From the IMG/VR virus record IMGVR_UViG_3300029952_000010, positions 4,368-68,367 of that record: a stretch of 64,000 nucleotides of DNA. One strand, given 5' to 3'. The notes under the pieces are model-generated. The model ran no database searches. It was not told the origin of the DNA and saw only the letters and a list, made by a program, of their open reading frames with translations. The translations under genes and the position numbers were made by a program. Below are positions 1 to 64,000 of the stretch, piece after piece. Source of the DNA: a virus. The stretch's first letter is position 1. Every line of letters starts with the position of its first letter.

Positions 1-255
1 AGATTAACATGGCAACAATTAAAGGAGTTTTGCAATAAAATTCCTGAACAGTTTTTAACTAATGAAGTTAGTGTTATAGGCGAAGAACGAGGATTTGATA
101 TTGAAATAGCAGAAACTCTTGAAGAAGATTATTATCAAGATGATTATGCATTTCAACCAGTAAGTGTCTTTGATGACACAGATGGAGAAGTATTTGAAGA
201 TATGGGATACGATATAACACCAAAAGGATCACCATTTTTATACATAGATTTATAA
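1..255 (+). CDS. 3' part of acidic hypothetical protein (5' truncated)
   Basis: Frame 1 open from base 1 (RLTWQQLKEFCNK...PFLYIDL) to TAA 253-255; D/E rich; not in ORF track. Confidence 0.7.
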   Translation, partial: RLTWQQLKEFCNKIPEQFLTNEVSVIGEERGFDIEIAETLEEDYYQDDYAFQPVSVFDDTDGEVFEDMGYDITPKGSPFLYIDL

Positions 256-292
256 TTAAACCCGCCGCAAACGGTTATTTGCACAAAACAAA

Positions 293-760
293 ATGAGTAT
301 AATTACTAGTATTGAAACTTTCGTTTCAACCGAAATCAAAAAAATCACAGGTGCAGCCCCTAAAATCGAAGCAGATTTAGAAGCAGCAGCCACATTTGGC
401 GTAAATGCCGTTAATTCATTAAAGGCTTATATTGCCACGCCACAAGGGACGGGATTAGAAGCGGTAATTGAAGCTATACCTGGAATAGGCACGTATGCCG
501 CCGATGTAATCAACTTTCTGCCGCAATTGGTAGTAGATTTAGGATGGGCTAAAAACGAGTTTACTAAATCACCCGCAGATGTATTAACAGATGGGCTAAC
601 TGTTGCTATTAATGCCGCAACCCCAAACGTTAAGGCTACTAATTTAGCTACATTGGCAGCGCATATAGGAACGGTGATTAATCCATCGGCAACAGTTCAA
701 ACATTGCTTAGTGTTATCCCGGCTGCTTATGTTGCACCTGCCACGGTGACGGCGAACTGA
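293..760 (+). CDS. Ala/Thr-rich hypothetical protein
   Basis: 155-aa ORF with A-rich leader; no recognised motif. Confidence 0.75.
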   Translation: MSIITSIETFVSTEIKKITGAAPKIEADLEAAATFGVNAVNSLKAYIATPQGTGLEAVIEAIPGIGTYAADVINFLPQLVVDLGWAKNEFTKSPADVLTDGLTVAINAATPNVKATNLATLAAHIGTVINPSATVQTLLSVIPAAYVAPATVTAN

Positions 761-968
761 ATAACAAAGATTATAGAGTGGGTCACAACCATCAAAAGCA
801 CAATTAAATCCGTATTAAAAAACGGGCGTACATAAACGGTACACGTGCCATGGGCCTTTCAGCGTTGGGTCTTACTTACACCCCCGCAAGCGACCATACA
901 GTAACTAATCAGCATATTGTACGTGGCGGGATGCCTCACATCTAACCGGTGTGAGGTTTTGGTGGTAT

Positions 969-1613
969 ATGAAAAGACTATTTATCGACTTGTTCTGCGG
1001 GTCATCCTCATTTAAAGCAGAAGCAGAATCCCACGGATTTGAGTATTTTGGAGTTGATTGGGAAAAATATGAGCACGTCTCACTTCAAAAAGATATTGGC
1101 GAATTAAAGTTAACAGATTTACCGCCTTTTAGTCAATATGATAAAATACACATACATGCTTCCCCTGATTGTAAAACCTACACAATTGCTGCAATTAGTC
1201 ATCATAGGGACGGAGTAAAACCAAAAAGTGAATATGCCATTAAATGTGATAAGGTAAATTCATACATTTTTGCTGATTTTTTCAGGGTAGTTAACTCGTT
1301 GTACGGAAATAAAACATCCTGGAGTGTCGAAAACCCCCGTGGGATGCTTCGTAAAATGTCGTTTATGTCTTTTTTAAAAATGGATACCGTTTGGTATTGC
1401 CAGTATGGAGATGACAGGGCGAAACCAACAGATATATGGACATTTAATCTTAATTGGACCCCAAAACCGTGCTGTCATAATGGTAACAAGAATTGTCATC
1501 ATCAATCTGCACCACGAGGTAGCAAAACAGGGACTCAAGGTAGGAAAGGTAGTTACGAACGTAGTAAAATACCGAACGAGTTGTGTAAAGAAATCGTATT
1601 AAGTATTGGATAA
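969..1613 (+). CDS. Short C5-cytosine DNA methyltransferase-like protein
   Basis: DLFCGS (motif I), ASPDC (motif IV), VENP (motif VI), C-terminal RSKIPNELC; ATG 969 preferred over GTG 951. Confidence 0.75.
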   Translation: MKRLFIDLFCGSSSFKAEAESHGFEYFGVDWEKYEHVSLQKDIGELKLTDLPPFSQYDKIHIHASPDCKTYTIAAISHHRDGVKPKSEYAIKCDKVNSYIFADFFRVVNSLYGNKTSWSVENPRGMLRKMSFMSFLKMDTVWYCQYGDDRAKPTDIWTFNLNWTPKPCCHNGNKNCHHQSAPRGSKTGTQGRKGSYERSKIPNELCKEIVLSIG

Positions 1614-1620
1614 TCTTTTC

Positions 1621-1650
1621 AATCCGACCCTAAAAAGTCGGATTTTTTAT
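1621..1650. terminator. Intrinsic terminator between convergent genes
   Basis: AATCCGAC-cctaaaaa-GTCGGATT followed by T run. Confidence 0.7.
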
Positions 1651-1940
1651 GAAGTGGCGGGATCTTTAGTAACGGTAACGTTGGTAGTATCAGCGTTAGT
1701 GGAAACAGTAGGTGTATTAGCCCCTACAATCAACGCATCATCTTTCTTTGAACTACTCGAACTCGATCCGAAAAAATATCCGAGGACTGTACCTAACGAT
1801 CCTACAATGGCTATTAATATTTGAGGGTCGGGTTTAATATCTCTTATGCTGCACATATAGAAATAAGAAATTCCTAAAATGGTAACAATTACCGCTAACA
1901 GCGATTTAATGTTATCAGATAACCATGATGTTTGTCTCAT
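1647..1940 (-). CDS. Holin-like two-TM protein
   Basis: Two hydrophobic helices then GYFFGSSSSSSKKD, a motif of phage holin-like proteins; near endolysin; TATATTTG promoter at 1979-1986. Confidence 0.6.
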   Translation of the reverse strand: MRQTSWLSDNIKSLLAVIVTILGISYFYMCSIRDIKPDPQILIAIVGSLGTVLGYFFGSSSSSSKKDDALIVGANTPTVSTNADTTNVTVTKDPATS

Positions 1941-2057
1941 TTCTTTTCGGGTAAATCGATTACTATTATATCCATACCCAAATATACAATTATTATTAAA
2001 TAAAAAAGCCACTACATAAATGCAATGGCTAATAACCGCATAGAAAACACGACTTGA

Positions 2058-2498
2058 CTATATGGCTAATGACTGTGTTGTAATTGCTTTTAATATATTT
2101 ACATCCCATAATCGCCTTACACCGTTTCCTCGCATGGCAACGGTTATATTTTCCTTTCTTAATCGTTGAATCATCCCGTCAACGGCGTTTGGTGTTCTAA
2201 GTAATTCAATAGCTATTTGTTCTGATGTTGCCCTTTCGTTTCGCCTCCTGATTAAATATTCAACATCCGATTGTGTCCAACTATGGTTGCTTTTACCAGG
2301 TTCGTGCCCTTTTGATCTTTTTGCTAATGGTATACCGTTAGCCCTAAGTCTTTGAACTTGTTTAAGAATAGAAACGTTAGTTGATTTTAATTCTGCGGCT
2401 ATATCTGAAACCATTTCATCATTAGCCCACATTTTCATAAGTGTAACAAGTTCGTCGTTTGTCCACCTATGCCCTTTGTAGTGCATTGTTTTTTTCAT
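2058..2498 (-). CDS. Tandem Myb/GcrA-like HTH protein
   Basis: Two repeats WT..E/D..L....IA.EL......V....RLR. Confidence 0.65.
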   Translation of the reverse strand: MKKTMHYKGHRWTNDELVTLMKMWANDEMVSDIAAELKSTNVSILKQVQRLRANGIPLAKRSKGHEPGKSNHSWTQSDVEYLIRRRNERATSEQIAIELLRTPNAVDGMIQRLRKENITVAMRGNGVRRLWDVNILKAITTQSLAI

Positions 2499-2636
2499 TT
2501 TATCGTGCTTTACTCGGCTGAATTACCGATATACAAACCTAACTATTTTCCGGCAAATAAACAAAACAAAAAAGCCATGCGTCTCGTCCCACATGGCTAA
2601 AGATAATCAACGGTCATATCTTAAAAAGTACGGGGA

Positions 2637-2867
2637 TTATTCCGGTATATATCTCAAAGTAGCAAGCACATCTTCAGTAACCTCACCCTGCAACCTAATC
2701 TCATCGGGCCAGAATATGCAAGCACCACTATCCACCGACCAATGCAGCTTAGTACTTTCACCTTTAACAAAGTTATAACCCATTGCAACATCTTGCGTGA
2801 ACAGTATTCTCCCACCTCGCAAGTCTGCTATTTGGTGCGAGTTGTTGGATTGATCGAGGATTGTCAT
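2637..2867 (-). CDS. Hypothetical protein
   Basis: ATGA-coupled to endolysin; terminator-like hairpin follows (~2569-2600). Confidence 0.65.
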   Translation of the reverse strand: MTILDQSNNSHQIADLRGGRILFTQDVAMGYNFVKGESTKLHWSVDSGACIFWPDEIRLQGEVTEDVLATLRYIPE

Positions 2868-3397
2868 GCAAGTATCCCCGCTAATATGTGATTGTAATAA
2901 CCAGCTATTAATTCAGCACAATCTATACCGTTTATAATACGCCTTGCATTAACAGGGTCGTTAGATGTTCCGGTAAAATAGTTGTTAAGGCTTTTGCCTG
3001 TAAATAAACCACCTTTCATGCCTATAACAATAATGGCAGCAGCATAATCAGTTTGTAAAGCTAAAGCAGGATTGTTAATTAAATCAACGCCTAATAACTT
3101 GCTAAACTCTTCGTAATTACCCTTCCAAGTAAGTTGAACAAAACCACGACCATAGTACGTTTGATGCGTAATAGGGTCAGGAACGCCATAGCTATGCCCT
3201 TTGCCTAATCCAATTTCACTAATCGACTTAAGTCTACTCTCATGGTAACAAGTGGCTAAGACGTAAGCTATTTGGTGTATATCCGTAACGGCATGTTTGA
3301 TACATTCTTCAAGTATAGCATTTACGCTGTCAACTTGTTGTTGACTTAGCGTTCCTGCCATTTGGCGTAGGGTGGTGAATAGTGCGGTGATGTTCAT
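2864..3397 (-). CDS. Endolysin, glycoside hydrolase family 19-like
   Basis: AYVLATCYHES, YYGRGFVQLTW..NY, ARRIING. Confidence 0.85.
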   Translation of the reverse strand: MNITALFTTLRQMAGTLSQQQVDSVNAILEECIKHAVTDIHQIAYVLATCYHESRLKSISEIGLGKGHSYGVPDPITHQTYYGRGFVQLTWKGNYEEFSKLLGVDLINNPALALQTDYAAAIIVIGMKGGLFTGKSLNNYFTGTSNDPVNARRIINGIDCAELIAGYYNHILAGILA

Positions 3398-3517
3398 TTA
3401 CACAAATATAACTTTTCTTTGCGAGTTTTGGAAAAGTTGTGTAAAAAGTTGCAAGTGTCAAAAATAGTTCATTACTTAGCGGTGTAGATAATAGTTTCTA
3501 CATAAAAGTTTTGCAAC

Positions 3518-4675
3518 ATGAATTATTTAAAAATCTCCAACAAGGGCTTAATCTGCCCTGAAGACTTGATGCTCATAGGCTCAAGCACAAAACGTGAACA
3601 ATCAGACAAAATTGGAATGTTTGGTAGTGGGTGGAAATACTCATTGGCATGGTTGCTTCGTAATGATTGTAAGCCAATTATTTTTAGTGGTAAAAATCAA
3701 ATTGAAGTTGATTTTGCCGTTAAGATGCACCGAACAAATGCAGTTAATATAATTACTGTGGATGGTAAAGAAACATCTTTAACTACTGAAATGGGGCCAA
3801 AATGGACAGGATGGATGGCTATTAGGGAGGTATTGTCAAATGCAATAGATGAGGGGGATCACTCCATAACAACAGCGTGGATGCCTGAATTTAAAGGATT
3901 TGAAGATACTACTACTATTTATATACCCATGAGTAGTGAGTTATCGGATGTGATGTTAAAATTTGATAGTTATTTTTCTTTTTACCGAAAAGAAAGCTAT
4001 TCAAATGAAGATTGCAGAATGTTTGTTAAAACTGAAAAAAGCAATCTTAATATTTACCGAAAGGGTATTCGCTGTTTTGATACGAATACTCGCTCGTTAA
4101 TTGATTTTGATTTTAACGATATTCATATAAGCGAAGATAGGCTTACTTCTGATACTTATATCGACAAAGCTATTTGCGATATGATTAAAAAGGGATTGCC
4201 AAGTAATATACTTAAATTAATCATACTTGAGGAAAAGCATTCATGGTTGCCCGTTACATTAACAGACCCACTATTGCAAAACCTAATTGAATTAGCGCAA
4301 TCAGGAGAAAACTTTACAACAGAAACATTGCAAAGATTAGGCGGAATTTTGTTTTCAATGCCTAATTCATTGGTAGTTCCTGCGTCATGGTTTGAAAAAC
4401 TTGAAAGTTTAGGGTTGGTAAAATCACCATTTGAAAAATTAGGTACAAGTCATAAATTTATACGCACCGACTTAAAAGACCTAAAAGGTATTGAGTATTA
4501 TTTGAAGGGTATGGGGTTTTCGTTTAATTTAACATCCGGTAAAAGCGAAACGGACATTTTTTATAATAACGGTAACGTTTACGTAAAAGATGACACCACC
4601 TATGATGATAAAATGCTAATAGGTAAAATGTTCTATGGTATGAGTGTTGATGAAATAGCGTCTATTATAATATAA
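3518..4675 (+). CDS. GHKL-type ATPase domain protein (permuted motif order)
   Basis: ISNKG, IGMFGSG, then AIREVLSNAIDEG. Confidence 0.7.
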   Translation: MNYLKISNKGLICPEDLMLIGSSTKREQSDKIGMFGSGWKYSLAWLLRNDCKPIIFSGKNQIEVDFAVKMHRTNAVNIITVDGKETSLTTEMGPKWTGWMAIREVLSNAIDEGDHSITTAWMPEFKGFEDTTTIYIPMSSELSDVMLKFDSYFSFYRKESYSNEDCRMFVKTEKSNLNIYRKGIRCFDTNTRSLIDFDFNDIHISEDRLTSDTYIDKAICDMIKKGLPSNILKLIILEEKHSWLPVTLTDPLLQNLIELAQSGENFTTETLQRLGGILFSMPNSLVVPASWFEKLESLGLVKSPFEKLGTSHKFIRTDLKDLKGIEYYLKGMGFSFNLTSGKSETDIFYNNGNVYVKDDTTYDDKMLIGKMFYGMSVDEIASIII

Positions 4676-4732
4676 CATCCCGTAGTTCCGCAAAACTCTG
4701 CGGAGTTGTTACAGCCCTGTACCCTAAAAAGG

Positions 4733-4804
4733 TCAGGGTTTTGTTTTTACCATGAAAGCCATGATTAATAGGATTATGACGGCGGAGATTAGCCAGTAGA
4801 TCAT
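4733..4804 (-). CDS. 23-aa single-TM microprotein
   Basis: MIYWLISAVIILLIMAFMVKTKP; ATGA overlap with nuclease stop. Confidence 0.5.
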   Translation of the reverse strand: MIYWLISAVIILLIMAFMVKTKP

Positions 4805-5472
4805 TTACCAATAACCTTAACAGGATCAAATCCCAACCTACTCACCAGCGTACTATAAGCAATATGGCACTTACCCAACGTATGAAATCCAACATCGCCA
4901 GTTAATGACATCCAGTACACATAAGTCTTCCCGTCGCTAATTAATACAGACCAATACACGGCGGGTTTATTAATACCTTTCATGTCTCCTAGCGTACCAA
5001 ATGTGCCGCCATACACTTTGCAATAAATATGTTGTGTAGCTAATAATCGGGCAGTATCTTCTTTAGCCAGTTCTGTGCCGATGTTCTGCGATTGAGGCTC
5101 AGGAGCAAGGTTTCTATTTTCATCCATAGAAGCCGTTGCGGTCGCCTGTGACCATGCTAAATCCTCAAAGGGTATAACGTGACCACGGCTGTCACCACTA
5201 CCCGAATATAACACGTCGATTGAATGGGGAAAGAATGGTATGTGTGCCCTGTCTATCTTTAGCTGATGTACGATAATTAAATGTGAATTGGTAAGCAATT
5301 CATAATTACAAATCGGATTATGCGTTTTAGGGTTGAATATGCTGATATACCCACCTGTTGTGTCGGTTATGCAGTTGGGTAATGTTTGCCCCTCGCTATT
5401 CACATAAAACCCAATGCAAATAATTATCGCAAGGAATATCACCCTGCAAATGTACTGTAATGATTTTTTCAT
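4801..5472 (-). CDS. Secreted/membrane-anchored non-specific endonuclease (NucA/EndA-like)
   Basis: N-terminal hydrophobic segment; YSGSGDSRGHVIP (DRGH-type) and NLAPEPQSQN. Confidence 0.7.
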   Translation of the reverse strand: MKKSLQYICRVIFLAIIICIGFYVNSEGQTLPNCITDTTGGYISIFNPKTHNPICNYELLTNSHLIIVHQLKIDRAHIPFFPHSIDVLYSGSGDSRGHVIPFEDLAWSQATATASMDENRNLAPEPQSQNIGTELAKEDTARLLATQHIYCKVYGGTFGTLGDMKGINKPAVYWSVLISDGKTYVYWMSLTGDVGFHTLGKCHIAYSTLVSRLGFDPVKVIGK

Positions 5473-5762
5473 GGTAATTTAATTTTGTATTTGGTTTCTA
5501 AATATTTACGCCTATCTGAAAATTGAATGCTATCCAAGACAGATTGTTCTCTACTAGTAATTTTATCTAGTTTGCTTTGGTATAATTTAACCTTTTCATT
5601 ATACGGCCCAGCTTTCATATCTGCAAAAGAGGATCCCCAATATTCATCATAAATAAAATTGGATATATCTTGATATTTAGTGACACTATCCTGTAATTGA
5701 ACCTTAGTTTGAGCCTGGCAAATGAAAGGAATGAATAGAAGTATAGTGATAAGTTTTTTCAT
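5469..5762 (-). CDS. Secreted hypothetical protein
   Basis: MKKLITILLFIPFICQAQ signal peptide; ATG 5762 preferred over TTG 5834. Confidence 0.65.
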   Translation of the reverse strand: MKKLITILLFIPFICQAQTKVQLQDSVTKYQDISNFIYDEYWGSSFADMKAGPYNEKVKLYQSKLDKITSREQSVLDSIQFSDRRKYLETKYKIKLP

Positions 5763-5854
5763 GTTAAAAGTATAATCAACCAATAAATAAACGAAAATAC
5801 TAATGTTCCCGATATTAAAAATATTGCTGCCCAAGTAACCTGTTTAACTTTCAT
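5759..5854 (-). CDS. 31-aa single-TM microprotein
   Basis: MKVKQVTWAAIFLISGTLVFSFIYWLIILLT; ATGA overlaps at both ends. Confidence 0.55.
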   Translation of the reverse strand: MKVKQVTWAAIFLISGTLVFSFIYWLIILLT

Positions 5855-5934
5855 ATGCAATGTAATTCAATGATTAAAAGTATTAAGAATACTAATGCTA
5901 TTATAGATATACCATATTTTTGCAAGAGGTTCAT
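5851..5934 (-). CDS. 27-aa single-TM microprotein
   Basis: MNLLQKYGISIIALVFLILLIIELHCI; ATGA overlaps at both ends. Confidence 0.55.
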   Translation of the reverse strand: MNLLQKYGISIIALVFLILLIIELHCI

Positions 5935-6287
5935 TTAACAGCGATTAAAGCTAAGCCATGAGATGTATGCCTTTCCGTAATAAAACCACTAACTGATTTA
6001 TGTTTCAATTCGTTTAGTTCCATTTTGTAATCCATTTGCATTTTATATTCACGAAATTCAATTTGCAATGTATCAAGTTTAGATGCCGTGCTATTTTGTT
6101 GACCCTGCATTTCTTTTAGGGTATTCTTTGTTTCAACCTGAAATACCTTTGCTTGTTCCTGGTTTGTTTGAAGTTCAAGAAAATTAGAATCAATTACGTG
6201 TCCAAAATATATAACACTGCCTATCATGCCTATAATAGGCACTATATTGGCTTTTAAATGTTCACTCCACGGCTTTGTTAAACTCAT
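5931..6287 (-). CDS. TM + coiled-coil protein (lysis-associated?)
   Basis: One N-terminal TM then heptad-like Q/E/K-rich region. Confidence 0.65.
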   Translation of the reverse strand: MSLTKPWSEHLKANIVPIIGMIGSVIYFGHVIDSNFLELQTNQEQAKVFQVETKNTLKEMQGQQNSTASKLDTLQIEFREYKMQMDYKMELNELKHKSVSGFITERHTSHGLALIAVK

Positions 6288-6505
6288 TGCAAATCTTCTA
6301 TAATTTTATTTTGTCGTTCTAGCTGTCTTTGCTGGCCTTCTATTATTAGATCCTTTTCAGCAATAATAGCTTCATAGTTTATTTGTTCTTCTTTTCGGCT
6401 TATCATTTTAAAATACGTCCATATCTGCAATATACCAAATACAACAATTATGCCCCAAATGATATTCCCGGCATAGCTATCTGAATTTGATTTTTCGGGT
6501 GACAT
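6284..6505 (-). CDS. TM + coiled-coil protein (holin/antiholin-like?)
   Basis: One TM then charged coiled coil. Confidence 0.6.
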   Translation of the reverse strand: MSPEKSNSDSYAGNIIWGIIVVFGILQIWTYFKMISRKEEQINYEAIIAEKDLIIEGQQRQLERQNKIIEDLQ

Positions 6506-6842
6506 TGATATAGGTATAAAATATTATGGTAATTACCGAAAACCAAATTACAAAATTATTATGATAAGATACCCACTTTGGTGAAGCAAATAAACAAGCG
6601 ATATAATATATATGTAAAACAACAAATGTATAAATAAAATAGTTTATAAATTGTCGCTCATGCCATGATAGCTTTATGCTGCTTGTTTGCTTCCATTCAG
6701 ACAGCAGTGTAAATATAAACAAAACGGGCGTAATCTGAAACAACACACTCCATATAGGGGTCCATGATCCCCATTGCATTTGAATAGCCATGCACAACGG
6801 GTACAAATGTGTTATTAAAAATAAACGCCCGTTCCTACTCAT
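6477..6842 (-). CDS. Multi-pass membrane protein
   Basis: 3-4 aromatic-rich hydrophobic segments. Confidence 0.65.
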   Translation of the reverse strand: MSRNGRLFLITHLYPLCMAIQMQWGSWTPIWSVLFQITPVLFIFTLLSEWKQTSSIKLSWHERQFINYFIYTFVVLHIYYIACLFASPKWVSYHNNFVIWFSVITIIFYTYINVTRKIKFR

Positions 6843-6925
6843 GGATGCGGTTGTGTTGGGTTTGGTGGTATTCCAGGCTCGCTTTCTTCCACTTCTTCGA
6901 TTTGTTCGTCTTCTGGTTCTATCAT
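6839..6925 (-). CDS. 28-aa acidic/Pro-rich micropeptide
   Basis: MIEPEDEQIEEVEESEPGIPPNPTQPHP; A-rich leader; stop overlaps next ATG. Confidence 0.6.
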   Translation of the reverse strand: MIEPEDEQIEEVEESEPGIPPNPTQPHP

Positions 6926-6949
6926 GATTTTTTAATTAATGATTCTTAA

Positions 6950-9900
6950 TTAATACCAACTTGAAGTCGAACTGTCAAATACTAAAATAGTCAATCCTCC
7001 TGCTGTTGGTGCCGTTATGCCATCCACTACAGTGCCATTTGCATAGGTAACCGTGCTAATGGTTTGAGTAAATTTAATTCTTACTTCATCCTTATCAACT
7101 GGAGATGATGGCAGATTAATGGTTAATGCTAATAATGCTCCTGATGGATTTATAATATTATATTGGTTATTAACCAGTGTGACTGTTGACCCTGTTGTGG
7201 GTGTAAAAATAGTGTGCGATTTGTTTGGAATAGTCGGTATAGCCCAATTACCCGAACCATTAGTACCTGTGGCTGTCCATACATTGCCTACTGTTGAGGT
7301 TGTATTTAATAATGGGCTATTAAGTTGCGGGGATGTTAATGTTTTATTAATTAGTGTTTCCGATCCTGTCAGGGTGGCCAAATAAGCTCCAGCGTAACTT
7401 TGATTAATCGGTGAACTTCCAACCATTGAATACGGAGCAGTTACTACAGATGTATTGCTAATTTTAGCAGGTAACATTGCAGACATTAAAGATTTTACAA
7501 ATTCATTAGCTATTACACCACCCATATATGCCGGTTGTGGATGTATATTATCTCTCAATTGCTGATTTGTAGCTGATATTTCTCCAATGGCTGAATTAAC
7601 ATCGGCCATGTAACATCCCCCCTGTTCGGCGGCAACTCTAATTATAGCTGATCTGTAATTGCCCCCCAATTGATAATTTGCAGTAGCATAACCATAACCC
7701 GTCAACGATTGTGAAATAAATGTAGGCGGTATGGCAATAATTGGAATACATCCAGCTGCTTTAATATAAGTTATGATATTGGCAATAGTAGTTTTAAACG
7801 ATGACATACTCGTTTGTGCTTGTATATCATTAGTTCCAACCATAACTCCTACATATGATCCGGGTGTTAGCGTTATTCCCTGCATCACAGTATATTCTTG
7901 GGCTGCTGTATAGCCTGAATTACCATAGTTATATACAGTACATTTTCCTATTCCCCGTTTTCCCTCGACTATCCATTTTAATGTATTAGGCCATGATAGA
8001 TCAGAGCCTTCGCCAGATGTTATACTGTCTCCAAATGCATAAAAAATAATATCATTACCTGAATATGCTGTTTGCGAGAATCCTGAAACGAAATCATAAG
8101 CATAAACAGCTCCTGAACTTGTTGCCGATGTATCATACCACCCGACGCCTACATATGCCATCGGAGACGGTTCTGAATATTTTGAGACAAATACTCCGTT
8201 TACATAAAATTCAATATTATTTGCACTTATAATTCTGTAAGATACAATGGTTGTTGCCGATGATGATATTCCATATGCAGCCGTTGGCAATAACACTCCA
8301 GTTGATTCCGAATAAGAAGTCCCATTAAATTGGCCTAAATACCATTTATTATTAGCATCAATTGAAAAATATGTATATAATCCGCCTCCAATATCTACCA
8401 ATACTCCAAATCTTGTTCCACTGTTTGTACTAGGTGATGTAGAGCACGTATACATATTACCTATTATGGGGACACCCCCAACAACATCTATTGCATTAGC
8501 ATTAGTTATTGAACTTGTGGCCCATGTAACTTGATTGCTTGCTGTTAAGGTACTTTGTCCTGAAATAAATCCAGATGTTCCAGTATTATATTGCCTTTGG
8601 GAGAACAAGGTGGCATTAACAACCTGAGGTTGCTGTATATTATCTTGCTCGTATACATTATCAGTTGCTTTAGATACCCAATCAGGCATATTATTTGCTT
8701 GTTCTAAAGCCGTGTTATTTCTATCTGAACTAAATATTTTTAAAGGGGTTGTAAGGGTTGAATTTGAAAAAGTAACTCCATTTGTTGATGGTGTTGTTAA
8801 AATAACATTAGCATCAGCTGATATAATATTGCCTGATATTGTTGGCGCTGTAGCAAAATTATAATTGGCGTTTCCTGCTGAATTTTGAGGAAAATATATA
8901 GGTTTACCCGATGCGATTGTATTGGCCGTATTGAATGAAGCATAATTATCTGTTGATCCATCGGATACGCCGCCAATCCCGGGCAATGTTATAGGAATGA
9001 ATGATAACGAATTCCCAATTGAAACGTTATTAAACGTTGTTGCAGTACTATTGTAAAATAGTAAATCATTGTTTGCAAACGAAGCAGGTACAACATCTAT
9101 AGTTGCCTGCACATTAGAAGCAACATTCCCAGATGATACGCCCGCTAATTTATAATACACCAATCCAGTATTAGTAGTTGTAAATTGATGGATTAGAGTA
9201 AAGGTAGTACCACCATCAATAGACTTCTCGGCATAAACAATTCCAGTAGAGCCGTCTCTTCGCAATCTTATAATATCGCCAACAACAACAGATATTCCGC
9301 TACTTGTTCCAACTCCTGAATTTTCAGCATAGTAATATGTTGAACCATCCGCATATAGCTGATAATACCACGGGGAATTAAAATTATTGAATGTATTGTT
9401 TACATCAATCCCTAAAACTGCTAATTGATTTGCAGAAGATGCATATGTAGTTCTTATTTCTCCTGAAATGGTACTACCAAGTGAGCCATTCATTAATACA
9501 TACGCCGTACCGGATGTCGCTGTATAATTACCGCTTGAATAAGTAAAACCAGTACTTTGATTTGGCGTAGCCGTTGTTAATGCATACGATCCAGAGGGAG
9601 TTGGGTATGATTTATCAATTAATGCGTAATTTAAATTAGAAACATTTGAACCATCTCCGGCTAATGTTTCATCCGTTGTTCCGCTTGGCGTAAATCCGCC
9701 GCTAATTACAATATTACCAGACCCGATCAAAGATTGACTATTAACTGTTTTAATATTTGTGCCACTTACCAATATCGGCTGATATCCACCAGTCAATTGC
9801 TCCAATGTAACCAACTGGGTTGGCAGAACTGCATCAACTCCATATACAGGCATATAAAATGTAGGTAGTCCACTCCCGGGGGCAGAATCAAAAGCAGTTC

Positions 9901-10702
9901 CTGATCCGCCGAACATGATTGTAGAGCCATATAAATTTATAGGACCTCTATAACTATCACCACCCAAAAATATCCCGGTATTATTATATCCTATTAATGG
10001 TGTTCCTGATATGTTCAGACCGAAATTATACCCGGTTGTTGGGTCGTGAAATTGATACAACCCCGTTGTACTACTTGTGCCACCTAATGCAATGGGTTGA
10101 TTTTGAAGACTTCCTACTGTATCTATTACTATTTGACCGTTTTTTATTGTTAATATCCCGTTTAATATACTGTTGCCATTTTCCTGAACATATGTAGTGC
10201 TATCATTATTGATGTTCCCGCTTCCGTCAACAACCAAATGTTGGTTAGTGGCTAAATAAGGTAATATTCCGCCAAGGTTTACAGTCCCGTTAAAAATAGC
10301 GGTGTTATTGAATGTAGCGGTATTGCCCACTGTAAGAACCGAAGTTGATAAGGCTTTGCTGAAATTATATGAATTAGTTCCTACATTATATGAAAATCCA
10401 CCCGGAACATATGCTTTGTTTGTCCCATCTAAGAATAATCCGCTTGCATTACCCGATCCGCCCGCTTTTATATAGCCTCCTGTTAGGAGTTGGTTTACCT
10501 GGGCTGCGGTGTAAAATTGATTGAAGTACTGCCCAATACCTAAGTAAAACTTAGTGTTTAAGCTGTCTGCTGTTCCATTGTTACGGGGCGTTGTCGGCGA
10601 TGATACAGAACCAGGAGGCGCACTCGTAGGCCAAGCTGTTTGTTGCGCCCAAACTGTTGCCGTGGCTATTGTGATTATTAAGGAAAGGAGAATTTTCTTC
10701 AT
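6950..10702 (-). CDS. Tail fibre/spike with SGNH (GDSL) esterase domain
   Basis: GTNIKTVNSQSLIGSGNI fibre motif; FGDSIT, GNSG, GTND, DNIHP blocks; T/S/G/N-rich. Confidence 0.75.
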   Translation of the reverse strand: MKKILLSLIITIATATVWAQQTAWPTSAPPGSVSSPTTPRNNGTADSLNTKFYLGIGQYFNQFYTAAQVNQLLTGGYIKAGGSGNASGLFLDGTNKAYVPGGFSYNVGTNSYNFSKALSTSVLTVGNTATFNNTAIFNGTVNLGGILPYLATNQHLVVDGSGNINNDSTTYVQENGNSILNGILTIKNGQIVIDTVGSLQNQPIALGGTSSTTGLYQFHDPTTGYNFGLNISGTPLIGYNNTGIFLGGDSYRGPINLYGSTIMFGGSGTAFDSAPGSGLPTFYMPVYGVDAVLPTQLVTLEQLTGGYQPILVSGTNIKTVNSQSLIGSGNIVISGGFTPSGTTDETLAGDGSNVSNLNYALIDKSYPTPSGSYALTTATPNQSTGFTYSSGNYTATSGTAYVLMNGSLGSTISGEIRTTYASSANQLAVLGIDVNNTFNNFNSPWYYQLYADGSTYYYAENSGVGTSSGISVVVGDIIRLRRDGSTGIVYAEKSIDGGTTFTLIHQFTTTNTGLVYYKLAGVSSGNVASNVQATIDVVPASFANNDLLFYNSTATTFNNVSIGNSLSFIPITLPGIGGVSDGSTDNYASFNTANTIASGKPIYFPQNSAGNANYNFATAPTISGNIISADANVILTTPSTNGVTFSNSTLTTPLKIFSSDRNNTALEQANNMPDWVSKATDNVYEQDNIQQPQVVNATLFSQRQYNTGTSGFISGQSTLTASNQVTWATSSITNANAIDVVGGVPIIGNMYTCSTSPSTNSGTRFGVLVDIGGGLYTYFSIDANNKWYLGQFNGTSYSESTGVLLPTAAYGISSSATTIVSYRIISANNIEFYVNGVFVSKYSEPSPMAYVGVGWYDTSATSSGAVYAYDFVSGFSQTAYSGNDIIFYAFGDSITSGEGSDLSWPNTLKWIVEGKRGIGKCTVYNYGNSGYTAAQEYTVMQGITLTPGSYVGVMVGTNDIQAQTSMSSFKTTIANIITYIKAAGCIPIIAIPPTFISQSLTGYGYATANYQLGGNYRSAIIRVAAEQGGCYMADVNSAIGEISATNQQLRDNIHPQPAYMGGVIANEFVKSLMSAMLPAKISNTSVVTAPYSMVGSSPINQSYAGAYLATLTGSETLINKTLTSPQLNSPLLNTTSTVGNVWTATGTNGSGNWAIPTIPNKSHTIFTPTTGSTVTLVNNQYNIINPSGALLALTINLPSSPVDKDEVRIKFTQTISTVTYANGTVVDGITAPTAGGLTILVFDSSTSSWY

Positions 10703-10737
10703 TGGTTGTAAATATAATACGAAAAAAGAATATAAAA

Positions 10738-10761
10738 TAGACAGATAAATGTCTAAATTTG
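10738..10761 (+). promoter_or_regulatory. Promoter (TAAATTTG) overlapped by palindromic operator
   Basis: TAGACA-gataaa-TGTCTA abutting the -7 element; ATG 4 nt downstream. Confidence 0.6.
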
Positions 10762-10765
10762 TAGC

Positions 10766-10960
10766 ATGACAGTACGAGAATTACTAAACAACCCAGATTT
10801 TAACAATGCTAGTATATCCAAAGAGGTATTCGGGCATAAGCGGATTATCAGCGATAAAGAAAAAAATAACCGTGGCAAATCATGGCTAAAAGGCGATTTC
10901 GAAAAAATATCTGATTATTTTGAAAAAAAGTATAAATATTATTTGGAAGTGACAGATTAA
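10766..10960 (+). CDS. Small putative HTH regulator
   Basis: NNASISKEVFG pattern; flanked by two copies of an operator. Confidence 0.5.
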   Translation: MTVRELLNNPDFNNASISKEVFGHKRIISDKEKNNRGKSWLKGDFEKISDYFEKKYKYYLEVTD

Positions 10961-11018
10961 TGTCTATCTTTACACCATAATCATAGCAATGCAGTTATGG
11001 TGTAATTTAAAAAACAAA

Positions 11019-11369
11019 ATGGAAACTAACGATTTCAAAACAGTACAAGACGTAATTGATTATTTAAAGTTAATGAAAGCTAAAAATGATAAATTACAAA
11101 AAGCTAATCCCGATTTTAATATTAGCTTAAAAACAGTTAGCGGATTGCCAATTGATTTAATCTTTGATTTGTACGATTTTATTCACGAAGGCGACAAAAG
11201 CTATGTGAGTTCTTATTCAAGAGTTCAAAAATCAGGCGACCATTTAACACTAAGCGGTTATAGTTCAAGACTGCCAATCAATTGTAGTTTTCAATCTATT
11301 AAAGTAAGGGACAAAAAAGAGCTTCAGCCATTACCAGAGCGCACTCAATACGAGGCTATTCCGCAATAA
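11019..11369 (+). CDS. Hypothetical protein
   Basis: ORF; A-rich leader favours ATG 11019. Confidence 0.65.
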   Translation: METNDFKTVQDVIDYLKLMKAKNDKLQKANPDFNISLKTVSGLPIDLIFDLYDFIHEGDKSYVSSYSRVQKSGDHLTLSGYSSRLPINCSFQSIKVRDKKELQPLPERTQYEAIPQ

Positions 11370-11465
11370 AGACGATTCAGGTAGCAAATTAATGGCTATC
11401 CCCCAACCCTGCAAGTTTCGATTTGCGGGGATTTGGTGGTAACTAAACATATTAATCAAACAGAT

Positions 11466-11879
11466 ATGAAAACAGAGAAACTTGAATTAGCGCACTTGGC
11501 GGCATATTTACCGTATGGATTGAAAGTAATGCGTGGCGATGGAATACAAGATAGGTTATGCGGGATAATGTTTAGCGACGATACCGATTATAGGAACACT
11601 AAAGAAACGTATCATAATATCGAACATCCACTGGCTAATCTCGAAACACATACCGTGGAGTTTGAAGATATTAAGCCTTTATTAAGACCATTATCGGAAT
11701 TGTATAGTACTGATGGATTTTCTTTATCTAATATGATCTCACATGGTTATCATAACACGTTTTGGAGTGAAGAAAAATTTAGTGTAAAGCATATATACTA
11801 TCACGACTTGGCGATATTGCTCGAGTGGCACTTCGACGTATTCGGTTTAATTGAATCAGGACTCGCTATTAAAATATAA
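11466..11879 (+). CDS. Conserved Bacteroidota-phage hypothetical protein
   Basis: LAAYLPYGLKV...IKPLLRPLS...HFDVFGLIESGLAI. Confidence 0.7.
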   Translation: MKTEKLELAHLAAYLPYGLKVMRGDGIQDRLCGIMFSDDTDYRNTKETYHNIEHPLANLETHTVEFEDIKPLLRPLSELYSTDGFSLSNMISHGYHNTFWSEEKFSVKHIYYHDLAILLEWHFDVFGLIESGLAIKI

Positions 11880-12634
11880 TGACGGTTTATATTTACACCC
11901 TTTCTTGCCCAACTACAGGACAAATTAAATATGTTGGTAAAACAATAAATTTAAAACAACGATTTAGGGATCACATGAAAGATTATAGAAACATGAATAA
12001 AAATAAATCATGGATTAAATCTCTAAAAATCCGGGGGCTATCACCTGTAATGCAGGTGATAGATGTTTGCTTAGGTGAAGATTGGAGATTTATGGAAGAT
12101 TTTTGGATTCAGATATTGAAAACATGGGGTTTTGATTTAAAAAATCAAATACATGGAGGAAGAGGAATAACTGTTTTGTCTGAAGAGTCTAAAAATAAAA
12201 TATCACTTTCTTTAAAAGGTAAAAAACAGAGCGAAGAGCGAAGGTTAAAAAACTGCAAAAAAGTTCTAAAATATGATTTAGATGGCTCTTTTATTTGCGA
12301 ACACGAATCAATAACCCACGCAGAGATGTCCTCAAATATTAAAAATGGTATATTGGGTTCAATTAAAAGAAAACAATCGGCAGGGGGATATCAATGGAGG
12401 TTTTTAAATGGGATTATAGAATTACATATAGAACCTTACAAAAAGAATATGCACAGATCTTGTAAATCCGGAAAATCAAAAAAGCCAGTTTACGAGATTG
12501 ATAAAAATGGCTCTATTTTACATAAATACGAATCAATATCTTTTGCAGAACAAAAAACAGGATTAAGTAATATATTTTACGTTTGCGCTGGATTAAGAGC
12601 CCATACAAGGAATAGATATTTTATATATGCTTAG
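11879..12634 (+). CDS. Free-standing GIY-YIG homing endonuclease with NUMOD3/NUMOD1 motifs
   Basis: YIY...YVGKT...R; SEESKNKISLSLKG; KVLKYDLDG, AGGYQW repeats. Confidence 0.85.
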   Translation: MTVYIYTLSCPTTGQIKYVGKTINLKQRFRDHMKDYRNMNKNKSWIKSLKIRGLSPVMQVIDVCLGEDWRFMEDFWIQILKTWGFDLKNQIHGGRGITVLSEESKNKISLSLKGKKQSEERRLKNCKKVLKYDLDGSFICEHESITHAEMSSNIKNGILGSIKRKQSAGGYQWRFLNGIIELHIEPYKKNMHRSCKSGKSKKPVYEIDKNGSILHKYESISFAEQKTGLSNIFYVCAGLRAHTRNRYFIYA

Positions 12635-12671
12635 CCCTACCTTTAACCATACAAAATAATTCGTAAGGAAG

Positions 12672-13106
12672 ATGAAAAGAGAAGAAAAGTTCAAGTTTGT
12701 TTATAAACATGATGACGGCAGGTTTTTAATTAGTTGCTTCTATACACTAGATCAATTATTAATTGTATCTGAAGATGATATATATTGTTCATTATCGGAT
12801 TGTAATTGCCAGCCAATAGGTGAAACTAATGTCGTTGAGTGTGGATGTGATTCAGTAATAGATGGATTTAAACTTCATGATAAAATTCAATCCACAGGCT
12901 TAAAAGACAAAAACGGAGTTGATATCTATGAGGGAGATAAGTTAATTAATCCATCTGGGGAAGTTGGTATTGTTGAATGGTACGAGGCTGGATTTTATTT
13001 AAAATGTGACAGAAAGAGTGGGCAATCATTCTTCGTAGCACTAACAAAAGGATTTGTTGTAAATAAAACTCAAATAGGTAATATAAACCAAACCAAACCC
13101 CTTTAA
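12672..13106 (+). CDS. YopX family protein
   Basis: QSTGLKDKNGVDIYEGD...IGNI. Confidence 0.85.
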   Translation: MKREEKFKFVYKHDDGRFLISCFYTLDQLLIVSEDDIYCSLSDCNCQPIGETNVVECGCDSVIDGFKLHDKIQSTGLKDKNGVDIYEGDKLINPSGEVGIVEWYEAGFYLKCDRKSGQSFFVALTKGFVVNKTQIGNINQTKPL

Positions 13107-13142
13107 CCCTACCCATAAACGGCATAAAAAGAGAGAAAAAGT

Positions 13143-13703
13143 ATGAAAAAAATAAGTACATTATTTAAAAAAGACCCTAACGATTTAGGTCGAGTAATCA
13201 ACGAAATTAATCCCGAAAATGAATGGGCGTTTACCAATGGTATCCCGACCAGAAAATACGATGGAACGGCATGCGCAGTAATAAATGGAGATTTATATAA
13301 GAGATATGATGTTAAAAAAGGCAGGAACGTGCCTCATTCTGCGATACCATGTCAAGAGCCTGATGAAATAACAGGACATTGGCCTCATTGGATTAGGTGT
13401 TATATTAATGAAAAAGCAGATCAATACCATTTTAAAGCCTTTGATATTGCACCCGAATTACCAGAAGGCACTTATGAATTATGCGGTCCTAAAATACAAG
13501 GGAACCCCGAACAATTAAGCGAGCATTATTTAATAAAACATGGGTCAGGTAAATTAGAGATAAATGATTTGTCTTTTGAAGGAATCAAACAGTTTTTAAC
13601 AGATAATGATATTGAAGGTATTGTTTTCCATGAAAGGGGTGGTGACAGGATGTGTAAAATTCGCAAATCTGATTTTGGACTTAAACGCACTTTAACCGCC
13701 TAA
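13143..13703 (+). CDS. Nucleotidyltransferase-fold ligase, DUF5565/Rlig1-like putative RNA ligase
   Basis: TRKYDGT (KxDG), GTYELCGPKIQGNP, EGIVFH, MCKIR. Confidence 0.7.
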   Translation: MKKISTLFKKDPNDLGRVINEINPENEWAFTNGIPTRKYDGTACAVINGDLYKRYDVKKGRNVPHSAIPCQEPDEITGHWPHWIRCYINEKADQYHFKAFDIAPELPEGTYELCGPKIQGNPEQLSEHYLIKHGSGKLEINDLSFEGIKQFLTDNDIEGIVFHERGGDRMCKIRKSDFGLKRTLTA

Positions 13704-13705
13704 CC

Positions 13706-13897
13706 ATGCTATCAAACGAAATTAAAGCAACCCATGAGGAATCCAAATACGATAAAGAATTAACCGATATGTGTGATTGGTTCTTATCTACCGATGAAGG
13801 TAAAAATTGCCGTAATCCATCAAGCCCATATTACTATATCGCACCTATGGAAATTGCACGAATACTAATCAAATTCAAAAATGACAAGCGAAATTAA
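13706..13897 (+). CDS. Hypothetical protein
   Basis: Tightly packed in operon. Confidence 0.55.
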   Translation: MLSNEIKATHEESKYDKELTDMCDWFLSTDEGKNCRNPSSPYYYIAPMEIARILIKFKNDKRN

Positions 13898-14369
13898 AGC
13901 AAAGATATTCAGCCTGTATTTGGGGCAGAAAGTAGAATATAACTTCAATAATAAGAAAAAACAAGATACAATATATGGTATTATTTCTAATCAAGTCGTG
14001 TTTAACGAAGTAAGCGCAGGAAGTACAGTTACAACCAAAAATATTGATAAATGTTATCTTGTTCTCCGATCTGTTAAGCAGTTGACGGGAGTTGAGATGA
14101 CAGAAATTCATAAACTTTTATTCCCTAATACTTTTTACCCAAATACAAATTATGTACTTCAGTTTCTTAATGTTATCGAAAGCCCGTACCAATACTCCTT
14201 AGATGATGATTTTAATTGCAAGGCTGAGTATGAAGATATATCAGCATTAATTGACTATCTCCGCTCAATCGGCATAGCATTGCCTGTGACAACTGTAGTC
14301 GATGGTGCTGTAAGGACTATTGGGGTGGAGGAAATGGTGGAGGAAAAAATAATTTGTTTGGATATATAA
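13881..14369 (+). CDS. Hypothetical protein (distantly similar to 11466..11879)
   Basis: FSLYLGQKV...LVLRSV...DYLRSIGIALP. Confidence 0.7.
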   Translation: MTSEIKAKIFSLYLGQKVEYNFNNKKKQDTIYGIISNQVVFNEVSAGSTVTTKNIDKCYLVLRSVKQLTGVEMTEIHKLLFPNTFYPNTNYVLQFLNVIESPYQYSLDDDFNCKAEYEDISALIDYLRSIGIALPVTTVVDGAVRTIGVEEMVEEKIICLDI

Positions 14370-14392
14370 AAATAATTTTATATTTTTATGTC

Positions 14393-14490
14393 GCTGTTCC
14401 GTTATGAAGAAATTTAAAATATCCCGCTTGCACATTGCCATAGCTCATTCAGAGCAACGGAACAGCCTTTGTGTATAGCGGGTTTTTATT
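14393..14490 (+). promoter_or_regulatory. Structured 5' leader (pseudoknot topology)
   Basis: GCTGTTCCGTT pairs with AACGGAACAGC inside the CCCGCTTGCACA/TGTGTATAGCGGG stem. Confidence 0.55.
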
Positions 14491-14494
14491 TCCA

Positions 14495-14671
14495 ATGAAA
14501 ACCTTTAAAGAATTTAATATTTATCCTGATAACGAATACCCTATGATGGCTAAAGCTGTTTTTATAGACGGGGTTTATAGTGGAGTTAAGTTGATGTTCA
14601 AGGCGGGACGTTCTAGTTACATCCATTTTATTAATGATGCGGGATTAGAAGCGGAAAGGTTATTTTTATAA
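14495..14671 (+). CDS. Hypothetical protein
   Basis: ATG just after leader hairpin. Confidence 0.55.
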   Translation: MKTFKEFNIYPDNEYPMMAKAVFIDGVYSGVKLMFKAGRSSYIHFINDAGLEAERLFL

Positions 14672-14886
14672 TGGGTAGGCAAAATATATCAAAATGGGAA
14701 GTTGCGTCTATTTATAGTGCTATGTCTGAAACGCTTGAAATAATAAAGCAAATACCAGATAATGAAATAAGAAATGCAATTAATGGACTAATAAATCATT
14801 GCAAAAAAAGGGCAAATGAGTTAGACCCAAAATACAATAAGCCTAAATCACTACCCGCCGGGGTTATTAAATTGGAAGGGGAATAA
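14671..14886 (+). CDS. Hypothetical protein
   Basis: TAATG coupling. Confidence 0.6.
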   Translation: MGRQNISKWEVASIYSAMSETLEIIKQIPDNEIRNAINGLINHCKKRANELDPKYNKPKSLPAGVIKLEGE

Positions 14887-14892
14887 AAAGAG

Positions 14893-15084
14893 ATGAGAAA
14901 CGAATGGATAGATGTAAACGATAGTTTACCTAATGATTATACCGATGTATTGTTTTATAATTCAGGGTATAAAAGGCAATTTATAGGCAGACTTTATGAT
15001 AAAGAAACAAAAGAGTTTTGGGATCAATCAGGCGATACACATAGTAAAGTAACATACTGGATGCCGTTACCTCTTAATCCTTAA
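14893..15084 (+). CDS. DUF551-like protein
   Basis: WIDVNDSLP...VTYWMPLP. Confidence 0.8.
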   Translation: MRNEWIDVNDSLPNDYTDVLFYNSGYKRQFIGRLYDKETKEFWDQSGDTHSKVTYWMPLPLNP

Positions 15085-15122
15085 CCCCCTTATTAACTTA
15101 CAAACTAACTAAACAAAATATT

Positions 15123-15290
15123 ATGGACAGAGAAGATTTGGAATGGCTACAATCAGTGCAAGAACAAGCATACAGGCTTTACGCAATTAATAAAATGCCT
15201 GATGATGATTATAACGACTTAGATAATTTGATTGAAAGGATATTAGAAAATAACGGAGTACATAATTCTGATGAAGATTTACAACCGTAA
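15123..15290 (+). CDS. 55-aa acidic hypothetical protein
   Basis: MDREDLEWLQ...DEDLQP; below ORF-track cutoff. Confidence 0.6.
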   Translation: MDREDLEWLQSVQEQAYRLYAINKMPDDDYNDLDNLIERILENNGVHNSDEDLQP

Positions 15291-15366
15291 CCCTTTAATC
15301 AACAGGTGTTATTAAAATTAAGGAGAGGGAAAACCAAGTAAAATTATTATTTAATACAACATTAAA

Positions 15367-15582
15367 ATGGACGCAGTAATAGTAATATATTTAATAATCG
15401 GATATTCCCTCTCTATTTTTATGTGGGGAGTTAAGACAGAACAAAAATCCTTTTTTAAAGGAGAAACAACATATCTTCTCATAGAATATACAAATGGCAA
15501 AAGAGAATGGATTGATGATATTACAACTATCAATGAACCACATACTGTTATTACAAGAATAAACACACTTAATCAAAAGTAA
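15367..15582 (+). CDS. Small membrane protein
   Basis: N-terminal TM. Confidence 0.55.
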   Translation: MDAVIVIYLIIGYSLSIFMWGVKTEQKSFFKGETTYLLIEYTNGKREWIDDITTINEPHTVITRINTLNQK

Positions 15583-15630
15583 CCCCTTTAACCTCCCACT
15601 TGGCGGTAATACAGTTTAAAAAAAGAAAAA

Positions 15631-15963
15631 ATGGCAAAAGTAAAATGTTCAACGTGTAGTACAGCTTATGATTTTGATATTTTAGAGCAATGCGATAACT
15701 GTAAACTATTTCATTGTCCTAAATGCTATGATAAATTTACATGTAAAAAATGCAATAATAATACACGAAACATTGAATATAATTATAAGGACTTGGCTTT
15801 AGATATTAATCCTAATTTAGTTTCGTTTCAGGATATTTATACTACTGGATGGTATATAAGAGATGAAAATGAAAGACATATAGCCGATTGGCATTTGTTC
15901 GAGGAAGATGCATGGAAAGAAGCGTACAAAGCACTTGGAGGGACACCCCCTACGGCTTTATAA
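15631..15963 (+). CDS. Zinc-finger protein
   Basis: Four CxxC pairs in the N-terminal half. Confidence 0.65.
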   Translation: MAKVKCSTCSTAYDFDILEQCDNCKLFHCPKCYDKFTCKKCNNNTRNIEYNYKDLALDINPNLVSFQDIYTTGWYIRDENERHIADWHLFEEDAWKEAYKALGGTPPTAL

Positions 15964-16516
15964 TCACCGTATACGTATCGGCACTATGCCCCGTTCCATC
16001 ATCAGGACTCGTCACCACCACATCAGTACCCGTATCCTGGTAGTTAACAGGCGTGTAGTTATTGCCAGATGAATCACGGAATAGTACGGTGGGGTTTGTG
16101 AAGCCAGTGTATGGTACGGTGATAACAACTGGCGTAACACCTTGAAAAATATCAGTGATTATATCAGGAATAACTTCACCTCCTTCAACATCAATCACTA
16201 TTCCACTCCCCTGATAATTAGGGTTTACCTGATTATCTCCAAAAGCACCAAAAGTATCATACTGAGATAATTTACTAATTAGCCATCCTATCAATTGATT
16301 GAATGTATCATTTTCAACGGCAAAATTAATAAACGGCTCTTGCTGGCTTATACAAGTCCAAAGCGTATAAATATCATATTGCTGGTCTTTGATGTTGGTA
16401 TATTCCTGTGAATCAAAATACCAAAAACCTTGCTCAATATAATCGGAAATCACAAACATGCACTTCAGCGCCCTTGTAAGTGTTGAATTTACTTGTGCTT
16501 GTGAATATAAGTTCAT
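15950..16516 (-). CDS. Putative virion (tail) protein
   Basis: Late-strand, beta-rich C-terminus, coupled to neighbours. Confidence 0.55.
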   Translation of the reverse strand: MNLYSQAQVNSTLTRALKCMFVISDYIEQGFWYFDSQEYTNIKDQQYDIYTLWTCISQQEPFINFAVENDTFNQLIGWLISKLSQYDTFGAFGDNQVNPNYQGSGIVIDVEGGEVIPDIITDIFQGVTPVVITVPYTGFTNPTVLFRDSSGNNYTPVNYQDTGTDVVVTSPDDGTGHSADTYTVIIKP

Positions 16517-17046
16517 TACAATGTTGTATTTAGTATAATCTGCGTACCCCTATCTAATGCATCCTGTGCGCCTGTATAATTAGCGTACAAAACGGCTACC
16601 TGAGAATTTGACATTTCAATCAAAAGGTCAATTGACGATTTACGGTAAACTTTATCCATACGAGTTGACGGAAGCGTATCTGTTAACCTTTGCACCTGAA
16701 TATTGTATAATCCTTGCTGTAAGAAGCGATTTGTAGCAATATCTGCCTCTGCGGTATAAATACTACCACCTACAGGAGTTATTGGCGTAAGCGTCATTAC
16801 AATCGTTAATGCGACGTCTTGTGTAAGTCCGGATATGGTGATTACATCGGGATTGCCGCCACCAATAGGAAATGCGATGGGATTTGGATAGCCTGTTAGT
16901 GGCGTATTGTCTGATTGAAGTATGGTAAGTGTCCTGTTTGAAAAGTTAGTCTTACTATCTCCCCCAGAATACGGCGAAGGATCGATTAGCTGAAACTGCG
17001 TAGGGTCAGCAAGTGGTACGTAAGATATTGATGCAGCGAAACTCAT
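16516..17046 (-). CDS. Putative virion (tail hub-like) protein
   Basis: Beta-rich N-terminus with helical C-terminus; tail-module position. Confidence 0.55.
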   Translation of the reverse strand: MSFAASISYVPLADPTQFQLIDPSPYSGGDSKTNFSNRTLTILQSDNTPLTGYPNPIAFPIGGGNPDVITISGLTQDVALTIVMTLTPITPVGGSIYTAEADIATNRFLQQGLYNIQVQRLTDTLPSTRMDKVYRKSSIDLLIEMSNSQVAVLYANYTGAQDALDRGTQIILNTTL

Positions 17047-17375
17047 ACTTTACTAGCTTGGTATTGTTGTAAAAGGTATGAAGCATAAGCTATAGGAACA
17101 GCTATCTCAACGGACAATGTATCTGTATTAGCCCACCCGGATGGCAGCGACCTAAACGTGAAAATTGTTGTCTGTGTCCCGTTAACTCCTATTCCATTTG
17201 TAACATTTACTATGTTATTTTGAATAGTTGCTGCAGTAGATGTAGTAGTATCATAAACTGTGGCTAAACCTGTTATATCGAAATCATAGCCCGAAAGCCC
17301 AGATATAGTTAAAGTCTTTGCTACTACATCTAATGAAGTAGTAGCCAAATTTGATTTACCGAGTAAAACTCTCAT
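17043..17375 (-). CDS. Putative virion protein
   Basis: T/S-rich beta protein. Confidence 0.55.
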   Translation of the reverse strand: MRVLLGKSNLATTSLDVVAKTLTISGLSGYDFDITGLATVYDTTTSTAATIQNNIVNVTNGIGVNGTQTTIFTFRSLPSGWANTDTLSVEIAVPIAYASYLLQQYQASKV

Positions 17376-17412
17376 ACCTCATATTAAGTTTTGTTGTTGT
17401 AAATATAATGCT

Positions 17413-17510
17413 TATATTTGAATTAACAAACGCCATGCAGGGCATAGTTAAAGATATTTTAATCCTTATTGGCGGATAGGACTGCATTCCTTGAAGCCGA
17501 TAAGGATTTT
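17413..17510 (+). promoter_or_regulatory. TATATTTG promoter plus structured 5' leader
   Basis: Loop ATGCAG complementary to loop CTGCAT within AATCCTTATTGGC/GCCGATAAGGATT stem. Confidence 0.6.
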
Positions 17511-17517
17511 TAATTAT

Positions 17518-17973
17518 ATGCCATCAGGATTCTACGAAAGGAAAAATTTAAAGCCAATAATCAAAAGGTTTAATGAAAAATACGAAATAAATAAAGAAAC
17601 AATGTGCTGGGATTGGAATGGTTCTCTGGAAGGAGGGGGATATGCGTCAATTAGAGTTAACCGAAAAATGGAATTGGGGCATAGAATTTCTTATTCGTTA
17701 TTTATAGGTGAAATACCACACAAAATGGTAATTTGCCATAAGTGTGATAACACTAAGTGCGTGTCTCCCTTTCACTTGTTTTTAGGAACTCAACAAGAAA
17801 ATGTAAGCGACTCTCTTAAAAAAGGGAGAAGACCTAATGAGAAACACCCAAGTATGTATTCATATATAAAAAAAGGCTGTAGGTGTGAAGATTGTAAAAA
17901 GATAGCCAGTATAAATTCAAAAGAGAAATATAATAGAAAAAAAAATAAAATTAATCAAATTTCAAACCTATAG
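17518..17973 (+). CDS. Free-standing HNH homing endonuclease
   Basis: CWDWNG, HRISY, CHKCDN..CV.P.HL..GT..EN, GCRCEDC. Confidence 0.9.
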   Translation: MPSGFYERKNLKPIIKRFNEKYEINKETMCWDWNGSLEGGGYASIRVNRKMELGHRISYSLFIGEIPHKMVICHKCDNTKCVSPFHLFLGTQQENVSDSLKKGRRPNEKHPSMYSYIKKGCRCEDCKKIASINSKEKYNRKKNKINQISNL

Positions 17974-19219
17974 ATTCTCCTTTTTTAATTACTTCCTGCG
18001 CCTTATCGATAGCACTTGTAGGAATATCTAATTTAAAAGCCTCTATTTTTTCTTTGTATTTTTTAGCCTTTTCCAAACACTCTTCAATACTATCTCCAAT
18101 TGCTATTAAAGCCCCTATATTGTCAAAATCGGAAAAACGGGGTATTACATGATACGTGTCGTCAATTATACAATAATTTCTTAATTTGACCCATCTTGAT
18201 ATGCTGTCAGGAAAATCAATATTATACCAACGGTTTTCTGCCCAAGGACTGTCAAGCATAATCTCTATGCCATACTTGCCCTCAAATACAGGTTGTATCA
18301 TTTTACCATCAGAGCCATGCCATATTATCTCGGATAAGTTTTGCAGCATTTCCATATATAATTCCCCTGGTGGGCTGCCTAATCGGCATGTAATATCAGT
18401 TATCTTGCTAACCTTATCTTTTCCGCACCTGCCCTCGGTATGAAAGAAATTCCTGTAACGGTGTTTTTCTAACTCAGGGGCTATAACATCGTTAAATTCG
18501 GTAATTAGCGGTGAGAATTTTTTATATTCTTTAACTACGCAACAATAGCTAACATCTTTAACCTCATATCCGAATATAGTCTTATCAGGAAAATTCCCGT
18601 CAATACAGTATCCGTCATAACCATATTCAACAATATCGTCACCATCGATAGGGTCAACAATAAGCCATTCAAGTTGCTTACTTGCAGCGCCTAATTTATA
18701 TTCTATTTCATCTAAATAAGCCTCCGATGTTTTATAGTTAGAATGATGCCAAGTTTCACCGTCACCCCTATATAAATTGGTTTTTATCCATTTATCATCA
18801 GTTTTTTGCAATGCTTTTCGCAATGCATCTATGCCGATTATTTGCTTCATTTCAGGCTGTGCAAGACCTTTTGATTTAAAGAATTTATTTGATTTGTACC
18901 GTTGCAGTTCAAACTCGTCGCCAAGTCGGCTCCCCCAAACACGTTTCCCTAAACTTTCAAGGAGTAACTGAGTTTCACCAAAATAAATGGACGGGAAAAT
19001 AAACACATCAACTTCATCTATATATGCCTCCCAACTTTCAACCCGTTCAACCTTTGGTATGCCTCGACCTATCCAATCGTTTTTACTTTTTGGATACTCT
19101 CCTCTCCATTCCGAAAAGTAGTAAACATGCTTAAAATCACGGGATAAACGAACGGCTAATGATAGGTATAAACCATCATCAAATACTAAAGCAATTTTAT
19201 CTTTTACTATTTCGTTCAT
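17951..19219 (-). CDS. ATP-grasp ligase (PurD-like fold)
   Basis: ELQR, KWIK, EYGYDG, TDITCRLGSP pattern of PurD-like ATP-grasp enzymes. Confidence 0.7.
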   Translation of the reverse strand: MNEIVKDKIALVFDDGLYLSLAVRLSRDFKHVYYFSEWRGEYPKSKNDWIGRGIPKVERVESWEAYIDEVDVFIFPSIYFGETQLLLESLGKRVWGSRLGDEFELQRYKSNKFFKSKGLAQPEMKQIIGIDALRKALQKTDDKWIKTNLYRGDGETWHHSNYKTSEAYLDEIEYKLGAASKQLEWLIVDPIDGDDIVEYGYDGYCIDGNFPDKTIFGYEVKDVSYCCVVKEYKKFSPLITEFNDVIAPELEKHRYRNFFHTEGRCGKDKVSKITDITCRLGSPPGELYMEMLQNLSEIIWHGSDGKMIQPVFEGKYGIEIMLDSPWAENRWYNIDFPDSISRWVKLRNYCIIDDTYHVIPRFSDFDNIGALIAIGDSIEECLEKAKKYKEKIEAFKLDIPTSAIDKAQEVIKKGESIGLKFD

Positions 19220-19344
19220 TTCATAAATTCTTCAGACGTTTCATCATCGCTCCACAACTCATCGTCAATAGGGTCTATACCCTCTGTTGGTACGCTAATC
19301 TCCGGGTCGGGTTCGTAGTCGTAATCTTCATCAGGCTCTATCAT
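19216..19344 (-). CDS. 42-aa acidic micropeptide
   Basis: MIEPDEDYDYEPDPEISVPTEGIDPIDDELWSDDETSEEFMK; ATGA overlap with ATP-grasp start. Confidence 0.6.
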   Translation of the reverse strand: MIEPDEDYDYEPDPEISVPTEGIDPIDDELWSDDETSEEFMK

Positions 19345-19498
19345 CTTCTCCCAAATTTAATTGTAATAATTGGTAAATACTATCTAATACCTCTTTTTGT
19401 TTGTCCGTAGCAATAGTTATGCACCGTTCCCCGTTCGGGTAAGTGGTGAAGGCTACCGATTCTGTTTCGGAATGTATTGTTTCAATTGTCACCCGCAT
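19331..19498 (-). CDS. 55-aa hypothetical protein
   Basis: MRVTIETIHSETESVAFTTYPNGERCITI...; fills the gap with short overlaps. Confidence 0.55.
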   Translation of the reverse strand: MRVTIETIHSETESVAFTTYPNGERCITIATDKQKEVLDSIYQLLQLNLGEDDRA

Positions 19499-22400
19499 AA
19501 GAAGAATATTTTTTTGCCTTATATGGCTTCACATCATCGACATTCTCACGTAATACAGGCAAACCAGTTTCAACTGTCTGCCATAACTGAGTTGGTAATC
19601 CTTCGCCTTTTTCGGGGTATCTCGCATCTGAATTATCAGTCCATTTAGCGACCTGTTGCAATATAGCAGGGTCAATTTGACCTTTCGCTTCGTTTGATAG
19701 GAATGTGTTAAGTTTATCCGTTGACCCCATTGCTGTACTTATTTGCTGTAACTGGTCTGCCAAAGGTATATGCTCACTTAGACCAGTAGCTGTTGCTAAT
19801 AGAGGGGATTGTTTTAAACTTTTGCCTGCCGTTTCTGCATCTATATATTTACTATATGATGCATAAGCCTGCATAGATAGAAATAATGGATGGTCAAACA
19901 ATTGAGATGGTAGACCTAATACGGCTCCTTCTTTTTGGTCGTCATCTGATTTGTAAAAACCTCCGAAATATTGAGGGTTAAAAAAAGCATAAGCCGCTAA
20001 TGCCCCACCTATTGAACCTTTTTTCATGTTCCTAAGTATCATATCAGCCTGTGCATCAGTAACGCTTTTAAACCCGTCCTTTTTCCCAATAGCCTGCAAT
20101 ATTTTAATGCCACTTGACAGAATGCCCCCACCCGCATAATGATACCCCTCTAAAGCGATATTAGATGGTACTTTCATAAATGGGACAAGTGCCCGTAAAA
20201 CTGCACCTGCCGTCCTTGTGCCAACATGGTCACCGTTTTCAAGTGTTTTTGCAAAATTCTCAAATATAGATGCGAACTTATTGTCAGACATAAATATTCG
20301 CCTTTCAGCATCCTTGTATGCCATCATTCTATTTTGAGCATCTATTATGCTGTCATTAGGATCAAATCCGGCACGTATTGTATTAGCTACACGTTTTGCA
20401 TAGCTATGTTCCCATGCTATACGTTTAAAAGGCGCTTTAATAGCAGAGTGCAAATGACCTATAAAGTCCAGCGCTTCGGGAGTCCCTTCTTTCAACCCAT
20501 TTTTACTATATAAAGCCTGTAAGTCACTACCTCCTTTTTTAACAGCATCATAAGCGTCTTTCATCCCTTTCGTTGCGCCTTTTGCAAAAGCTTTACCAAT
20601 TGACGATGCCATATCGAGGTCAGGATTGTTTTTAGCGGCACCCTTCATCCTACTTCGAGATACGAATTGTTCTCCAAGTGATTTTTCACGTATCCCTTTT
20701 GGAACCAATAAATTACTAAATCTTCCTGCCTGTTCCTCTAATGGTATTGCGGCCATTGTTGTTGCACCTGCTGCAAACAGCTTACCCAATACAGGCAAGG
20801 ACGCTAATTTAGAAATCCTGCCATACTTAACCACTTTGCCTAGACCCTTATCCCATGCTGCTTTTTGACTTTCAGCTATTTTAGCAATACGTCTGTCTGC
20901 CAAAGCCTGTTCCCTTATTAGGTCGGCACGAATGTCTAAATAATCTTTATCCACCTTCACCTTATCCATTACACGCTTTTCATAATTACCCGACTTAAGC
21001 GCTTCGGTCTTTTTCACCATCCGCCCTTTCGATGCAGCCAAACGCTTCTCATTCCTTTCAGCCAAATGCTTATCAAATCCGTCTTTTATAGCATCTTCAA
21101 TATCGTCAAGGTCAATTCCGTCTAAATGGTCTTTTAAGTCATTGTATATTTTATCGGCTACCTGTGCAATATTTACAGCGCCTTCCATAACATAGTTACG
21201 TGCAAGTTTAGCCATTGGCGCAAGAAACTCAACAGGTATTTTATTAGCGCCTATATTAGCCCGTGATTTTCGGGCAAGTGTGATTAATTCCGCCTTTATA
21301 TCTTCACGCTCTTTTCGTAAAGATGATTTTGTTATTTGCCTTTTTTGAGTACGTGCATCCAGTTCCTCGCCCCGCCTAACCTTATCGACGGTATTTTGGT
21401 CTGTTAATTTACGCACCTGTTCTTCCCTATCGGCAAGTTTGCCTTCCAGTTCTTCTATTCGTTTGGCGTGCTGCGCTACTTGCCCTTTTTCTTCTGCTGA
21501 TAGTTCACCGCCATTTTTAGCTTGCTTAGCCCGTTGTTCCATGTGGCTAATAGAATAGTCATCTGCCATTTCCTCTTGCCTCATACGAAGCGAACGCCCT
21601 GCAATATTGCCTATCTTTTCAGTAGCTTGCCTGTTTTTTTCAATTAACTCACGGTTTCGCTCATATTCAATATGGTTGCTTGACGCCTTTTCGGGGTTAG
21701 CTTCACTATCTTTAAGCAGGGCATTTTGCCTGTTTTTTAGCCGTTGCTTTTGGTACTGCAAAGCAGACTGTTCATCTTCATTGGCTGTATGCTTGCCCGA
21801 TATTACACGATCCGCTAATTCATTAGGATCAACTTCACCACTATCAACCAAACGCTTGCCTTCCTTAGATACTTCATCTACCGAACGCTTATCTCGTGGG
21901 ATATCTTCTTCACGCTCTTTTTCGACGTGGGAGTTTGTTATGCCGGTTTTGTCCTCTTCGGTTTTTTCGGGTTGCTGTACTTCGCCTGGAGTGCTTTTAT
22001 CTCCGCTATCGTTAGTTGTTCCATCTTCTTTTTTTTCATTAACAGGCGGCTCATCACCGCCCGTTTCATTTAGCAGTTCCCCGCTCCCTTGTACCCCTTT
22101 TTCAGAGCTTTCGGAATTTTGGTCGGCATCTTCATCCCTTCCTTTACTACTTTCGCTTTGGCTGCTTTGCCCGCTGTCATCTTTTTCATTTTCTGTTGGG
22201 TTTTGTTGTTTATTTATTATTTCCTTTAGTTGATTATTAAGCCCTTTGCGCTTTTCTTTTAGAACATCTTGCTCTGCTTCCTCTACTGGGTTATTGGCTT
22301 GTTTAACAAGTTTATTATCGATGTCGGTTATTTGGTCGCCAATGGCTGTTTTTTGCTTCTCAACTGGGTCTATTTGCTTATGCACATCGTTGACCTTATC

Positions 22401-23771
22401 GACTGCCGATTGTTTTTGTTCATCGGTAATAGGTAATTCATTTATACCGTCAATAACTCCTTGCTTATCTTTAGCTATCGCATTTGTAAATGCCTTTACC
22501 GAAGCGGCTTTCCCGTTCAAAGATGATGCGACTATTTGTTCCTGCTTTTCTTCGGGATCGTCTGCCCTGTACGCATTGTCGGCATGTATGCCGCCTTTAA
22601 CCTGCAAATCGGTAGGATTTTCTTTTGCCTCATGTACCGCTTTGATAGAAGGCAAATCTGCCTGCATAAAATTATGAAGGTCAATTAATGGCGAACGTTG
22701 TTGAACTTCTTTTGCAGCGCCATCAGAGGCTTCTTTACCTTCGGGTTCTCCATGAAATATACCCGTTAACCCGCCGAAAATAGCGGTTCCCTTTAGCCCA
22801 TCAAATGATGTGCTTTTACCTTGCAATGCATTGGAAATAAACGGAACGGCACTAAATGCGGCTGCTTGTGATGTAGAGTGTAATATCTTCCTTCCAACCA
22901 ATTGCGCTGTTTTGTTCCACCCCGAATCTTCCATAGCCTTTGCGCCTATTTCAGATACTTTACCCGCTGCACTTGCTGCGCCGTCAAAAAATACACCTTT
23001 ACCGTATTCCTTCATTCCGTTTGCAAAAGCTGATTTAACAGCATCGCCGTTTGACTGCCCTGCATTTACAGCATCGTCATACCTATCAGACAACCCTTTT
23101 ACTCCCTGTTGAATAGGAAATTTGCCAATTAGTGCATTTGCTATTTTAGGTGCGTATTTTCCACCTTTAGATAAAACTTCCCCTAATTTACCCAACTTTG
23201 CAACATCCAATTCAGGTGTCAACGCAAGTTCTATCAGGTCAGGGGCAAAACCCGCTGCGGATGACGCTACACCTCCCATGGTAGTATTTGGTAGTTGGTT
23301 TGACTCTGCCGTATTTTTTTCTATTTTAGATATGCCGTCTAACCCCGACGCAAAATTATTAACCAACTCCCTTGCAGGAGCTAATGAAGGGCTATTCATT
23401 GCGTTATTAGCCACGAATCGACTTAATCCTGCTACGTCCTTACTTATTCCTTCGCCTATCTTTGCGGGTAAAAAATCGCCTATATTACTCCACGTATTAT
23501 TTGGCGCATGTTTAGCTTTTAATTGTGCATCGTATTCCGCTGGGTTGCCTCCTGCTTTAATAACCCTGTCCCTGTTTTGTTGCCCAATCTGTTTAACGAC
23601 ATTTGGGTCAAGAATGGGTTTATTAGGCTGATTGTGTTGATTGGTATGTGGCGTATTTGTAGCTGCTTTTTTAGGCAATATCCCAAAAGGGTCACCACCA
23701 TCGCTTGTTTTTGCAGGCGCTGACTTAGGTAATATTCCTAAAGGGTCTTTTGGGTCAGTTACCTCATCCAT
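19482..23771 (-). CDS. Large internal virion (ejection/cargo) protein
   Basis: 1429 aa, helical, DP(L/F)GILPK repeats at N-terminus, last of three ejection-like genes. Confidence 0.65.
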   Translation of the reverse strand: MDEVTDPKDPLGILPKSAPAKTSDGGDPFGILPKKAATNTPHTNQHNQPNKPILDPNVVKQIGQQNRDRVIKAGGNPAEYDAQLKAKHAPNNTWSNIGDFLPAKIGEGISKDVAGLSRFVANNAMNSPSLAPARELVNNFASGLDGISKIEKNTAESNQLPNTTMGGVASSAAGFAPDLIELALTPELDVAKLGKLGEVLSKGGKYAPKIANALIGKFPIQQGVKGLSDRYDDAVNAGQSNGDAVKSAFANGMKEYGKGVFFDGAASAAGKVSEIGAKAMEDSGWNKTAQLVGRKILHSTSQAAAFSAVPFISNALQGKSTSFDGLKGTAIFGGLTGIFHGEPEGKEASDGAAKEVQQRSPLIDLHNFMQADLPSIKAVHEAKENPTDLQVKGGIHADNAYRADDPEEKQEQIVASSLNGKAASVKAFTNAIAKDKQGVIDGINELPITDEQKQSAVDKVNDVHKQIDPVEKQKTAIGDQITDIDNKLVKQANNPVEEAEQDVLKEKRKGLNNQLKEIINKQQNPTENEKDDSGQSSQSESSKGRDEDADQNSESSEKGVQGSGELLNETGGDEPPVNEKKEDGTTNDSGDKSTPGEVQQPEKTEEDKTGITNSHVEKEREEDIPRDKRSVDEVSKEGKRLVDSGEVDPNELADRVISGKHTANEDEQSALQYQKQRLKNRQNALLKDSEANPEKASSNHIEYERNRELIEKNRQATEKIGNIAGRSLRMRQEEMADDYSISHMEQRAKQAKNGGELSAEEKGQVAQHAKRIEELEGKLADREEQVRKLTDQNTVDKVRRGEELDARTQKRQITKSSLRKEREDIKAELITLARKSRANIGANKIPVEFLAPMAKLARNYVMEGAVNIAQVADKIYNDLKDHLDGIDLDDIEDAIKDGFDKHLAERNEKRLAASKGRMVKKTEALKSGNYEKRVMDKVKVDKDYLDIRADLIREQALADRRIAKIAESQKAAWDKGLGKVVKYGRISKLASLPVLGKLFAAGATTMAAIPLEEQAGRFSNLLVPKGIREKSLGEQFVSRSRMKGAAKNNPDLDMASSIGKAFAKGATKGMKDAYDAVKKGGSDLQALYSKNGLKEGTPEALDFIGHLHSAIKAPFKRIAWEHSYAKRVANTIRAGFDPNDSIIDAQNRMMAYKDAERRIFMSDNKFASIFENFAKTLENGDHVGTRTAGAVLRALVPFMKVPSNIALEGYHYAGGGILSSGIKILQAIGKKDGFKSVTDAQADMILRNMKKGSIGGALAAYAFFNPQYFGGFYKSDDDQKEGAVLGLPSQLFDHPLFLSMQAYASYSKYIDAETAGKSLKQSPLLATATGLSEHIPLADQLQQISTAMGSTDKLNTFLSNEAKGQIDPAILQQVAKWTDNSDARYPEKGEGLPTQLWQTVETGLPVLRENVDDVKPYKAKKYSSYAGDN

Positions 23772-25306
23772 TATTTCAACGTCCCTTCACTTATTGCTAA
23801 TTCAATCTGAGCATCAGTATACCCCGCTGCTTTTAGTTGTGTATGAGTATATTTTTTACCGCCTTGCGCTGAATATGTCTGTTCTTTTTTAGTAGAAGCC
23901 TGCGGTTGCTTTCCCCTAACAGTTGCTTGCGCCTCCTTATCAATATCACTAACAGGAACTTTCAACTGCTTTAATGCAGCACCCATAGTTTCGTGATATG
24001 ATTTTGGGTCGGATGGGTCAAGTGGAATGTCTTTTGATTTTTCAACTTCGGTATACGGGTCTTGCAGTTTGCTATATTTGCTACTTTTCTCAAATGGCAC
24101 TTTATCCCCACCGAACATGCCTAATGTTTTATTTGCCTTTTCAGGATTTTTATCATACTGTGATTTTAATTGTTCGTTGTACGCTTGCTTTGACTTATCC
24201 AATTTTACCACGGCAGGCACATGCAAAGTCTGTGTTCCATCAGGATTGCTTTGTATAACAGGCTTATCGCCCGGTTTAAACTGACCTTTCGGCACGTTAT
24301 TATCTAAGTACTGTTGTGCCTGCTGTGTATTTCCCTGTCTACCTGCCTCGAAAGTGGTATATGTAGGCGTAATTTTTGCCGCACCCGACCCTATGCCATG
24401 CGATTGTTTCCATTCTTCATGAGCATAAAAGTTATCAGGCTTTTCAGGCTTTTGATATTTAGATTGCCCTGGTATATTTTCTACGGGATGGTCTTTAATA
24501 AACGCCTGCACCAAAGCAGCCTGTTTTTGTTCAGGCGGAATATTTGGGTCTTGCGCTATTTGCGGATATGTTTTAGCAAGTATTATAGGCGCATCTTTAT
24601 TAGTAGTTACGTAATTAAGCAACTTGTGTGCATACTCAGTTTGGTTAACATATTTTGTGCTTTGCGTAAAAGTTCCTGTTTGACCATTAATACTCGCCTT
24701 AAACTCTTTCGGGGCAACATATTTGCCCGTTAATGGGTCTGTATCTTCAACTGCATTTTCTTTTACACCTTTTGTAATATCATCAATATTTTTGTTGAAC
24801 TTATCCATATCGGGCTGCCTTTGCAAACTACCAAAATCTTTGATGTAGTCAGGGCTGCTTTGAGGTGAATTAAAAGACTTCATCATCTTATCGTGAGCAT
24901 CATCGGCAAACGTATTGTAAAAATCCTTATTCTTTATGCCCTGTTGCTGTATAAACTTTTCATTTGCTGCGCCTGCTTTACTATCGCTTACATAGCCGCC
25001 TAAGTCTTGAAACCCCTTATCAACTTGTGCTTGTAATTGCGCTTTTTTATATGGGTCACGCTCATTTATCATTTGCCTGCCAACCGACTGTAATTGGGAG
25101 TATTTATCCATATACCCCTGTCTGTCAGGTTCACGTATGCCTGCGGGTGAAGATTTAGCTAATTGGCCTTGTAGCTGCTTAACCTGTGCGTCACGTTGTT
25201 GTTTTTGTTGTTCAACAATATCTGCAAAGTTTTGTACAGCAGGCGCATTGTCATATACCGTTGCCCCGCCTTGCCCAATTCCTATATTCAAGTGCCCATT
25301 GCCCAT
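23771..25306 (-). CDS. Internal virion (ejection) protein
   Basis: Q/K-rich helical; position. Confidence 0.6.
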   Translation of the reverse strand: MGNGHLNIGIGQGGATVYDNAPAVQNFADIVEQQKQQRDAQVKQLQGQLAKSSPAGIREPDRQGYMDKYSQLQSVGRQMINERDPYKKAQLQAQVDKGFQDLGGYVSDSKAGAANEKFIQQQGIKNKDFYNTFADDAHDKMMKSFNSPQSSPDYIKDFGSLQRQPDMDKFNKNIDDITKGVKENAVEDTDPLTGKYVAPKEFKASINGQTGTFTQSTKYVNQTEYAHKLLNYVTTNKDAPIILAKTYPQIAQDPNIPPEQKQAALVQAFIKDHPVENIPGQSKYQKPEKPDNFYAHEEWKQSHGIGSGAAKITPTYTTFEAGRQGNTQQAQQYLDNNVPKGQFKPGDKPVIQSNPDGTQTLHVPAVVKLDKSKQAYNEQLKSQYDKNPEKANKTLGMFGGDKVPFEKSSKYSKLQDPYTEVEKSKDIPLDPSDPKSYHETMGAALKQLKVPVSDIDKEAQATVRGKQPQASTKKEQTYSAQGGKKYTHTQLKAAGYTDAQIELAISEGTLK

Positions 25307-25941
25307 TACGCCATATTGTTAAAAGGGTTCGTAGCATACGGGTTATCTACAGGAGTGTCGCCCGTAGCGTATGCGGGTTGAGAAGATTGGGGTGTTGTTC
25401 CTGTGGTCGTATTTGGGAAAGTAGAATTATACTTCGCCAAATTAGTAGCTATACTTGTAGCGCCATTAATAGCGTTGCCTAAGTTTTGATTGGATGCCCC
25501 TTGTAATGCTGCCGCCTTGTTAAACTGCTCTGTATATTTATCAAATTTGTTATACTGCTGTTTCGCTAATTTCTGTTGCGCTAAATCGCCCCTTGACTGC
25601 ATGGCTAAACGTAAATTATTTTCCCGTTGCCCTGCATCTGCTGCGTTTAATGACCCTGTTGCTAAATCTCCCTGACGTACAATAGCTGATAAGTTAGCGC
25701 CTGGATTTGCCGAACGGTTTTGTTGGGCTAATGCGCTTGCCTGATTTTGACCTATATTGTTTATTTGGTTATTGTATTGTTGCTGTGGAATACCTTGTTG
25801 AGCCATCTGATTAGCTATATTCAGGTTGTCGTAATATTCTTGCGGTATATTGTATGTAGGGCGGGGATTATTTTTATTAATCTCGCTTGCGTCGTGACCT
25901 TCTTTAATACTTTTGTAGGCGCTAATACCTGTACCTACCAA
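25306..25941 (-). CDS. Small ejection protein (start uncertain, frame open to 25998)
   Basis: G/A-rich hydrophobic N-terminus then Q/N-rich helix. Confidence 0.6.
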   Translation of the reverse strand: MVGTGISAYKSIKEGHDASEINKNNPRPTYNIPQEYYDNLNIANQMAQQGIPQQQYNNQINNIGQNQASALAQQNRSANPGANLSAIVRQGDLATGSLNAADAGQRENNLRLAMQSRGDLAQQKLAKQQYNKFDKYTEQFNKAAALQGASNQNLGNAINGATSIATNLAKYNSTFPNTTTGTTPQSSQPAYATGDTPVDNPYATNPFNNMA

Positions 25942-26023
25942 TCCGCCAATTGCGGCGACAGCTATAAATGTGATGATATACCTTCCTTTCTTATTAAATT
26001 ACTTGCTTCCATGATTTATCAGT

Positions 26024-26452
26024 CTAAAAATAAGGATTTATACGTTCTGTTTCAATAATCATTTCACGCAATTTATCTTCATCTGTTTCATTAGTTGGGT
26101 TAGCATGAATTGTCATCCATTTTACAGGGGTAAGCGTCTGTACTACACGTCGTGTCCCCGGAATTGTTCTGTCCATACAGGGTGCAACAATATGTTCGGG
26201 TTCCCCCTCATCTGTCCAAACCAAATATTCTCCCTCTAAAATAACAAAAAAATGCTCTGTTTTATGTAATTCCGTAGTAAATGTACAGTTTTTTGGGATA
26301 TTTATTGTTCTAATATAAATTCCCGGCGAAAAATCTTGTATCAAAGGCACTTCTGTACGGTTAGCTGAATGCCATAAAGCAAACTCCAAAGCATCTTTTG
26401 CATCTTTTGCGGTAGGCGTACAGGTTTCTTTCGTGACTTGTATTTCGCTCAT
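26024..26452 (-). CDS. Cupin-fold protein
   Basis: FSPGIYIRTINIP...HKTEH...PGTRRV...TIH. Confidence 0.7.
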   Translation of the reverse strand: MSEIQVTKETCTPTAKDAKDALEFALWHSANRTEVPLIQDFSPGIYIRTINIPKNCTFTTELHKTEHFFVILEGEYLVWTDEGEPEHIVAPCMDRTIPGTRRVVQTLTPVKWMTIHANPTNETDEDKLREMIIETERINPYF

Positions 26453-27360
26453 CTTACGCCAATTTTACTAATTTTTTCATTAACTTCAACCGTAAACAAT
26501 GCAACAGGCAAATTACCCGTTCCTGTAGTCAATGTTATTAACGCCCAATTGCCTTTCAATTTATCGCCGTTAAGTAAATCCGTGTTTTTATCCCGTAGAA
26601 ATTGAGCTGAATAAACGCCCTCTTTAGTATAAATCGTTGTACTGCCACTCGAATCTGACAGTATCCCCTTAACGAAATCCAAATCTTCTAAATCGCTTAT
26701 TTGACCAAGCGATGTTGTGATCCCGCCAACGGTAGTCACCCACAATTGATCCGACTGAACAGATAATGACTTGTAGGTCTTAACTTCTTTTGGTTGACCA
26801 TTACATACCAACTGTATGATTGACGGATAAGACACGCCACCAAAGTATGTATTACTACCAGCCTGACCGTTGTTTGATACGTAAAATGCCCCACTTCCCG
26901 CCACCAATGATTGCTCATACAAAGATATACCCCAATCAGGATAATAGTCCCTGAAATCGCTCCATTTCTCTTGTGATGGGTTATAGGCTAATGTTGTCCC
27001 CGCTTGTTGCGTCTTATCGCTAATATTAAATGCCTGTATTGAGCAATTGGCGTTAGAGTAAAATAACACATACCCATTGTATGTTGCTGTTATAGTTTCA
27101 ACAAAAAGGCCAGTTGTAGTCCTGCTGATACCAACTTCCCCACCTAAATTAGCTTGTACATACCCGCCAGATATGTTTAAAATCTGATAGGATATTTGGT
27201 ATATATGCCCTGCGGTTACGGGGTATGATAATAGGGTTATATTACCCGCTTGGCAGCTACTATGGGTTGCTACCGGACCCGACACGCTCCACCCTGTCGA
27301 ATTTGCTTCGGTGGTAAGGGTTACCGCTATTGGTTGATATTGTATCGCTGAGTAACCCAT
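26449..27360 (-). CDS. Tail protein resembling C-terminal part of stabilisation/muzzle protein
   Basis: TLAYN....WSDFRDYYPD, KTYKSLS, KEG, LKGNW. Confidence 0.55.
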   Translation of the reverse strand: MGYSAIQYQPIAVTLTTEANSTGWSVSGPVATHSSCQAGNITLLSYPVTAGHIYQISYQILNISGGYVQANLGGEVGISRTTTGLFVETITATYNGYVLFYSNANCSIQAFNISDKTQQAGTTLAYNPSQEKWSDFRDYYPDWGISLYEQSLVAGSGAFYVSNNGQAGSNTYFGGVSYPSIIQLVCNGQPKEVKTYKSLSVQSDQLWVTTVGGITTSLGQISDLEDLDFVKGILSDSSGSTTIYTKEGVYSAQFLRDKNTDLLNGDKLKGNWALITLTTGTGNLPVALFTVEVNEKISKIGVR

Positions 27361-27362
27361 AT

Positions 27363-30300
27363 CTATACGCTAACTGTTATTGTTTGAGCGGAAACGTTAT
27401 ATACAAATTTAATAATTTCTGCGCCAACTCCTATACCATACGTTCCGTTTGCACCTGCAACAACTGCGTATCCGCTATATGAGGTTGAGGCTAATTCAGT
27501 ACCGCTAACAGATGGCAAATACGTACCAGAAGAACCGTTCATTATCATATTACTATTGGATGCTGACTGGTTTACATAAGCACCATTTATTGTGCTTGCA
27601 GAAGTATCACGCCCCGCTATAATAAATGTAAATGTAGGCTCGGCAGGATAATTAGCTATTAACTTCTGTATGTTAAATTCAAATCTTCTTGTGGGTTGAG
27701 GCGGATTAAAGTCACTTGATAATGCCCATGCATTTGCAGCATCAGTACTTCCATATGGTAAGAAGTTCTGACCTGTGTAAACTGGCTGCTGATAAACTGC
27801 TGTTGCACCCGGTGTATTTACATAAGCGTAAGCATTAATAGTAGTATTCGTTAGTATATCTATAACCAATATTCCTGTTGCCCCTGCTACACCCAGCGTA
27901 GTTACATTATAAGTAGCCGACTGGTCAAGTATTGTAAGTGTTGCAGAAGTAATAGTTGTATTGCTTGCACTTGATGTTACTTGAACGGTGATTACATCCC
28001 CGATATTGGTAGTCCCGCTTGCGCTTGTATAAGCGCCTCCATTAATACTATATTGACCACCCGTTATACTAATTGGGATAGGTGAAATATCAGCACCCAT
28101 AACAGTTATGCTATTTGATGTTTCGAGTGTGCTTAATGGTGCATTATTTACAGGTGTAAATGAGAATGCTTGTATATGTGCTGTTGTTGCCGTGAATGTA
28201 CCGTTTTGACCGTCGATTGTGAGTGTAGCTGACTCGGGTGTATTATATGATGATGAAGTCGTTAGTTGAACTGTCACAACGTCGCCTGCATTTGTATTTC
28301 CGGTTACAGACGTATAAGCGGATCCATTAATACTATATTGACCTCCTGTAATCGATATAGGTGCAGGTAATGTATTACCAGCAACAGTTATAGCATTTGA
28401 TGTAACTAAAGTATTTTCACTTTGACCAGTAAGGGAAGTAAATGAAAAAGGGTTAACCGTTTCACTGCCTGTTGTAACGCTAAAAGTCCCGCTTGTGCCC
28501 GATACGGTTAATACCGCATTGGTTTGTGTAGATTGGCTTGAACTCGTCGTAACTTGAACCGTAACCGTATCATTCGGGTTAACAGTACCCGGCGAAGATG
28601 TATAAGCACCACCATTTACGCTGTACTGCCCACCTGTTATACTAATTGCAACGGGGACATTATTCCCTGAAACTGATATTGAATTGGACGTTTCCAAAGT
28701 GCTTAGTGGCAATCCTACCAATGGCGTAAATGAGAAAGGATTAACCGTAGTCGTCCCTGCTATCCACGTAAGGCAAACATTCTGCGTTACAACACCCGAA
28801 CCGGGGTTGAATTGAAACGTGCCGACAGTATTTCCGACGAATGCTCCTGTTGGGGTGTATGTAGCTATTCCTGTTGTGTCGTTATATGAAACGGTTGCAT
28901 TTGTGGGGTTAGTTACATCTGATATGCCACTTGGAGGAATGGTATAAGCGTTTGCTACCTGCCAGTCTGTATTGTTAAAAGTCCAAAGAACGACAACACT
29001 TGACTGAGCCTGTATGCAGGTTAGTAATTCCTCGTAAAAGTCATTGTAGTATTGTGGTATCTTAACACCCGATAATGCCGCCTGCCTGATTGCGCTTTTA
29101 AAGAACTTAGACATCTTTTTAGGGATAGGCAAAACATCGGTAGATTCTATTTTAACAGGCAGAAAATTATTGCCGTCAATCATATATGCCACATCAAATC
29201 GGGTACAAAAACTTTCCTTAAAGTTACCTATACCTATTTCTTTAGCCTCATACCTACCGTTATTTAGCAATTTATTGGATATGCTTTCCTGTTCATCTTC
29301 TGCGTTTAGTTGGGTGTAGGTAATATTTACGGGAATATAGAATATAGATTGTTTCTGAATAGCCAATAACACATCGCCACGCTGCCATAATACCATAATA
29401 CCGCCCTTTGATGAAGATGTTTCACCGTCACCGTCGCCATATATATTGCCCTGATAAAAAGTATTTAATCCGTTTACTTTACTTCCTGTAATATATGCCT
29501 GACTGGTAATTATTGATGCCGCCCTATCTGTTTGTTCCAATTCGTCGTAATAAGTGCGGACACGACCAAAACTACTAAATGCTGATTGGTAAAAATCTGA
29601 ATAGTTCAAGTCGGTAGCAAGGTATTCAATCGGCGGGTTTGAATATGGCGAAATTGCATCTTCGTAAACCCTTGTCTTATAATATGCGCCACCGTCATTA
29701 ATTATGCCGCTTGTTTTGTCAAATGCGCCGTTTGTTATGGTTATTAAATCCCCTATCTCGTACCAAACTGTTGTGTTTTGATTTGTTGATGCTGCCTGAT
29801 TGTTTGGCGAAGGTGAGTAAAGACGAAGAAAGGTGTTTAGCCCATCTAATGCGCTTGTATCAAACGTTGCAGACTTCTCCATCTTAACAAGATAGTTTGT
29901 AGGGTCAAAGCCTAAAACGGAAAGATTTACGCAAGGGTTGTTAATGTAAACAGGTGAACCGCCGTTGATGTAGTAATGTAAGGTACACCTGTCCCCTGCT
30001 GCATAATCGTATGAAAGTACTGTATTTACACCCTCATTTGAATATTGCTGATTGAACAGGTTGAGTGGGTTTATGCAAAATGCAAGTATACTGCCTGTAC
30101 TTGTCAAATCCCCAAAATCCTTATTGATTATCCCCCAAAACTTACCGTTCCACATAATATAGTCGGATGTGTTGTAAGCCTCGCCGTTACCTAAATTGGT
30201 GTAATGTGCTGTATCTGTCGGGTCGCAAGGGGTCGTTATCTGATAGGTGTCACCAACATTATACGTTCCTGTTAGTGATAGTGATGGCGAGTTCGCTTTC

Positions 30301-32057
30301 GCATCCCAACTTGATATATAGTGAACAACTACCCCCGAAACATCGAGCAATTTATCAACTGGTGGCTTTGTAATAACCCATTGCGCATCTACAGCACCTG
30401 TTGGTGGCGCTGATTGAATAGCCCATGTGATTTGTATGGCGTTGCCGTTTACCTGTGCATAAGACGGGGTTGGTATGATATAAGTATTGTCCGTACAAAG
30501 CGGTAAAAAACGTTGCTTGCTGTCACGGAACGACAAGGCAAGTTGATATACTGTATTATCTAATGCTGTTGGGATAGAATTTGCTACCGTTGCGCCAGCA
30601 TAAAATAATTGAATGCTATTTGATTGCATCCCGTAATACGGTTGGTCTACCCAATCAATGGTATAACTACTGCCATTCATTGCATAGCTTGAATTAGGTA
30701 ATTTAGCCGCAAAAGAAGCTACCACAGCACCTAAGTTTCCTGTTTGAGAAGATGGCACAGTATACGAATAGGTCAGCGTAGACGAAGCATTATGTATGTC
30801 AGCATCTGTGACCGTAATAACATCGCCTGTCACGGGAATACCCGTTACCGTTAATGTCATTAGGCGTTTATGGTTTCCCTCACCACTATTGGACTCGCCA
30901 TAAAATGCCCCTGTGATTTTAAAAGGATTGGTTCGCCCAGTTAATGGTATAGTGATATTTGGGTTATACCCAACTGCCCCTGCCACGATCTGCACAGATG
31001 GACGAGGATAAAGTGTAGAAAAATTACCTAAAGCAATGTAGTTTCCGTTAATCTTTGCCCCTGCTTCGGACGGCCATATATAGTCGTAAGTTTGGTTCGT
31101 CTGTGTATCAGGAACAGGTATCTTAACTGAATTATTATAAAAAGCGAAACTGTACAAGTTGGTTGATGGGTCGTATGCCTCGTAAACCTCTGTTGCTACG
31201 CTTACAGATGTGTTTGGTAATGCCAACACATAAGCCCTATCCACACTTTTAATGATGTAGAAACTGTCTGTACCAAAACGAGCTGCAATATTGGTAGTAA
31301 CTACCCTTATGCTGCCCATGTATACTGAAACAATAATATAATTGTTCTGCGTAACATCAGCTCCTGCTATCGGTGTATTTTGTTGGTACGGAACAACCCT
31401 TGCGCTCCATGTACTCCATGCTGAATAATTGTAATCAGCGTTAATGTATTGGCAATTGAATTGAGGCAGATAGCCAAAAAGGTAATTGGCAGGCTGTCCC
31501 GCATCGTTCCCATAAGTACCTGTTGGCGGAAATGGGCATTGTGGTTTTAAGAGGGATAGGTCTTCGGGCAAAACAGTACCATACCCGCCTGATGCGAGGG
31601 TTTTAAGGTTGCAATATCCGACTTCTAAGCCTTTAGCCCACCACACAAGGTATGTTGAGTTTATCAGTTCACAATTAACCCAATTCTGAGGATTAAGTGG
31701 TAGTAATGTTTCGCCCGCTGAATTTGTTAAGTCGGTATAGATAACAGATAAAGTATTCGTAGCATTATCATATAGCAAAATCTCGTTATTCCCGTTTGAG
31801 TTATACCTAAAGGCTATTATCTGTCCTGTATCGGTAAATTTATTTCCACCTATAACATCGTTAATTCCGGGCAGTAAAGCGCCGCCTATGGCAACCATAT
31901 CCTCTATGGAAGTGGATTTACCTGCTTGCTGATTGGCTGTACCTGATGTGCGTAGGTTTCTGCGTAACGGGCTATCGATATTACCCTCGATATACTCAAT
32001 GGCATCGTCCTGATTCAGTCCTCCGTTAGCGGGCGCAATTAAGTCTGTTATCTCCAT
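27363..32057 (-). CDS. Tail stabilisation/muzzle-like protein with appended Ig-like repeats
   Basis: 1564 aa, GGLNQDD start, VNGLNTF motif, follows ring proteins. Confidence 0.7.
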   Translation of the reverse strand: MEITDLIAPANGGLNQDDAIEYIEGNIDSPLRRNLRTSGTANQQAGKSTSIEDMVAIGGALLPGINDVIGGNKFTDTGQIIAFRYNSNGNNEILLYDNATNTLSVIYTDLTNSAGETLLPLNPQNWVNCELINSTYLVWWAKGLEVGYCNLKTLASGGYGTVLPEDLSLLKPQCPFPPTGTYGNDAGQPANYLFGYLPQFNCQYINADYNYSAWSTWSARVVPYQQNTPIAGADVTQNNYIIVSVYMGSIRVVTTNIAARFGTDSFYIIKSVDRAYVLALPNTSVSVATEVYEAYDPSTNLYSFAFYNNSVKIPVPDTQTNQTYDYIWPSEAGAKINGNYIALGNFSTLYPRPSVQIVAGAVGYNPNITIPLTGRTNPFKITGAFYGESNSGEGNHKRLMTLTVTGIPVTGDVITVTDADIHNASSTLTYSYTVPSSQTGNLGAVVASFAAKLPNSSYAMNGSSYTIDWVDQPYYGMQSNSIQLFYAGATVANSIPTALDNTVYQLALSFRDSKQRFLPLCTDNTYIIPTPSYAQVNGNAIQITWAIQSAPPTGAVDAQWVITKPPVDKLLDVSGVVVHYISSWDAKANSPSLSLTGTYNVGDTYQITTPCDPTDTAHYTNLGNGEAYNTSDYIMWNGKFWGIINKDFGDLTSTGSILAFCINPLNLFNQQYSNEGVNTVLSYDYAAGDRCTLHYYINGGSPVYINNPCVNLSVLGFDPTNYLVKMEKSATFDTSALDGLNTFLRLYSPSPNNQAASTNQNTTVWYEIGDLITITNGAFDKTSGIINDGGAYYKTRVYEDAISPYSNPPIEYLATDLNYSDFYQSAFSSFGRVRTYYDELEQTDRAASIITSQAYITGSKVNGLNTFYQGNIYGDGDGETSSSKGGIMVLWQRGDVLLAIQKQSIFYIPVNITYTQLNAEDEQESISNKLLNNGRYEAKEIGIGNFKESFCTRFDVAYMIDGNNFLPVKIESTDVLPIPKKMSKFFKSAIRQAALSGVKIPQYYNDFYEELLTCIQAQSSVVVLWTFNNTDWQVANAYTIPPSGISDVTNPTNATVSYNDTTGIATYTPTGAFVGNTVGTFQFNPGSGVVTQNVCLTWIAGTTTVNPFSFTPLVGLPLSTLETSNSISVSGNNVPVAISITGGQYSVNGGAYTSSPGTVNPNDTVTVQVTTSSSQSTQTNAVLTVSGTSGTFSVTTGSETVNPFSFTSLTGQSENTLVTSNAITVAGNTLPAPISITGGQYSINGSAYTSVTGNTNAGDVVTVQLTTSSSYNTPESATLTIDGQNGTFTATTAHIQAFSFTPVNNAPLSTLETSNSITVMGADISPIPISITGGQYSINGGAYTSASGTTNIGDVITVQVTSSASNTTITSATLTILDQSATYNVTTLGVAGATGILVIDILTNTTINAYAYVNTPGATAVYQQPVYTGQNFLPYGSTDAANAWALSSDFNPPQPTRRFEFNIQKLIANYPAEPTFTFIIAGRDTSASTINGAYVNQSASNSNMIMNGSSGTYLPSVSGTELASTSYSGYAVVAGANGTYGIGVGAEIIKFVYNVSAQTITVSV
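27898..28746 (-). repeat. Three ~93-aa tandem beta-sandwich repeats
   Basis: FSFT....ST..TSN.I.V.G....ISITGGQYS.NG.AYTS x3. Confidence 0.85.
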
Positions 32058-32848
32058 TACGCTTTAGCTACTAATTTCCAACTTGCCCGTTCTGCATTTT
32101 GCAGGTCGGTGATATTTGCAGGATTGATACGAACTTTTGACTTGCGTTTTTCGTTGTAGTACTCCCGTCTTGCATTTTTGCATAAAGATGCGGGGTATTT
32201 CTTAGGCAAATCAGCCATATTTTGCCACCTTAACCAATAGACCATAGCTTCGGCACAATCAATAGGTATCATATAATCCCCTGTTTCATCATCAAATCCA
32301 TCGGTCATACCTTCAAAAACTACCTGAGAATACGGGAATTTACTATCTATTACGATTATACCGTTCTGAATGTCAATATTGTAACGTCCTATTGTTGGCG
32401 TACCGCCCGATGCCCCGTAAAGGTTGAATGATGTGCCGCCTGAATAAAAATTAAGGTAGGTCAAACCAAAGCCATAAGGGTAACCCGTAGGGACTGCATC
32501 TGAATAAGAAAAATTGTTTATTCTAGGTAGCCCCGCAAGTCTGTCGGTCTGATTAAAGTATATACCATGATAGGTATTTAATTGGTCATTTAGCTTTAAA
32601 GGCACTATTTCGCCAATTTCGTTGATTAAACCTATCTTTGAAAACTTAGTACACCATGTTGGTATCTCAACCGTTTTGTTAGGGTTAATATCTAAAACAA
32701 CCGTTCTAAACCCACCCATTATATCGAGGTTAAATTCGTTTTCTATGCACCTACGTCCGATGTGGTAAATTCTTGTGAATGCATGGTCACTTAGGTCTGC
32801 TGAGAGTAAGAAATCGGCAACAATCTGCTTGAGTGGTTTAGTCAACAT
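32057..32848 (-). CDS. Tail ring/adaptor protein
   Basis: Position after capsid genes; YMIP, YYNEKR motifs. Confidence 0.55.
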   Translation of the reverse strand: MLTKPLKQIVADFLLSADLSDHAFTRIYHIGRRCIENEFNLDIMGGFRTVVLDINPNKTVEIPTWCTKFSKIGLINEIGEIVPLKLNDQLNTYHGIYFNQTDRLAGLPRINNFSYSDAVPTGYPYGFGLTYLNFYSGGTSFNLYGASGGTPTIGRYNIDIQNGIIVIDSKFPYSQVVFEGMTDGFDDETGDYMIPIDCAEAMVYWLRWQNMADLPKKYPASLCKNARREYYNEKRKSKVRINPANITDLQNAERASWKLVAKA

Positions 32849-32850
32849 CT

Positions 32851-33489
32851 CTAATTCGGATTAGTTTGTAAATTCTCAATAGTAGGGCGTGGCTTTTGCT
32901 CGGTCATCATAAGTCGCTGAACAACCGAAGCGACAATTTCCGATTCATAGTTCTTAGGGCAATTAATGATTGTGTCGAGTAGATTAGTACCACTTGGTAT
33001 TGAACCAATCATATTAATATTTACCGAACCAAATGAAAACTCTGTAAAGTTATCATATACAATTCGGTTATTTTGGATATAGTATAACACGACACCCCCT
33101 ATCTTTGGCAGAAAGTTTTGCATGAACCTATCCTTGTTTTTTATCGGTATAACCTGTACGTTTCGTGCGCCATTAGGTATTACCGCTTGAATTTCCTGAT
33201 TATTTGGCAAAGCGGCAGGTGTTGCTGGAAGTGTGGTATATTTCACTTTCAGCACAGAATCATACAAGACAGGCAAAGCTGTATATGTCGAAATGAACAT
33301 ATCGTTGCTGAAGGTAGTTTCACCCGAATTTGAGTTCTCAAAAGCATTACGTGTCGCCTTTGCCGCAATTTCTTCAGCTACTACCTGCGCTACAAAATTC
33401 AAACGGAACTTTGCATCAGCAGGCGGTACACCTCTGTAAAAAGTGGTGAGGGCTACTTCGGAAATTGAACGATATGTTGTGCCTGCCAT
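32851..33489 (-). CDS. Tail ring/adaptor protein
   Basis: Position; helix-beta-helix layout. Confidence 0.55.
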   Translation of the reverse strand: MAGTTYRSISEVALTTFYRGVPPADAKFRLNFVAQVVAEEIAAKATRNAFENSNSGETTFSNDMFISTYTALPVLYDSVLKVKYTTLPATPAALPNNQEIQAVIPNGARNVQVIPIKNKDRFMQNFLPKIGGVVLYYIQNNRIVYDNFTEFSFGSVNINMIGSIPSGTNLLDTIINCPKNYESEIVASVVQRLMMTEQKPRPTIENLQTNPN

Positions 33490-33491
33490 TG

Positions 33492-34382
33492 TTATTTAAC
33501 TATTTGCATTGATGTATCGGCAAATTGCTCGACGTCTTGCGCCCCAGTATTAACCCCAATATCCCGTAAACATAAATATATTATTTGGTCTATATCAACT
33601 GTGTTCCAAAGTGGTTGAACGCTATTTTGTGCTGAATAAACAGGTCTGTTATTAACAGCTATCGTAGCGACGCTAATTAAAAAACCGCCACCTGTACCGC
33701 CTATTGAGGTATTCGGTGCTGATAAAACATCACCAACCAAATAGCCGATGCCTGTATTCTGTATAACCACGCTTGTAACCACACCGCCCGCAACTGTTAT
33801 GTTCGCCGTAGCGTTATTGCCAATACCGCCCTGCAATGGTACGGAAAGGTATGTCCCGTTAGTATAAGCAGCGCCACCAACCAATGTGCCAACCGTAGTT
33901 ATTGAACCTGCCAATGTATATCCCCAAAAAGATGTTGTAAGCATATATAAGGCATCCAAATTAGCAGAGCTTAACGTTATAGGATAGAACTGCAAATATG
34001 CGGGATATGGCGTGTAAATAGGGTTGTTAACAGTAGGGGCGTCAAAGGCAGATGATAGGTAACTTGGCACTTCGTTTTTCTCTGCTTTGGTAACAGGAAT
34101 ACCGCTTGCCGATATGGTATCTATGCGTAACAAATTAGTAGGTATAGGCGCATGTCCTGAACTGTCAATTGTTAGCGTACTTGTTGCTGAAAAAACGCTT
34201 AATCCCTCGCTTGATCGCCTGTCCATAGGGTAACGCTCATACAGTTTGTTGAAATATGAAATCTCTGCTGCGGGGAAAAGTAGATTAAAGTCGTCAGGCG
34301 ATATGTACCCGTTATAGCCATTTTTGTCGGCTCTGTATTTAAGCCTGCTGTATGCTTGGTCTATGGATAACGGTTTTGCCAT
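33492..34382 (-). CDS. Tail ring/adaptor protein with Gly-rich beta insertion
   Basis: K...GYISPDDFN start; inserted GGVVTSVVIQNTGIGY..GD domain; TATATTTG at 34387-34394 favours ATG 34382. Confidence 0.6.
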   Translation of the reverse strand: MAKPLSIDQAYSRLKYRADKNGYNGYISPDDFNLLFPAAEISYFNKLYERYPMDRRSSEGLSVFSATSTLTIDSSGHAPIPTNLLRIDTISASGIPVTKAEKNEVPSYLSSAFDAPTVNNPIYTPYPAYLQFYPITLSSANLDALYMLTTSFWGYTLAGSITTVGTLVGGAAYTNGTYLSVPLQGGIGNNATANITVAGGVVTSVVIQNTGIGYLVGDVLSAPNTSIGGTGGGFLISVATIAVNNRPVYSAQNSVQPLWNTVDIDQIIYLCLRDIGVNTGAQDVEQFADTSMQIVK

Positions 34383-34464
34383 GTACCAAATATACAAATT
34401 TTCATTAAACAAAAAAGCGGAAACTTTTTACATTCCCGCCTCCGATTATGAAAACTAACTAAAC

Positions 34465-35334
34465 TTATTCCGCTGTAACCATATCTTTAATGCGGTTCGC
34501 CGCTTCTTTTACTTTTTCATCGCCATTACTCCATTGCGCTGTTAATTCGTCAACAGCGTCCCTGCCAGTATCTATCTTGCAGATTACGGCGCCTGTTTCC
34601 CAGCTTACATGTCCTTGTATAATGGTTGTATTTATTACGCCTGCCTGCAATGCCTTTAAGAAGTTAAAGCGAACTTCAACTTTAGGGTCTAACAACGAGC
34701 GCATAAACGCACTTGGGTTCTCTTTTGATTTTAACACCAATAAGGTGCGTATTGAATGTGAAGATTGCTCTGTATCAATACCGTATAATGAGGCAATTGA
34801 TAGCATCTTTTCTTCGGTCATCTCACGGGCAGCCTTCTCAGCCTCAAATGCGCTGTCCAAACCTTCCTGTACCTTTTTATTGTGCTCTTCCTGGTCTATC
34901 AGGAAATAAACGGCAGGGTGTCCGATGTTATATTTATTTTTACAGCCTGCAAATGCATCCTGCACCTCTAACGCCGCCAATTTAGCGGGTTCAGTACTAT
35001 CAACATGAAGCAATCCTTTTTTGAACTGTAAATCGTTCCTGCTATCATTTATCTGCGATAATGATAACTCATCAGGCTGGTCTTTAACCCAAATTGACTT
35101 TTGGAATGAGTGTATGTAACGCCACTCCTCTAATAATCCACTTTCAGGGTTTATAGCATGTCCGCCATTTGCCACGCCTTTGATAGCGGGATAGGGTGAA
35201 CGCTTTTCGCCTGTTTTACCGTCCGTTGGTATTGCGGATGAGTTTATAGGGAATAATTCAAAGGTTTTGCGTGTACGCTTGGTCAATACCGCTGCTGGTG
35301 CTGACTTTTTTACGAAATTGGGATTGCCTGCCAT
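34465..35334 (-). CDS. Conserved morphogenesis-region hypothetical protein
   Basis: WRY....SIWVKDQ, F..GLL.V, NP..F; follows major capsid gene. Confidence 0.65.
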   Translation of the reverse strand: MAGNPNFVKKSAPAAVLTKRTRKTFELFPINSSAIPTDGKTGEKRSPYPAIKGVANGGHAINPESGLLEEWRYIHSFQKSIWVKDQPDELSLSQINDSRNDLQFKKGLLHVDSTEPAKLAALEVQDAFAGCKNKYNIGHPAVYFLIDQEEHNKKVQEGLDSAFEAEKAAREMTEEKMLSIASLYGIDTEQSSHSIRTLLVLKSKENPSAFMRSLLDPKVEVRFNFLKALQAGVINTTIIQGHVSWETGAVICKIDTGRDAVDELTAQWSNGDEKVKEAANRIKDMVTAE

Positions 35335-35347
35335 ATTGGTTTTTTAA

Positions 35348-35375
35348 TAGGGGCGCAACTCTCGCCACGCCCCTA
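35348..35375 (-). terminator. Hairpin after major capsid gene
   Basis: TAGGGGCG/CGCCCCTA stem; weak U-tract. Confidence 0.5.
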
Positions 35376-35382
35376 ATTAATA

Positions 35383-36750
35383 TTAAGTTGTTTTTGTTAA
35401 AATAGCATACTGTGATGCCCCGTTCACCCTTGCGCCAAAATAGCCAATGATGGTACGTACTTTCTCAGCAGTTGTGCTTGTTGGTGTTTCTGCAAACAAA
35501 CCTGTTTCAGCATAATGCCATTTTTGGTTGTTCACGCCACCGGGTTTTTGATACATCACGGTAAAGCGAGGTAACATAACCTGTGATTGCGCTAAGTTAT
35601 CGCCCTCTCCGCCCATTTTCTTACCACGAGGGATAAACAATGAGAAGTTTTGACGTAAACCTAAGCCTGACGAACCGAAAGTAGTCTGCTCATCAAATAT
35701 GCTGTAAGGTATCAAGTTGTACTTACGACGGAAAATCTGAATAGATTTAAAGTCACGTTTGAAATCGATACCGCCACCTGTACGCCCGTTGTTATCATAA
35801 ATGATAGCGCCGTTGTTGTACTCTGTAGATAGTGAGTTCTGCATATCCTGAGAAGCGTAGCTGTCTTGCAGAATGTCATACTCACCCGGTGCGCCCATGC
35901 TATCCAATGCACGGCTCATGCCTCCTAATGTTGAAGCGACGCCAAACGTGTTATAAGTTAAGTTGATACCGTTAGCCTGTACCTGTGGTATAATACCGTT
36001 GGTAGAGCTTTCGCCTGTACTTAACTGGTTGGCTTGTTTACCTTCCATAAGCAGGTATTCACGCTCATATAGCGCCATTAAGTTGTCGTTTGCTGCTTGG
36101 AAATAATCCCATGCGTAACGACCATCAAATTCAAACTCGATCTTCTCAGCTAAACCTTGGTCGGTAATATCAGCGTCCTTACGTAACTGAGTTACAAAGT
36201 TGCTGTATTTATCAACTGTTTTGATACGGGTATTGGTTTTGCCGCTACCTTCGCCAACTGCAATATAGCCCATAACCAAAAACTCATTACCTATTGCGTA
36301 AGATGCATTATCAGTTGTGTTAAACGGTGTTGCTGTTACGGTGTGAGCATTTGCAGTAGCTTTGTTAACTGCGGTAATTTCAAGTTCTACGCCCGTTTGC
36401 GCATTACGGATTTTCATGCCAACATCAGGTGAAGATACTGTTCCCGAACCCCAATAGTAACCTGCTGCTACCGTTAAGGTAATCGCTGCACCTGCTGATA
36501 CTGTTTGGGTGTTTGACGAGGCGACATAATCCATGTTGCGACCGTGTTCTTCATACCATAAGAACTGTTTGTTGGTACTTTCCATCTCATTGCCTTCCAA
36601 CTCTGAAACGAGCATATAGGGCAAGAAATTAAATTTTTGTAAGAACTGTTCGTAAGCGTGTACGTTTACGACGTTCAATATATTGATTAGCCCCGAACGG
36701 GTGACCTGTGGGGCACTATAACTTGCTGGGGTGGTAACTGGTATTGCCAT
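35383..36750 (-). CDS. Major capsid protein
   Basis: 455 aa; FLWYEE, EGSG, N..TQLRK, GIIPQV; between scaffold and hairpin. Confidence 0.8.
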   Translation of the reverse strand: MAIPVTTPASYSAPQVTRSGLINILNVVNVHAYEQFLQKFNFLPYMLVSELEGNEMESTNKQFLWYEEHGRNMDYVASSNTQTVSAGAAITLTVAAGYYWGSGTVSSPDVGMKIRNAQTGVELEITAVNKATANAHTVTATPFNTTDNASYAIGNEFLVMGYIAVGEGSGKTNTRIKTVDKYSNFVTQLRKDADITDQGLAEKIEFEFDGRYAWDYFQAANDNLMALYEREYLLMEGKQANQLSTGESSTNGIIPQVQANGINLTYNTFGVASTLGGMSRALDSMGAPGEYDILQDSYASQDMQNSLSTEYNNGAIIYDNNGRTGGGIDFKRDFKSIQIFRRKYNLIPYSIFDEQTTFGSSGLGLRQNFSLFIPRGKKMGGEGDNLAQSQVMLPRFTVMYQKPGGVNNQKWHYAETGLFAETPTSTTAEKVRTIIGYFGARVNGASQYAILTKTT

Positions 36751-36775
36751 TTTGTTTTCTTTTTAAGTGGTTTGA

Positions 36776-37825
36776 TTAATTGTTCCTATCTCCCACCATT
36801 TGCCACGGATTTTTTGGCGCCCCCCTCTGTCCGCTTGTACCCGGCGTAAAGTTGAGGTTCTTAATATCTTCGGCTATAACTGCCTTTTTACCTGCCTCTT
36901 TCCCTGCGGTAAATGCGGATGTGACAATGTTCTTAATGTTCCGCAACTGGTGCATATCCTTTGCTATCCTTGCGGGATTAAGTTTGCCCGATTCATCTCG
37001 CCAACCCATTTCTGTAAATGTTTTAGCAGGGTCGTAGTTGCGCATTTCTGTTGACATTAATGCCCGTTCTTCTTCGGTTATCTTGTAGGGAACTTCCTCG
37101 CCCTCTACTTCAAACTTGTAATCATCAACGGTTGGCATTGTGCTGTCAACATACTGCTCCCATTCTTTACGCTGTGCTGCGAGTGCTTGCTCATCAGGTT
37201 GCGTTTCAGCGGGTGCTTGCTGTTGTATTTTAGGCAGTTCTATGGTTTCTTTTTGTTTATTTAATGCGATACGGGCATCTGAGCCATGCATAGCCAATAG
37301 GTCTAATGCTGATTCTACCGCATCGTTATGGGCGTTAGCCTTATCGATTGCCGATGTGTCGTCAGGGTCAATTTGCGCTACGTCGATACGGTCAAATGAT
37401 TTTCCGTATTTAGACTTAACCTCTAAATCGATACGCTTGTCGTTCCATTCAGGATTAACCTTGCGTAAATTCCACTTGATAACGTCCATATCGGACATAT
37501 TATCGTAGTTGCGCCGTTTTTCTTCAAGGTAATTGGCCAATGCATCTTCTTTGCCCGCTTGCAACTCCTCGTATATCTTACGGGATGTTTCGTTGGTAAA
37601 GGTTGGTTGTACTTCTTTAATGACCTCAACCTCTTTTATTACTTCACGAACTTGCGGCTCTGTTGGAGTTGCGGGGGTTTCTACTATTGGAGTCTCTACA
37701 ACCGGCACTGATTCTACCAATGTAGTTTCGGTGCTTGCAGGGGTATTATCCACAATAGGTTGCTCTATAAGGGTTGGTGTGCCGCTTGCTACGGTCTGCC
37801 AGGGGTCATTAGTCGGTTCTGCCAT
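36776..37825 (-). CDS. Capsid scaffolding protein
   Basis: Acidic, P/E/T-rich N-terminus, helical, IKNLNF near end, just upstream of MCP. Confidence 0.65.
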   Translation of the reverse strand: MAEPTNDPWQTVASGTPTLIEQPIVDNTPASTETTLVESVPVVETPIVETPATPTEPQVREVIKEVEVIKEVQPTFTNETSRKIYEELQAGKEDALANYLEEKRRNYDNMSDMDVIKWNLRKVNPEWNDKRIDLEVKSKYGKSFDRIDVAQIDPDDTSAIDKANAHNDAVESALDLLAMHGSDARIALNKQKETIELPKIQQQAPAETQPDEQALAAQRKEWEQYVDSTMPTVDDYKFEVEGEEVPYKITEEERALMSTEMRNYDPAKTFTEMGWRDESGKLNPARIAKDMHQLRNIKNIVTSAFTAGKEAGKKAVIAEDIKNLNFTPGTSGQRGAPKNPWQMVGDRNN

Positions 37826-38033
37826 TTTTTATGATTTATCAGTCCGTGCTATCCTCAATATTCGGCTTGTTTGGTAACAAATATAAATAAGCGATACAAT
37901 TAATTAATTATACATTTTTATAGTATTGCTATTGCAATATTGAAAATAATGTTTTACCTTTATTTTATTGTGATACAGGTTTAGGTTGGCGAACGAGATG
38001 CGATATTGAGTTCGCCTTTTTTTAAATTATAAA

Positions 38034-38240
38034 ATGAGTAAAAACAAACAAACGATTATAGGCAAGCAAATACAAGAGGCAAGGATAGCCAAAGGGTATA
38101 AAAATCAGGCTCAATTAGCAGTTAAGTTAAATATGTCGGTAGACACGATTGCGGGGCTTGAAAGTGGGCGTAAAAAAAGCACTTCTCTAACCATGCTGCA
38201 ACTTATTGGTAAAGAGTTGGGGATAACTTTTGAGATATGA
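38034..38240 (+). CDS. XRE-family HTH regulator
   Basis: IQEARIAKG..QAQLA.......IAGLESG. Confidence 0.85.
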   Translation: MSKNKQTIIGKQIQEARIAKGYKNQAQLAVKLNMSVDTIAGLESGRKKSTSLTMLQLIGKELGITFEI

Positions 38241-38626
38241 CCCTATCTCAAATAAACCAGCGGCTTGATTTGTTTAAGGATTATTTGGCGTACCGACTGG
38301 ATGCTAAATTTACTCAATTAGGTTTTACATATACGCCTGAATATATCGTAAAGATGTTTGTTACTCACGGTTTTTTGATAAACATGAGGGATATAGCAGT
38401 TGAATTATTATCTTTTGACCAATGGCTTGTGTTATATAACCATGTTGATTTGGCTTTGTCTACTGAAAAAATAAACATAGGCACAACGCCTTTAATGCAA
38501 AAAGTTTCTTACGGAGGCGTTAATAAGCCCTATGAGATTTTAGGTAGTTTTGATTTTTTTAAAAGTATGGATGAAATGTTGAAGCGTGAATACCCATTAA
38601 CACCAAATGAATGTTATGAAAAGTAA
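38237..38626 (+). CDS. Hypothetical protein
   Basis: ATGA-coupled. Confidence 0.65.
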   Translation: MTLSQINQRLDLFKDYLAYRLDAKFTQLGFTYTPEYIVKMFVTHGFLINMRDIAVELLSFDQWLVLYNHVDLALSTEKINIGTTPLMQKVSYGGVNKPYEILGSFDFFKSMDEMLKREYPLTPNECYEK

Positions 38627-38828
38627 AAGCATAGCAAAAATACTAATACCTGTTGGTAGGACTGACGAGCAAAAAGAAAACGTGCCTAATATGGGATTAA
38701 AATATACTGACCCAAATAAAAAGTCATATACAATCATAGAAAAAATGATGCCATTGGTTGACCAAATAACTAAAATTCATCTAAAAATACAGGACTTACA
38801 GGGTAAACATGTTAAAAGATTGAAATGA
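38607..38828 (+). CDS. Hypothetical protein
   Basis: Operon packing. Confidence 0.55.
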   Translation: MNVMKSKSIAKILIPVGRTDEQKENVPNMGLKYTDPNKKSYTIIEKMMPLVDQITKIHLKIQDLQGKHVKRLK

Positions 38829-39172
38829 AAACATACAAAGAGGGTGATTACAATAAAAGTTTGGTTCATAACGCGACAAAGTATACATTTCCTTGCATCA
38901 AGCATAATGGTAAGTTGTGGAATTTGGATATGGATACTATAATGCAGTATCCTGCGTATCACAAATTCGCTGAAAAAGAAACAGATTTAACCCAAAGAGA
39001 ACAAGACCACTTATTAAGGGTTGATGCAATTAGAGATGAGTATGAGAAAGAAGTTTTTGACATTCAAGAACAATTAGATAGGATGACCATTAAGTACCAA
39101 GCGTGTAGTAACATACTTGAACGACTTAGAAGCTCATTTTGGCAATATATTTTATTTAGGTTTAAGATATGA
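38825..39172 (+). CDS. Hypothetical coiled-coil protein
   Basis: ATGA-coupled. Confidence 0.6.
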   Translation: MKTYKEGDYNKSLVHNATKYTFPCIKHNGKLWNLDMDTIMQYPAYHKFAEKETDLTQREQDHLLRVDAIRDEYEKEVFDIQEQLDRMTIKYQACSNILERLRSSFWQYILFRFKI

Positions 39173-39348
39173 GCGAAGTTTCAATTAAAATAGCCCATGA
39201 GAAGTGGGTGTCACGGGATTGGCATAAGTCTAAGAGAAAAATATATACATTAGCATGTCAGGCAAGATTTGAATATGAATATGCCGTTTCAATACGTGAG
39301 TTAAATGATGCAAGAACTTGGAATTTTAAACGGTTTAATTGGATATGA
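39169..39348 (+). CDS. 59-aa hypothetical protein
   Basis: ATGA overlaps at both ends. Confidence 0.5.
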   Translation: MSEVSIKIAHEKWVSRDWHKSKRKIYTLACQARFEYEYAVSIRELNDARTWNFKRFNWI

Positions 39349-39599
39349 AAAAATATTTTAAAATGGTTTTAACCCCGAAATTTAGAATTGAAAAAGTAGT
39401 AAACACATCGGGTATTACGCATTTTTATATTCAAAAATTTCATTGGTACGGATGGAGATATGAATATTAAAAACCACCAATTTGTTACAGAAGCGGGCAT
39501 CAGTATAATTACTCTATTTCTGATTGCGAAGATTATATAAAATCAGAAATTGATGCGTTTAAAAATAAAGATATTAAAAGTATATACAAAGTTTACTAA
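39345..39599 (+). pseudogene. Small gene interrupted by in-frame TAA (39468-39470)
   Basis: MKKYFKMVLTPKFRI...WYGWRYEY*KPP...SISDCEDYIK...; layout resembles 61708..61989. Confidence 0.55.
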
Positions 39600-39600
39600 T

Positions 39601-39687
39601 ATGACAATCCCTATCTTAATCGGCATCCTATACGGAATAGGAATAATTATTATTGTTTGGGGTATTTGTAAAGCGGTAGTTAGATGA
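39601..39687 (+). CDS. 28-aa single-TM microprotein
   Basis: MTIPILIGILYGIGIIIIVWGICKAVVR. Confidence 0.5.
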   Translation: MTIPILIGILYGIGIIIIVWGICKAVVR

Positions 39688-39812
39688 ACCGCCTACTCTG
39701 CTACCTACTAAACCATCAATGCGTATCATACCGATTTGCTTCGACTAAGATATGCTTACGCTGTGGGTGTAGGTGGGTTAAAATTAAAGGAATATGGAAA
39801 AGGGTACATTAA
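39684..39812 (+). CDS. 42-aa DUF1660-like Zn-binding protein
   Basis: LLCYLLNH...CLRCG. Confidence 0.55.
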   Translation: MNRLLCYLLNHQCVSYRFASTKICLRCGCRWVKIKGIWKRVH

Positions 39813-40075
39813 CTGGCGCATACATGGAGTTTGTAAATCTAATACACAAACTCAATTTTGGTTTTGAAACGGAGATAAGCAGAGATGATGATAGGGTTGT
39901 ATTTACAGTTATATTTGGCAAAATAGGTACTGATTATAAACAAAAAGGATGGGTTGTAAATAGATATTTTGGTGTAAATAATTTTGATAGCCTATATGAA
40001 TTTCATAAAGATGCTTACTTGAGTTGTATAGATTTATTAAAACAATACAAGTTAGATATTGTTAACCCTACATGA
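39794..40075 (+). CDS. Hypothetical protein
   Basis: Operon packing. Confidence 0.6.
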   Translation: MEKGTLTGAYMEFVNLIHKLNFGFETEISRDDDRVVFTVIFGKIGTDYKQKGWVVNRYFGVNNFDSLYEFHKDAYLSCIDLLKQYKLDIVNPT

Positions 40076-40233
40076 ACATCACCGAACTTTGGATAATTAT
40101 ATCCACCATAGTATTTACGTTAGCGGCTTTTAGCTATCCAAATACAGCACCATATTATTGGGGATTCAGGGGATTTGCAATTATATTAGCCATATTAGGT
40201 TGGTTTATTGTATTTACCCAATTCCTGCACTAA
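40072..40233 (+). CDS. 53-aa two-TM protein
   Basis: MNITELWIIISTIVFTLAAFS...FAIILAILGWFIVF; ATGA-coupled. Confidence 0.55.
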   Translation: MNITELWIIISTIVFTLAAFSYPNTAPYYWGFRGFAIILAILGWFIVFTQFLH

Positions 40234-42662
40234 GCCGGTTGCCCCTGCCCCTGAGCCTCTTGAGGCGTAGCCTCCTGCTGATTATCGGGGTGCTGTTGTA
40301 ATGCTGCACCTTTAGCCATAGCCTGCATTGCATCAAGCACCGTTTGTTTTTGTGCGGCATTCGTAATGTTTAACCCCGCAAAAATAAAATCTGGAATATC
40401 CGATAGTTTCGCCCCCGGTTTCTGCAATATAGTCGTAGCAATAGCCGTTTTCAAAGCACCGCTAAACTTGTAATCCTCCTGCATAGCCACACCTTGCTGT
40501 TTCTTATCTTCCAACTCCATCTTATTAGCGTGAATCATTTGCTGGGTCTGCATATCGCCTTGCTGTTTAGCCTGTGCGTTTTGGGCGTTTAACTGCCCCT
40601 GTTGCTGTATGTTCTGTTGCGCCTCCTGCGCTGCCTCTTTTTTACGGCGTTTAATTCGTGCTGCCATTAGATAGCTTGCGTATTTCAAATCTGTCTGCGC
40701 TACCCTGCGTATATCAACGGCATCATGGAACTCAATTTGTTTCTGCGCAAGAGCCTGGTTAATATCGTTATTCAAATTAGCCTGTTCCTGCTCATCCAAA
40801 ACTACCTGTATCATCACATCAAATGCCATTTTACCTAAGTCATCGGTTGCCTCTAACTTCAGGTTCTCAATCTTATCAGTTCCCAAAGCACGTCCATACC
40901 CGTCATAAGATAATACGCCATACTTTTTGCCGAATACCAACATATCCCAAAGCATGATTTGCACCAATTTAGCCACCCGTTGCTTGCTGTTTAGGAACGC
41001 ATCATATAGAAAATTGCTTGCCGACTGTGCTATTTGCTTAGCGTTCTGCATAACTTCTTTACCTACCGCCTGATTGCTTATCTGCCCCGAAGCAAGCTGA
41101 TTATCGCCAACAATCCTGCTAAGTATGTCATAGTGCATATTCCACTGGTTCATTAGCTGATCCAGCTTTGATGAGAATGGCACATTTGCAGGTTCAATGG
41201 GCGCTTTCCTTTGCCCATCACCGTCATCTTCAATAGATTTATAGTATTGAATACCTGTTTGCTTGTAAATCTTATACAATTGGAACGGGGTCAAATCTGC
41301 CATTCCTTCACCCAAAGTTATATCGCTCATAAAAGCAATATCTACCTTAAATCCATCAGGGGCGGCGGATGCGATTATCTTCTGTTGTTGCAGATAAATT
41401 AACTGCATCATCTTAATGGACGGTATCATAGCTTCTGCCAATGGTTTATTACCTAATGCGCTATTGTCGGGCATATAGATAACGTAGGGCGAATACACCT
41501 CTGTCAAATTCTTTTCGGGCTTAACCATGTTCTTTGATAACCCCCATTCAAGCAGGTAATCGGTATCTGTTATCCAAACGCCTGTATAGGTGACCTCGTA
41601 AGCAGGGCTGTCTATATACTCCTTTTCGGGCACTTTAGCATACTTTCTATTCAGCACTTCTTTACCGAACCTGTCCTGCTCAACGGAATAAGTAATGTTA
41701 TTTAGCGTTTTCAGGTAAAGTATAACGGTGCTAACCCGGAAGTTGTCATAGGGTCTTGACGGGGAGTTGGTAAAGTATTCAGACCATTCAAATGACCATG
41801 TATCGGGGTTATTATTCTTGCCCCGTTGCGATTTAGCTAATTCAAATAGTTTTTGCTCTGATACCTTGCTTGGGTACTTTTGCCTAATATCCATGATGGA
41901 CATAAAATATATCTCACCCATGAATTGCCAGTCACGCCAGTCGTAATATTCGCTCGATGAGGCGATGAAGTTTTCGGGGCGGACATTACGTATCTTAACC
42001 CTTGAGTTGTTGTCTACCTCAACCACGCTTACCAAATAGCCTGCGCAAATGGTGTCCATCAGCGACCTGTCCTTTATTACGCCATCAAAGTCATTTTCAT
42101 AAAAAACAATCTCGATACCGTTTTCCATCAATACTTCTTCACGTTCTTTGTAGTTGAACCCGTACTCCATATCCACCTCGTTCTCATCTTCGGGGTCGTC
42201 GTCCTTGAACTGCTCAATATTTACTCCGCTTTCATGCTGAAGTGTCGCTATGCGCTGTTTCTCCATCATTTTGAAAACGTCGTTATCCCTTGCTGTTTTC
42301 TTTTTATCCTGCGTAAATGGGTCTATGGAATTGCAAACAACTTTTTCTACACGCTGATTATACCTGTCTTTAATCCTTGCTATAAACGGCATAGCGATAG
42401 GTAACGGGTCAAAAATAAGGTTGATAACAGACATTTCACCGTCAACGTCGAGTATGTCCATATACTCATCCATTGGCTGTTTACCCATCATAAACGCCCT
42501 ATTGTAATCGAACCTTTGCTTTCTTGCCGCCCTGCTTTCCCCGCTGAATGAGCCGTTATTCCAACCATCATAAGTTGCTTTCATAAACTGAAGTCCGTAT
42601 TGGGCGGTTCTTTTGACATCATCCGGCTCAAGCGGATTCGGAAAAGTGGAGTTTTCTGACAT
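40230..42662 (-). CDS. Portal protein
   Basis: ~810 aa; R.F..GKQP..Y, L...PLPI, IASAAPDG, LY.QTG..YY, Q-rich C-terminal coil; between terminase and scaffold. Confidence 0.85.
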   Translation of the reverse strand: MSENSTFPNPLEPDDVKRTAQYGLQFMKATYDGWNNGSFSGESRAARKQRFDYNRAFMMGKQPMDEYMDILDVDGEMSVINLIFDPLPIAMPFIARIKDRYNQRVEKVVCNSIDPFTQDKKKTARDNDVFKMMEKQRIATLQHESGVNIEQFKDDDPEDENEVDMEYGFNYKEREEVLMENGIEIVFYENDFDGVIKDRSLMDTICAGYLVSVVEVDNNSRVKIRNVRPENFIASSSEYYDWRDWQFMGEIYFMSIMDIRQKYPSKVSEQKLFELAKSQRGKNNNPDTWSFEWSEYFTNSPSRPYDNFRVSTVILYLKTLNNITYSVEQDRFGKEVLNRKYAKVPEKEYIDSPAYEVTYTGVWITDTDYLLEWGLSKNMVKPEKNLTEVYSPYVIYMPDNSALGNKPLAEAMIPSIKMMQLIYLQQQKIIASAAPDGFKVDIAFMSDITLGEGMADLTPFQLYKIYKQTGIQYYKSIEDDGDGQRKAPIEPANVPFSSKLDQLMNQWNMHYDILSRIVGDNQLASGQISNQAVGKEVMQNAKQIAQSASNFLYDAFLNSKQRVAKLVQIMLWDMLVFGKKYGVLSYDGYGRALGTDKIENLKLEATDDLGKMAFDVMIQVVLDEQEQANLNNDINQALAQKQIEFHDAVDIRRVAQTDLKYASYLMAARIKRRKKEAAQEAQQNIQQQGQLNAQNAQAKQQGDMQTQQMIHANKMELEDKKQQGVAMQEDYKFSGALKTAIATTILQKPGAKLSDIPDFIFAGLNITNAAQKQTVLDAMQAMAKGAALQQHPDNQQEATPQEAQGQGQPA

Positions 42663-42710
42663 GAATACAAATATAAAATATTTTTGGAATAGCAAAGGAT
42701 AAATCGTAAA

Positions 42711-43058
42711 TTGCGTCTAGCAACACGAGAATTTATGGAATTAATAAAACATCTTTACGGGTTAGCCCGTACTTTAAAGTCTATTCAGGTAGATACTGAA
42801 ACAACCCAAATAAAGCTATCATCAGTCGATATAGAACTCGACTATAACGACTATAACCATATCGAACATGAACTACATGCGTCTTTGAAGACCTATGAAT
42901 TTAAGTATATTGAACCAATAACTGTATATTATAAAGGTAGAGTTAAGGGATATATCCGTGTAAGTATAGACGGGATGACTTTTAATATTTATAAAAAAAT
43001 TGAGGGTTATGATGTGTCAGAAGTTAAGGTTAAGAAACCTTTTAGTAGATTTTGGTAA
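42711..43058 (+). CDS. Hypothetical protein
   Basis: First ORF of a plus-strand island; start uncertain. Confidence 0.6.
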   Translation: MRLATREFMELIKHLYGLARTLKSIQVDTETTQIKLSSVDIELDYNDYNHIEHELHASLKTYEFKYIEPITVYYKGRVKGYIRVSIDGMTFNIYKKIEGYDVSEVKVKKPFSRFW

Positions 43059-43522
43059 TTATGAAAGCAAAAGATATTCACTACCCATCATTAATTCGTG
43101 AAATGCAAGAGTTTGGCGCAAAGCGTTCACTTGAATTTGAAAGTCCAAAAGAGGCTAAGAAAGCATTTGAAAAATTAAAAGATGGACTTAATAACAAAAT
43201 AGAATGGAAAACGCCATCGCCTAATGCTTATGATGGTTCAACAATTAGCCGATTTGACTTTGAAGTGCCAATAATGTTTAACCCAAACCTTACTCACATT
43301 TCAGGGTTTGACTTTTCAAAATCGGGCTATCGGATGGGATACGACCCATACCAACCATATACAGAACCATCAAAATATAAAGTTATTCGTTTGCCACGTA
43401 AGGTTAAAAAACAACTTAAAAAGTTTTGGAAAGGTAAAATGGTTAAATCAAAGTTACCTTTCTATTTGGGTATATCAAAGGTTAGTCAGTATTATTATTG
43501 TAAGGTTAAGGAGGAAAAATAG
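43052..43522 (+). CDS. Hypothetical protein
   Basis: RLPRKVKKQLKK motif. Confidence 0.6.
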   Translation: MVIMKAKDIHYPSLIREMQEFGAKRSLEFESPKEAKKAFEKLKDGLNNKIEWKTPSPNAYDGSTISRFDFEVPIMFNPNLTHISGFDFSKSGYRMGYDPYQPYTEPSKYKVIRLPRKVKKQLKKFWKGKMVKSKLPFYLGISKVSQYYYCKVKEEK

Positions 43523-43523
43523 T

Positions 43524-43730
43524 ATGATAAAAATAAACTTAAATGACGAAACAATAGCCCTCCTGCAACGCATGGGTAGTGTCGTAAATGCAGAAGATGG
43601 TAAAACTTATTACTTTCTGCCTTTTTGGTTTGAGTGTGATAATGAAAGTGAAAATTCATTTATTATACACCATTTGAATAGGCTGCCAAAGCCGTTAGTT
43701 GATAAGATAATTAAAGATAGGGAGATATGA
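43524..43730 (+). CDS. Hypothetical protein
   Basis: MIKINLN start; upstream part of the track ORF overlaps the previous gene. Confidence 0.55.
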   Translation: MIKINLNDETIALLQRMGSVVNAEDGKTYYFLPFWFECDNESENSFIIHHLNRLPKPLVDKIIKDREI

Positions 43731-44026
43731 GCGCAGCCGCAATAATGTGTTTAATGGATTCAGTTAAATATAAAAAACCAAATTCAGAACCAATTCGGGG
43801 CGGAATGGTAATATTTGGCATGAATACCCCACGCACATTAATTGAGAAAAGTACTGAAATTGTATTTAAATGGGTCGACTATAACGATGGTCTATTTTAT
43901 GTCGGAAAACAACTTCGTATAATTGATGGTCAAGAATATGTTTATACCATACAACTATCAATATACGATTATGAATACACAAAGGGCAATTATGTAGTAA
44001 TTGGTGATGAAATGGGAAGATACTGA
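43727..44026 (+). CDS. Hypothetical protein
   Basis: ATGA-coupled. Confidence 0.55.
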   Translation: MSAAAIMCLMDSVKYKKPNSEPIRGGMVIFGMNTPRTLIEKSTEIVFKWVDYNDGLFYVGKQLRIIDGQEYVYTIQLSIYDYEYTKGNYVVIGDEMGRY

Positions 44027-44151
44027 AGACCAGTGAAATTCCGACATATGTGAAAATAGGACTTGGTGTAAATTAGGACTGCACGCAGAAAGAGCATAAA
44101 ACAGAATTACAGCCGCATTCGGTACTGATAGGGTCTAAGGTCCTTTGCTTT

Positions 44152-46170
44152 TTAAACCGTCCAAGTCCTTTTCGCCCGTACATTCCTTAACTTCATAAAC
44201 TGCTTAACCTTTTCGGGTGCGGTATTATTCCGTACGTTCTCAAACCCGCCAATTAGCGCCATACCAAAAGCGATCACGTCATCATAAGCCGTACGGTCAT
44301 CCGTAGTGTATACTTTCAACTGCTGCACCAATTCCAAATAGTACAGCTTATGCCAATGGTTTTTTAGGTATTCATGGATAACCTGAGTGTGCTTTTGCAG
44401 GGCGTAAGGGTCTTTAGATGGCGTGCCATACTTTACAGCCACCCTTTTTCGCTGCGGGTCAACGGTAATAGCAGGTCGCCACATAACATAGTTCTTAAAA
44501 CCGTTTTGGAGGAATGTTTCGTAGTAGTCGTCCACATCACTTTCATAGTTAGCCTTGCATCCGTAGTATTGGCACATCAGCATCACATTCTTATGAAAAT
44601 CCGCTTTCATTCGGGTACGTTGCGCATATCTGCATACCATCATTGCGCTATTATCCGGGTCGTTAATCACACCTTTCCTATACACATAGGCAACCGCCAT
44701 AGACGCCTGCTTACCCGTGGTAATAGTTGCTGCAAAAGGGTCGACACCGATAGCAAACTCATCTGTCATAGCTGGGGCGAACAGACCGTTAGCGTGTAAT
44801 TTCCGCCTGTTGCTCTCGCTTAAAGGGTTTAAAAAGTCCCAACAAATCTCGAAGTAACCTCTCTTATCATCACGCCATTTAACCTGACCATCCATGTCGT
44901 CACGGTAGAAAGTAATGCGCCTTAATAAGTTTTTAGGTGCTTCCTCCATTAGATAATCTTCCTGTTGCCCCAATTCAGGTGAGCTGAACTCACCGTTACC
45001 GTCTTTGCCTTGAAAGGCGTGTTTGATATTTAGCGGATTTTTTCTTTGGGCAGACAGTAATGCTTCACCCTCTAAGTTAGCCCATGTAGCAAGTATATAT
45101 TCCTTTGCTAATGCTCTATTTGATATGCCATACTCATCTACAAAAGGCTCTCCAGTTAAGGGGTGGTTGGATAAGAAACCGAAATCTGCGGGTATAAACA
45201 GGTTGGTAAGCATGGTGTTCGTCCTACCCGTTGCCTCGCTCTTTGTTGACATAGCCGAACCCACCCATGTTTCATAGAAGTTCTTACCGCCCTTCTTCTC
45301 CATTTCCTCTACGGTAGTAGTCTGTAATGCCTTGCCAGTAATGTTAGCGCCTTTCATTAAACAGTACTTCACAATCTCCCAACGGGTGTTTACATTTACC
45401 TCCAGGGTTTTACCATTTTCGTCACTGTAGTAGGTAAATAGTTCCTCACCATCATACGCTTCTTCCGTAGAAGACCTATGGTCAATGGATGAATTAAGCG
45501 CATCCTGGTATATCTTTTTGTCCCCTTTTGTAGACTTTTTACGAGGTTCGAAGAAGTCGAGCGAGCTTGAAGGGCGTGTTTCGCCGCTATCCAATGGCTT
45601 CAACCATTCGGGCAACTTTGTCCAACTTGCCACCATCTTATTGAATACTACCTTTACATCTGAATTGGTCTTAGATTGTATACCCGCCCTGACATCTGAA
45701 TTGGTAGCGGTACGGAAATATACCCATGCTGTTGAGAATACGGTTTTACCCATACGCCTGTTGGTAATCAGGTTACCCCCCGCAAGGTTGCTGTCCTGCT
45801 CTATTCCCCATATCCATAATGCTATGTCACGCTGCGCATCGACAAACATCATTTGCTTACCTTTATCAGTCCAGTAGTTAAGGAAAAAGTAATGAAAAGG
45901 GGTAAGCCATTCAATCTTACCATTGTTAAAAAACCAGTACCCTTCCCTAAACCGTTTCATCTCCTGAAGTAAAAATGCTTCGGTAGGCTCTATTCCCCGT
46001 TTAGGTTGTTCTGTATAAGTAAATTTCTGTTGTTTTTTGGGTAGCGAATCGCCAACTATAAATCCTCTCCTTATAGGGGATGGTGGCAACGGTACTGTTA
46101 TTTCACCAACCTCTCGCTTTCTATTGCGCTCCCACTCTTTAATGGCTGATTTAAATTCAAAGTCGTTCAT
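44152..46170 (-). CDS. terL: Terminase large subunit
   Basis: NRRMGKT Walker A, YDG....YYSDENGK Walker B, GVDPF and YDDVIA nuclease acidic residues. Confidence 0.9.
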   Translation of the reverse strand: MNDFEFKSAIKEWERNRKREVGEITVPLPPSPIRRGFIVGDSLPKKQQKFTYTEQPKRGIEPTEAFLLQEMKRFREGYWFFNNGKIEWLTPFHYFFLNYWTDKGKQMMFVDAQRDIALWIWGIEQDSNLAGGNLITNRRMGKTVFSTAWVYFRTATNSDVRAGIQSKTNSDVKVVFNKMVASWTKLPEWLKPLDSGETRPSSSLDFFEPRKKSTKGDKKIYQDALNSSIDHRSSTEEAYDGEELFTYYSDENGKTLEVNVNTRWEIVKYCLMKGANITGKALQTTTVEEMEKKGGKNFYETWVGSAMSTKSEATGRTNTMLTNLFIPADFGFLSNHPLTGEPFVDEYGISNRALAKEYILATWANLEGEALLSAQRKNPLNIKHAFQGKDGNGEFSSPELGQQEDYLMEEAPKNLLRRITFYRDDMDGQVKWRDDKRGYFEICWDFLNPLSESNRRKLHANGLFAPAMTDEFAIGVDPFAATITTGKQASMAVAYVYRKGVINDPDNSAMMVCRYAQRTRMKADFHKNVMLMCQYYGCKANYESDVDDYYETFLQNGFKNYVMWRPAITVDPQRKRVAVKYGTPSKDPYALQKHTQVIHEYLKNHWHKLYYLELVQQLKVYTTDDRTAYDDVIAFGMALIGGFENVRNNTAPEKVKQFMKLRNVRAKRTWTV

Positions 46171-46499
46171 TTATTAAGCGCCATAGCTTGAATGTTACGT
46201 ACTTTAGGCTCTGGGGACTCCGCCTTATCATCAATTATCAGCGCCATCCCTTTTATAAGCGCCGCCCTCTCGAACATCTTCATCAGTTGGTCGAATGATT
46301 TGTCTTCCTTGTCCCCGTTCAGGTATATCAACCCCACCTGACTCCCGTCGTTCCTTATCACTATGTCGTTTGCCAAGACGGATGCGGCTTGGTTTAGCGC
46401 CAGTAGCAATCTTGGAACGCCGTTTAGCTGCTCGTCGCACTCTAACAGATATTTTCGCTGGCTTTCTTCGTCCAAGTCGAGAAACGCTATCCTGTCCAT
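46167..46499 (-). CDS. Possible terminase small subunit
   Basis: Helical 110 aa, ATGA-coupled to terL; position only. Confidence 0.45.
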   Translation of the reverse strand: MDRIAFLDLDEESQRKYLLECDEQLNGVPRLLLALNQAASVLANDIVIRNDGSQVGLIYLNGDKEDKSFDQLMKMFERAALIKGMALIIDDKAESPEPKVRNIQAMALNK

Positions 46500-47256
46500 T
46501 TTCTATTGATTTTATTACATTTATCAAGCGCTCATTCAGCATATTAAGGAACGCTACCCCTTTCGGTGTTATCGCCCCGTAACCATGTTTAGCCTCTGTC
46601 TTATTGTAAATATAGATATATTCTTCCTTTGCAAGAAAATTTATTGAGTAGTTAGTAATTTTCCATCGCTTGTTAGCTTCCTCATGGTACAGAAATTCAT
46701 ATATGTTGTATATAGATAACGCATGGGCAAATCTACGCTCCCGAACCGAACCGAACAACTCCCTTACCGATGCCATAATAAGCAATGTTCGCTCAATACC
46801 CACAAGCATATCCTTACCAGAATATCCTGTTTGAAATAACTTATCGTTCGCCTCGATCTCTAACCTCTGCTTGAGGTTACCTATGCGCTCATGGTACTGG
46901 CGCTTCATCTTCTTTTTAGTCCTGCGCTCAACGACTTCTTCACGGCGTTCCAACTTCTTTTCCAAAGCCTTTTTAAAGTGTCCCCGTAACTCGGCAATAG
47001 TGTCGTTACGCTCTTTAAGGTAGGTTTGGTATCGATGGTTTTTGCTGATTAAATCCTCTAACAATGGCAATAACTTACCACGCTTATCATGCTTTATGTA
47101 GTAGTTGAAGTCTGACAACTTAACGTACTTGCCATTATTTACAGCATTGCTCTTTCGTCCTGCTTTGGTATTGCCTTCTACTTCCTCAAATATAACCTCG
47201 CCACGCTTTAGCGAAATCTTCCTGACACCCGCATGTTTTGTAGGCGTTTTTGGCAT
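46231..47256 (-). CDS. Basic coiled-coil + winged-helix-like protein
   Basis: L.KE.YI...AITPKG wHTH-like end; tail overlaps next gene. Confidence 0.55.
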   Translation of the reverse strand: MPKTPTKHAGVRKISLKRGEVIFEEVEGNTKAGRKSNAVNNGKYVKLSDFNYYIKHDKRGKLLPLLEDLISKNHRYQTYLKERNDTIAELRGHFKKALEKKLERREEVVERRTKKKMKRQYHERIGNLKQRLEIEANDKLFQTGYSGKDMLVGIERTLLIMASVRELFGSVRERRFAHALSIYNIYEFLYHEEANKRWKITNYSINFLAKEEYIYIYNKTEAKHGYGAITPKGVAFLNMLNERLINVIKSIENGQDSVSRLGRRKPAKISVRVRRAAKRRSKIATGAKPSRIRLGKRHSDKERRESGGVDIPERGQGRQIIRPTDEDVREGGAYKRDGADN

Positions 47257-47855
47257 TAGTCGGCAACTCCTATAATTTCATGGTCATACACCTTTACATG
47301 AACCTTTCCCTCATATTCAAACATATACTGGTTGTCATCTATGGTTAACACCACATCGCCAACATTATACGGGCTATCCGTAGGGGTAACGGTTAAGCGC
47401 ACATGGCACTTTTTAAAGTTTGGTATCCAATCGGGTAGCAATATACCAAGTGGCGTGAACCTTTTTCCCGCAATTCGTTCGGCTATGTAAGTCCCCTTAG
47501 TAGGTAACATCTCGCCACCCTCGCCAACCTTAAAGAACACCGAATTACCTTTTATCATTTTACCGGTTACTTCACCTAAAACAGTATCGCCATTCTCATA
47601 CTCAAGGTAATGGGTGAACAATTTATCCCCCACTTTATATTCGGGATACCTCGGGTTTTCAGACAATACATAACACACCTGCGGGTTAGCCTCCTTGCGG
47701 TCGAGGTTTTCAGTTCGCTGACCTGTGTAAAATCCGTACTCATCCCGCTGCTCCCAAACGATTGGTATAACCAATTCTACCCCATTAGGTAACGTATGGT
47801 AAAACTTAGACCTATCGTCGTATGAAACAAAAATCCAGTCGTTTATGCACTTCAT
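47256..47855 (-). CDS. Tandem GroES-like protein
   Basis: Two GroES-like units (NGVEL/LGILLP, KVGD/NVGD, EIIGV). Confidence 0.55.
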   Translation of the reverse strand: MKCINDWIFVSYDDRSKFYHTLPNGVELVIPIVWEQRDEYGFYTGQRTENLDRKEANPQVCYVLSENPRYPEYKVGDKLFTHYLEYENGDTVLGEVTGKMIKGNSVFFKVGEGGEMLPTKGTYIAERIAGKRFTPLGILLPDWIPNFKKCHVRLTVTPTDSPYNVGDVVLTIDDNQYMFEYEGKVHVKVYDHEIIGVAD

Positions 47856-47859
47856 AAAC

Positions 47860-48126
47860 TTAATCTAATACCGCATAAACATCTTCTTCTTTCATGATAA
47901 GATAATTCTTATCCGCATAGGTGACATTAGTGCCGCCGTACTTACCAAACAACACCTTATCGCCAGTCTTGATAACCTGAGTATCTCCTACTGCCATAAC
48001 AGTACCTACCTGCGGTTTCTCCTGTGCTATTTCGGGTATAATTATACCACCCTTTGACATTGTTTCAGCAGCCATTTGTTCAATAACAATCCTGCTCCCT
48101 ATTGGTCTTATATTTATTTTGCTCAT
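47860..48126 (-). CDS. groES: Co-chaperonin GroES
   Basis: IRPIGSRIVI, KGGIIIP..AQEKPQ.G.V.AVG, GDKVLFGKYGGT, LIMKEEDV.AV. Confidence 0.93.
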   Translation of the reverse strand: MSKINIRPIGSRIVIEQMAAETMSKGGIIIPEIAQEKPQVGTVMAVGDTQVIKTGDKVLFGKYGGTNVTYADKNYLIMKEEDVYAVLD

Positions 48127-48129
48127 ATC

Positions 48130-48336
48130 TTATTTATCATACTTTACATCACTATCAAACTCTTTTGGCGTAACCTTAACCTCTTTACTACCCCGCCTCA
48201 ACACATAAACATCTTCCAAATAATAATTCGGAACAGACATGAGTGTGTACTTCTCGCCCTTGTAATATACTGTTCGGTTGATTAAGTGTTCGTTAGCCAT
48301 ATTAATAGCCATCCACCCCGCCAAAGACATAAGCAA
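48130..48336 (-). CDS. Hypothetical protein
   Basis: Probable start MANEHL. Confidence 0.55.
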   Translation of the reverse strand: MLMSLAGWMAINMANEHLINRTVYYKGEKYTLMSVPNYYLEDVYVLRRGSKEVKVTPKEFDSDVKYDK

Positions 48337-48485
48337 CTACGAGTGGCAGGAAGTATGGACAGCTAATTTCTTTTTTATCTCGTTGTTGCACACGCAATAT
48401 ACACCTTGTTTTTCACATTTGCAAATCATATCTTTACATCAGGTGAGGGTGGCAATGTTGCCCGCCCAATATTCCGAACCAAAAA

Positions 48486-48962
48486 ATGGCAAATTCAATC
48501 AATCTAACCGTAGTCGTTGACCCGAATGCGGCAAATCCAAACCCCTACTTACCAAACTCTGTTTACGTTACCGCAAGTGACATACAATGGTTCAGGGCAG
48601 ACACCACAAGCCCCGTCGCTAACGTCGTTACTACGCTTAACATCAAGTTAACCATCAACAACTCCAAAAGAGAGGCGGTTTACCTGTCTTCAACGACACT
48701 TTCCGCACTAACAACAGCGTTTCCGACATTCATCCCATTGGTTGTTTACCAAAATCTTGAAGGAACTGCCCCAACAGGCGGCGCAGGTACAACTTATTAC
48801 TACAACCCTGCCGTTATCCAGTTTTTCTACGCCGATGCCACAACAGGCGTAGGCAGCGTAGCGTCACAGGTTAATATCATGCTTCAAAAAGGCAACGGAA
48901 CCACAAGCGGTAACATCCTTGTTTCCAATACCGCTTCAGCTATCGCAACAGCTTTAGGCTAG
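48486..48962 (+). CDS. Putative capsid decoration/auxiliary protein with internal duplication
   Basis: IQWFRADTT vs IQFFYADAT halves; own terminator. Confidence 0.55.
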   Translation: MANSINLTVVVDPNAANPNPYLPNSVYVTASDIQWFRADTTSPVANVVTTLNIKLTINNSKREAVYLSSTTLSALTTAFPTFIPLVVYQNLEGTAPTGGAGTTYYYNPAVIQFFYADATTGVGSVASQVNIMLQKGNGTTSGNILVSNTASAIATALG

Positions 48963-48969
48963 GCACAAG

Positions 48970-49006
48970 AAAGCCCGGAATGCGTTTTGCACCCGGGCTT
49001 TTTATT
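48970..49006. terminator. Intrinsic terminator between convergent genes
   Basis: AAAGCCCGG...CCGGGCTTTTT. Confidence 0.8.
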
Positions 49007-49030
49007 TATCACAAGGCAATCGGCCGACCC

Positions 49031-49360
49031 TTACTTCGCCTTCAACTCTTCCGCAGCATTCTCCTGACCAGTTCCCTGAACAGGCTCAACCGGATTGTCA
49101 GCACCCGCTACTTTAGCCGCCTCAATCTCGCCTCCAATAGCAGCGTTATCCTTGCCACTAACAGGCTTATATACTCCCGTCTGCGTACCATCCAAAGCAT
49201 CCACCTGAACCTTGCGTATACGCTCAGTTATATCTTCATACTCCGGTGTGCCCCTTTGGTAATTCTCCCTTACCATAACCAGTTTATGCACATCAGTTTC
49301 GTATTTCCAATGCTTCGCCCCTTCCGGCGCACCATCAGGTAGTTCTGTTTCTTTACTCAT
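49031..49360 (-). CDS. Acidic hypothetical protein
   Basis: Operon packing. Confidence 0.65.
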   Translation of the reverse strand: MSKETELPDGAPEGAKHWKYETDVHKLVMVRENYQRGTPEYEDITERIRKVQVDALDGTQTGVYKPVSGKDNAAIGGEIEAAKVAGADNPVEPVQGTGQENAAEELKAK

Positions 49361-49361
49361 C

Positions 49362-49532
49362 TTATTTTTTGGTTTGATTGTTCGATGTTTTTACAGCAAC
49401 TTTCGTGCCCTTTTTCTTCACTTTGCCACTGGCCGCACCCGCACCCCCCATCTTATGGTTGCCAGTAGTAAGCGCCTTGCCGGGATGACCACCCTCCTTA
49501 AATCCGAGTACCTTTTTTGCCGGTTTGGTCAT
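49362..49532 (-). CDS. 56-aa Lys/Gly-rich basic protein
   Basis: MTKPAKKVLGFKEGGHPGK...; ATGA-coupled. Confidence 0.6.
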   Translation of the reverse strand: MTKPAKKVLGFKEGGHPGKALTTGNHKMGGAGAASGKVKKKGTKVAVKTSNNQTKK

Positions 49533-49753
49533 TTCTTCTTCCCCTTCAATCCCGCCTTAATCGCATCGCTCGCATCATCGCCGTAAGTCTTCATACCACC
49601 ACTGCCCTTAGACGGTTTGCCTATCACCCTACCCAATGCAGGATTAGCTTTCTTAATGCTATCCACCCGCCTCGTAGGTACTTGCCCACCCTGTTTCAAT
49701 ACAGAGTAATTAGTCGTGTCACGCTTTGCCGGGGTTACTTTTGATTTTGCCAT
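49529..49753 (-). CDS. Small basic protein
   Basis: K-rich 74 aa. Confidence 0.65.
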   Translation of the reverse strand: MAKSKVTPAKRDTTNYSVLKQGGQVPTRRVDSIKKANPALGRVIGKPSKGSGGMKTYGDDASDAIKAGLKGKKK

Positions 49754-49755
49754 AA

Positions 49756-49983
49756 TTATTTCTTCTTTATAAATGTAACTTTTGTGCTATCACCAACCCT
49801 TGTTACACTTGACGCTTCAGGCATATAGCCCTTCTTTTTTAAACTATCTACCGTTTTTTGTTGCTGTGGATTTGGTCTGTCTGCTACTGGAAATTTTTTG
49901 GTTATAACATTTGATTGCTTGGTCGGAGCAGTTTGCTTTTTCTTAATTGCCCCTACTTGTTGTTTTGTGATTTTCTTTGCCAT
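49756..49983 (-). CDS. Small basic protein
   Basis: MAKKITK; TATATTTG at 49996-50003. Confidence 0.65.
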   Translation of the reverse strand: MAKKITKQQVGAIKKKQTAPTKQSNVITKKFPVADRPNPQQQKTVDSLKKKGYMPEASSVTRVGDSTKVTFIKKK

Positions 49984-50052
49984 GATTGTTTCTTTCAAAT
50001 ATATAAAAAACTCATTCTATTTCACAACAGTATGAGTTTCACCTTTTAAAAA

Positions 50053-50652
50053 TTATTTCTCTTTCCTTACGCTTAATATAACATCACTCCAATACTTCGC
50101 CCCTTCCGGTGATTTAGCATGATCGAACGCCTGCCCAATCGCCTGTGAAAAAGTTTCAAATTCTTCATCCCACTTTTCTCTGGGAGTATTATCGAAAGCT
50201 TTCATACGTGCTTCTTGCGGCAAGAAAGTTTCAAAATAATGACGCAATGAGAAATAATTAATAACACATGGGCGTGGATATAAATTACCTAATGATGGAT
50301 TTATTTTACTGTAAAGCCTATTAAAGAACGCTGTATATACCCATCCCAAATCTTTAGCCAATTCTCCATCAACTCCATTGTAGAAATATGGTTTAGACCA
50401 TTCTGAAAACTTTACCAATAAGTTTTCTTGATAAGAAACGTCAACATCTGTTTCTACTGCCCTTATCTCATATACATTTCTTTCTGGAGTTGTAGGAATA
50501 AATATCACAGGAACGTTTTGCGCCAACATAGCAAATTCACGCAGCATTTTGTCTGGCATTGTTACCGATTGGTCACTGCCAACATTCAATGACAATTCTA
50601 AATAAGGTTCTTTTTTGTTGAAATCATACTCAACTCTTAATTTTGTGTTCAT
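50053..50652 (-). CDS. Hypothetical protein
   Basis: C-terminal AF....SPEG..YW motif. Confidence 0.7.
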   Translation of the reverse strand: MNTKLRVEYDFNKKEPYLELSLNVGSDQSVTMPDKMLREFAMLAQNVPVIFIPTTPERNVYEIRAVETDVDVSYQENLLVKFSEWSKPYFYNGVDGELAKDLGWVYTAFFNRLYSKINPSLGNLYPRPCVINYFSLRHYFETFLPQEARMKAFDNTPREKWDEEFETFSQAIGQAFDHAKSPEGAKYWSDVILSVRKEK

Positions 50653-50694
50653 ACTTTACTTTCTTATCCGCTGACAACATCGTCACACGATAAT

Positions 50695-51105
50695 TCAAAT
50701 GTATGGGATAGGTTTGGTATTTGCAATAGCTTCATAGTATTTATCGGTTATGTACCCAATTAAATACGCATAAGCTTCATCGCTATCTTTTGTCAGGCTT
50801 ATATTAATGTGCCTGAATATCATATCAACCACATGGAATATTTCATGAGCGATAGTGCCCGACGAAGCCTCTAATCCTAGCCTTACTATTGTTTGACAAT
50901 GCCCCCTGATAAATAATGTATGCGCATTCTGCCCCTTTATTGAACCGAACAGGAAGTCATCTTCAGTAGCTAATTTATAAGCCGCTTTTGATAATCTGCT
51001 CTTCATTTCCGACTTCAACTCTTTATCACTCTCCCCAATAGAGAACATGATATCGAAAGGGTAAATAACAAGTGGTACTATGAAATTCATTCTGTAAAAA
51101 TACAA
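50695..51105 (-). CDS. HExxH metallopeptidase-like protein
   Basis: IAHEIFH...DEAYAYL; start probably MNFIVP. Confidence 0.65.
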   Translation of the reverse strand: MYFYRMNFIVPLVIYPFDIMFSIGESDKELKSEMKSRLSKAAYKLATEDDFLFGSIKGQNAHTLFIRGHCQTIVRLGLEASSGTIAHEIFHVVDMIFRHINISLTKDSDEAYAYLIGYITDKYYEAIANTKPIPYI

Positions 51106-51426
51106 AAATTTTGTAGATAGGGGGTTGGAGGATTACCCCCACCCATTTCGCCACCCTACCCCTTAACATAAACCCGATCCCCTACAAGCCACGCCCCTCT
51201 CTTTTTTGACTTTGCAAACCGGCTTGGTTGGTTTTAACTAAGTGGTTGCGTCTGGCTGATAAAGCAATTACAAAAATGCTTATTAAGCGCATCAACATCT
51301 AATGGTATAACATACGCATTGCTACTACTTACACAATAATAAGCCATCCTTACATCAAACTGTATTAATAAATTGGTCAATAAGTCGGAATCATTGGTCA
51401 AAAACACGGAATATATAAAATAACAC

Positions 51427-51457
51427 TTGACACGTATTACTAATTGTATTACATTTG
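51427..51457 (+). promoter_or_regulatory. Early promoter with GTATTAC direct repeat
   Basis: TTGACA ... TACATTTG; GTATTAC at 51434 and 51446. Confidence 0.65.
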
Positions 51458-51484
51458 TATCATACAATTAAACAAAGCAATATT

Positions 51485-51727
51485 ATGAAAACTCAAATCA
51501 ACTTCCACAGGATTAACAACGATGTAAATGGCAACCCTCGCTATGTATGCCACTTTTTAGCAATTAACAACGACTATGATGAAGCGGTTAGATTAGCCCG
51601 TAAAATGGGCGGTAAACGCTTCCATAACAAACAATTTGGTGGCGGAATAGTATTTCAGTCATATAATTTGCAAGATACTGAACGCCATATTAACGAATTG
51701 AAAGGAGTTGTTAAATGCCACGCATAA
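51485..51727 (+). CDS. Conserved phage early hypothetical protein
   Basis: RINNDVNGNPRYV.HF...GGGIVFQSYN. Confidence 0.7.
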   Translation: MKTQINFHRINNDVNGNPRYVCHFLAINNDYDEAVRLARKMGGKRFHNKQFGGGIVFQSYNLQDTERHINELKGVVKCHA

Positions 51728-51909
51728 AACTAACAGAAACCAAACAACCCGCTCCGATACGGTTATATCCCTCGGAGCGGGAATACATTGAGGCGAAGTA
51801 CAGTAACCTTAGTGAAGCAATCCGACTACTAACCAAAGGCGGGAAGTATGAGGAGCAACAGAGGCAAATCGAATTATTAACCAAACAAATTAAAAACTTA
51901 CAGAAATGA
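51715..51909 (+). CDS. Putative ribbon-helix-helix regulator
   Basis: PIRL....E.I......LSEAIR. Confidence 0.5.
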   Translation: MPRIKLTETKQPAPIRLYPSEREYIEAKYSNLSEAIRLLTKGGKYEEQQRQIELLTKQIKNLQK

Positions 51910-52313
51910 AAACCTTAGAATTAATCGAATTAGCGGCAAACCAATGGAATATCAAATTTAGGGTACAATACTCAAGTCTTGATCTAACCATTGAAGATTT
52001 AGAAGGTGCAATAAATGAAATTAACATACAGTTGCGCGATACTGTTCCAGTATGGATTAAAGTAGCAAAAGACGGCTTACACGCAACTATTTATAACGCC
52101 GCCGGTGTTGAATTGATATACAATCAAAAAGTTGCAAATGAATATTCACACTTAACCGATTATGCAAATAAAAATCACACCCTAACCCCCGATCACTTAA
52201 AAAGTGCAAAAAAGGTGTTGCTTAAACATTTGGCTTACAAAAAACAATTACCAGTGTTTTTAAACGGTAAATTCTACGCTGAAACTAAACGTGCTTTAAG
52301 TGGATTAATATAA
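51906..52313 (+). CDS. Hypothetical protein
   Basis: ATGA-coupled. Confidence 0.65.
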   Translation: MKTLELIELAANQWNIKFRVQYSSLDLTIEDLEGAINEINIQLRDTVPVWIKVAKDGLHATIYNAAGVELIYNQKVANEYSHLTDYANKNHTLTPDHLKSAKKVLLKHLAYKKQLPVFLNGKFYAETKRALSGLI

Positions 52314-52474
52314 TGAAAACCATCTACTATATTACAATAGGCACTTTACAAGGTGAAGTAACTACATTTTTGCAGCCATTTACAACTCAATTCAAGGCCC
52401 GTAAAGCGGCTGAAAAAATGATAACAGGCAAGCCACTACTTAGATATTCAATTACTAATAATAAAAATATATAA
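52313..52474 (+). CDS. 53-aa hypothetical protein
   Basis: TAATG coupling; MKTIYY...ARKAAEK. Confidence 0.55.
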   Translation: MKTIYYITIGTLQGEVTTFLQPFTTQFKARKAAEKMITGKPLLRYSITNNKNI

Positions 52475-52479
52475 CCATT

Positions 52480-52638
52480 ATGAAAACAAATTCCATCGCC
52501 GAGCGCATAGCCCTCAACCCGCCACGCTCACCAAAGCCAATTTTATATTGGCAAGCCTCCAACGGAGACAAAAACAACAGCATAGCACTATTACGACACA
52601 AATACGGCAATTCAGTAACCTATAAAGCAATACGATAA
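52480..52638 (+). CDS. 52-aa hypothetical protein
   Basis: MKTNSIAERI...; TAATG coupling to next gene. Confidence 0.5.
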   Translation: MKTNSIAERIALNPPRSPKPILYWQASNGDKNNSIALLRHKYGNSVTYKAIR

Positions 52639-52838
52639 TGACCAGAGAACAAGCAATCAGGGCGCAAAAAGGAACGCCAAGCCCTTACCCTGCATTCACC
52701 CCACAACAAACAAACGGCAAGTTTAGCGAAAATACGCCACTACTACCCCAGGCAACCCTCATCCTCTGCACCATATACGCAACAGTAGCAATATTTTGCT
52801 TAGTTTGCGCCTTAGTAGTCGGCATCATGCAAATGTAA
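52638..52838 (+). CDS. Small C-terminal TM protein
   Basis: Long hydrophobic C-terminus; terminator follows. Confidence 0.55.
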   Translation: MTREQAIRAQKGTPSPYPAFTPQQTNGKFSENTPLLPQATLILCTIYATVAIFCLVCALVVGIMQM

Positions 52839-52859
52839 GCCCAACCACCTCCAATCCCC

Positions 52860-52890
52860 AGCCCGATCCCACAAGACCGGGCTTTTTTAT
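52860..52890 (+). terminator. Intrinsic terminator
   Basis: AGCCCG...CGGGCT then T run. Confidence 0.75.
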
Positions 52891-53242
52891 GTCCTATCCG
52901 CAACCATTTAATTGCGGCTTTAAATAAGGCTATTTAAGACACTTAAAATATATGATGCATATCAATTACAACATCACCGCCAAAAGCACTAAATACGCCT
53001 CCTTTAGTGCCTTATTTGGCAAATGTGTAGTTGTTTGTATTATCTATTATCAAATTCAAATAACATAAAAAAGCCTAAAAACTGCAATAAGATATGTTTA
53101 ATATGACAATTGGCATAAAAATAATGTGTAACTAATTGTGTCTCAGTATATTGCGTTTTATTCCGTCTAATATAACTTATTATTCTAAATATCAAAGTGG
53201 TAAGTTGGTATTTTTAAGGGTGTACTTTTCATGGTCTTTCCT

Positions 53243-53791
53243 TTACTGGTTTAAAATATCTTGCTTAACAACCCGATCCCTAAAAATCTGCATAGGCTTA
53301 AATAAGCCAATTTTAGCCATTTCTATTAATTCAATGGCTTCTGATATACCAATAGCAAAATAAACCTTTGTCGAGGCATTGAATAATCTCTTATGGGTAT
53401 TGTATTGGTTTTGTATATGCTCCGTTGCGCAAGTAACGCCATCTTTCAAAGTTAACTTAGTGCCTAATTTCTTGTTCTCGATCATAAGCGTAAATTCAGA
53501 AAAGTAAATCCTGGTATCTGGGAAACTATCATTAGAATTTTGCATCGAGTGTTGCGACTGCTCCCAAAATGACTTTTTCCCCTCATGCTTAACCGTTTCA
53601 AATGGGACGTTCGGCAAATACTTTTTCATGTACTTTCCAATACTGGACTGTTCTGAAGCTTCTTTGTATTCCGTTTTTTTACGTTCCTTAATGGCCGTAA
53701 ATCCAGTTCCTTCACACTTTTCGCATGGTAAACATAGTGGTTTGCCTTTGTGTCCGTATCCGTGGCATTTGGTGCATAGTTTAGAATCCAT
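53243..53791 (-). CDS. PD-(D/E)xK nuclease (VRR-NUC/resolvase-like) with N-terminal Zn finger
   Basis: CxxCxGxG twice; FPD...IENK; EHI..Q. Confidence 0.65.
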   Translation of the reverse strand: MDSKLCTKCHGYGHKGKPLCLPCEKCEGTGFTAIKERKKTEYKEASEQSSIGKYMKKYLPNVPFETVKHEGKKSFWEQSQHSMQNSNDSFPDTRIYFSEFTLMIENKKLGTKLTLKDGVTCATEHIQNQYNTHKRLFNASTKVYFAIGISEAIELIEMAKIGLFKPMQIFRDRVVKQDILNQ

Positions 53792-53999
53792 ATTTATGTT
53801 TTAAAAAGTTTATTGCATCCTGATCGTTATTTTTTAGGAATATCTTGTACAAATGCCTATCCCTACTTTTCTTATACTCCGTTATTAGCGGATCTTCTAC
53901 CCATTCTTTTACGACTACCTTTCGCTTAACCTTTTCGACCGGCTTAATATTGCCGTTCATGTCGATGGTTATGGATTTTTTGTTGAAACGTTTAGCCAT
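53781..53999 (-). CDS. Hypothetical protein
   Basis: Basic 72 aa. Confidence 0.55.
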   Translation of the reverse strand: MAKRFNKKSITIDMNGNIKPVEKVKRKVVVKEWVEDPLITEYKKSRDRHLYKIFLKNNDQDAINFLKHKYGF

Positions 54000-54008
54000 A
54001 TTTTAAAG

Positions 54009-54308
54009 TTATGCACTTATGCAAGAGTTATGCAAGCCTTGCATAAGTGTAATTTATATGATTATCAGCGAGTTATAGAGGTGTTATGCACTTATGCAAC
54101 TTTTACCGTTCCTTGATATAATAAAAATATATTATATATATAGTTAAAATGTATTATCCTTCTGTTTTTGCATAAGGTGCATAACTTTTTTAAATAAGCG
54201 CAAAAATCTGCATAAGTGCATAAGTTTGGGTAAAAACGGCGTTTTTGATAATGTAAAGGCTGTTTTTTGTTATGCAAACGTTTGCATAAGTTTTGCATAA
54301 GTGCATAA
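54009..54308. repeat. Putative replication origin: 14 TTATGCA/TGCATAA iterons around an AT-rich core
   Basis: Counted by eye; directly downstream of primase-helicase. Confidence 0.75.
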
Positions 54309-54336
54309 GTTTGATTTTTATACATAACTAATTGAT

Positions 54337-56640
54337 TTAAAACAACTTCTCGTAATAAACAGCCTTATTTTGCCCTAATTTAGATAAAATAGTATTCTTT
54401 TTATCACACCACCTTAATAAAAAAGATCTAACGGTAGGTTCTTTAATATTTAACTCTTTCCCTATTTCAATTGCTTTTAATGCCGTGAAGTTTTCCGGCA
54501 ATGCTTTGTAAAATTCGGCAGTTGCTCCAGTTAGCTTATCGGCAGGGTTTACAGGTGTTAAAATCTTCATAGCCTTATTCATATTACCTAAAAAGTACTC
54601 CGTCAATCTGATAGCACGTTCCATACTTTGAACGCTAACGGCATTCCTGAAATCATCAGGATTATTCATTATTTCAATTATTAACGAAAACCTTAGACAA
54701 TAATCTTGGTACTTAGCAATGATACCCTTTACATTATCCGTTACGGCTGAATTGTATTTACGGTTCTTATTGTTAAACCATTCCGCATAAAGCAACTCGG
54801 CTTCGTTGGTTAACTGAAATGTCCTTAAATTAGACCTATGCTGGTTTACCTTATCAATCAAACCCCAATACTCTTGAGTGAGCGCAGCAGGCATTTCATA
54901 TTTAACCCAATCCTGTTTTAATTGCGGTTCAGGATATAGAAATAAAAACCTATGATAAAAACCATTATGCTCATTATCGCTTGTACTTAATGCGTCTAAA
55001 ACCCCGGGCTGTATACCACCTATAATAGTGCAAAACGGGTTTTCAACCTTATCTTCATCTCGACTAATCCGCTGCATTAATATTGGCGATCCGCTCCAAA
55101 GTTCCAGCCATTTTTGTAATTCGTCACCGTCTCCGTATCGATTCATTCTTTTCATAAACCCGCTGAACTCATCAGCGTAAACACAGCAACCCATTTGATT
55201 AAATGACAGTATTTTAATTACCATTTCAATAGTGCTGTCCTTAATTAAAAGTTGACGCATTATAGGTTTTTTAGGCTCGTTGATATTATCGCCTTTCTTT
55301 TGATTTTTAAATATTGCGTACGCCTCTGTGTAGTCTTGTTTTTCTTTTACGTATTCCTTATAGGTAAAAGTATCAATCATTTCTAACGGCTTAAAAATAG
55401 CCTTTAGAGCAGGTGTTTTAGACGCTCCAGGCGGTGCGACAATAGTGAGATATAATATTGGTTTAACAAAATAACCATTGTTTGCTTGCAATTGCGCAGC
55501 GTTACCTATTAATGTAGAAATAGCCCCCAAAGCAGCACCAGCCAAATATTCATGCTGTATAGTCTGAGCATTTATGAAATTTAATATCTCGTCAGGGAAA
55601 ATATCATAAGGGAATTTTAATCTGTCGGGAGTTATTAGGGGTTGATTAGTTACTGGTTGTTGTTCGATTAATTCAATTTCAGCACTATCGCAAAGCATTT
55701 TTAATTCTTGAATAGCTAAAATCCAGTCCTTATCATTTTTATAATAAAGTATTCGGGACGGACTTAAATTCCATGAAGTATCATCCTTGTCAACCCGGTC
55801 ATTAAAGGATGGGAATCCCGGAATTGATGAAGTGAATAATTGTAAATTTTTAGTCCCATAATAAGCCTTTGCCGAATAGGATGCTTTTGAACCGATACGC
55901 AATAACGGCACAAATTTATCCTTTTGCTTTGTGCGATACTTTGTAGCTGCCTCAAGGCCTATACTACTCAATATATGACTAAAAACATCGTCAGAACATT
56001 TACTATCAAATTGGAATAAAATGTTTTCATATTCTAAAGGGTATTCTTTTACAATATTCGATTTTTGGCTTTGTAGCTGCACATACTTATCAAAAGTATT
56101 AGCTACCGATACCAATAATTCAAATTCATCATCCGTCAATTCTTCAATATCTGAAAAGTCATTTGATACCATTTCATAACCGGGTGTAGGCGAACAATAA
56201 GATAGTGTACCACCTGTATAAATAGCGATAACTTCAGATCCGTTTACTTCTCTTGCTAAACCAACCTTTGATTTTAGTTTAGGGTATTTGATGTAAACAT
56301 GGTAACCGGCGTTTCGGGTTTTTTCGATACATACCTTTGATAGTATACTATCATCAACCGAGGCAATGCCTTTCAACCATAAATCGAAAACTGTTTTATC
56401 TTCTGTATTCTTAAGGTCAAAATCAATACATCCAAACGGCGAAAATAATTTTAATGCCATTCCGTTAGCGGTATCAATGCTTTTAACCCATTCGGAAAAT
56501 GTTGCCTCTGTATAATTGGTATCGGTTATTTCGCTGTGTGCTATCCAGTGGTTGGTAGCACTTTTCATTTCAGCATCCCAGATCAAAGGGATAGGTTTAA
56601 GACCTAACTTAAACAAATCAATAAATACACTTTCGTTCAT
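54337..56640 (-). CDS. Prim-Pol primase fused to DUF3987-type helicase
   Basis: IDFD and GYH (AEP); APPGASKTP, DEFSG, IIGGIQP, NGFYHRFLF. Confidence 0.85.
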   Translation of the reverse strand: MNESVFIDLFKLGLKPIPLIWDAEMKSATNHWIAHSEITDTNYTEATFSEWVKSIDTANGMALKLFSPFGCIDFDLKNTEDKTVFDLWLKGIASVDDSILSKVCIEKTRNAGYHVYIKYPKLKSKVGLAREVNGSEVIAIYTGGTLSYCSPTPGYEMVSNDFSDIEELTDDEFELLVSVANTFDKYVQLQSQKSNIVKEYPLEYENILFQFDSKCSDDVFSHILSSIGLEAATKYRTKQKDKFVPLLRIGSKASYSAKAYYGTKNLQLFTSSIPGFPSFNDRVDKDDTSWNLSPSRILYYKNDKDWILAIQELKMLCDSAEIELIEQQPVTNQPLITPDRLKFPYDIFPDEILNFINAQTIQHEYLAGAALGAISTLIGNAAQLQANNGYFVKPILYLTIVAPPGASKTPALKAIFKPLEMIDTFTYKEYVKEKQDYTEAYAIFKNQKKGDNINEPKKPIMRQLLIKDSTIEMVIKILSFNQMGCCVYADEFSGFMKRMNRYGDGDELQKWLELWSGSPILMQRISRDEDKVENPFCTIIGGIQPGVLDALSTSDNEHNGFYHRFLFLYPEPQLKQDWVKYEMPAALTQEYWGLIDKVNQHRSNLRTFQLTNEAELLYAEWFNNKNRKYNSAVTDNVKGIIAKYQDYCLRFSLIIEIMNNPDDFRNAVSVQSMERAIRLTEYFLGNMNKAMKILTPVNPADKLTGATAEFYKALPENFTALKAIEIGKELNIKEPTVRSFLLRWCDKKNTILSKLGQNKAVYYEKLF

Positions 56641-57275
56641 AGTGCTATTTGTTTTAAAATAGCATCCTTTAAACGTCCTTTAACATTAGGCGTTGTAACA
56701 AGCCATTGTAAGTATCTTATCTCATCGTCAGATTTTAACGAACTGATTTCACGACCTGCATATTTACCGAAATTAAGTGATACAGGTTGGTTTGTTGTTA
56801 GATTTGTTATCCAGTAACCGCAATGCACACACCTTGCGGTTATGTTTGGCCCGGATTTGTTTACCTTAAATTCATTAATAGTAGAACACTTTTGGCATAC
56901 AACATCCTTAGTCTTTGTAGCCATTGCAATTGCATAAGTTTCTTCAGTAAAATATTCCCAGTGCCAGTCACTCCATGTATCAAAATATAAAGGATAAAAT
57001 TTATTACCGTTTTTAACAAAGCAATGTTCAATACTTTCTGATCCATCTATAAAAACACGATAGGCACGATAAGTTAAATTGCCTTCAAGTAATATGATTC
57101 TTTGCTTTTTAGACGCTTCAATAGCTTGCGTTACTATTATATCCGATGCAACGTTCTCACAGATTTTGGCGTAGCCTATACCTTTTAAATTGAAACTGTG
57201 CTTTTCGGGGTAATAGATAAATTCATAGTCCATCAACTTAAAGAAGTCGTGGTACTGTTTATCACGTATGTTCAT
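56637..57275 (-). CDS. Hypothetical protein with Zn ribbon and C-terminal FGKY (DUF3820-like) domain
   Basis: CQKC...CVHC; LNFGKY.G..I......YL.W. Confidence 0.65.
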   Translation of the reverse strand: MNIRDKQYHDFFKLMDYEFIYYPEKHSFNLKGIGYAKICENVASDIIVTQAIEASKKQRIILLEGNLTYRAYRVFIDGSESIEHCFVKNGNKFYPLYFDTWSDWHWEYFTEETYAIAMATKTKDVVCQKCSTINEFKVNKSGPNITARCVHCGYWITNLTTNQPVSLNFGKYAGREISSLKSDDEIRYLQWLVTTPNVKGRLKDAILKQIAL

Positions 57276-57283
57276 GTTTTTTA

Positions 57284-57556
57284 TTAACTAATTTTCCATA
57301 ATTGAAGTGAGTTGAAATAAGTTTTTTTACCGGTTTTATCAGTCCACGGACGACCTTTCAAGTTAAAGTCAACAGATACACTTTCCCCTTGTCTAACATT
57401 ATCTAATAAATCGCAACGATCATTAATAGCTTCGATTTTTATAAATTCAGGATATTGAGGGTTTTCCGCATACTCAATTATTAACTCCCTTTTCCTTAGT
57501 TTGTCAGAAACTTGTTCTGTGTTACCAACTTCATGTACGATACCTTGTAAATTCAT
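57284..57556 (-). CDS. DUF3127-family single-stranded DNA-binding-like protein
   Basis: QYP..I..E...D..., FNLKGR.W......YFNSL..WKI. Confidence 0.85.
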   Translation of the reverse strand: MNLQGIVHEVGNTEQVSDKLRKRELIIEYAENPQYPEFIKIEAINDRCDLLDNVRQGESVSVDFNLKGRPWTDKTGKKTYFNSLQLWKIS

Positions 57557-57564
57557 TTTAAAAA

Positions 57565-57655
57565 AATAAAGGCTTAAAACCAGTTCGATATGTTGAAGCT
57601 ATCTCCCCGGTCTTAAGCCCGTTAATATTTTGTTACGCCCTTCAACTGCGTTTTA
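57565..57655 (-). promoter_or_regulatory. Structured 5' leader of SSB gene
   Basis: Loop GTTGAAG complementary to loop CTTCAAC within GGCTTAAGACCGG/CTGGTTTTAAGCC stem. Confidence 0.6.
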
Positions 57656-57694
57656 TTGAAGTACTAATATACAAATTTTATCGCATACTAAGAA

Positions 57695-57952
57695 TTAAAA
57701 AGGCAAATCTGAATCATCCATATCAACTATATGAGGCTTGACAATAGGTGATATATAAGTATGCTCTTTGATAAAATCGTTTATCTCGGCATTACGATTA
57801 TAATCGGTTTCATAATCTCCCGTATAAGGTCTATTATTTAAATCATCAAGCATCCTTAATGAAGTTTGTAATAAACCCTCAACCCTTTCAAGTTCCATTG
57901 ATACACGACCTGCCATATCCATAAAAGCCTCGGTCATTCTTTCATTTTCCAT
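57695..57952 (-). CDS. Hypothetical protein with SSB-like acidic tail
   Basis: Ends DMDDSDLPF. Confidence 0.6.
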   Translation of the reverse strand: MENERMTEAFMDMAGRVSMELERVEGLLQTSLRMLDDLNNRPYTGDYETDYNRNAEINDFIKEHTYISPIVKPHIVDMDDSDLPF

Positions 57953-57965
57953 AATTTAAATTTGT

Positions 57966-58343
57966 TTATCTCAATTGCCACGGAACTAAATACTCATTGC
58001 CTAACTTTGGAAACCCTAATTTCTTACGCCATAAAGTTGCGTTATTTCTTACAACATCAAGCGAATGATTAGGTAGTAAATCAGCTATGTATAGGCATTT
58101 TTTACCAATATTGGCGAATAATATCAATCTTTCACATCCGTTAAGACCACGGTGTTGTTTAATTTTTACCGGCTTTAACTTCTTTAACGTAGGTGGCGGC
58201 AATATGATTGTCATTGTTTCCCGTGGTGCTTTGTTTCGGTTAATTTCGTAACAGTAAAAGCAATTACGCTTTGTGCATTCATGGGTATGTTGACCTGAAT
58301 TTATTTCGCCTTCCTTTCGTGATGTGGTTGATGTTGGGGTCAT
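57966..58343 (-). CDS. Hypothetical protein
   Basis: HxC...CxxC and HTH-like end. Confidence 0.55.
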   Translation of the reverse strand: MTPTSTTSRKEGEINSGQHTHECTKRNCFYCYEINRNKAPRETMTIILPPPTLKKLKPVKIKQHRGLNGCERLILFANIGKKCLYIADLLPNHSLDVVRNNATLWRKKLGFPKLGNEYLVPWQLR

Positions 58344-58354
58344 AAGAGGGTGGT

Positions 58355-59368
58355 TTAAATCAATGGTTCTTTATATAATTTTTTAGCTATCATTTCTACA
58401 ATATTGGTTGAAACACCATTACCGCATAACCTATACCTTTGAGTATCACTTAATTCTTTTAGTTTGCCATCAAATAAACCATACTTAGTCCAATCATCAG
58501 GTAACCCTTGAAGACGTTCATATTCTGTTGGAGTTAAATCTCTGAATAAATCATCACCTAAATAAATGCATTGGTTCAATCCAGTTTGTAAAGTTTGGGC
58601 TATTTGTTTCCCAACTCTCCCCCTCCTTGTTTTGCTCTCAGGGTATGCAGTATTTATGCTATCACCCACGGTTGCAATTTCATATCCGCTATTTGTTGCT
58701 GATTTAATTTTTACTATCGTATAATCACATCCTAATCTGCTTTTAGCACTTCTTGTACCGAGTGTACATGAAACTCCTTCTTTCGTATATCCGCCCTTCT
58801 TAACATCGCCTGTACGTTCTTCTCCGATAGGAAATATTTGTTTGCTACCTGAGCCTCTAAGATGTCCGACAAAGTATAACCGCTCTCTATTTTGGGGTAA
58901 TACCCAACGTGTATTAAAAAGCTGCATTTCAATGTCGTATTGTGGGCAACTTTCATTAAGGTAGGAGAGTATTTTAATACTTTCAACGATGTCAATACCT
59001 TTGTTGACGGTGAGTAATCCGAGTACGTTTTCAGCAATAAAATTCCGAGGTCTATATTTATCAATGACTTTAACTGCTTCGTAAAGTAAGCCGCTTCGTG
59101 TACCTGTTGATTGTCCTTTGCGTTTTCCAGCAATTGAATTATCTTGGCAAGGCCATCCGAAAGTAAACATGTCGATGTTGTCAATGATTCCGTTGCTACA
59201 AATAGCGTCAATTGATCCTGCATATATTGATTTTGAAAAATTAAATGAGTAATTCGCTATTGCATATTTATTTATTTCCGAATAATAAACTTTATTAAAC
59301 TGAAAGCCGGCATTTTCTAATCCTAAATGAAAACCACCTGTTCCACTAAACCCGTCTAAATAATTCAT
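58355..59368 (-). CDS. dcm: C5-cytosine DNA methyltransferase
   Basis: FSGTGG, GWPCQ, ENV, PQNRER, LTPTEYERLQG, RYRLCGNGV. Confidence 0.92.
   Translation of the reverse strand: MNYLDGFSGTGGFHLGLENAGFQFNKVYYSEINKYAIANYSFNFSKSIYAGSIDAICSNGIIDNIDMFTFGWPCQDNSIAGKRKGQSTGTRSGLLYEAVKVIDKYRPRNFIAENVLGLLTVNKGIDIVESIKILSYLNESCPQYDIEMQLFNTRWVLPQNRERLYFVGHLRGSGSKQIFPIGEERTGDVKKGGYTKEGVSCTLGTRSAKSRLGCDYTIVKIKSATNSGYEIATVGDSINTAYPESKTRRGRVGKQIAQTLQTGLNQCIYLGDDLFRDLTPTEYERLQGLPDDWTKYGLFDGKLKELSDTQRYRLCGNGVSTNIVEMIAKKLYKEPLI
58732..59223 (-). CDS. Nested alternate-frame ORF, EcoHK31I beta-polypeptide-like
   Basis: LSDILE.....KYFLS......MLRRA motif, wholly inside dcm. Confidence 0.55.
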   Translation of the reverse strand: MQDQLTLFVATESLTTSTCLLSDGLAKIIQLLENAKDNQQVHEAAYFTKQLKSLINIDLGILLLKTYSDYSPSTKVLTSLKVLKYSPTLMKVAHNTTLKCSFLIHVGYYPKIESGYTLSDILEAQVANKYFLSEKNVQAMLRRADIRKKEFHVHSVQEVLKAD

Positions 59369-59610
59369 TTATTTTCCATAATTTTAATTTGCAATTTCTC
59401 AATTGCTGTAAGTTTCTTATTAGACTGTTTTATTTCGGATGTTACCTGCTCCAATTCCACCTTTTCCTCACTCAACAACTCCACCAAGCAAGGAAACAAA
59501 ACGCCACGAGGTGAACGGCATATCAGGACGGGGTAGTGTTCCAGATTGACTATTTCGATGTGTTCGCCTTGTAGTGCGTATTTACGTAGGTTTTGGGTGG
59601 CGAAAGGCAT
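59365..59610 (-). CDS. Hypothetical protein
   Basis: Coupled at both ends. Confidence 0.6.
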   Translation of the reverse strand: MPFATQNLRKYALQGEHIEIVNLEHYPVLICRSPRGVLFPCLVELLSEEKVELEQVTSEIKQSNKKLTAIEKLQIKIMENK

Positions 59611-59840
59611 TAAACAGGTGTATTTAATATCTGTTCCGTCTTAACCTGTACAAACATAGCCTCCATCATATTTTCTGGCCCACTATCTGGTATACCGTCA
59701 AATAGCCCATTATCCATTGCAGTTAATAACGCATCAACACGTTTAGAGGCTTGTTCAGCATCGCAACCTATTGTTTCCATAGATATACGCTTCATGTCTG
59801 CTATACATTCTTCACGCTCTTTTCCTTCAAGTTGTATCAT
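59610..59840 (-). CDS. Hypothetical protein
   Basis: Operon packing. Confidence 0.6.
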   Translation of the reverse strand: MIQLEGKEREECIADMKRISMETIGCDAEQASKRVDALLTAMDNGLFDGIPDSGPENMMEAMFVQVKTEQILNTPV

Positions 59841-59878
59841 CTTCTTTTTTCTCCTTAATTATTTTTTGTCGGTGGGGG

Positions 59879-60871
59879 TTAAGCTGGAGTGTTGCTGTAT
59901 TTCTTAGTACAAAACTCTTCAACGGTTGATATATGTACACAATTAAAGTCTTTATCACGCCATTGTGTCCCGTAAATATCAACATATTTTTTATTAACAG
60001 CCTTAGTTCCAAATCGTAATTCGGCCAAAGCCAAAACAGATTCAATTTCGGTATTATCAATCTCTCCGACCCAGTCTTTTAATTTATATCCCGGTTCTGT
60101 TTTCCAGTCGTTCGGGGCGTAATTAAAAGCACAATCTAAAGGAGTGTCAGGAAAGTTTTCCTCCCATAATTGCTTTTCACATTCAATCTGAATGCCGTTT
60201 GTGCGGTAAAAATCATGCCTGCCCGACTTGAAGTTGATAATAGCGTTTACTCGTTTCCTACGTTTAGTTTCTTTGGGTTGACCTTTATTATCACCCGATT
60301 TATAAACTTCGCCAAAAAAACCAGTTTCGCTAACGTCCATTTGACAAACAAGGTCTATCAACGTGCCGAAGCCTTTTTCAGACAAAAGCACATATTCAAT
60401 GCCTAATGCTTTAACATTTCGCTCTTTGGTGAAATAAATAAACCCCGCTAAGTCTTGTTTTAATTTACGTGTCCAGTCTGGCACTTCTGCGGAATAGTAA
60501 TGATGCTCACCACAATATTCGTCAACTTCATCTTGTATCTTACCGAAGTCAATATTATTTTCAATTAGCCATTTACCAAATAACTTATGCATTAATGTGC
60601 CGTAGTGCTGCGCATCTTTTAAAAGCCTGCCTGATTCTACTAATCCGTTTTTACAATACCATTCAAGCAATGGGCGTTCCATTGGCGAACATTGGCTAAT
60701 AGCCGTTGTTAAGGATGTGTAAAGCCTAAATGGTTGTTCTATTGAACCATCCTCTAAAATCTTTACATAACTACGCCCACGGTCGCCGTATGATACTCTA
60801 CCGACTTTGTAAGGTGGCAAACGGAGGGCTGATTCATCAAACCACTCCGTATTTACTGATTCAAATTTCAT
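59879..60871 (-). CDS. PD-(D/E)xK exonuclease-like recombination protein
   Basis: SLTT, GT.MH, E...GTLID...INFKSG....Q. Confidence 0.7.
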   Translation of the reverse strand: MKFESVNTEWFDESALRLPPYKVGRVSYGDRGRSYVKILEDGSIEQPFRLYTSLTTAISQCSPMERPLLEWYCKNGLVESGRLLKDAQHYGTLMHKLFGKWLIENNIDFGKIQDEVDEYCGEHHYYSAEVPDWTRKLKQDLAGFIYFTKERNVKALGIEYVLLSEKGFGTLIDLVCQMDVSETGFFGEVYKSGDNKGQPKETKRRKRVNAIINFKSGRHDFYRTNGIQIECEKQLWEENFPDTPLDCAFNYAPNDWKTEPGYKLKDWVGEIDNTEIESVLALAELRFGTKAVNKKYVDIYGTQWRDKDFNCVHISTVEEFCTKKYSNTPA

Positions 60872-61662
60872 TCTGCTTTACCTCCACCAATTTCTAAAGG
60901 TTTAGCAGGCAATAACTGCAAAATCTGCTCTTGCTCGATCATCTTCGTTGTAACACGGTTCATATTGCCGCCCATATCAATATACTCCCTAACCATAGAT
61001 AACGTGTCCTGTGTGAAATTAGGCACTAAAGTTACAACGGGATAGTTCTTTGCTTCGCCAGGATTGTACCCAACTTTCTTTTCAACTATCAAGCTGAATG
61101 GGAAACCAATTATTGATCCGGCTTTTTCTTTTACCAAATCAAATGATTTTACTATTGACGGAATAGTAACTGCTTTAGCTTTGGTTTCAAACCGCCAATA
61201 ACCCATTATACCTTTCATTTCAAGCAATACAAACCGCAATGTTAGCATCTCATCCCATTTACCTACTGATTTAATAAGTTGTTGATTTTCGGTGGTGTCT
61301 GCAATTACATCACGATAAGCACCTTTGCCGCCGTTAGCGTGTAAGTCCCAAACAGTATAAGTTGTACCGTCTGAATAACCCCATCTTTTGCCCTTTTCCC
61401 AGCATTCGTAACGTTGGTTGCAAACCTCGCCTAAATCATCGCTAATAAAAGCAATGTTCAGCATTTTAGGTCTATCGCCAAACAGTTTTGTAAACTCATT
61501 GGCAAATGTGCCAGTAGGTTTAAAATAATCCAATGCGGTAGGATATTCAACTCCTTTTGCATTTACTTTTTTGTCACCGATTTTAATTTTACCAATCTCG
61601 GGTAAACTCGAAGCAGCATTTTCGGCTTTGCGTATGCTGATACGTCCTTTTTGATTTTCCAT
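60868..61662 (-). CDS. Gp3-like (recombination directionality factor family) putative strand-annealing protein
   Basis: LPEIGKIKIG...P..LDYF...G.W.F.TK; paired with exonuclease. Confidence 0.65.
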   Translation of the reverse strand: MENQKGRISIRKAENAASSLPEIGKIKIGDKKVNAKGVEYPTALDYFKPTGTFANEFTKLFGDRPKMLNIAFISDDLGEVCNQRYECWEKGKRWGYSDGTTYTVWDLHANGGKGAYRDVIADTTENQQLIKSVGKWDEMLTLRFVLLEMKGIMGYWRFETKAKAVTIPSIVKSFDLVKEKAGSIIGFPFSLIVEKKVGYNPGEAKNYPVVTLVPNFTQDTLSMVREYIDMGGNMNRVTTKMIEQEQILQLLPAKPLEIGGGKAE

Positions 61663-61707
61663 TTATGTGATTTTTTAATTTATTAAATATTACTTGCCAA
61701 GTCGGTG

Positions 61708-61989
61708 CTAAGAAACCAACCTCAATTCATCCACAATCTCCATTTCAACCGTTTCAGTAGTTTCAGCCAATAGGTCGATTAATGTTTGCCTATAACCCTC
61801 GATGTGCTTTTCACAATCTTGCATAGTTAGGTGGTAGTCGGTGTCGAGGTAAGATGTTGTTAACTCATAAGTTCCGTACAGGTTAATGATCCTGCTCCAT
61901 TCGTGCAGAATGCCGGATTTTTTAGCCATCGGGATGTATATCACATCTCCGTTCCGCTTTTTGATTTTTTTAATTGCGTATTTATACAT
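61708..61989 (-). CDS. Hypothetical protein
   Basis: ORF with A-rich leader. Confidence 0.6.
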   Translation of the reverse strand: MYKYAIKKIKKRNGDVIYIPMAKKSGILHEWSRIINLYGTYELTTSYLDTDYHLTMQDCEKHIEGYRQTLIDLLAETTETVEMEIVDELRLVS

Positions 61990-62001
61990 TTTGTTTAGAT
62001 T

Positions 62002-62244
62002 TTAAATAAATTCCTTAAAGCAAATCTTGCATTGCTTCTTTGATGTAAAATTTTGTTGTTGATACAAATGGTCTACAAGCATATTGCAAATTGATTTTTT
62101 ACCATCTACTGTAAGATGTATTGCTCTCCCTCTTGACAGCCCTGAGTCGTTTTGCATGTTAGGATGTGTGACATTACAAATAGCTTTGTTATCAACTAAA
62201 AAATTGCCTTTATCAGATATTGATAAGTGGTCTACATAACTCAT
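62002..62244 (-). CDS. Small Zn-binding protein
   Basis: H....C...CKIC. Confidence 0.55.
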   Translation of the reverse strand: MSYVDHLSISDKGNFLVDNKAICNVTHPNMQNDSGLSRGRAIHLTVDGKKSICNMLVDHLYQQQNFTSKKQCKICFKEFI

Positions 62245-62432
62245 ACTTCCCCCCTTTCCACATTCACCCCCTTAAACCCCCAAAGCATATCCTGATATTG
62301 CTTCATTTTTTTAAACGCCCTTAATGCGTTTTTAAAGTCGCCATAAGCGGTACGAAAGTCAGCCTCCCACTGCCAGTCGTAGTATTTGGTTAGGATTTCG
62401 GTGTAGGTCATGGTTAGTTCCATTTGCAGCAA
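62241..62432 (-). CDS. Hypothetical protein
   Basis: Operon packing. Confidence 0.55.
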   Translation of the reverse strand: MLQMELTMTYTEILTKYYDWQWEADFRTAYGDFKNALRAFKKMKQYQDMLWGFKGVNVERGEV

Positions 62433-62614
62433 CTAATTCTGCCGTTAGTTATAGTAACATTATCTAATTTACCCTCTATAGTCATTGGATATTCCCCGTC
62501 AGGTATTTTTACATTTTCAAACAACGGTTCATCTTCATTATAACCGTCTGGAACGAAATTGTAGTCATCTCTAAGATGTTTTTTAATTTCCTTTATGTAT
62601 GAGGTCATCCACAT
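62414..62614 (-). CDS. Hypothetical protein
   Basis: TAATG-coupled MWMTSY start. Confidence 0.55.
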   Translation of the reverse strand: MWMTSYIKEIKKHLRDDYNFVPDGYNEDEPLFENVKIPDGEYPMTIEGKLDNVTITNGRISCCKWN

Positions 62615-62835
62615 TATAATTCTTCTCCTGTTGCTAAATAGTGTTGGTACTGCCTTTGTGAGTAATCTTCTTCGCAATGAAATCGCATATCTGCTAAATC
62701 TTCGGCATCGAATATCGCATTGTCAACATTGCCGCATTCAGTAGCTATGCTTTTAATGATGGCTTTGTTTCCGTCAACGTCGCTTTCGATTTCATAGGCA
62801 ACTGTGTAACTGCCGTATTCTATGGTTCGTATCAT
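62614..62835 (-). CDS. Acidic hypothetical protein
   Basis: Operon packing. Confidence 0.6.
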   Translation of the reverse strand: MIRTIEYGSYTVAYEIESDVDGNKAIIKSIATECGNVDNAIFDAEDLADMRFHCEEDYSQRQYQHYLATGEEL

Positions 62836-62839
62836 TTTC

Positions 62840-63094
62840 TTATGAGTTTTGAGTGATATAATCTTTAATTACTTCATGCAGGTTTTCGTCAAGGTAGGCA
62901 GATGGCGGTATGATATCCCAATCACTATCAACATATTGGTTATAGCCCTCTTTGTCAACAAACTCAATCAACGCATCCTCACTAATCTGCATAGTCACGT
63001 TATTTTCATTCTCGCAACTTTCATCCCAGTAATCTACTATATAGGTATCTGCTTTTTTGGTTACTTTCAGGATGTCTATTTGTGCTGTTTTCAT
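62840..63094 (-). CDS. Acidic hypothetical protein
   Basis: D/E rich, MKT start. Confidence 0.6.
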   Translation of the reverse strand: MKTAQIDILKVTKKADTYIVDYWDESCENENNVTMQISEDALIEFVDKEGYNQYVDSDWDIIPPSAYLDENLHEVIKDYITQNS

Positions 63095-63166
63095 TTTTCT
63101 TTCGTTTAAAGTTTAAATAGCCCATAACGCAGGGACTACACGACCGTTCATAAACTTAGCGGTAAA

Positions 63167-64000
63167 CTAAACAGTTTCTTTAAAGAAATTAACAAATGTA
63201 ATATGCCCGAATTTGCCCTTAGTAAGCCCAATAATTTGAGCAATAGTATAAGATTTCTTTTCAACGCTATTGGAAGTTACAAAGGCCTTAGTCCCAAATG
63301 AACATGCGCCTGTTATTGAACGATATGCTTCGATGCCTTGCGAAAATGTTAATACATGCGTTAATGGCAGTCCTTTAAATTTAGATGTATCCCTATTGCC
63401 TATTTTATATAGCAAGTTTTCACGAGCTTCTTTTAGATTATCGCCATGTGCCCATTTATTGTTACCATCTGTTACAAGGTAAAACTCCTTTTGTTGCTGT
63501 ATTTTCTTTACCTTATAAACATTGCCCTTTTGGTGAGTTATTTCTGTAAATATGCCATCAGCTTTTATATATTTATTACCCCACGTTATCGGAGGTATAA
63601 CTACATTTTTTCTTACATGTTTATAATTTAAACCAGAGCGTAAATAAAGGTCGCCACCAACCGTAGGGTTGAATCCATCAGGCAGGGACGTTACAGAGCC
63701 TAAATAAAGGTCGCCACCAACCGTAGGGTTGAATCCATCAGGCAGGGACGTTACCGAGCCTAAATCAAGGTAGCCACCAACCGTAGGGTTGAATCCATCA
63801 GGCAGGGACGTTACAGAGCGTAAATAAAGGTCGCCACCAACCGTAGGGTTGAATCCATCAGGCAGGGACGTTACAGAGCGTAAATAAAGGTCGCCACCAA
63901 CCGTAGGGTTGAATCCATCAGGCAGGGACGTTACAGAGCCTAAATAAAGGTCGCCACCAACCGTAGGGTTGAATCCATCAGGCAGGGACGTTACCGAGCC
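63167..64000 (-). CDS. LRR-like repeat protein (5' truncated)
   Basis: Frame open from window end: (GSVTSLPDGFNPTVGGDLYL)n then ADGI, AHG, YRSITGACSFG domain; track shows only the last 82 aa. Confidence 0.8.
   Translation of the reverse strand, partial: GSVTSLPDGFNPTVGGDLYLGSVTSLPDGFNPTVGGDLYLRSVTSLPDGFNPTVGGDLYLRSVTSLPDGFNPTVGGYLDLGSVTSLPDGFNPTVGGDLYLGSVTSLPDGFNPTVGGDLYLRSGLNYKHVRKNVVIPPITWGNKYIKADGIFTEITHQKGNVYKVKKIQQQKEFYLVTDGNNKWAHGDNLKEARENLLYKIGNRDTSKFKGLPLTHVLTFSQGIEAYRSITGACSFGTKAFVTSNSVEKKSYTIAQIIGLTKGKFGHITFVNFFKETV
63641..64000. repeat. Coding tandem repeat, 60-bp unit, at least 6 copies
   Basis: Near-identical units differing at 4 positions. Confidence 0.97.

Follow-up and report, generated by a model that had tools for sequence, protein, structure and literature searches.

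A pseudoknotted 5′ leader RNA with covarying kissing loops on a terminator-like hairpin in Bacteroidota-type phages

What is the short, strongly folding segment that lies between a promoter-like box and the start codon of an HNH endonuclease gene in a phage genome from peat, and what may it do to the gene behind it? To our knowledge, structured cis-regulatory RNAs of Bacteroidota phages are almost unexplored. The window analysed here is a stretch of 64,000 bases with a GC content of 38%, taken from a complete virus record of 68,367 bases with direct terminal repeats. All 24 runs found to contain the sequence are DNA runs labelled peat metagenome, and reads from 4 of these 24 runs consist of identical fragments only, with no variant letters and with parts of the sequence uncovered. 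A preliminary description of the window proposed that the segment is a 5′ leader RNA with two complementary loops, that a second copy with complete covariation lies on the other strand, and that both belong to a family of regulatory RNAs whose loop sequence gives gene-specific addressing.

The element before the HNH gene, hereafter copy 1, covers about 87 nt of the + strand (17426–17512), and all the parts of the preliminary description (box, first hairpin, linker, long stem with U-run and inner hairpin) are present at their places. The box TATATTTG (17413–17420) is of the type TAnnTTTG, the Bacteroidota –7 promoter consensus, a motif also named in work on Bacteroides promoters, and is a putative host-type promoter. 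Hairpin H1 has arms at 17430–17434 and 17441–17445, which form five pairs including one C·A mismatch, and its core GCC-ATGCAG-GGC (17432–17443) exposes the loop L1, ATGCAG (17435–17440). A single-stranded A/U-rich linker of 15 nt (17446–17460), with an AAA at 17450–17452 that is invariant in the alignment of all members, connects H1 to a terminator-like hairpin (17461–17508), which alone folds at –23.2 kcal/mol. The arms of its 13-bp stem P2, AATCCTTATTGGC (17461–17473) and GCCGATAAGGATT (17496–17508), enclose a purine-rich internal loop, GGAU (17474–17477) facing UGAA (17492–17495), and the 4-bp stem P3 (AGGA-CTGCAT-TCCT, 17478–17491; arms 17478–17481 and 17488–17491). Its loop L3, CTGCAT (17482–17487), is the exact complement of L1, as had been claimed. 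A U/A-rich tail of 9 nt follows (17509–17517), giving 6 U in the first 10 nt past P2, and the last two letters of the 3′ arm of P2 are also U.

The HNH gene starts at the ATG at 17518 and extends to 17973 on the + strand. When the query is 17509–17973, three codons more than the ATG-started frame, its product matches Pfam HNH_3 (E=3e-10) and a PHROG endonuclease (E=2e-31). Both neighbours of the gene run in the opposite orientation in the layout of open reading frames, and the gene is therefore a free-standing cassette. Since copy 1 has no co-directional gene upstream, there is no preceding operon whose transcription its hairpin could end. In a check for insertion of the HNH cassette, the 422-aa neighbour showed no relative in viral contigs. 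A 14-codon frame begins at an AUG within L1 of copy 1; inspection by eye reveals no comparable frame in the other three members of the family described below, and no leader peptide is conserved.

Copy 2 lies on the – strand at 57655–57567 and has the same order of parts, in agreement with the preliminary description. It is preceded by the promoter-like box TATATTAG (57664–57671), a putative promoter by its sequence, and by an overlapping alternative, TAAAATTTG (57672–57680). H1 (57635–57651) carries the loop GTTGAAG (L1, 57640–57646), and the A/U-rich linker (57620–57634) leads to a terminator-like hairpin (57571–57619), which alone folds at –24.0 kcal/mol. P2 is formed by arms at 57607–57619 and 57571–57583, and P3 with its loop occupies 57588–57602, with L3, CTTCAAC, at 57592–57598. 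The G·U pairs of this hairpin make the fold specific to the sense strand. The U-tract and tail (57557–57570), with 9 U in the first 10 nt, run up to the start codon of a DUF3127 gene (57284–57556), the first gene of a replication module on the – strand. Its product is single-stranded-DNA-binding protein (SSB)-like (Pfam DUF3127, E=7e-23; PHROG single-strand DNA-binding protein, E=1.5e-21), and the gene is followed by a 212-aa open reading frame (56637–57275) and a DUF3987 primase/helicase gene (54337–56640; DUF3987, E=2e-55).

Both copies fold with low minimum free energy, –29.3 kcal/mol for copy 1 (z = –4.6) and –31.0 kcal/mol for copy 2 (z = –5.1), and none of 200 shuffled sequences of either copy folds as well. 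R1, a covariance model with copy 1 as its only source, was run without filters over the whole 64-kb window and retrieves copy 2 as the best non-self match (25.6 bits, E=7e-4); copy 2 is third in the ranking, after copy 1 itself and the antisense strand of copy 1. An architecture-only script, which looks for a stem of at least 9 bp with a U-rich tail and an inner loop having a 6-nt Watson–Crick complement in the loop of an upstream hairpin, finds exactly two sites on both strands of the whole 68-kb genome, namely copy 1 and copy 2, and between 0 and 1 sites in each of 10 block-shuffled genomes. Two motif matches on the – strand that were considered as extra copies, 62315–62330 and 58026–58043, are both located inside coding sequence. 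The claim of complete covariation between the two copies holds for P2, all 13 pairs of which differ in at least one letter and still pair, but not for the loops, which differ at only two of six aligned positions in addition to one extra pair in copy 2. The unpaired landmarks that the copies were said to share are present, but GATAG stands in a different structural register in each of them.

The preliminary description recommended building a covariance model from the copies and searching for homologues, and this yields two metagenome members to which the covariation extends. With the DUF3127 protein as query, 412 metagenome stretches gave a match; 257 of them encode relatives, and the best 80 were kept. 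Among these best 80 of 257, R1 finds L051 (2403–2491, 35.6 bits) and L102 (74–163, 34.8 bits), both directly before the start codon of a DUF3127 gene. L051 and the window are 76% identical in DUF3127, 67% in the middle protein and 68% in the primase. L102 and the window have only DUF3127 in common, with 70% identity, the helicase/primase being 31% identical. A second covariance model (R2), built from copy 2, L051 and L102 with copy 1 left out, recovers copy 1 at 63.4 bits (E=3e-13 in the 400,355 bases of the window and the 80 loci). Besides the members, nothing in these bases scores above 17 bits, and the next matches in the window, all at or below 17 bits, give no further copy. The family thus has four members, of which copy 2 and L051 are clearly closer kin. 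In a quick tree of DUF3127, the window and L051 are sisters (SH-aLRT 89), and L102 stands separately on a long branch; the leader as a label requires two changes. Three of the four members lie directly before a DUF3127 gene and the fourth, copy 1, before the HNH gene, but since L051 and L102 were found by a search upstream of DUF3127 genes, this sample is biased. In all four cases, the element is on the strand of the downstream gene and immediately 5′ of its start codon.

The alignment of the four members (A6) was made to R2, with the kissing helix added afterward and H1 extended to five pairs, and so the nested helices are counted on an alignment fitted to them, whereas the kissing helix lies outside that model. 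Over the whole structure, 97–98% of the cells pair, and none of 500 shuffles reaches this alignment in any of five measures. When the partners are slid by 1–3 columns, pairing falls to 25–45%. Ten of the 13 pairs of P2 are changed on both sides with 100% of the cells paired, and all four pairs of P3 are changed on both sides with 93.8% paired. In H1, one of the five pairs is changed on both sides and 90% of the cells are paired; the pair at columns 5:21 is A–U in three members and G–C in L102. The kissing helix between L1 and L3 pairs in 24 of 24 cells, and four of its six pairs are changed on both sides, the two invariant ones being U–A and G–C. If the letters of its 3′ side are permuted columnwise, the probability that all 24 cells stay paired is 2.9e-4. 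The preliminary description had named a lack of loop–loop covariation in homologues as its refutation, and such covariation is present.

The loops of the four members are ATGCAG/CTGCAT in copy 1, GTTGAAG/CTTCAAC in copy 2, and TGTGATG/CATCACA and TTACCG/CGGTAA in the other two. The cognate loop duplexes have energies of –6.0 to –7.5 kcal/mol, whereas all 12 non-cognate combinations are at –1.1 kcal/mol or weaker. Cross-pairing of copy 1 with copy 2 amounts to about 0 kcal/mol, compared with –6.3 and –6.5 kcal/mol for their cognate pairs. Since L1 of each member pairs with its own L3, the loop sequence looks like a freely drifting internal pairing and not like an address in trans, which speaks against the proposed gene-specific addressing; loop variation looks like it at most insulates the copies from each other.

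Nine cells of the alignment are G·U, and these become A·C mismatches on the opposite strand. Therefore, the fold is confined to the sense strand of the downstream gene, which favours an RNA over a signal in duplex DNA. Of the 24 columns that are invariant, 12 are unpaired: A4, A22, AAA at 29–31, U34, GGA at 53–55, AA at 74–75 and U89. The linker varies from 15 to 18 nt, and linkers and tails carry UUAA(A/C) motifs in addition to the invariant AAA. The P2–P3 hairpins of the four members fold at –23.2 to –25.7 kcal/mol, and all four have the form of an intrinsic terminator, a stable GC-containing stem followed by 6–9 U in the next 10 nt; in L102 the U-tract is interrupted (UACUUAUUU). The distance from P2 to the start codon is 9–15 nt, leaving no room for a promoter between them. 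The element is always located between a TAnnTT-type box and a same-strand start codon; copy 1 alone matches TAnnTTTG in full, and the other three boxes deviate by one or two letters. The fold and the family are almost certainly real, and the element is a genuine, uncatalogued pseudoknotted 5′ leader RNA family of Bacteroidota-type phages.

The family appears to be known to no catalogue that was searched. Rfam gives no match over the window at the gathering threshold. At E up to 10, Rfam 15 gives six weak matches around copy 1 (17380–17540), none of which reaches threshold, and on the four loci there are three weak matches at E up to 10, none on any element. The earlier statement that the RNA fits no named Rfam family is thus borne out at both levels. 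DUF2693-FD RNA (RF02926), the best of these weak matches, was considered and rejected: it matches the copy 1 hairpin only, at 15.8 bits (E=0.45) against a gathering threshold of 44.5, and gives no match on the other three members. A literature search found no description of such a kissing-loop leader with an intrinsic terminator in phage, and the mention of "DUF3127" that it returned is in an unrelated phage genome report.

The distribution of the family is narrow in the sequences that were covered. The closest viral relative of the genome, L001, has a primase that is 69% identical, and its DUF3127 leader is short and keeps the same TATATTAGTA box without the fold. The whole records of L001, L002 and L003 yield one 17-bit non-hit only, and the element is absent from 10 further viral records that were searched (13 with these three). 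None of five HNH relatives and none of eight viral DUF3127 loci has the element, and L052 and L065 are phage-type DUF3127 loci without the leader. Most other metagenome DUF3127 loci among the best 80 of 257 have a different conserved upstream region in common. In complete scans of viral contigs, one pattern gave 41 loci, none of them real, and two stricter patterns gave no matches. A relaxed viral pattern matched at least 105 stretches; among the matches listed, 104 chance ones have at most 10 of 13 P2 pairs, compared with 13 of 13 in each of the four members. The corresponding scan of genome contigs gave 18 loci, none of them real. At one locus, L145, 19 letters are the same as in H1 of copy 1, but this stretch closes a secE-like reading frame that precedes nusG. 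No element was found in four cellular genomes, and 151 genomes of one Bacteroidota family (that of genome G004) gave three weak matches of 27–29 bits, which are false on inspection.

The position and form of the element suggest how it may act. Judging from the sequence, the leader probably doses the gene behind it, and the chance that it does so at the level of transcription termination appears to be about even. The best reading by analogy, in which we place confidence of the same middling degree, is a cis-acting promoter-proximal attenuator in which the kissing loop tunes termination. A host-type promoter would start the transcript a few bases before H1, and P2 with its U-tract would form an intrinsic terminator close behind that promoter. 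The majority of transcripts would end there at a length of about 85–90 nt, and only read-through would express the downstream gene. Since H1, the 5′ arm of P2 and P3 are made before the 3′ arm of P2, the kissing loop can form first, and it may set the speed and completeness of P2 closing in the manner of the guanidine-IV riboswitch. Since the loop letters are not conserved but drift and covary, a built-in structural part is the likelier role of the kissing loop, which would set the read-through level. Tuning, if there is any, would come from a factor that acts at the invariant linker or the GGA/RAA internal loop, with no small-ligand pocket. In sum, the leader would dose or time the replication module and the selfish HNH gene and would insulate transcription of the neighbours. 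In the secondary structure, P2 and the kissing loop can coexist, and so it is a guess whether the kissing loop hinders or helps termination.

By eye, no conserved alternative pairing of the antiterminator kind is seen in the four members, nor one that competes with P2, and the classical form of the terminator/antiterminator switch in the preliminary description finds no support. What stands of its proposal of a regulatory RNA is a recurring structured 5′ leader family with a loop–loop pseudoknot and a terminator-like hairpin. A point against the attenuator is that essential replication genes placed directly behind a strong terminator would depend on some means of release.

The association with an SSB-like gene raises the question of whether the leader is instead a translational operator or mRNA stabiliser that acts autogenously like that of T4 gene 32. 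Binding of the DUF3127 protein to the A/U-rich linker and tail would be nucleated by the pseudoknotted 5′ end, the protein's own mRNA and the HNH mRNA would be repressed or protected, and P2 would be structural and no terminator. Three of the four members are directly before a DUF3127 gene, and the leader of L102 stays with DUF3127 despite a helicase/primase that is only 31% identical. In T4, the gp32 operator consists of a 5′-terminal pseudoknot and an unstructured UUAAA/UAAA-rich stretch (PMC535899), and the UUAA(A/C) motifs and invariant AAA of linkers and tails resemble the latter. If the promoter boxes are real, the fold also lies at the extreme 5′ end. However, copy 1 heads an HNH nuclease gene and no SSB gene, the U-run right after a GC-closed stem looks terminator-like, and the link with DUF3127 is biased by the way the members were found. 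Phage-type DUF3127 loci without the leader also exist (L001, L052, L065 and the eight viral loci). The T4 pseudoknot is followed by more than 40 nt of unstructured, UUAAA-rich sequence, and there is no such stretch here, where only 9–15 nt separate P2 from the AUG. By this analogy, an operator is unlikely.

The invariant unpaired letters lend themselves to another explanation, which we rate as very unlikely, namely a riboswitch. The linker AAA, the GGA/RAA internal loop and the conserved stem of H1 would together make up a binding pocket, whose small ligand, such as a nucleotide-pool signal, would switch termination by stabilising or breaking the kissing complex. Half of the 24 invariant columns are unpaired, the expression platform would be the terminator built into the fold, and the architecture parallels guanidine-IV. 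On the other hand, the kissing helix is long, with 6–7 bp and –6 to –7.5 kcal/mol, and varies in its letters as ligand-forming loops do not; the family is very small and phage-confined; the downstream HNH and SSB-like genes suggest no metabolite; and no Rfam riboswitch model matches. It is also quite unlikely that the terminated RNA of about 85–90 nt is itself the product and acts in trans, as an antisense regulator in the c4/CI manner, a protein decoy or a replication-related transcript, with gene expression as a read-through by-product. A promoter-like box, a compact stable fold and a terminator do make up a complete small-RNA gene layout, and two copies on opposite strands of one genome would suit such a product, but the sole variable loops pair with each other and leave no free address sequence, all four members are immediately 5′ of a same-strand start codon, and no C4 family match is found. 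A DNA-level element, in which the nested inverted repeats would bind proteins, act as a replication origin or signal single-strand initiation beside the replication module, is highly improbable. Nested inverted repeats are typical of origins and copy 2 is directly upstream of the SSB-like/primase module, but the nine G·U cells give A·C mismatches on the other strand, the orientation always follows the downstream gene, and copy 1 sits among structural genes. Moreover, the repeat sequences are completely different between the copies, and so no common DNA-binding protein could read them.

Returning to the attenuator, a tentative and rather doubtful extension is that the leaders form a portable, ligand-free and programmable attenuator class of Bacteroidota phages, set by a factor and with loops diversified against mis-pairing. 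A cassette of promoter and leader could stand in front of a replication gene or of a selfish nuclease gene, and its kissing loop, complete in itself, would choose whether transcription terminates or reads through. The loop letters would diversify so that copies in the same genome cannot mis-pair, and the switch would be under the control of some factor of phage or host, for example the DUF3127 protein on the invariant A-rich linker. If the DUF3127 protein is that factor, expression of the replication and homing genes would be coupled to how much single-stranded-DNA-binding protein is free. Should the kissing loop tune a terminator without a ligand pocket, the leader would be a simple, orthogonal and re-addressable part for dosing expression and a natural comparison for the guanidine-IV mechanism. 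What makes the family worth attention is that its leaders head both a replication module and a homing-endonuclease gene, and that covariation of a tertiary contact emerges from only four sequences.

Several known systems resemble the leader in part. In lambdoid phages, a constitutive promoter (PR′) is followed by 6S RNA and a strong terminator (tR′) within about 100–200 nt, which gates phage genes and is released by Q. HK022 has putL and putR on opposite strands, and the put RNAs lie upstream of terminators and contain none. The present element resembles these systems in having a promoter-proximal terminator-like hairpin before phage genes and two copies on opposite strands, but the lambdoid and HK022 leaders have no loop–loop pseudoknot. 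No Q-like or N-like antiterminator is found among the eight proteins annotated around the two copies. The c4 RNA of P1/P7 and the CI RNA of P4 are short and structured; their loops pair with complementary boxes of the transcript to which they belong and so bring about premature termination. They are processed and act on outside boxes, whereas both complementary loops are here inside one compact fold, and the present loci have no immunity-region context. A link to C4/CI-type systems, which the preliminary description considered possible, is not supported by Rfam, since no C4 match appears at E up to 10 on the copy 1 region or on the four loci. Free-standing homing-endonuclease genes of T-even phages (I-TevI, mobE, seg) have their own promoter and an RNA structure that keeps expression low, and copy 1 with its HNH gene would likewise be a selfish nuclease gene with its own promoter and RNA structure. 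The T-even structures are, however, simple hairpins that hide ribosome sites or terminate transcription, and we know of no conserved pseudoknot family common to homing-endonuclease and replication genes.

T4 gene 32 offers a pseudoknotted 5′ leader with A/U-rich single-stranded sequence before a phage SSB gene. There, the UUAAA/UAAA-rich unstructured stretch includes the ribosome site, and the homing-endonuclease gene segG abuts the gene 32 pseudoknot (PMC535899). T4 has an H-type pseudoknot of about 28 nt, an operator of more than 40 nt and no terminator, whereas the present leader is a kissing complex on a terminator-like hairpin, ends 9–15 nt from the AUG and has one copy before an HNH gene.

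The nearest known analogue is the guanidine-IV riboswitch (mepA motif). There, the first hairpin and the terminator hairpin are joined by a kissing loop, which stands sterically in the way of a complete terminator stem and thereby leads to read-through (PMC11611296). The present element has the same arrangement, a 5′ leader in which the loop of the first hairpin kisses the loop of the terminator-like hairpin, here with 24 of 24 cells paired. It differs in its downstream genes, which encode HNH and DUF3127 proteins and no guanidine export or detoxification, so that no ligand is implied, and in having no Rfam match at E up to 10, although Rfam 15 may not include a mepA model. The loop letters of guanidine-IV are conserved and ligand-dependent, whereas the loops here form a helix of 6–7 bp and covary at four of six pairs. 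Taken by its sequence, the element is a kissing-loop leader that matches no Rfam family and appears to be built on a terminator, with loops that covary, unlike those of guanidine-IV.

At 17043-19219 the ORF layout shows two minus-strand genes, encoding proteins of 110 and 422 amino acids, with the HNH gene and the kissing-loop leader RNA preceding it between them on the plus strand. The 3' end of the HNH gene shares 23 nt with the end of the gene for the 422-aa protein. The HNH gene together with its leader has the look of a late-operon insertion of a homing-endonuclease cassette. Because the 422-aa protein has no relatives in viral contigs, an empty insertion site for comparison cannot be demonstrated.

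Look-alikes of H1, the small first hairpin of the leader, occur elsewhere. An H1-like motif, AAAACGCATTAAGGGCGT, scores 17 bits with R2, a covariance model built from the second phage copy and two further loci, and lies inside a 57-codon minus-strand ORF (62245-62413) that fills an apparent intergenic gap; the ORF is shorter than the 80-aa listing cut-off, and the stretch for which ORFs were listed down to 40 aa did not include it. A 19-letter identity to H1 of the copy before the HNH gene, AACGCCATGCAGGGCATAG, occurs on the minus strand of a Bacteroidales genome contig found by pattern scan (L145, 3845-3905), where a secE-like reading frame ends shortly before nusG. This locus was rejected as an H1 homologue, the identity being judged a coincidence of coding sequence.

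Repeat analysis identified a tandem array of 60-bp units at 63634-64000 (6.1 copies, 96% matches, no indels), which runs past the window end, corresponding to the genome end, and adjoins the direct terminal repeat. Each unit carries a small GC hairpin and a T-run on the minus strand, and the array is contained in a minus-strand open frame (63167-64000). The units may represent a protein repeat of 20 aa, or else iteron-like repeats close to the genome end.

A strongly conserved non-coding region lies about 140 nt upstream of the DUF3127 gene in most cellular-type metagenome loci (L053-L130). Its conserved blocks include GTGTGGAAAACTTGCAT and GCGAATTTATGAATTAAAT, and its predicted structure is weak. 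This region, which differs markedly from the leader in the phage, may be a conserved promoter/operator or another RNA motif.
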